Assembly: GCA_001662655.1 (NCBI GenBank)
Contig: KV460258.1
Length of the DNA stretch: 29,155 nt
Strand: one strand, 5' to 3'
DNA from: Pseudogymnoascus verrucosus
Lineage: Eukaryota
Position numbers and translations under genes: made by a program. Under the pieces are notes generated by a model. That model searched no databases. It was not told the origin of the DNA and was given only the letters and a program-made list of their open reading frames with translations. This document shows positions 1-29,155 of the stretch, in pieces (the first letter of the stretch is position 1; the number at the start of each line of letters is the position of its first letter).

Positions 1-2188
1 AGTTTGTTGAGCACTCTCTGGCGCTCCTTGCATCTGTCCATATACCATCCCCATTATATCACCACCCTCTTGCTGCATTGTTTCCATAAAGCCTTCCATC
101 TCATCCAAACTTGAGTATAGGCGGTTCAACACGTCCAAAAACCTCCTGGCTTTGTCGGAATGTGTATTTACAGTCTCCAGGATTCGTTTCGCTGCCTCAA
201 TATCGGCTCCCCATGCCGCCGCATCTGGTGAGGTTGGCTCGGTTGTGATACAGAAAACCGGGATCAAGCTTGACTGGAAGAGGTAATATCTGGCGCGGGT
301 TAGTGTCCGATATATAATCAAAGAACTGGCAAACTTACATCGCATACCAGTCATGCATTGGACTGAAGATGTGGAGGGAAAAGTATTCTTCGGTGTACTT
401 CACGGTGAGGTGTGCATATTCAAGACAGAGCTCACGGCATCGTCTTGCAGCTTCCGTGTCCGCCTGCGGCGACAAGACGCCAACGGATTTCTCAGTCGCC
501 CATCTGAGTAGTAGGGGTGTATGCAACATTATCCTGAAGCATGCTAACCTCCAAAGGAGGCGACAACGGGCCGTCGTTATGTATTCTGGCTCGGTGGGAT
601 CGGTATGGCCATATTTGAAGTATGCTGGAAGGGTTTTTTCCCAGACGGTGATCTTTGAATCCATTTCGAGGATTTCTTCGGCAGGCAAATCAAAGCTAGC
701 CATACGGCGAGTGTACATTGAATTGGTGAGTTGGTGAAATTGAATCTGCCAGATTAGATGAGAATAAATGGTTGACCCAGTGGACTCTTCAGGGGCGACA
801 AGTGTTGTCGAGGTTAACTTTTCGTCGTCAACATTCATTGGCTCCTTTATATCCATCATACCATCGGTTGGCCATAATATTGGGCGCCCAAACGTTATGG
901 CCGTCCCAGCATCCATGACGAAAACGCACCATCCAACTCGTCGTCGCATCTCACGATCAAAAACGCTTATATTCCACGCCGGAAATTCTCGATGCAGCCC
1001 AAGGCTTATGGCTATTCGAACGGCCAGCCCAGAGAAGTTCCAGCCGGTGTTTGGGTTGTTCTGTCTTTGCGTGAAATGGCCCTTCAGTGCAACAGCTTGG
1101 ACCAACGTTAGACTCCCAGATGACAGAATGGATGTGTTTCTGCTCCATCCCTGGGTTTTTGCACCCAGTAGCTCATCGAATCCCTTGGTGTCATATCCCA
1201 TACACCACCCGCCAATAGCGAGGATTACATGCCGCAACAGCAACCATGACTCTGGGTCCGGTTTTGGAGCGAGATCCTCGGTCTGAGCTCTAAAAGTAGC
1301 CTCGTGAACTATAGGGTATCTCGTGTGGAAATTCCGAAAATAGGAATCGATCAGCGTGCTAATAAGCTGGTCCAGGTCTGCGTCATGTGTCATCTCGCTC
1401 CAGGCCCAAGCTTCCCGGAGTGAGGGTTTGACGGTCCTGGACGAGTCAATAACCCTCGATACGGAGGAATCGATGGTCCACCCATTATGGTGAAGGGATC
1501 GTAGCAAAGCCACATTTGCAGATGTTCCAAGATAACCGGCTCCTTCTGGATTCACGGACAAGAATGCCATACCATCCGCTAGCTGGTTTAGGGCATCCCC
1601 CTGTTCACTCCATTCAAATCCTGTTGATATCCGGGGAAATGAATCAGTATAACTTGGATGGGATGGAGCATCCGAAGTAGTAGAAGCCCATGGGTTAGTG
1701 GGAAGTTCCCAGGTGCTAGACCCGGGAATTCCTGGCGTCTGTGGAGCCAATTTCTCAATATCAACGCCAGGTATTAACTCTGCACATTTCGCTTCTAGCT
1801 TCTGCAACCGGTTTTCAAGCGAAGTAACATATCTGCGGCACCTGTTACAAAAGACGTCCGTTGAAATAGGAAAAACACTTACTCGCGAGTCAGCGGGCTT
1901 CTCTGGATCTTCGCCGAATAGACACAGGGCCTACGCTCTCTCCGACAATAGGCACATGATGGCCTTTCTTTAGAGCACTGGTGAATGTTAAACTTTAGCA
2001 CATTATTAAAATTGCACAGAAATTACCCTAAATTTGCGATGGCGGCATTCTTCGCACTATACAAAAGTCAGCGATTATTACTTGGCGGGGGATGATGGAA
2101 TGGTTGAAAGGAACCATAGAAGCGCCCATCCCATCCCATCTCAACATACCGCGTAACGATTCATGATAGCATTAGCACCGTGGTGCAT
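1..2188 (-). CDS. Zn(II)2Cys6 fungal transcription factor, Gal4/Lac9-like, with fungal-specific TF (middle homology) domain; 3' end outside window. Exons 2188-2150, 2056-2027, 1977-1883, 1832-339, 289-<1
   Basis: Manual splicing at GT..AG introns gives MHHGANAIMNRYACEECRHRKFRCSKERPSCAYCRRERRPCVYSAKIQRSPLTREYVTSLENRLQKLE (CX2CX6CX6CX2CX6C plus the Gal4-type RSPLTR linker). ORF 335..1807 carries 'LIDSYFRNFHTRYPIVHEATF' and 'GLAVRIAISLGLHRE...EMRRRVGWCVFVMD...GRP'. Alternative in-frame start at 2164. Confidence 0.9.
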
Positions 2189-2697
2189 AAGGCACTGGTT
2201 ACTACGATGCTCTTGAATCTAAAAGTCCTTCCCATTGGTAGCTGCAGCCTGACAGTCCCAAGTTTGAAGTCTATCAAATCGATGGTTTATGGGAAGTGGG
2301 GGTCATCGATTACTCATCACACTACTTCACGTGAGCCTAGTAAATTTACAACAAATTTAAGGAATGACCCTGAGATCAATAAATCAATACAAACAGATGC
2401 AGATAGCTCAGATATTTTTATTTTTAGATACTGTTTAGACTTATATAAAATTTTAGACTTGAAAGTCAATTCCTATTTGTTATGTATTATGTTGTGAAGG
2501 CCTTTAAATGTTCTACTGTACACATCAAAATCTATTTTCAACTCGAAAAACCCCTCCACCTAAATGCAGCCTCTGCCGCTTCTCATAGATCATAAATCGT
2601 CTCTTCCTGCCAAGCCCAACACTTCCTTGACGACTCCCCAACAAATTATAAAATACCGCTTAAAATGCTTTTTTCCCAAATATATTTCGCCACCGCA

Positions 2698-4225
2698 TTA
2701 AGCATCGACATCATATTCCACATCTGTCCGTATCACATATTTTGCACCCTTCCTGACCCCAGTTCCTTCATGTAGCAATGCCCCATTCGTCTCTCCGTGC
2801 GGAAAAACGGCTACGCTACCCATGACTGGCTTCATTGGATACGCATTCATTGTCCCTTCCTTGACACTTGGGAGGAAGAACGTAGTTTCTCCGCCTTCGA
2901 AGTCGTCATTCAAATATATTAAGAAGGTGAAGAGTGACGATTGCCTCTTAGTGGGAGGCGATGAATCATACTGATATACCCCGGCTGGCGAAATTCCCGA
3001 GGGTGGCCATGCTCCATCTTATTAAAGTCAGTTTCTTACCACACCAAAACCAAGAAGAAAGTGAGAAATGCTTACCGATATGGCATCTGTATTCCGCGCC
3101 AGGAACATATCTGTACACCCTGAACCTCCTATTCAAACCTCTCACTCTCTTTCCACCAACATTTTCTGGTACATACTCTCTCACTCTCTCCCACAGCCGA
3201 TCATGAAATGCTTGATCAATGACCCAATAAAAGTTATGCGCCAAAACGCTTACTTCTCCACCATCGTCTCTCACTGGTGCATCGGGAATAAACTCAACTG
3301 CCTCTCCGGCTGCAATGATATCCTTGCATTCTGTTGGCGATAAGACGTCTTTTATGAGTCCTAGATTTGGGACAATGGGATGAGAATGTCGACTTCGTGA
3401 GGGTCCAGGAGATGTGAGATGGACCGCGTTGTCCTCCGAGGTGTATAGGATTGCAGGATGGTGATTTGGCGGCTTCCTCTCGGGGCCAGGAATCGTCTCG
3501 AGGATCTTGAACTTGGCCATAATAGCCTCTGGCTGTGGTATCAAGCTCCTATCCAGAACCTTTGCATAAACCGCTTCTGGAACATCCCCTTTCCTCATGT
3601 TCCATACCTCCTGGACACTGATCGGGTTTTCCCCACTCTCAATTTTTAAGTTGAGATCTGTCGGCCCTGTAACCCTCAGTATCGCATCCATAACTTTCAA
3701 CAGCTCAATCTCGCTGTCACTCCTCTCGCCGACTGCGCTCATCCCATCCACGCGCCCACTCAACCCAGACAGAACGTCTAAGTCCCGAACCCATCGGCAC
3801 AGAGCACCCAGCTTGGGTTGTTGCCCCTTAACCCTCATCTCTGCCAATAATACCCTCGCCTCTGTCAACTTCCCGTCTACAAGAGCCGCGCTAATCCGGC
3901 TCGTCAAGTTTGCATCCGCCGCCGTGAGCAGGCCAGTTGTAGAAGCCTGTTTAAAATCGTAGATGGCAACACGAAGATCTTTGCATGCTTTACTTTTGAT
4001 CAGATTCGGATACTTGCTGAGGGCCTGCAGCGTCTCGATTGTGATTTCAAGCTCATCTTCGGAAACTATACTGGCGATGTTCTTCGGTTCGATAAGAGAA
4101 GCGTCGGTGTCTGTCGATGGTGGGGTGACAGCACCTGCTGCCGTCGGCAGAGAGGTCTTCTGGAGTTTATTCGGTACATTTTGTGCACCATTGTGCTTGC
4201 GCTTTGCGGATTTGGATTTCGCCAT
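2698..4225 (-). CDS. 2-oxoglutarate/Fe(II)-dependent dioxygenase (prolyl-4-hydroxylase-like C-terminal domain), ~489 aa. Exons 4225-3076, 3017-2698
   Basis: Removing intron 3075-3018 (GTAAGC...CTGAC...AAG) joins 'RFRVYRYVPGAEYRCHID' to 'GAWPPSG...FTFLIYLNDDFEGGETTFF...LLHEG...KYVIRTDVEY', restoring the HxD...H iron triad and a 2OG-binding basic motif. Confidence 0.88.
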
Positions 4226-4526
4226 TGTATCTGTTGAGAGTGGTACACAGGAAGCTGCGGGGTTGGAATATTTGGGCTTGAGGGCAACTGTGGGAAGGGG
4301 GCGGTGAAGCTATCCGTGGCAGAAAAGCGATTGTGGTGAAGGCGGTGTGGTTATTTCTGGCAGAAAAGGTTCACATCAAACATAACTGCAACTTTGGCCT
4401 CTCTCGAAATCAAGCATAACAAACGGTAATTTGGTTGTGAAATAGGGTCGAGGTACTGGATATAGGATCTGAATATTTTGATATTCCAGCCATAAAGCCA
4501 TTTCGTGAGAGGCCAAAGTTGCAGTT

Positions 4527-5088
4527 ATGCTTCAATGGTATGAGGTGGCGGCGCGCCCAATGTTGACGCAGAGTGTGACCACGGCAATATTATTCGCGAC
4601 TGGAGATATTATGGCGCAACAAGCCGTAGAGCACAGAGGAATCGAGAAGCATGAATTCGTCCGTACAGCTCGTATGGCATTATATGGTGGAGGTAAGATT
4701 TGGTGGCAATCGGTATATCTGGTAGGGATTATGCTGAGCTATATAGCGATTTTTTGGGCCGGCAGCAACAAAATGGTTCAAGTTTCTACAGACTAAAATT
4801 GTGTTACCAAACAAGAAATTAGAGATCTGTGCGCGAGTTGGTGTCGATCAGCTTCTATTTGCTCCAACGAACCTGTTCGTGTTTCTGAGTACCATGTCCA
4901 TCCTAGAGGGGGTAAGCCCCCAGGAGAAGTTGACTAAGACATATACTGGAGCTTTACAGAGCAACTGGATGGTCTGGCCATTTGTACAGGTTGTCAATTT
5001 CTCAGTTGTTCCGCTTGATTACAGATTGCTTTTTATCAACGGCTTGTCGATTTTTTGGAACTGCTATCTTAGCTACATCAGCAAATAA
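4527..5088 (+). CDS. SYM1: Mpv17/PMP22 family protein SYM1; exons 4527-4692, 4747-5088, apparently broken by one extra T at 4750-4755 (assembly error or pseudogene)
   Basis: 'RPMLTQSVTTAILFATGDIMAQQ...RTARMALYGG' and 'ARVGVDQLLFAP...NWMVWPFVQVVNFSVVPLDYRLLFINGLSIFWNCYLS' are typical of Sym1/Mpv17. Intron 4693-4746 is GTAAGA...TAG. The spliced length of 508 nt is not a multiple of 3. Confidence 0.85.
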
Positions 5089-5562
5089 GCGCCATGTGGA
5101 GGAGGAGAGGATAAACGTCATGTGTTCGTAAGGCTCAGGATTGTGCGTCGTTGAGAACTGGCCACTGCAACTGCAGATGATAGAGCTCCTCTGATCAAAC
5201 TCCTCAGTATCTGACCAACTCCCAATCACAACAGATAATTATTCGTATTTTCCAACACATGTTTATGCGACATGGGCAATGGTTCAGCTTGAAAGGCGTG
5301 TCACTTGCTACACATATAGTAGTGTAATGGAAGAAAAGCATGTAGCTGAATAGCTTATTCATTAATATATAGTAGCATCCCCCGCCCAGTCCTGCCCAGT
5401 CCATACCAAATTACATCATCCTTACAACCCATGATATCCTCCGCCTAACGCCTCGCTCGCGAAACTCCGATCACATGTAACCCAATTTCTTCCCCCCCCC
5501 ACCCCATATCCAGCTCACTTTAAGTGGCTATCCTGTATCATACAAAGAAAAAAAAGCCCTCC

Positions 5563-8500
5563 CTATAGGTAGGGCATCCACAGAGCATCGGCCTGGGCCA
5601 GGTTCATAGGATTGACCGCCTTGGCCACCAAGTCAATGATTGTCTGGTTCGCAGGTAGCATTCCCATCGGCGCCTGGGCTAAACTCAAAGTCCTCTTGAC
5701 AATGATCTCGCTGTTAACTTGAACCGTCTCCCTCAGCTGACCTTCTCCCATTGATCCTGCGCGGTGGCTACTGGTGAACCAGAAGATCATCTCGTCTCGC
5801 ACGAACAAGCTCAACTGTTGCTCCAGGTCAAACTCGGGTTCCGTAAGGCATCGCGCAATGGCCATAATGGCGCAAGTGAAGATGCCCTCGGTGGCCATGG
5901 GACCCATGAGAGTTTGTATATTGGGCGTAAGGCGGAACGGCACTGGCTCCGGGTTGTGGAAGGTAGGCTTGCCAGCTGCCATCGAGGCAATCAGTTCCGA
6001 ACCCCAGATATTTCCTGTGGCTCGCGCGATATTGAGCTTGTGTGGGTAACGGCCGTTCATGAACAAAATGTAAGTCATGAATGTTAACGCGGCATATTGG
6101 TATGAAAAGTGCCTGCGGAACAACCAGAAGTCGGCATATGCTGGATACGAAGCTTTGAAGAAGTCGAGAGCAATCGTATGTGGAACCCATTTGTCTTGAA
6201 TAGCTGAAAATATTTCCATGCGGGCATTGAGAGCGTGATCAGGGTGTTTCTAATTAGTATGTTAGCATTGGAAGTCATCGAGACTAGAATTTTGGAACTT
6301 ACGGCTGTCTTCGCCTCGGCCAGGATCCTTAATTTGTCCATCGTAAACAGAATTGGATCGTCCTTTAGCAGTCCACTCTTACGGCAATGGTCCTCGAAGA
6401 TCCCTTGCAGGGATATATACGACGTATCATCTTGAACCATCCGAATATGGGGCGCAAGCGGAATCATGAGCGGCAGATGGAAATTGAGATTTCGCCGACG
6501 TGACTCTTTGCGCTTGCTCAGTGTGGCATTGAAATGCCTGAAGAGTTGCAATATCCGCTCTTCACGTCTGCAATGCCTAGCAGCAGGATGCTGCACAGCG
6601 AAGGGATGAACGGATCCATCGTGGCCACGAATTTTGAGGCGACGATGGCAGACACCAATGGCGCGCACCAAGTCAACGTCGGGGAGGAACCGATCAATTC
6701 GGATAAAATCTTGGTTCTTATCCTTATGCTGCAAATATTGACCAGGAACTTCCACCTCATCGAATTTACCGAATCGGAACTCGCTGAGATGTGTGCTGTA
6801 AGTCTCGAGATTTTGATGCAACGGGCGCCGATCCAGCTTGGACTCGAACTTGTCGCGCCAACGGCGGAGCTTTTGGATGTACTCGTGCATTGTTGGCTTT
6901 TTATCAACGAAATCAGCTTCAAACGACTTTCGAATGTGGGCTGGCAGAATAGTCTCCGCAAACCGGGTGATGTTCGTTTCGGTGGCGGATGGGAGCTTCA
7001 CATCGAGAGCGTAAGAGTTAGGCATGCGAGTGACATATGAAAGGCCGTCGTTGAGAAGTGCCACGATGAGCCTGTATGCATCCTCATCGGGTGGGCACTT
7101 GAAATGCTTCTGGATTTGGTCGACCATTGTTTCCATAGAAAGTGCCAAAAGTGGGAATGCTGTTTTGAGCACCAAAAGTATCTCTTCTGTGTGTTCCCAC
7201 GGTGGCTTCTTAGTGGGTGGAGCAGCGGCTGGGGCTGGTGTGGTCGATGGCTGCCCTTGCACATTTGGGACGCTTGTGGCAGCATTCGGATTGTTGCTGG
7301 CTTCAGCTGGCTCGGGCTTAACTGCACTGCCCTCTACATTAAGGGCGGCATTAACAACGCCATTGGCAGTCCCAGGTCTTGATCCAGCCGAACTGTCTGG
7401 CCTCACTGAAGGCGTCACCGAACGTGCCTGGGTCGGCGAGCCGCTTTGCTTGATAGCATCTCCCACTGGAGTTTGTCTAGCATTTTGCTTGGCAGCTCTT
7501 GCGTTCCTCTCGCGTAGCTCTTTGCTCTCCTGGCTCTTCTTGATTGCAAGCATATCCTCACGGTTGGTACGCAGTTGGAAGTAAAGCGCCTGTGGGTAAG
7601 ATTTGGCGATCTTTGCGAGAAGGCTGTGTGCTTTCGCTGCTTCCTTGTGCCCGAGTCCAGTCAGTAATTGAGGAATGAACGTTATCCAATACCAAACTGG
7701 TGTTTCGCCCTTATATGCGTCGAAAGTTTCTGCTAGCGTTCCGTTCGCATCGTCGAGACTCAGTAGCCAGAGTATGCGAGTAAGCAACTTCCGAGACTTT
7801 GCATTCTTGAACAAACCGGCAGCTTCAAGGTAGCAGCTAAGGGCGTTCTTGGCAAACTCATAATTTGTTGGGGTTTCCTTAAATTGTCGGTCATTGTAGT
7901 AGCCCCATTCGGCCCATGCCTTCGATAGCTTGATATCAAAGAATAACGCCATGCCAAAGGCCTCTTCAGCCTCGCTCTTCTGGCTAAGCTTCTCGAGGAA
8001 CATTCCCTTCAGAGTGTAGAACTCTGCTTTCTGTTGCGGGCCGAAATAGTTCAGATTGGTGTTGTTAATGACATCTAATCCCTGGTTCAATTCGTTCGAA
8101 TCTTGGTAATGACACTTCGCTTGTTCTCTCAGTTTCAAGAAAGCTTCTTGGATCTCAATGTTTGGCAGTGTATAGATCCTGCTAAGTTGGCTGATACAAA
8201 CTTCTGGTAGTTGATGCTTCCTTGCGACATGGGCGAAACGATTTATGATCCAAGCGGTCTCGTGGTATCCACGGTAGGCAAACGAGGCGCCATTGGCGTT
8301 TTGCCCTTGTTGGGGCAGAAGGGCCAAGTAGGTCGTATTGATGAGTCCAAATATGTGCTGGCGCCAAGTAACAAGGTCTTGCCATGCCATGATATCATCC
8401 CATACGTTCGGGAGGCGATCTCGCCAGGTACCAAGTAGTAACTTCAACTCTCCAGATTTGACATCTAGGTTTGCTTGGGTCGTTTGTGCTAGGCTTTGGC

Positions 8501-11500
8501 ATATGACGCTAGCATCGTGAAGCTCAACAAGCTGCTGGAAGTTCTGAAGTAGAGGAATATGTGCATTGGTAATCCGCTTAGGAAGCTGGTGCCATTTGCG
8601 GATTGACAATTGTATAGCCTCATCGCATACCTTGCTGAAATCTGCCGTGGTTTCTGTTTTGTTGTGGAACTTGAGAAGAGACATGAAGGCCTGGAAGAAC
8701 GTTCGGCGAGGAGTTGGCGCATCCATGACGCCTTTGATAATCGCATCGAGCTGATCCCGAGGTTCTGGGGTCTGCCATGTTTCCGGGTTTCTCCAGGCAC
8801 ATTCAAGGAGGAGATCCTGAAAGTTCTCGTGCTTGGCGAAGTCTTGTAAGATATCCCACTGTTGCAGTTTCTGAGCGCATAGCACCCAGTGGTCTTCCCA
8901 GAGCATGTATTCTCCGGATGAGAAAGGAATCGCACCAGTTCTTGCCTTAATTTGAGCGGCCTCGTACATCTTTTGCGCGCTATCCCACATCCCGTTTTGT
9001 TCATAGGAAAGCGCAGCATTTGTCTCGACAAACTGGCAGCGGCGACGCCACGTTCCATAAAAGAGATCATCCTCTTGCAAACCAGCATACAATTCTACCA
9101 ATGCGTCGAGGTTGCTTTCCCTAACAACTGCACTGTCTGTCGTGGGCTTGATGGCGGCATTCTCCAGTTGAACAAGCGCAGTATACCATGCATCGTAAGT
9201 TTTCGCCTCAAACTTCATGACATGGGGTGGTATCTTGCAATCCGGCCAGGACCTAGCTGCTCCCTCCAGAAGAGACTGGACAACGTTTGGTCTTTTGTCA
9301 ATTTGGCGGGAGTGATAATCCTTTGTCAGGAGAGACACCATTCCACGCTCCAACTCTCCGCGTTCATCCTTGGCCATTGCTGACCAGTAAATTGGGAACA
9401 GAGAAACCCAAATTTCATGCGCCGTATCTGGATCTAAGTGCTGGAGCTGAGTCAAGGGTTCCATGATGTCGCGGACTGTGACGTCGCCTAGCTCTCGTAC
9501 GAACCGGCGATGACCTGCTATAAACTCATCATATTTGTCGTCATCCATCAAATTGGGCTGTCGTGTATCCTTGGCATAGTTGCCAAATAGCACCGACGCT
9601 GGAATGGTCTTGAAATCCTCGTGGTGCAGTTGAATTGGCTTGTTCATCTCAACCGCCCCAACAAGCAATTGCGACGCCTGGGCAAGCCAGTAAGAATCTG
9701 CCAAAGTATCCCAGTTCTGCGATGTGATGATATATGTGAGTCTTGCGCTAGCTGTTGGCGATTGGCTCTTGTCAAATATAGCCATGAATCTATTTCGCAT
9801 GTCGACGTCTTGAGCTCTTGTACCGATCAAAAATGCATGTTCCATGCGCACCGTTAATTCGGTGCGAGTAATCTTGGGATCCTCGTAGATTCGTATTACT
9901 AGTTCTAAAAACTTGATGAGCAAAGTCTGGTCTTGTCTGTTCTCGAATGTCAACATCTTATGTAGCACGGCGGTCTTTTCTTTGAGTGTTGGCCATGATC
10001 CTTCAGATTTGAACACCCAGCCATCAACCATGTCGAGGATCTTCAGACACAATTCGTTGCTTTGAGACTTCTCAACAAGGGTTGCGAGGACGCTAAGGAA
10101 CGGCCTGCGGTAGTCGCCAAGCACTTCCATTCGCATGGACATAATGTCAATAGCTTTGAGCATTAGGCCAGTCTGTATCTTGAGATCGTACTTATTCATG
10201 AGGCCAGTGGGCTCATGTTCTTGTTGCACTGCAGCTGCTACAGACTGCGTGACAGCTGCCGCGTAATGAGCGACATGCTCCTTTGCAAGTTTCGTCTGGA
10301 GAGCTCTCATTATCGCACTTATAATCCCTTGATCCATCTCAGAGGGCTTTCTCTGCGCGAGAGTCCAGAGGATGTTGATTCCGGAGTTGTAATTTCCAGA
10401 CGACAAATCCTCTGTTGCAGTGGTAGATAAGAATGTTATGATTTCAGACGTTGAAGCCTCGGCCTCGCCGTCTGCATCGGCATCTTCCATCTGTACATCG
10501 TCTGGGACGGCATCGAGAATGGCTTTCAGCAGAGGCTTTAGCGGGCGCCCATCGTCTCTATTCTGGCAGCTCGAATGAAGGCAGTCTTGAATCTCAGCAT
10601 TGTCAGACTTGATAGATTTTTCCAAGATGCGCTGCAGATTCGACATGTTCTTCTGAATCCAGTCATCAGTTTTGGTGTTAACTATGACTCTTACAACTTG
10701 CAGCGTGTTGATCATGTTCGTAATAAACTTGTCGTCTGGTTTCTCCTTGTCAGTTCCCCCGCTAGCAAGGGCTGCTGTTGTGCGGTCACTTGCAAGCATG
10801 ATATCGGTGACGTTGGGGAAAAGATCAACGTCTAGATCGCTCCAATACTGTGGTTGTAATAGGTTCTTCAGCAGTGAAATAGATTTCGTGATCATCTCAA
10901 TTGATGAGGATGGAGGGGCCGGAATTTGGTACAATGCTGGTTCTCGTTGCTTTGCTGACTGGAGTGGGTATCTCTCTGGCAGCGCTGCGATGAACTCCAC
11001 CAGATATTTGATCATCTTCTGGCGGTACACCAATGGGATCTGATATTCAGCTCTGTCTGGTGGAGAAGAACGAGCCTTTTGCGGCGAGGCCTTCTGCGAC
11101 GACGGGGATGAGGATTCGGCAACTGGGGTACTCTCTATCTTCCTCTTCTTCGCGTTTGGAGACTCTGACATCAAGCGTGCAGGACTGGTTGCCTTGTCCT
11201 CTACTCGGGTCTTCTCCCATTCCCAAATCAAATTCATAAGCTGGAGGACTAGACGTCGGCTCTCATTCGAAGCGGTTGTTGGTTGAGCGATCTTCCTAAA
11301 TGAGGAGATAATGGAAATAACAAACTTGTCTCGGGATTCATAGAAGAGCTCGTCGTGCTTTACAAGGAAATGGAGGATGCTCGTCATCTGCTGCACATTC
11401 TGGCCCTCCTCGGCCAGGATTCTGCGTGCGCCCGAGGCCCAGATAGGATTTCGGTCTCCCGGTGCAGAGTTGCATCTCTTCCGAAGAACAGGAGCCAATA

Positions 11501-14500
11501 ACTCGAGGGTCTGCGTTACCAAGGTCCTACCCTCGTTTTGGTTTGTTCGTAATAATGAGAGGTAGACTTGGACAACTATTTTCGCAGGTGTTTCATAGTG
11601 AGCAATGAAATACCCGATGACCACATAAGCTGCGTGTTTATTAATCACGTCTTCGAGTCTGATATATGTCCAGCCGAATTTGATGATATCTTTTCGCGCA
11701 TCCTGCAGGATACCATGATAATGCTTTACAAGCATGGCCGAGAGTTGAAGTACCTCCATTCGCGTGTGGTCAATGCCAGGTTGAGTAAGGTCTTCGTTTG
11801 GATCCCCAAGACTGGCACGCCATATCTTGGTGTGGATGGACTCAATGACGGCTCTATCAATAAGGCGCGGGGATTTCATCGAGCCAGTCCGCGGCCATGT
11901 TCGCATTACATCCTTGGCAACAATCGGGTTGACAATGTTGTGAAGCAGGAAGGCTTTGGTTTTCTGGGATGCTGTCTTGCTTGCGTAAACGTCCAGAGAG
12001 CGCAGTACAATCGATTTCCAGTAATCGATGGATTCGTTGCAAATGATGTTCTTGTAAATATACGAGAAGAACTGTTGGCTGGGCTTGAAATCTCCGCAGG
12101 TCACCGAATCTACAAGCCCAAAAAGCGCGTCCAGGTCTTTCGGGTGAATCTCGAGGAACTTTGTGAATATAATCATCAACTGCTCTCCGGCTTGCTCGGC
12201 AGCCAGACGAAGATTTGAGGGGAGTGAATAGTTGCGAAGGCGCTGTTCAAGATTCTTGCCAACCAAGCGGAACCACATGAGATTTTCCTTCTTCTCCATC
12301 CATGCTTCTGTGCCTGGATATTTGCATACCGAATGCATCACATTGATAGCGTTGATGACAGCAGCATATCGTGTCTCTTTATTCTCCGCGCCCATATCGC
12401 CGCAATTCTTGATCAGCATGTCCACGCTGTTTACAACAACACTTCTGAGTGGTGCACTGTCGGGATCTTCCAAGAGTTGCGCCAGGAACCTGCCATACTT
12501 TTGCTCTTCAATTTTGCCAAGCAACATCATCCATACTTCATTTGGATAACGGTTGAGATACTTATATAACGGTGCCCTAAATGGGCTGTATCTTGTTCGT
12601 CGGAGCTTATCTTCAAGATCTAGGACGGTTTCCACTAAACGTTCCTTGAAATGTTCGGCGGCAGGTGGGAGGAGATGGAAGATATTGAAGACAGCAGCGA
12701 TAATCTTCATCTGGTCGTTCTGTTCAACCAAAGTAAAAGAGATTCGTTGAAGTGCATTAGGCTCTGCAAGAACTTTGATGTGGTCTAAAAGCCTTGATCC
12801 AATCTCAACCTTGAAGTACGTTGTGAGGAGTTGGAGCAGCCTTGCCAGACCATCTAACCCATGAGTGCTTAGCCTTCTAGGATCTTGGAGATTTGCAAGG
12901 ACAGGTCGCAGGCCATTCTGGAGAAGATCTTTCGGCAGTTTGGTGGTCTGAGAAAGGACAACTTTCAAGGCATCGTTCGCAGCCTCGATAGTCTGGCTTG
13001 ATTCGGAATACAGACATTTGAAGAACACCGACACAATCTTCGTTCTTGTGGCGTTGTTCGGCCCCTTTTGAAACTCTTCAAAGCCCATTGCAGTGGTGAG
13101 CATCTTAATACAGGCGACCCTAAGACTGATAATATGTTCATGGGTTCGCTGCTCCGCCGGCTTTCCCGCGAGTGACTCGTCGGCAGCATCAGCAAGGGCC
13201 AGAGACTCCATCAAAAGACGATTCAGAACATCATCGAATTGGACAAAGTCGGGCTTCAGGCCCATACAGTATGTCACCGCATCGATGTATCCAATCTGTA
13301 TGGCGAAGGGCAAAGCTCGCAATGGCTTGCTGTAGATTGGGTTCAAGATACCGTCCCTTTGAGGTTCTAATAGCTCCCAGACTTCCGCACCTATCGTTTC
13401 TGATATAGTTGTCAAAGCTTTCTGTGACGTTTCGCGAACATGTCGGTTGAGATGCGACAGTCCGGAGCCGAAGAGTTGGCACAGATGTGGTAGTCGAGAT
13501 GTAAACTGGGGACGAGGCACTCCTGGTGGAAGAGGGGCCGGTGGCAAAATATCCTTCTTCGTAGAGTTTTTGGTCACTCTCTTCAACAGTATTTCGAGGG
13601 TCTCTTGTGCCCCGATCCGCGTCTTCGCGGGCAGATCTTGCGGCATATCTTTGATGACATATAACAATGACTTGACATAGTCAAATTGCCTGTCGCTAAT
13701 CCAGCTATCGCCAATATCAAACTTTGTTACCAAGAGGTTAATACCGAGGCTACCGCCAGCCTTGGTAAACCATTCCTCTTCGTAGCAACTATGACAAAAC
13801 ACGTTGCTGAGGTGTGTAAAAAATGACAATCGACCGACTTGGGCGGAAGAACCAAAGATGATCGCAGTTGAGTCGAAAACCTCTCTCAGTGCTCGCTCAG
13901 CTGCCTCGCGCACAAGGATATTGTCTGATGATAGCGATTCGGTAATGGCATCAGCAAGTACTCTGCTGTCTATAACAACAGGCCCTTCGCCAGCTTTGAT
14001 GTCGAATGGCTGGCGTTTGAGCTTAAACTCTGCCAATGCATTTCCGACTTCCAAAATAGTTAGATGTCTGCAAACACCAAGTAGTGTTGCTAATGCCTCA
14101 TCCTTCAGATCCTGGATTGATACGGAAAACATGAGAGCCTTGATAAGCCTCTTTAGCACCTCTTGCTCCAAGTCTTTCTTCATAACAGACCTCTGCCGGT
14201 CGTTGACCTCCAGGGCGGAAAAATCGGCATTGCTGTCTCTCGCAAGAAGGTCCTGAGCTTGCAAACGCAGGAGGCGCCCGAAATCTTCTGGGAGGTTGTC
14301 GTATCCGATTCTAAGCTTAGTCTGTGCCTTGACAAAGTGGAGCGCTTGCTTTTTGTAATATACATCGGATTTTTTGGCAGCTGCTCCTTTTGGAATTTCC
14401 ATGAGCTTTCGAATGGCCAAGTCTATGCCAATCTCCACAGGGAAAGCCCTATCTTTCTTGGATCCGTTAAGCTTCAGGTCGAAACTAGCTCTATCGTCAG

Positions 14501-17397
14501 AGTATTGCTGAAAGGTAAGTGCTGGTGCACCAGTCATGAATTTCCGATTCCGGCCGCCGAGTTTTCCGAGAATGCGCATGGTAGTATGCGCATGGAAGTG
14601 GCTGTATGGATTAGGACGCAGATGGTCGAAGAGTGCGGTCATAACTTCCTCGATCACGGGTGCCATAATAGGATCTAGATAGTCCGCCGTCAAATTGTCA
14701 ACGCAAAGCTCGAGTGTCCGTAGGCCCTGCCCCACAAGGTCTGAGCCCGCCCGCAATGCAACCACGAGAGGCCGCATCAAGTAGCTCAAGTGCGGTAACA
14801 GGTTACTTAACCGCGCGGGTACTGTCAAACATAATTCAACATACAAATCTCGGTCTGCTGGCTTCCGAGCTGCCATAAGCAAATTATTGAGTACTTCCAG
14901 AAGCATCTCAAGAAGTGGCAGAATCTGCTTATATAGATGCTCAAACTTCCCTCCGCCGATACTGCGGAACAGAGACCTTAGAAGAAGGAAGTAATTCATC
15001 GGCTCCTCGGCGGTAGTGGAGAGCTCAATAGATTTGGTGACGATATCGAGCACGTGAGGTAGTAGGACCTGCTCGTTTTGGCTTGAGAACAACGTCACAG
15101 CCATGAATGCAAGCTTGAACAGTCGGAGCAAGATCGAAGATTTCTTGATGTCCGCAGTTCCGACTTGGTCGATTCTATCCATTAGGAATCGAAGTAACAT
15201 TCCTGCAAAGCTTGGTGAGGTGGCCTCGCTGGCGAGGAAGTATTGCGGGACATGTAAGAGAGCGGTATGCTCAAAAATCATGTTGTAGAGGTTAGGTATC
15301 TCTTGGTGGAAGACCTCATGGAACGTAGCAGGGTCAATGCAATGGAAGACTGTGGCAAACGTCTCGAGAAGGTCCTTCTCTTCCTTGCTGCTAGACGTCA
15401 TATAATGGTTGGCCATAAACTCAACTGGTGATGAGTATTGTGATTCCGCTGCCGGCTTCTCAATCTCGTAATATCTGAACACATACGCGCCCTCTCGGAA
15501 GAGCTTGATGATGACTTGAACCTCTTCCGCTGAAAAGCCATACGAGACTTCTTGCCAATGTGGCGTTGCGTTAGCTGGGTCAACGGGAGACCCAATATTA
15601 CAGGCTTTCAGCTGGTAAAACATGTTCTTGAGGCCATTCATAAGATTCTTGAACAGAAATTTGTTGTCTACAACAGGGTCTGCTCCGCGGTCGCGCGGAT
15701 TTGACGTCTTGATAGGTGTAGCAGTGAATATGTCGATTTCGTCCCAATCCGGCGGATGCTCCAAGTCCGCAAGGTAGTTGTCTGGCGCAGCTTCATCTTT
15801 CTGCTGTGCATAAGTTTTTGACAGCTTGATGGCATTCGGATATTGACGATTCATCGCTTCGAATTTGTCGCCAATGGCGTTCAGAATCATGATTAGGTAG
15901 TGCCGCGCATCCGCCTTGTTCTCCATTCGGGCAATGCATTCGGCCATGTTCAACAGCAACTTAGCACTCATAGTCTGAAAGCTGGTCCCTGGAAAGCTAT
16001 CCATCAAATTCTTCGTGTACACCTCCACTGTCTTGCGGATTTGATTCGAGTCTAGCTGGTCGCGAACGTGGTGAATTAGGTCCGCAAGCATGCTGTATGC
16101 GAGGGGCCGCATGGTATCATAGACAGTAAGGCCGTCTCCAATGAGAGTCCTCTCATCTAGAAGCTCATCGATTTTCGTTAAAAATATCTTCCTGAAGTTG
16201 AAGTTGATGATGTGTCTTATAGCAACCAGCAACTCCTTCCTTGCTGCAGACTTCTCTCGTGGGCAATCTTGCAGTAATCTAACAACTATTCCAGGCAGTG
16301 TCTGGAGGAATTCTTGCAATTGTTGGGAATAGACTCGCAGAAGGTATGCGAGAAAGCTCATAGTCTTAACTTGGGCTGTGATAAACTCTCCAAAGGCGGC
16401 CCTGTTCCGAATATTAGGGCTAACTCCGGTGAAAATTTGGCCTTTGGCTTTGGCCTCCGCATGTGCTTCTTCTTGAGGTTTGGCTTGCAGCATGAGCACA
16501 ACCTTTATCAGTGGTACAAATTTCTTCACATTCGCAGGAACAGTTTGGCGGTAGACTTGGAATATAGAAACAACAATAATCGGACACTCCGCCAGAACTT
16601 TGAACGACTGCATGCCTTTTGACAAGGGGCGTGTTTGCTGTTGCGGATCGGCACCAAGGTCTGAAACGGATGCCACCGGAGAGCCTGGCCTTGGAGATTG
16701 GAAATTCTGGGAGCTTCCAGGAGTTGACGGTACAACAGCATTCGTCGCCGATGGGCTCGGGTTGTCCAATTGCTCGTGGACTACGGCGGGCATGTCATCG
16801 AACATCTCTTGTATCAGGCTGAGGAAGTCTTGGACCTGGTTGTTCCCCGGTTGTTGGAGGACTTTTGTCTGATGGCGCATAATGTCCATTATCGTCTTGA
16901 CGCAAAGAATGGCATTGTCTTCATTTTCGACCCTGACCAGTCCTATGAGGACATTCACCACATCTACAGTATATGGTTCGAACGGTTCAGGCGGACTCGT
17001 GGGTAGCCGGTGTAGAGTTTCCAGGACACAATTTCGCAGTTTCTATTTCCGTTAGAGCTGACTGCTATCCGTGCGACATGTGTGGTTTGGCCATTCTCAT
17101 ACCTGCTCTGGATTTGTACTTATGAAGACAGGCTGGCCCTTCAGCAACTGAATGAATATGGGGACCAGCTTTTTCAGGAATGTGGGATAAGCTTGTGGTG
17201 TGGTATAATGTTCGAGGCTGTCGCGCAGCTGCGTCGCAGCATCCACCCGGAGTTTAACATCTAGAGATATCAATTAGAACAATTAAATTCAGTGGCATGG
17301 AAGCCAGCTGCAATTAAATACAGCTACCAGAGGATGGCATACCGAGATCTGGATTGCTGAGCCTCTGCACCACGATGTCAATAAGATTGGTCGACAT
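5563..17397 (-). CDS. TRA1: Transcription-associated protein Tra1 (TRRAP; PIKK pseudokinase subunit of SAGA/NuA4), ~3879 aa. Exons 17397-17343, 17260-17103, 17042-6303, 6249-5563
   Basis: 3625-aa ORF with HEAT/FAT/PI3K-like regions ('[36 protein letters not shown]', '[12 protein letters not shown]') and FATC end 'DALWMPYL*'. Three canonical introns (17342-17261, 17102-17043, 6302-6250) give one continuous frame of 11,640 nt. Confidence 0.97.
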
Positions 17398-18116
17398 AGC
17401 TACGGCATCTGGACAGGCGCAGCCGTCTCAAGTATGCGACCTCATGCGCTGTTTATCGTTGTCGAGAAATAAATATGATTGTTTTGTAGTCGGCTCGGAT
17501 TGTCAACTTCGAAATAGGTATTTCCTCCAATGTTGCGCTGCGCAAAGGTGGTGGTGGAGGGGTTGTTTGAATGTCGAGGCTCGTCTCCTACGCGGTAGCT
17601 TTGGCTCGCGACTCTTGGAAAATCAAAATCTGGGGGGTTGCTGTCACCAAAAGACACTTGGATCACGTGCAGCCCTGGGGAGCTAAGTCCCTATTTGGGT
17701 TGATGCAGATATAGTGTAGCCAATAGAAAGGCGTACCTGAGGAATGGAACGGAATAGGCGCTACATTATTCCGGATAGTGGAATTGGGTGGAACGTTTAT
17801 CCGAAAGACGTGAATTCAGAATATTAGAGTCGGCCAAGACAAAGCCAATCCGTGCTTCCAGAATTTACGATATCTGAGGTTAATTTACAGTGGTGTTCTA
17901 CAGAGAATCATATAGTATTATTTGTGTACAATATATTCCGTTCTACTCAATATTCTATGCCTCATTATTTGCTCGTAGCCACCTTCCTGTTGAAGCTAAC
18001 CCCTCCCCTCTCCGGTTGACTCACAACATCTGCATGTCAGCATCTCTATCTCTACTAATACAGCTGTCAAAACCCAAGCTCGACGCTTCAGATCATCTTT
18101 CAGTATTTCCCTCTCA

Positions 18117-18851
18117 ATGACAACGTCAACTCCCTCCAACGTGCCTACAGGCGCTTCAGAACTAGAATCGAATCAGCCTACGCCAGCCCAAACCCAACCC
18201 CTGACCGGAGCAACCCCCTGGCCACGTCCGCCATGGTACAGCTTCCAACCGGCCACTCCAAATGAGGGCACTTCAGTTAGCCTTCCAGCACTTCCTGCAA
18301 CTCCCACTTCTCCCGAGACGCCTTTGTTCCTTACACCGCTGTACCCCAATGACGCCTCTTCAATGCAACAGATAATGAGCAACCCCCGCGTTGCTGCGGC
18401 CCTCCTCAATGTCCCCATGCCTTACGGTATCGCCGAGGCAAACTCCTGGATTTCTCTTAATGGCGGCGACTCTTCTTCGTCCGGCCTTCTTACGTGGGCG
18501 ATACGCATCCATTACCCTAGCGATGCCGGCCTCTTCATTGGCAGCGTTTCCCTCACCAGAAAAACTGGCGCTGACGGGGGAATGATGTACGAGCTGGGTT
18601 ACTCGCTCAGTCCGGAGTTCTGGGGCAGGGGTATTATGAAAAATGTTGTTTTTGCGTTGATGATATGGGCGACCGAGGAAGCAGGGGTGGAGGAAGTATT
18701 TGTGCGTGTTGAATCGACCAATGGAAGGAGTAAGGGTGTTATAGATGGCATCCCCGGGTTCGTTGGAGAGGAAGACCAAGAGATTGATTGGAAGGGTGGG
18801 AGAAAGGTGGTAAGAATGTGGAGATGGAAAGCTAGAAAGTCAACAGATTGA
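18117..18851 (+). CDS. GNAT family N-acetyltransferase (RimJ/RimL-type), 244 aa, Pro/Thr-rich N-terminus
   Basis: 'FIGSVSL...YELGYSLSPEFWGRGIMKNVV...VESTNGRSKGV' matches the acetyl-CoA binding motif A and the N-x-x-S motif of RimJ/RimL GNATs. Intronless ORF. Confidence 0.85.
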   Translation: MTTSTPSNVPTGASELESNQPTPAQTQPLTGATPWPRPPWYSFQPATPNEGTSVSLPALPATPTSPETPLFLTPLYPNDASSMQQIMSNPRVAAALLNVPMPYGIAEANSWISLNGGDSSSSGLLTWAIRIHYPSDAGLFIGSVSLTRKTGADGGMMYELGYSLSPEFWGRGIMKNVVFALMIWATEEAGVEEVFVRVESTNGRSKGVIDGIPGFVGEEDQEIDWKGGRKVVRMWRWKARKSTD

Positions 18852-19657
18852 ATGGATAATAAAGATAGAATGGTGGTTGGAGGCGACAAGACGGAATGAC
18901 ATGAAAGTGAAGAATTGGGCAGAGTGATAAACAATTCAAGATAAAAGGCGTGACTAACTACTATATTACTTTCATTCTCGGTTTTCTTCTCCAGCTTCTC
19001 AAGAATTAACTTCCAAAATATTGCCTTCCACGCTCTCACGAATTCATTTATCTTCTTGGACGGCAATTATAGCTCATTGGTTCACCCCTTCTTAAGTCTC
19101 ACTAAATCAACCAAATAACCATCATCTCGCATTAATTGAGGGATGGAGAAATAGCTTGCATATTCGGGATTTGAGTGAACTGGCTTACATGCAGGTAATA
19201 TGACGTTGGTCAATTTAGTGGCGGGATTATTTTGCTGATTTGTAAGAAGCTTAATCCATTATAAGCGTCCGTGTTCACATGGTACCGGAGGGGCTAACAA
19301 ATTCAAGGCAGGGCCGCGATTCAGAAGAGTTATTGATTTGGAATTACTCTGCTGGCAAGGATGGTCCAGCGTCGAAAGTTCAGGGTCATCGCCGGCGATT
19401 GCTACCCATCATCAAGCTAACTCTTTACAGACCATAGCTTCCGTAATCACAAATCCAAACACCGTGCTCTAGACCCGGAGTTAAGCTCAGATTGTTCATA
19501 TCGCAGCAGTATAGCATCATGAAGTCGCAATTGGCAAGCATGGATGAAATAAATTGTATATTAATGGCGTCGCTGCCACCAAGTAACAGCATCGATCTCA
19601 AAGACAGAACATTGCACAATACAGCTTTATCACTCTGCAAAAACAACAGCCACCAAC

Positions 19658-20305
19658 ATGGCCCTCAACCAAGAATTATCTGCTGTGTACAATAACTTCC
19701 ACAATGGCGGTGCTCCTAAAGAGGTCTCCCAAGCTATCCTCCAGTCAACCAAAGAGCTGCAATCCGACTTTGCCAACCGCAAGATCATCCAAGTAGGAGA
19801 ACAACTCCCTGCATTCACGCTGTCAGATGCAACTGGGAAGTCCGTCACAAGCGCGTCGCTCCTGGAAGCAGGTCCAGTTCTGATATCATTTTACCGCGGC
19901 GACTGGTGTCCCTACTGCAACATCGAACTGCGCGCACTCCAGAAGCGTCTCCCAGAATTCAAGGCCAAAAACGTGACGCTGATTGCTATTACGGCCCAAC
20001 TTCCCGACACGACACTCACTATGGTGGAGAAGCACAATCTTGAGTTTTCTGTCCTATCCGACGTAGGCAGTGCATTTGCGAGGCAGCTTGGTCTTGTCCA
20101 TAAGCAGCCAGAGGGCATCCAGACGCTCCATAAGCGCATAGGGGTGGATTATAAGAAGGGTTATGGTGATGAGAGTTACGAGATCCCGTTTCCGGCTACT
20201 ATTCTCGTGGATGCAAAGGGCATTGTAAGGAATATCTATGTTGACGCTGATATTTCGAAGAGGCTTGAGCCAGATACTGCTTTGGAGTGGGTGGATGCTT
20301 TATAG
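19658..20305 (+). CDS. AhpC/TSA-family peroxiredoxin-like redoxin (thioredoxin fold), 215 aa
   Basis: 'QVGEQLPAFTLSDATGKSV...GPVLISFYRGDWCPYCNIELRALQ...IPFPATILVD' contains the CxxC motif and FYRGxWCPYC signature of the PRX-like2 subfamily. Intronless. Confidence 0.9.
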   Translation: MALNQELSAVYNNFHNGGAPKEVSQAILQSTKELQSDFANRKIIQVGEQLPAFTLSDATGKSVTSASLLEAGPVLISFYRGDWCPYCNIELRALQKRLPEFKAKNVTLIAITAQLPDTTLTMVEKHNLEFSVLSDVGSAFARQLGLVHKQPEGIQTLHKRIGVDYKKGYGDESYEIPFPATILVDAKGIVRNIYVDADISKRLEPDTALEWVDAL

Positions 20306-20555
20306 ATTTATTACATAGATAGTTTATTAAATTATCGATATTTTCTCATATTTATACATTTAGTCTAAGTGATGGTGTTTGACCTGCTAAATCCAGCAGC
20401 TTTCGGCGCCACTTCATGCCACCCACTAGATTACCACCTAAGTAACTTAATATGATATAAATATTAAGCCAGCCTCCTCCGACTCCGCTTTTAAATGGCA
20501 ATGAAAATGCCAACCCCCGACATGCACAGTAAAACTCCAAGAAAACAGCATCCCG

Positions 20556-22074
20556 CTAAGAGTCGGGATCCCAGTTAGGGCCCTTGCATGGCGAGTTCTG
20601 CGTGACAAAGTCCTTGATGCGGTCCACCATCCACCCAGACTGGACTCTGATCTCCTCGCCTTCCTCCTTCCAGGGATAGGCCGGTGAGCCCAGCTTGAAC
20701 GCCGTGTCCAGCTTGCACGTGTCTTTATAGTAGAGGAACTGGAGGCAGGTTTGGTCCTCCTCGCAGGCTCTGTGGCAGGTGTTATACGACTTTGTCGAAT
20801 CGTTGACGAAGAAGTTGCCGACGAAGGCGGGTTTGAAGAGAGGCTCGGGGCGGATCTGCTCGTTAGGGGACAGATTATCCCAGTCATCTCTGCGTGGGAT
20901 GCCCATTAAGGACGAAATCATCGTGTAGTAGAGCTCCTCTGCTAACAATGGCTCCTGTAACTGTTAGTATATGCACCCCTGTAAATAAGATGTAGTGACC
21001 TACCTTTGTAGAGTTTCTGTGGCTTTCAAAGTCCCACATCTCTTGAACTTCTTCGCTTCCTATATGGTGCATCGTCACAACCGGCGTGCACCACAAGTCA
21101 GGCCCAAAGTTAAATCTTTTCAGCTTCTCTCCGTTAATTACCGGCCGCACATTCTTCAGCCGTAGACCTTTCTTAAACAGTACCTTGGCGATCTCTTGGT
21201 CGCCACAGCACGCCGTTGTGGCGTTCTTATCATATTGCTTCGCCAGCTTCTCGCGATCGCTCCCTACTAGTAGCTCCATCGCAGGTTTGCTAATCATGTA
21301 TCCACTGCCGCCGTGCGCAAACGGCGGGTCTCCGACGTCAATCTGGCTGCCTAAATAAAGCGGCTGAGAAGCATCATAGGTCGCAAGCCAATGGAATAAG
21401 TTGGTCCAGCTGATATATGTATCCGCGTCGATATACATATACCAGTCACGTCCTGGAGCCATGTCCCACGCCTTCTGCGCTGTGTATAAATTCTTGTATT
21501 TGTCCAGCCGCCATGCGGACTCAGCCTTCCCCTCGTTCCGTATAGACCCCATGTCCTGTCCCAGACCCTTAATCTCCTGCTGTTTATGGTATAGGTCGAA
21601 GTCGGGGTTTTTGTGCGTCCTGGCCCACTTCGCTGTGTCGAGAGAGTCGTGTATGGCGAAGTTGCCGACCGTTCCAGCCATATCGCTGAAGAAAAGAAGA
21701 TTCTCTGGTGGCACGCAAGAGAGGTATGTAAGTAGAAGCGTCGGCAACTTCGAGTATACCTCTGTTGCCCCTGTCTTCACCACAATTACCAAACTCGCAT
21801 CCCGTGGATAATTTTCACATCGTGGCCCGGGTCTCCATCCAGTTGCCGTGGTCTTTATGTTCGGAGTGGCACCGTTCTTTTGCTGCTTTGCCAATACGTG
21901 AGGTAAAGGGATCCCCCCTCTGCAGTCCTTCGATCGCCCTGTGCCGCGTAGTCTTGAAAGAAGTCCAAATAACGCAAGCGTCCCTAGAACTACCACCAGC
22001 CGATGGCGATGCCTCGAGTAGAATCGGTATAGGCCATGGCGCCGCCTTATCGCAGCCGGCGCGTCCAACTTCAT
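20556..22074 (-). CDS. Glycosyltransferase family 31 (Fringe-like), type II membrane protein, ~489 aa. Exons 22074-21004, 20954-20556
   Basis: N-terminal hydrophobic anchor, 'IVVKTGATE', 'LDKYKNL', 'DWYMYIDADTY' (DxD), 'FAHGGSGYMIS', 'CCGD', 'WCTPVVTMHH'. Intron 21003-20955 (GTAGGT...CTAAC...CAG) links in frame to ORF 20556..20948. Confidence 0.9.
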
Positions 22075-23060
22075 CCCTCAAGTCTAACGACTCAGTCCAT
22101 GAACTTCGAGCAAGGCCAGTATCAAAATATCACATACAACATAAGATAGTAGAGACGATCGCGAAGAACAAGGGGATAAACAAAGAAAACGAGGGGGGAA
22201 GCTTGATGTCGTACATATACGAGGCGGAAGCCAATCCGCAAACTCAGCCCTGGCAAGAATCAACTCCGCGGTGTAGGGGGAGTTCCCAACTATTATTTGA
22301 AAGGATACGAGTAAGCGTTCCGCAAATCGCAAGGATAGCAATCCATGTGCGAATGGGGTCGCACGCCCTCAGTAAACCCCTGTATATATCACCAAATACA
22401 ACATCAGGGGGTAATTAGTCCCTACATTAATAGTGCTAATATATAACTGTTGGTGATACAAGTAGGCAATACAAGTGCTCATCGGGATATGGTGGATAAT
22501 TGACAGAGAAGATATATTGGCAGCAAGCTTAGGATCGGTCCCCCGCACGCTTTGATAGGAAAACTAGGGTCTACAAGAGCGGGTCTTTTCTAGGTGTGGG
22601 GATGGAAGGAATGTGGCGGCTTTTAGTACACGTCGGTTACTGCAAATAGAAAGGGAAAAGGATCTATATACCTGGCACGACGACCCTATCACCACCCATT
22701 TTCAGCATTCTAACGAAGTTCCAGCATACTCTTTTCTAAGAGCATATAATTAACAGCGTCAAATATCTGTCATAGAAACCACAAACGACGCATTTGATAT
22801 ATCGCGAATTAGAATTTGGGTACCAGTCCTTACCTCCCCGAAGGATCGAAACACCAAAGCTGCTGCCTAGGATTAGCTCATCCTCCTTGGGAATAGGGCA
22901 GGGATGCTCAGCCTCCCAACACGGTGCCTGAGCGTCCGTGTTTAGCAAATCGTGGCACATCCAAGCCACCAAGACTCGTGGACTATGCATTGAAGGATGA
23001 GAGCGTTGTAGGATGAAAACCATGGTTGAGGTTACGTTAATTATTTTTGTAGTTTTCTTA

Positions 23061-23081
23061 TTTTTTTTTTTTTTTTTTTTT
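23061..23081. repeat. poly(T) homopolymer, 21 nt
   Basis: Uninterrupted T run read directly, inside an AT-rich patch at ~23038-23125. Confidence 0.9.
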
Positions 23082-23462
23082 AAGAAAAAACGTCTTCAAA
23101 TATAATATAATTTCACTTTTATTCTTCATAGAGGCCCATAAACTCCAGTTCCCAACAATGCGCCTTTGGCGGAAATGAAGCAATACAAAAGCTGGTCTCA
23201 ATAGCGTAACATCCTGAAAAACCATTCCCATTCCACCAAACCCCAATCCCCGAGAGTCTGAAAGAATTACCCCTGCAGTTTTGGCGTTCAGGCAGGGCTT
23301 AGCTAAAGCTTACCTGCCCTTGGTGTGGAGCGGCTTGGAGTGCGGGGTTATTGGAGCACGCCAGCGCCTAACACCGAGATCTCCACCTAACAGCTCATCC
23401 ACTAAACCTCTATGACTCTCAATCTATAACCAACAATCCCAAACTCCATCAGAACTACCAAC

Positions 23463-24204
23463 ATGAGTGAGTCTCCCATATAATCTTATACCGGTGGCCA
23501 ACTCCCCGGCGCACCTTCCAGCCACCCACTCTAACAACCCCGCAGCCTCCCCCACCCCCCTCAGCATAGGCTGCCTCCTCTTCCCCGGCTTCCAAGCCCT
23601 CGACGTCTTCGGCCCCCTCGACGCCCTCAACGTCCTCTCCTACACCACCCCCCTAACCCTCTCCATCATTGGCGCCTCCCTCTCTCCCATCTCCACCCAC
23701 CCCGCCTCCCAACCAACCGCCATCGGCCAAACCATCGTGCCCACACACACCTTCTCCTCCGCTCCCCCCCTCGACGTCCTCCTAATCCCCGGCGGCTACG
23801 GCACGCGTGGCTCACCCCCTGGTCTCGAGGAAGCGATTGATTTCATCCGCTCCCGCTTCCCGGAGCTCAAATACATGATCACGGTCTGCACGGGCTCGCG
23901 ACTAGCCGCAAGAGCGGGTGTCTTGGATGGGCTGCGCGCGACGACGAATAAGCGCGCGTGGTTGGATACGAGGGAGATGGCGCCGGGGGTGAAGTGGGTG
24001 GCGCATGCGAGGTGGGTGGTGGATGGGAAGTGTTGGACTAGTGCGGGGGTGAGTGCGGGGATTGATGTTGTGTTGGCGTGGGTGGAGGAGGTGTATGGGA
24101 GGGAGAAGGCGGGGGAGGTGGCGGGGGTGATGGAGTATGAGAGGCATGAGGATTCGAGGTGGGATCCGTTTGCGGTGGCGAATGGGTTGCCGGTGGATGA
24201 GTAG
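23463..24204 (+). CDS. DJ-1/PfpI family protein, isonitrile hydratase-like subgroup, ~220 aa. Exons 23463-23466, 23546-24204
   Basis: 'LLFPGFQALDVFGP', 'DVLLIPGG', 'TVCTGS' (nucleophilic Cys), 'GLRATTNK', 'WTSAGVSAGID', 'MEY'. ATGA|GTGAGT...CTAAC...GCAG|CC gives MTSPTPLSIGC in frame; the ORF-track start at 23467 is the intron donor. Confidence 0.88.
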
Positions 24205-24402
24205 GGAGTTGGTGGTGGTAAGGGGTGGTTTAGTATAGGTAGTTTGTAGGCATAATCTGAAAGTCTCTCCTCACGTTTACATATAATCCGATGTGAAGGT
24301 AATCTTTTGTGCCAATTAATCAAATCTCAAAAGTATAGCCGTCTAAGTCTACATAAATTACAAGATTATCAAACGCTTTCAAGCAGAAGCCTTTCCCAAC
24401 TG

Positions 24403-26325
24403 TCAGGGAGAGCTCAGCCACGGATCCTCATACAACTCCCTCGCCGTCGCCCTCTCCTCCGGCAGCCATTTCAGCATTCTCCGTGCAAACTCTATAAAAA
24501 GCCGCTTATCCTCTCCCTGGAGCGACGGCGTCTTGCTCTCGGACGTAAAGTCCTCAGGTGACATCAGATGCGGATGCCTAAATTCGCCTAAGAGTGCTAT
24601 TATAAGCATGGAACCTTTAAAAGGAAGGGACGATGGGGGGGCATATAGACAAGGAAAGCGCGATGCGGAAGGGATGACTGATGAGAAAGGAAGGGCGCGA
24701 CGGGAGGCAACGAAACCTAGAGATGGAAGGCACGATGGGGATTGAATTGAGTCTGTAAAGGGAAGGCGCGACGGGAACCGAGGGAGTCTGCGGAGGGAAG
24801 GCACGATAGAGAAGGAAAGAGCGATGATGAGGAAATGACTCTGCCAATAGAAGGTACGATGGGAGTAAATCGACTCTGAATATAGAAGGCGCGCGGGAAG
24901 GGAGGGAATCTGCTGAAGGAAGGCGCGATGAAAACGAAAGGAGTGTGAAACGGAAGGCACGATGGGTGATAAAGGAATATATCCGGCCGGGGGATAAGAA
25001 ACATATATACCTTGCTCTGAACTCAAACTGGCATAAACCTCCTTATTTGCCCGCCCCAGCAGTTCCACAGGCGGCGGTCCCAAAATCCGAATCATCTGCG
25101 CAAAATGCACATGGCGGTCGTATTGGTTTTCAGGACCAACCCCGTCGAGGAGCGAGATGTCCTCGAGGAGTTCCCAGAGCTGTTGATAACCCATACGTTA
25201 GCCAACTAGACGACTCAATTATCGTATTTACTCCCCGGCATCTTCACTTACCACCATACCAAGGTTCCAAATATCAGCACTATTCGTCCAGCCTGCGCCG
25301 AGCAGGACCTCGGGTGCCGCGAACTGTTCAGGCTGGATATCATGATAATGCAACCTCGTCGTGTCGCCGAACACAGCAGCACCGAAGTCACTTATCTTCA
25401 GCACCCCCGTGCCTTTGGTGAAGCGCCCAAAGTCGGGCTGAGATTGATATACGCGCCGTCCATCACCCTCTTTGTACGGGCCAGGGTTTTGTATCTGTGC
25501 CTTGACATACTCAACAATGACCAAGCTGTCCTCAAAGCCAATCAAGAAGTTATCCGCTTTTAGGTCTACGTGGTACTATCAGCAATTCATTCCCCCAATC
25601 TACAGTACAAACCGAGAAGGCAATAAACTTGCCGGTATGTATGATATGGCACTCAGAGTGAAGGAAATCAAGCCCCTTTAAAATGAGCTTCAAGAAAGCT
25701 TTGAGAATAGGTGCCGACAGCCCGACAGTCCCGAGATGTCGTCCTAGCATCCACAAAGGTTCCCTTAACGGCTCAAAAACCAAACATAGGTGCTCACCAA
25801 ATGGCCCCATAACGACGAAAGAGTCCTCAGCCACTCTAACATACTTACCCCCTTCATCTTCTAACTGTATCTGAGAAATATGACGAGGCATCTGCAGCTC
25901 CTCATTAGCCGACTTCCAGTCCCCCTCAAAACAATTGGTGATTTTCAACGCCATATATTTACTCGACTGCCAAGGCCATCTATATGCAATTGGTATCATG
26001 ATGCCCACCCAAGACTACGAGGTACAGACCTGTTCATCTCTTCGGCCAGCCAGACCGTTGAACCTGTCCCAAATCCGAGTTTTGAAATGATTTGATACTT
26101 GCCGTTGACGGTCTCGCCAATCTGGGCTGGGTAGAAGCGTTTCGGGTCATAATCCGGGTTTTTCTCCTCCTCGAGAAGGGTATCAGCGGGCAACAAATGG
26201 GCTACTGCATTCGGGTGCATGGTCACTCGAGATGAGATGCATCTCCGGGACATCGTGGTGAGCGCACGGGACCGGAGCATCAATTGACACGTGTGGAACT
26301 CGCACAGACATCGAGGAAGCGACAT
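24403..26325 (-). CDS. CMGC SRPK-like serine/threonine protein kinase (fungal expanded family), ~436 aa. Exons 26325-26030, 25979-25633, 25565-25252, 25179-25011, 24587-24403
   Basis: Spliced product has 'LEEE...FYPAQIGETVNGKYQIISKLGFGTGSTVWLA', 'MALKI', 'HLCLVFEPL', 'IIHTDLKADN', 'ISDFG', 'IQPEQFAAPEV', 'DIWNLG', 'MLKWLPEERATARELYEDPWL'. Exon sum is 1311 nt. Requires a GC-AG intron and a 423-nt intron; start codon uncertain. Confidence 0.85.
24623..24966. repeat. Degenerate tandem array, 11 units, ~35-bp period, core GGAAGGCRCGAYGGG, in the last kinase intron
   Basis: Cores start at 24623, 24653, 24689, 24725, 24761, 24796, 24814, 24849, 24884, 24918, 24952 (spacings 30, 36, 36, 36, 35, 18, 35, 35, 34, 34). 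Confidence 0.88.
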
Positions 26326-26710
26326 CGGATCTCAATAAACTTGGCCATAATAAAAGTTTGCCCAATTCCGCGGATTTGGAGAAGTAGGATGGCCAGATCC
26401 GTGGTTGTACTCTGCCAGGTCCTGGCCAACCTGGAACGCGTCGACTGAGTAAGGTGAAGTGTCATGGGCCAATCAGTGGCTGTAATTCTTCCCGCGCGCG
26501 GTTGCGGCCGCTGCCATGTTGACGACCTCGACAGCAACTGATACAGCACTTCTCGATGATTTTCCAATGGCAAGCCTTACGGATTTTCCACTATGCCACA
26601 TATTTTGTAGGAGGTTGGCACATACATACATCCCTTCAATCTCGTGACTAACTGTTATGTCGGGCCTCAATGACGTCCCAGCCAAGACGGCATTGTTAAT
26701 GGGGTGAAGC

Positions 26711-27049
26711 TCATGTCGCCATATCCGACGAGTCAGTGTGCTTAACGCATCTGCTGTAAATCCCGAACACATGATGTGATTTACAGCATCATGCCGCAAT
26801 CCTCGACTAGTCGATGCGGTTAAACCCCATACTGCCATACTCGACGCGTAGTCTGCGTCTCATACTGCAGCTTTTGATGAATAGTGTGCCTGCATCTAAT
26901 GTCGCCATTGTCCACTACCAGTATGGTCTACAGATCATGTTGCACATCCAGGCACATCGTGGGATCTTAATGCTTCATGTTGCCATATTCGACGACTAGT
27001 AGCGTAGAAAAGGCACATGTTTGCAAATCCCGAGAGGATGATGTGATTT
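26711..27049. repeat. Diverged ~72-75-bp direct repeat pair (26711-26782 and 26975-27049) upstream of the monooxygenase
   Basis: TCATGTCGCCATATCCGACGA...AAATCCCGA-n4-ATGATGTGATTT versus TCATGTTGCCATATTCGACGA...AAATCCCGA-n4-ATGATGTGATTT. Confidence 0.8.
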
Positions 27050-27239
27050 GACGCCCCAGCTTGGCTTTTTATGAGAGCTTAAGAGGTTTAAAGGTAGGTA
27101 TATATGTCCCCCTATTATTGCCTTCCGGTACCTGTCTCACATTATCCAAATCCCCAGCATCATCGAAATCCACCTACCCCTCCAACTGCCCCTCCAAAAA
27201 CGTCATAACCCCTCTTCGAAACCCCTCCTCGACCCCACC

Positions 27240-28832
27240 ATGTCCAACGAAGTCAAAGAAGTCGACGCCGTCGTAGTCGGCGGCGGCTTCGGCGGCACCC
27301 GCCTCCTCAACCTCCTCAAGAACAAAGTCAAGCTCCATTCCGTCGTCGGCATCGAAAAAGGCGAATCCCTCGGCGGAACATGGTACTGGAACCAATACCC
27401 CGGCGCGCAAACCGACACCGAGAGCTGGGTGTACCGCTTCTCGGACGAGCGCGAGCCGCCGAAGTGGAATACAAGATACCTGAAGGGTGAAGCGCTGAGG
27501 GAGCAGATCGTCGAGTCGGCGAGGAAGAATGGGACGTTTGAGGATTTTATATTCGGGACGGAGGTTAGGTCTGCGCATTATGATGAGGGGTCGAAGAGGT
27601 GGGAGATTTCGACGGATAGGGGGCATAAGTTCTCTGCTACGTACTTCGTTACGGCGGTGGGGATTTTGAATAATCCTAATATCCCTACATACCCAGGCAT
27701 AGACACATTCAAAGGCCAAGCCTTCCACTCAGCAAGATGGCCCAAGGGACTAGACGTCACCGGCAAGCGCGTGGCTGTGATCGGGACCGGGCCATCAGGA
27801 AGCCAGATCACAGGCGCTATCAACAAGATCGTCAAACAACTCACCGTCTTCCAGCAGCGCGCGCAGTACATCACACCTGTCAACAATCGCCCTGTGGATG
27901 AGATTGAGCGCGCGGAGATTTATAAAAACTACGATACCATCTGGGACACGGTCTTCCAATCCCTCTTCGCAATGGGGTTCGTCGAGTCCAAGAAATCCGC
28001 CCTCGAAGCCTCGGAAGAAGAGCGTCGCGAAGTCTACGAGCGCGTCTGGAATAAGGGAGGTGGATTCCGGTTTTTCTTCGAGACCTTCGGCGACCTAGGG
28101 ACGAGCATCGAAGCGAACGAGACGGCGGCGGCGTTTGTACGCAGCAAGATCGCGGAGATTGTTAAGGATCCCGAGACGGCGAAACTTCTTCAGCCGACGG
28201 GTCATTACGGAGGACGCCCGCTTTGTGCGGAGGGGTATTATGAGGCCTTCGCTGAGCCAAACGTCTCGCTGGTTGATATCGCCAGCAATCCCGTTTCGAA
28301 GCTCACGGAGACGGGGATAGAGTTGCAAGATGGGAAACAGCTCGAGTTTGATGTTATTATCTTCGCTACTGGGTTTGATAGCGTGGATGGCTCATACCGC
28401 AACGTTGATATTACGGGGCGCGAGGGGGTTAAGCTGAACGACGTGTGGAAAAACGGCGCAACATCCCTCTACGGCGTCAGCGTCACCCAATTCCCCAACC
28501 TCTTCCTCGTCAGCGGCCCCGGCGGCCCTTTCTCCAACATCCCCCCCTCCATCGAAGTCCAGGGCGATTTCATCACTAAACTGATCCTCGAGTCCCAAGC
28601 GCGGGGCACGAAGACGGTAGAGGCGGACAAGGAGGCGCAGGGGAAGTGGGACGAGACGGTGCAGGCGATCTCGGCGGTGACGATCTTTAGTAAGGTGAAG
28701 AGCTGGGTGCAGAATGATAATGTGGAGGGGAAGACGAAGTATAGTGCGTTCTTTTTGGCGGGGTTGGGGAATTATATCGCTAAGTTGGAGGAGGAGACGG
28801 GGGGGAAGTATCCGTCGTTTAGGTTTGAGTAG
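27240..28832 (+). CDS. Type I Baeyer-Villiger monooxygenase (cyclohexanone monooxygenase-like FAD/NADPH flavoprotein), 530 aa
   Basis: Two Rossmann motifs (VVGGGFGG; VIGTGPSG), 'GGTWYWNQYPGAQTD', BVMO fingerprint FxGxxxHxxxWP ('FKGQAFHSARWP'), 'DVIIFATGF', 'FPNLF'. Intronless. Confidence 0.95.
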   Translation: MSNEVKEVDAVVVGGGFGGTRLLNLLKNKVKLHSVVGIEKGESLGGTWYWNQYPGAQTDTESWVYRFSDEREPPKWNTRYLKGEALREQIVESARKNGTFEDFIFGTEVRSAHYDEGSKRWEISTDRGHKFSATYFVTAVGILNNPNIPTYPGIDTFKGQAFHSARWPKGLDVTGKRVAVIGTGPSGSQITGAINKIVKQLTVFQQRAQYITPVNNRPVDEIERAEIYKNYDTIWDTVFQSLFAMGFVESKKSALEASEEERREVYERVWNKGGGFRFFFETFGDLGTSIEANETAAAFVRSKIAEIVKDPETAKLLQPTGHYGGRPLCAEGYYEAFAEPNVSLVDIASNPVSKLTETGIELQDGKQLEFDVIIFATGFDSVDGSYRNVDITGREGVKLNDVWKNGATSLYGVSVTQFPNLFLVSGPGGPFSNIPPSIEVQGDFITKLILESQARGTKTVEADKEAQGKWDETVQAISAVTIFSKVKSWVQNDNVEGKTKYSAFFLAGLGNYIAKLEEETGGKYPSFRFE

Positions 28833-28835
28833 GTG

Positions 28836-28857
28836 GGATGGGATGGGATGGGATGGG
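28836..28857. repeat. (GGGAT)n pentanucleotide microsatellite just after the monooxygenase stop codon
   Basis: GGGATGGGATGGGATGGGATGG read directly. Confidence 0.8.
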
Positions 28858-28979
28858 TGGGGGGAGGTTGCCTGTTGCAGTGTAGTTAGCGTTTTGGGGG
28901 GTTGAGGGTCGCAACTAACTGTTCATTGTTAATTGATAATATAGCCCCAAGTCTGCGCCTCAAAGGAGCAAAAATGAAC

Positions 28980-28997
28980 AAAAAAAAATGGCAAAAA
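28980..28997 (-). terminator. RNA polymerase III oligo(T) terminator of the 5S gene
   Basis: On the minus strand the 5S 3' end GTATGT is followed immediately by TTTTTGCCATTTTTTTTT. Confidence 0.75.
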
Positions 28998-29060
28998 ACA
29001 TACAACAGTGGGTATTCGCTGGTGGTCACCCACCCAACTACTAATCCACCGATCTCAAGC
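28998..29060 (-). rRNA. 5S rRNA gene, 3' half only (~63 nt), 5'-truncated or interrupted
   Basis: Minus strand reads GCTTGAGATCGGTGGATTAGTAGTTGGGTGGGTGACCACCAGCGAATACCCACTGTTGTATGT, the characteristic Pezizomycotina 5S 3' half. The expected 5' half (ACATACGACCATA...CCCGTCCGCTC) is absent from 29061-29155. Confidence 0.9.
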
Positions 29061-29155
29061 AAATATCTAGATAATACTTAAATCGGTGCCATCCGGCCTA
29101 GTGGGTGAGCCTCGCCGCCCTTGCCCCTTATTTTGTGATCGCGACCACCCCGACC

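Follow-up and report, generated by a model that had tools for sequence, protein, structure and literature searches.

The last intron of a predicted SRPK-family kinase gene in Pseudogymnoascus verrucosus contains eleven tandem units of about 35 nt, which form an array of the minisatellite type whose core is conserved. The array is non-coding, arose in situ, and has been inherited, and a core of about 12 nt within each unit changes more slowly than its surroundings. The slow change of the cores between species suggests that they are in use, probably in unspliced RNA. Here, the window is the whole stretch of 29,155 nt that was analyzed; coordinates are those of the window, and "sense" refers to the kinase gene, which lies on the minus strand.

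By sequence similarity, the host gene is an SRPK-family kinase. Exon 3 of the window gene matches Pkinase, and a close homologue, P0006, matches the SRPK1 chain 1wak_A (E 1.1e-45, residues 55 to 438) and has the full-length similarity to SRPK1/2 and Sky1 that marks the SRPK family. The annotated protein P0001 from Pseudogymnoascus sp. VKM F-103 is 98% identical over the exons and joins ...SSEQG|EFRHPHLM... across 24588-25010; six further homologues (alignment A1) are also contiguous where intron 4 interrupts the window gene. A DJ-1/PfpI gene on the plus strand converges on the kinase gene. The parts of the gene that bear on the array are as follows.

24403-26253, minus strand: predicted SRPK-family kinase gene, beginning either at 26220, the start used in P0001, or at 26253, the start used in P0016
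25980-26029, 25566-25632 (GC-AG), 25180-25251, and 24588-25010, minus strand: kinase introns
25011-25179, minus strand: kinase exon 4
24588-25010, minus strand: intron 4, the last intron, 423 nt, GT..AG, phase 1
24967-25010, minus strand: 5′ part of the intron outside the repeats, donor GTATAT
24588-24622, minus strand: 3′ part of the intron outside the repeats, branch-site-like GCTTAT and acceptor ...CTCTTAG
24403-24587, minus strand: kinase exon 5, including the stop codon

The initial annotation had set the 423-nt intron apart from shorter introns of about 49 to 93 nt, and the other three introns of the gene are indeed only 50, 67, and 72 nt long. Its non-repeat flanks, 44 nt before the array and 35 nt after it, together come to about 79 nt, and within the latter, positions 24588-24607 have 95% identity over 20 nt to the orthologous locus L001 described below. 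The X6 contigs (151 to 245 nt) run unspliced over the acceptor, their source being either DNA or pre-mRNA. The X4 run gave short paralogous pieces only.

With the core GGAAGGCRCGAYGGG and up to three mismatches, scanning both strands of the 29-kb window gave 12 matches, compared to 2.15 expected (shuffles: sd, 1.40; largest count, 5; 0/100 reaching 12). Nine of the 12 are on the plus strand within 24623-24966, and two weaker units, with cores at 24814 and 24884, are in register with the rest of the array. There are thus 11 core copies across this interval, all sharing one orientation, and 8 of the 10 spacings between them are 34 to 37 nt. The array and its cores are listed below.

24623-24966, minus strand: array, 11 units of about 35 nt, from sequence scans; on the sense strand each unit reads RTCGYGCCTTCC core, a few pyrimidines, CAGAsTC, and then about 9 variable nt
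24623-24637, minus strand: core 1; the plus strand reads GGAAGGGACGATGGG
24653-24667, minus strand: core 2, degenerate; variant common to P0002 and P0003
24690-24704, minus strand: core 3
24725-24739, minus strand: core 4, exact consensus
24761-24775, minus strand: core 5, exact consensus, CpG-intact form
24796-24810, minus strand: core 6, after which comes the 18-nt unit
24814-24828, minus strand: core 7, degenerate, GGAAAGAGCGATGAT; variant common across species
24849-24863, minus strand: core 8
24884-24897, minus strand: core 9, 14 nt, one base short; variant common across species
24918-24932, minus strand: core 10
24952-24966, minus strand: core 11, exact consensus; the earliest core in the transcript

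This layout agrees with the initial annotation, which had described eleven cores at a period of about 35 nt with one 30-nt and one 18-nt unit, a weak GA(G/C/A)TCTG sub-motif in about five units, and a purine-biased strand. The unit lengths are, in order, 30, 37, 35, 36, 35, 18, 35, 35, 34, and 34 nt; GAsTCTG is found in units 4, 5, 7, 8, and 9, with GAGTGTG in unit 10; and the plus strand of the 423-nt intron is 72% purine (G158 A148 T60 C57). The units lie head to tail at a constant period, as in minisatellites, and identity autocorrelation along the intron is strongest at lag 35 (z 5.4), with another peak at lag 18 (z 4.2). A gapless repeat finder recovered families that are 60 to 80% identical and spaced 34 to 36 nt, and a looser scan revealed a possible twelfth, decayed core within the unit 2 spacer. 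Tandem Repeats Finder (TRF) reported no array in the window even at a score of 30, which indicates that the array is very degenerate; at the same score it also reported none in L001 or in L041, a distant homologue. A higher-order repeat, with units 1 to 5 copied as units 6 to 10, was considered but not supported (lag 5 in the spacer matrix, 0.59 versus 0.55 overall), and only isolated pairs stand out, such as D4 at 80%. The motif may also resemble PAC/CGATG, SCB CRCGA, and the 3′ end of 18S rRNA; these likenesses were not counted as evidence.

A metagenome scan yielded 80 homologous loci, in 48 of which both flanking exons were found. Of these 48, 43 have an intron at the array site and 5 lack it (≤5 nt); its estimated length is 40 to 90 nt in 42 of the 48, with a median of 47 nt, and the one long case is L041, at about 215 to 227 nt. 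The window intron exceeds those of the homologues by about 340 nt, in keeping with the earlier proposal that an intron of about 60 nt had been enlarged by insertion or expansion. By this comparison, an intron has long stood at this position and is usually short; the array enlarged it in situ, as a lineage-specific expansion.

The array was also found in relatives. L001, from a more distant relative, is the orthologous locus in synteny, its DJ-1 neighbor being 85.6% identical over 589 columns. The 249 nt of its intron present on the contig hold 8 core-like elements (shuffle mean, 1.33; maximum, 5) with a period at lags 34 and 35 (z 3.5 and 2.7), giving about 8 cores in that partial intron versus 11 to 12 in the window. 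The intergenic region beside DJ-1 is about 480 nt longer in L001, yet the array remains in the intron. P0002 and P0003, which are database "proteins" from other genomes, proved to be open reading frames (ORFs) called through the orthologous intron; in frameshift-tolerant protein-to-DNA alignment they are collinear with every one of the 11 window units, P0002 requiring 4 frameshift steps and P0003 requiring 6. The array is also present in two closely related strains: X2, which is about 99.3% identical (21 differences and 4 gaps over 3,201 nt), and X3, at about 97%. None of the 12 indels listed for them lies inside 24588-25010 or changes the number of units. Judged by these alignments, at least three other lineages have inherited the array unit for unit.

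Inside the array, the 15 core columns have an average pairwise identity of 0.759 and the spacer columns one of 0.465; a contiguous-block permutation test gave no better than P = 0.017. Conservation is unevenly spread over the columns (sd, 0.274), 6 of which are invariant and 10 random-like, and under three uniform-rate histories this spread was reached by 0/2000, 0/2000, and 0.3% of simulations. The claim of the initial annotation, a conserved core among decayed spacers, thus holds against a neutral model of uniform rate. Aligned spacer pairs score 0.55 versus 0.51 for shuffled pairs, whereas cores score 0.77 versus 0.60, and a few spacer columns (A..GA.T..T) are still common among units. The spacers are near saturation and the cores are not; the spacing of 34 to 37 nt is nonetheless kept in 8 of the 10 units.

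Core and spacer were also compared between species, with codons of the two database ORFs serving as proxies, alongside one partial DNA orthologue. The numbers of identical codons were as follows.

Window versus P0002 and P0003 pooled, which are not fully independent of one another: core, 79/98 (81%); spacer, 54/106 (51%); P = 9e-6
Window versus P0002: core, 38/49; spacer, 25/54; P = 0.0013
Window versus P0003: core, 41/49; spacer, 29/52; P = 0.0027
Long ungapped runs only: core, 57/68; spacer, 38/75; P = 3.6e-5
P0002 versus P0003, 15-nt core: core, 28/33; spacer, 18/35; P = 0.004
P0002 versus P0003, 12-nt core: core, 23/25; spacer, 22/42; P = 0.001

As a reference, 102 of 120 codons are identical in exon 5. 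The comparison of P0002 with P0003 was added because the cores had been defined on the window. At equal substitution rates, both classes of codon retain the amino acid equally often, so codon degeneracy does not confound the result, and d is about 0.10 substitutions per site in cores and about 0.27 in spacers. In the roughly 12-nt core (sense RTCGYGCCTTCC), change is slower by a factor of about 2.5 to 3 than elsewhere in the unit, at a resolution of about 3 nt, and the slow block occupies unit columns 2 to 12. Lineage-specific core changes number 2 in the window, 3 in P0002, and 1 in P0003, indicating no bias towards the window branch. The core variants specific to units 2, 7, and 9 are common to all three lineages, which argues that gene conversion since the split is not the cause. 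The GAsTCTG sub-motif, which is conserved among units, shows no extra conservation between species relative to the rest of the spacer (16/32 versus 23/51; P = 0.82).

From these rates we infer purifying selection on the cores, for which there is reasonable statistical evidence of constraint. The reading that we favor, with somewhat less than even confidence, is that an old in-place expansion left constrained pyrimidine-rich cores that would act in the pre-mRNA. The sense strand of the intron is 72 to 73% pyrimidine in the window and in L001, compared to 39 to 52% in the other introns of the kinase gene. The long intron of L041, which represents an independent expansion and is without the core, has a comparable sense-strand pyrimidine content of 70%. 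An RNA-level role is favored because the pyrimidine bias lies on the sense strand and recurs in this second long intron. In the pre-mRNA, the cores may serve as a series of pyrimidine tracts or of protein-binding elements, occupying the place where fungal introns usually have polypyrimidine tracts, and they could keep the oversized intron spliceable or set the fraction of it that is retained. Every unit reads, on the sense strand, as a pyrimidine run followed by CAG. An array of complete mini-introns was rejected, the units being without a 5′ splice site, as were tandem copies of the 3′ splice-site region, the CAG-bearing sub-motif not being conserved between species.

The array might instead be a neutral relic, an old minisatellite too degenerate to slip, whose slow cores reflect local mutation-rate differences or sampling noise. 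This explanation is unlikely, although it deserves serious consideration: TRF cannot detect the array, the spacers are near random, structure, family, and second copy were all not found (499,758 nt having been searched for copies), the unit number is unchanged in X2 and X3 among the indels listed, and the sample of core codons is small (33 to 98). However, uniform-rate models are rejected within the array, and the three between-species comparisons agree, one of them being free of ascertainment. Furthermore, the cores hold CpGs and are G+C-richer, so their mutation rate should be higher, not lower, and the spacing is maintained despite saturated spacers and between-species indels (7 and 10 steps). 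A young neutral minisatellite, which the initial annotation had already disfavored, fits poorly with the non-uniform divergence along the unit and the persistence of the array in relatives. The slow cores fit its suggestion of a selected array of binding sites, which could lie in DNA as well as in RNA. At the DNA level, the G-rich strand GGAAGGCRCGAY would be a repeatedly occurring site to which a transcription factor or chromatin factor binds, and the array would be an enhancer or silencer within the gene, for the kinase or for a neighboring gene. The regular spacing suits such sites, and the between-species rate evidence fits them equally, being alike for DNA and RNA and thus unable to separate the two roles. 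The recurrence of the sense-strand pyrimidine bias in the independent L041 expansion points, however, to a property of the transcript strand, and the array has stayed in the intron in L001 beside a longer DJ-1 intergenic region. On balance, we regard a DNA-level role as rather doubtful.

Two other origins raised by the initial annotation, an intron-encoded multi-unit structured RNA and the subterminal array of a mobile element, fared poorly. A short intron that had received a mobile element, now a remnant (for example an introner-like element or the subterminal repeats of a DNA transposon), would account for the extra length of some 340 nt and for the intact 5′ and 3′ intron parts on either side of the array. 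However, the intron position is ancient, the array sits at the same place in syntenic L001, and no terminal inverted repeats were found; there are only two weak inverted pairs (12 to 14 nt, 79 to 83% complementary), both of which link the array with exon 5. By eye, the sole flanking direct repeat belongs to the repeat unit itself. A scan of 499,758 nt with the unit profile matched the orthologous L001 (2 matches) besides the window array (9) and nothing elsewhere; at least two cores were found only in L001 among the 80 loci (470,603 nt), and in a short-word BLAST of the intron nothing but L001 rose above 13-mers expected by chance. When the intron by itself was used in a translated search against 1.84 billion representatives, there was one match, P0017, an unrelated 61-aa tandem-repeat protein, and a word-indexed search with the array part returned P0003 again and nothing else, with no match for the second reading frame. 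Insertion of a mobile element is therefore very improbable. Even less can be said for a non-coding RNA locus, whether of intron-encoded small RNAs, of an antisense transcript, or of a retained, translated insert. It could draw on the fact that intron 4 of the window keeps the reading frame and has no stop codon, and on a weak SNORD47-like match on the plus strand (E = 10), but this match reaches 15.7 bits where the gathering score is 50, and all four Rfam matches (E 0.78 to 10) are far below their gathering scores. The RNA folds no better than shuffled sequence on either strand (sense z +0.46, with 67/100 shuffles folding at least as well; antisense z +0.22). All three sense frames are largely open, as expected from the 72% pyrimidine content; the frameshifts of the orthologues P0002 and P0003 relative to the window show that the array is non-coding, and its period, 35 nt, is not divisible by 3. 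Overall, the expansion, its lack of youth, the slow cores, and the exclusion of a CRISPR stand from the earlier interpretation, whereas the structured RNA and the mobile element do not.

If the cores do act in the pre-mRNA of this SR-protein-kinase paralogue, the 11 conserved C/U-rich copies could offer multivalent binding to an RNA-binding protein that belongs to the splicing machinery and is possibly an SRPK substrate itself, such that removal or retention of the intron feeds back on kinase output. This more specific proposal is speculative and improbable as it stands; if true, the array would be a lineage-specific device for splicing autoregulation made from a minisatellite. The closest analogy for the proposed multivalent protein binding is the differentiation control element (DICE), described in PMC8034617 as a CU-rich element in the 3′UTR of ALOX15 that is bound by HNRNPK/HNRNPE1 and as a repeated sequence in the title of a reference therein. 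Both are tandem C/U-rich elements on the transcribed strand (72% pyrimidine with 11 to 12 cores in the array). However, DICE lies in a mammalian mRNA 3′UTR and controls translation, whereas the array lies in a fungal intron.

Polypyrimidine tracts are found in the 5′ region of fungal introns, with several tracts per intron and up to nine predicted in Fusarium, according to PMC5677156, which cites Kupfer et al. 2004. The ordinary tracts it describes are 6 to 25 nt long and highly divergent among species, whereas in the array one specific 12-nt sequence is conserved and present in 11 copies across 344 nt. If the cores were generic pyrimidine tracts, exchanges of C and U would be tolerated, but the exact core sequence is kept. 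Introner-like elements, as described in PMC3609843, likewise give unusually long fungal spliceosomal introns of repetitive origin. They occur there in hundreds of copies, at new intron positions and with stable predicted structures, whereas the array is at an ancient position and unstructured and another copy was not found (80 loci, 499,758 nt).

Classical G-rich minisatellites, or intronic VNTRs, are built from units some tens of bases long that follow one another head to tail and have a short, conserved core. The array resembles them in its purine/pyrimidine strand asymmetry, its G-rich core of about 12 to 15 nt, its location in an intron, and its origin by in-situ duplication. It differs in being very degenerate and silent in TRF, with spacers near random, in its unit-for-unit orthology across species without length change in close strains among the indels listed, and in having a core conserved among the units of one locus and between species rather than among many loci. 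The likeness to a CRISPR array, a repeat-spacer look with a roughly constant period, is superficial. CRISPR arrays have near-identical direct repeats of 23 to 55 nt and unrelated spacers and occur in prokaryotes, usually with cas genes; a CRISPR was rejected here, as in the initial annotation, on account of the eukaryotic host, the spliceosomal intron, cores of 15 nt that are about 77% alike, and partly related spacers. A literature search on intron tandem repeats in Pseudogymnoascus and on conserved-core minisatellites in fungal introns found no such array.

Filamentous fungi splice by intron definition, and their introns are short. A constrained 12-nt element reiterated in a 423-nt intron would represent a natural, compact array of intronic cis-elements and would permit a direct test of whether tandem repeats have been recruited as regulators of fungal splicing or expression. 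The intron also bears on annotation: ORF finders call stop-poor, pyrimidine-rich introns as proteins, and P0002 and P0003 are artefacts of this kind in public collections.

In the array core, the variable positions R and Y are both sites of CpG transitions (window 24690-24810); of their possible combinations GC, GT and AT are seen, but never AC. Across units 3 to 6 the states alternate between GC and AT, and the same segment, 24690-24810, holds a two-unit repeat of 71 nt with 72% identity (D6, from a gapless repeat finder). This alternation and the 71-nt repeat hint that array growth passed through an older dimeric stage. The lag-18 signal, together with the 18-nt-spaced cores in L001, the syntenic orthologous locus of a more distant relative, hints at a half-unit that would be older still.

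Within the minus-strand stretch 24403-25197 of the window, the array-bearing intron is in frame and without stops over its 141 codons, and its composition leaves all three sense frames largely open. As a result, ORF callers have deposited spurious "proteins" reading through orthologous introns; the database proteins P0002 and P0003 are of this kind.

The public model of the kinase in Pseudogymnoascus sp. VKM F-103 (P0001) seems to be wrong at another intron:

25566-25632, minus strand: kinase intron 2, 67 nt, GC donor (GCAAGT...TAG), branch site CTGAT

The DLKADNF motif is encoded by P0005, by P0006 (a close homologue matching SRPK1) and by the window's own frame, whereas P0001 lacks it and reads "GKFIAFS". 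This GC-donor intron seems to have been misread in P0001.

At the same position as the array-bearing intron, L041, a distant homologous metagenome locus, also has a long intron (about 4164-4391, about 227 nt). Its sense strand is 70% pyrimidine, its periodicity is weak (lags 10 and 41), and it contains no copy of the window array's core. The long intron of L041 is independent of that in the window.

In L001 (433-1015), the spacer that separates the kinase gene from the convergent DJ-1/PfpI gene exceeds its counterpart in the window (24303-24403) by about 480 nt. Short segments of the DJ-1/PfpI gene (window 23574-23640, 23759-23804 and 24130-24175) also match other, longer contigs of sequencing runs X2, X3 and X4 at <90% identity; the matches probably reflect DJ-1 family paralogues in those genomes. 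Upstream of the gene lies a T-rich tract (window 23041-23082) of 29 T with interruptions.

Follow-up and report, generated by a model that had tools for sequence, protein, structure and literature searches.

A split 5S rRNA gene at a contig end of Pseudogymnoascus verrucosus probably marks the captain-side junction of a dead 5S-targeting Starship

In a published survey, 5S rDNA accounts for 23% of the 222 curated Starship sites. Voyager from Macrophomina phaseolina (10.1101/2021.12.13.472469) and Osiris from Aspergillus fumigatus (10.1101/2024.06.28.601215) are described as residing always in a dispersed 5S gene and breaking it, and the same arrangement is found at the locus analysed here. Enterprise, as presented in PMC11162782, carries a DUF3435 captain near its left end and has most of its insertion sites in 5S rDNA; the 5S target and, probably, the captain position recur at the present locus. 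For Hephaestus, a circular intermediate and captain-dependent integration have been shown (10.64898/2026.09.21.753150).

The stretch of DNA that we analysed (the window; 29,155 nucleotides, G000:C53:186001-215155) ends where its contig, C53, ends. We read this end as the attL-like, captain-side junction of a dead 5S-targeting Enterprise-type Starship, with a probability of roughly 0.9; our confidence in the family label, and in the joining of C53 to a second contig, C27, is lower than our confidence in the identity of the element. The features of the window that bear on this reading are as follows.

27243..28832, plus strand: host flank gene for a flavin monooxygenase, outside the element (ORF; Pfam FMO-like, E=7e-15; same flank in runs X2-X4)
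28980..28996, minus strand: T-runs behind the 5S gene that resemble a Pol III terminator, host flank (sequence)
28997..29060, minus strand: 3' half of a 5S rRNA gene, nt 57-120 (identity to the genome's intact 5S; Rfam RF00001)
29056..29060, minus strand: crossover core and 5-bp direct repeat GCTTG, 5S nt 57-61 (half-gene boundaries; same core in back-to-back junctions)
29061..29155, plus strand: left terminus of the element, truncated where the contig stops; the right terminus is its imperfect inverted repeat (multi-copy; alignment to a natural right end; identity with the C27 end)
29084..29110, plus strand: conserved subterminal motif of left ends (40 genome matches at up to 3 mismatches; reversed-pattern control 0)

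The monooxygenase is presumably Baeyer-Villiger-like, and a GGGAT/G-rich short repeat lies directly past its stop codon (28825-28869). Elsewhere in the window, a 3652-aa reading frame on the minus strand (6084-17042) is an ordinary core gene, which we take to encode a Tra1/TRRAP kinase-like protein.

The preliminary description had reported an undecayed 5S 3' half with its T-run terminator, a loss of similarity near 29060 with about 56 nt of the gene absent, and unrelated sequence from 29061 onward, and these observations hold. Positions 28997-29060 are identical to the genome's intact 5S at 64 of 64 positions, the T-runs occupy 28980-28996, identity ceases exactly at 29060 with 56 nt missing, and what follows is unrelated to 5S, though it is multi-copy, that is, not unique. 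T-rich runs similar to those at 28980-28996 stand behind the 30 intact 5S copies compared. The half gene was recovered as RF00001 at 26.2 bits (E=0.0028) in an Rfam e-value scan of the window; Rfam at the gathering score gave no match in the window and missed it, and ARAGORN returned nothing there. A mir-268 match in the e-value scan (E=3.8) was attributed to chance, and no further 5S pieces or element ends were found elsewhere in the window. The palindrome TATCTAGATA does lie at 29064-29073, as described, but it carries no weight as a functional site, being present in only 3 of the 40 left-end matches, two of which are this locus.

A genome search with positions 28960-29155 gave 103 candidates, of which 40 matches were scored; 31 of these extend 50 nt or more beyond the junction and nine end exactly at 29060. 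Many copies of the left terminus continue into GGTGAG repeats and a TATA-like box. When the left end in the window was aligned to a natural right end, the score of 67 was reached by 0 of 2000 shuffles, and imperfect terminal inverted repeats are present at the left and right termini of the element family. That right terminus defines a second family of junctions, in which 5S nt 1-61 are followed by a terminus different from the one in the window. Because the 3' halves start at nt 57 (or at nt 54-55 in a single end subtype, where the match is extended by chance) and the 5' halves end at nt 61, GCTTG is a 5-bp direct repeat; it was derived from the family-wide ends and from paired remnants, the right end of the window copy being missing. 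Mimicry of the 5S target by the right arm is no more than an impression by eye, positional identity to 5S nt 62-81 being poor unless a 1-nt shift is allowed.

A motif census of the genome returned 40 matches to the left end, 73 to the right end and 45 to the unbroken core, with reversed-pattern controls at 0. Copies of the left terminus beside half-5S genes, proposed earlier as something to look for, are thus numerous: 33 of the 40 left ends adjoin a 5S 3' part (C53 and C27 probably being one locus counted twice among them), six stand back-to-back with a right end and without 5S, and one adjoins an N run. The 73 right ends comprise 53 that adjoin a 5S 5' part, four that lie behind a 5S 3' end and T-run (among them C6:534647, placed there and not with the back-to-back class after sequence inspection), seven that are back-to-back (six clear and one decayed) and nine without adjacent 5S. 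One locus, C53:121638, is counted both among the 53 right ends and among the 45 core matches; at C53:121638-121736, 5S nt 1-80 are fused directly to the right-end motif in place of the usual 20-nt arm. The site is fixed and internal to 5S and is used in one orientation, no reverse arrangement occurring in the classified left or right ends.

Rfam identified at least 43 full-length 5S genes among 47 scored candidates, so that, by the census of halves, broken 5S genes are about as numerous as intact ones or more so, a count to be read with the possibility that some halves were copied together with their flanks. Six 5S copies have an altered first core base (C27:165221, C27:165629, C31:66, C31:271, C44:66931 and C59:183584), a variant that is possibly less open to insertion; the same altered base also occurs at one left junction (C66:59237). 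At two loci, L121:1314-1561 (C57) and L122:1580-1801 (C15), the same spacer of about 120 nt lies between a 3' piece and a 5' half of 5S. Flanks are common to several intact 5S genes (L060/L061, L071/L080 and L056/L078), and these 5S copies seem to have moved together with their flanks, perhaps inside elements.

For 17 of the 40 left ends, a right end facing inward lies no more than 16 kb away; uniform placement, a model that ignores 5S clustering, would give 0.8. After one of the 17 was dropped, its mate being shared, the inner arms of the remaining 16 pairs were found to fit their own partners better than shuffled partners (mean 12.2 versus 10.2, p=0.0003), and end subtypes that co-vary within pairs are candidate captain binding arms. 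The paired remnants measure 3.0-15.1 kb; a near-full captain pseudogene is found in one of them and captain stubs in two others. Their interiors contain long ORFs that resemble NTPase/NLR, chitinase, oxidoreductase and transporter genes. Captainless remnants of 3-15 kb on C5, C17, C8, C63, C40 and C52 have ORFs of up to 924 aa between stops.

These sizes and captain counts are what would be seen if the family had spread mainly as small non-autonomous elements of 3-15 kb, with two ends and a few genes, that were moved in trans, as opposed to giant Starships that shrank later. That account, which also draws on the size of the smallest of 348 catalogued elements (15,020 bp) and on a miniature Hephaestus that moves in trans (10.64898/2026.09.21.753150), is nevertheless unlikely: a mobile mini-element should recur, whereas no interior is shared among the paired remnants besides captain pieces, and the captain stubs are truncated at differing points, as expected of deletion decay.

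The captain assigned to the window copy lies on C27, whose end reproduces the last 177 nt of the window exactly, with a single mismatch adjacent to where C27 itself stops. Only C53 and C27 are 100% identical to the window end, and both are contig ends; the next best copy of the full terminus reaches 92%. The overlap, which takes in 17 nt of flank beyond the half 5S gene, suggests, without proving it, that the two ends are one locus split by an assembly break. Were they instead two separate insertions with identical ends, the window copy might be an orphan end lacking the C27 captain. The one mismatch would then find an explanation, similar T-runs are often common to 5S terminators, and the captain has been lost from most left ends in this genome; the exclusive identity of these two contig ends and the reach of the overlap into the flank tell against this possibility, to which we give a low probability.

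On C27, nine further GGTGAG repeats and a TATA-like box follow the overlap, the captain ATG stands 353 nt from the junction, and the DUF3435 domain is matched downstream.

C27:384087-384497: match to DUF3435 (PF11917)

If the contigs are joined as proposed, the captain, now a pseudogene, would be the first gene of the element, facing inward from the left end, and a DUF3435 gene near the element end had been named beforehand as something to seek. The C27 captain is 68-83% identical to KFY94199.1 over six pieces, with 363 identical residues; 72 of the differences need only C>T/G>A changes, 6 need the reverse and 17 are of other kinds, and 15 of 15 stops fit C>T/G>A. Judged on this bias, irrespective of dinucleotide context, the captain appears to have been killed by RIP-like damage, and no intact captain of this type is present among 20 matches in the genome. 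On C25 and C52, too, left ends are followed by homologous, near-full captain pseudogenes. Pfam gave no match for three short read-through pieces of the C27 captain (one in the wrong frame); the read-through piece of the C52 captain matched DUF3435 in Pfam and, used as a query, picked out of 141 candidates 6 proteins with DUF3435, belonging to Pseudogymnoascus and Claussenomyces. The HXXR catalytic motif (clade 2) is HAIR in five of six captain homologues and HAIC in the sixth, and it reads YAIR in the C27 copy and HAIC in the C52 copy, consistent with C>T decay. More distant DUF3435 types, most with stops, occur on C44, C26, C20, C61, C46, C18, C6, C24 and C15; the 10-kb stretches inspected near these loci contain no 5S half of the 57-61 type.

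The next 150,000 bases of C27 (385,925 in all) yielded neither a right end nor a 5S 5' half, the sole right-end motif of this contig faces the wrong way, and a 5S 5' part at C53:121549-121736 was rejected as the mate of the window end, facing away from it. The matching 5' half predicted in the preliminary description therefore exists at the level of the genome, as 5' halves with the second terminus and the 5-bp repeat, but the mate of this particular copy was not found. The proposal in that description of a terminus or scar of a Starship-like, 5S-targeting element gains support from the junction family, the repeat and the captain. What stands is the identity of the element; the captain, full of stops, speaks against a live element, and nothing supports a giant size for this copy.

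A simple fragment of a 5S pseudogene, or a SINE derived from 5S, has one point in its favour, namely that the half gene alone falls under the Rfam gathering score. It is exceedingly improbable: the breakpoint is fixed in dozens of copies, the two end families overlap by 5 bp, and the inverted ends have an adjacent recombinase. The multi-copy junction and captain refute the simple fragment, and the facing of both 5S halves toward element ends contradicts a SINE, since 5S-derived SINEs retain the 5S 5' part as their head.

Under the preferred reading of a captain-side Starship junction, the DUF3435 tyrosine recombinase would join a circle (left end - GCTTG - right end) to 5S at nt 57-61, leaving the 5' half and right end on one side and the left end and 3' half on the other. 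Insertion would always take one orientation, such that the captain runs antisense to 5S and points away from the 3' half. Later, the captain would have been killed by RIP-like mutation, and the right end removed by deletion or rearrangement; this order of events is the one we infer. By analogy with Hephaestus, a circular intermediate and captain-dependent integration may be supposed for this lineage as well, and indirect support comes from back-to-back junctions at the following loci.

C2:296601-296694, C3:131574-131667 and C33:136481-136574: left-core-right junctions without 5S, chromosomal
C39:230444-230537, C64:2787-2880 and C71:1800-1893: left-core-right junctions without 5S, chromosomal
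L219:4001-4300: left-core-right junction without 5S, chromosomal

These attP-like junctions have the form of a circle junction. In some of them the two arms belong to different subtypes, which is what distinct elements inserted in tandem would produce, and on C33 the order is 3' half - element - junction - next left end. The back-to-back junctions are best read as head-to-tail insertion into the end of an earlier element.

The element family is also represented outside this genome. Metagenome contigs contain 22 exact matches to the right-end motif, a figure that counts some loci once in each of two data sets. A 5S 5' part precedes 21 of the 22, and at the remaining one, a back-to-back junction, the captain that follows is likewise full of stops. 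In each of runs X2-X4, the window flank is represented by one contig, which differs at 23-44 letters and stops within the 5S 3' end; loose ends past 29060 in these runs bear the same kind of terminus, which places the family in relatives. Run X1, possibly the source of the DNA analysed here, was kept out of the independent evidence, as were runs with small shares, and the X1 pieces listed did not decide whether C53 and C27 join. A search of the metagenomes with the flank pattern, directed at the empty site, gave 0 matches, and no empty site was seen in X2-X4, where the contigs all break within the 5S 3' end.

A further arrangement is seen where right ends lie directly behind a 5S 3' end and T-run.

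C17:224812-225005: right end directly behind 5S 3' end and T-run
C22:445202-445389: right end directly behind 5S 3' end and T-run
C6:549838-550016: right end directly behind 5S 3' end and T-run
C6:534647-534812: right end directly behind 5S 3' end and T-run
C1:1197784-1198010: right end directly behind 5S 3' end and T-run

Three intact 5S genes (on C17, C22 and C6) with unrelated 5' flanks share a related junction of T-run and right end, 86-92% identical over 265-337 nt including the gene, and at two of these loci a left end and a second 3' half follow 5 and 15 kb further on. At C6:534647 the order is left end - 3' half - T-run - right end, which is how the circle junction of a 5S-restoring variant would be arranged. 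On C1, the T-run of a fourth of the 30 intact 5S genes checked is followed by a right end that is different and partly deleted, in a rearranged setting. The right end of such a variant would carry 5S nt 57-120 and the terminator and rebuild the gene on insertion; this is unproven, the pattern could have come instead from ectopic exchange between 5S copies or from gene-conversion repair, and none of the 22 right-end matches in metagenomes is of the restoring type. The combined proposition that this lineage broke about as many 5S genes at the core as are intact, stacks head-to-tail and spawned a 5S-restoring variant is accordingly put forward tentatively, as possible though on balance doubtful.

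The Enterprise (fam06) label of the captain is one that we infer from its homologues. In Table S4 of PMC11162782, KFY94199.1 is assigned to fam06, that is, Enterprise, as is a cluster mate, and the cluster representative KFY57135.1 is given as family 'n.d.'; two other captain homologues are absent from the tables of that source examined. The captains of fam06 described there begin about 330-400 nt from the repeat, compared with 353 here, and AAGC/GCTT is found within the repeats given for some Aspergillus fam06 elements, repeats that may denote the same position in 5S. Given these repeats and the similar captain distance, the site at 5S nt 57-61 may already be known. The repeat is 5 bp here and 6-16 bp in the 5S-targeting families of the same source, and, in contrast to Enterprise as described there, the element here is dead and its paired remnants measure 3-15 kb. 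At least nine Pseudogymnoascus rows in Table S8 of PMC11162782 list 0 elements, so the lineage seems to have catalogued captains and no described element; a published description of this Pseudogymnoascus lineage was not found in the literature searched, mainly open-access papers.

Voyager, according to 10.1101/2021.12.13.472469, cuts 20 bp from the 5' end of the gene and is present in 0-4 copies per genome, whereas here the gene is cut at nt 57-61 and an element end is joined to 53 or more 5' halves. The joined right-core-left junction described for Hephaestus in 10.64898/2026.09.21.753150 has six counterparts in this genome; there it is a rare extrachromosomal read, and here it is chromosomal.

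A Starship junction that splits 5S is known biology, and the very high load of broken 5S genes is what this genome adds. Bacterial ICEs and prophages carry the 3' end of their tRNA target and restore the gene on insertion. The four right ends that follow a 5S 3' end and T-run, in three cases with the whole gene intact, invite comparison with these elements; the junction in the window, unlike theirs, disrupts 5S, and restoration is a candidate reading for other loci. A target-restoring variant, if true, would contradict the published view that all 5S insertions disrupt the gene. The genome presents a fossil series of one lineage with all four site types of a site-specific recombination cycle, together with co-varying end subtypes, broken 5S genes in numbers comparable to the intact ones, and remnants that have long ORFs and lack a captain. 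It offers a handy system for mapping captain recognition of 5S, the turnover of dispersed 5S genes and the stranding of cargo.
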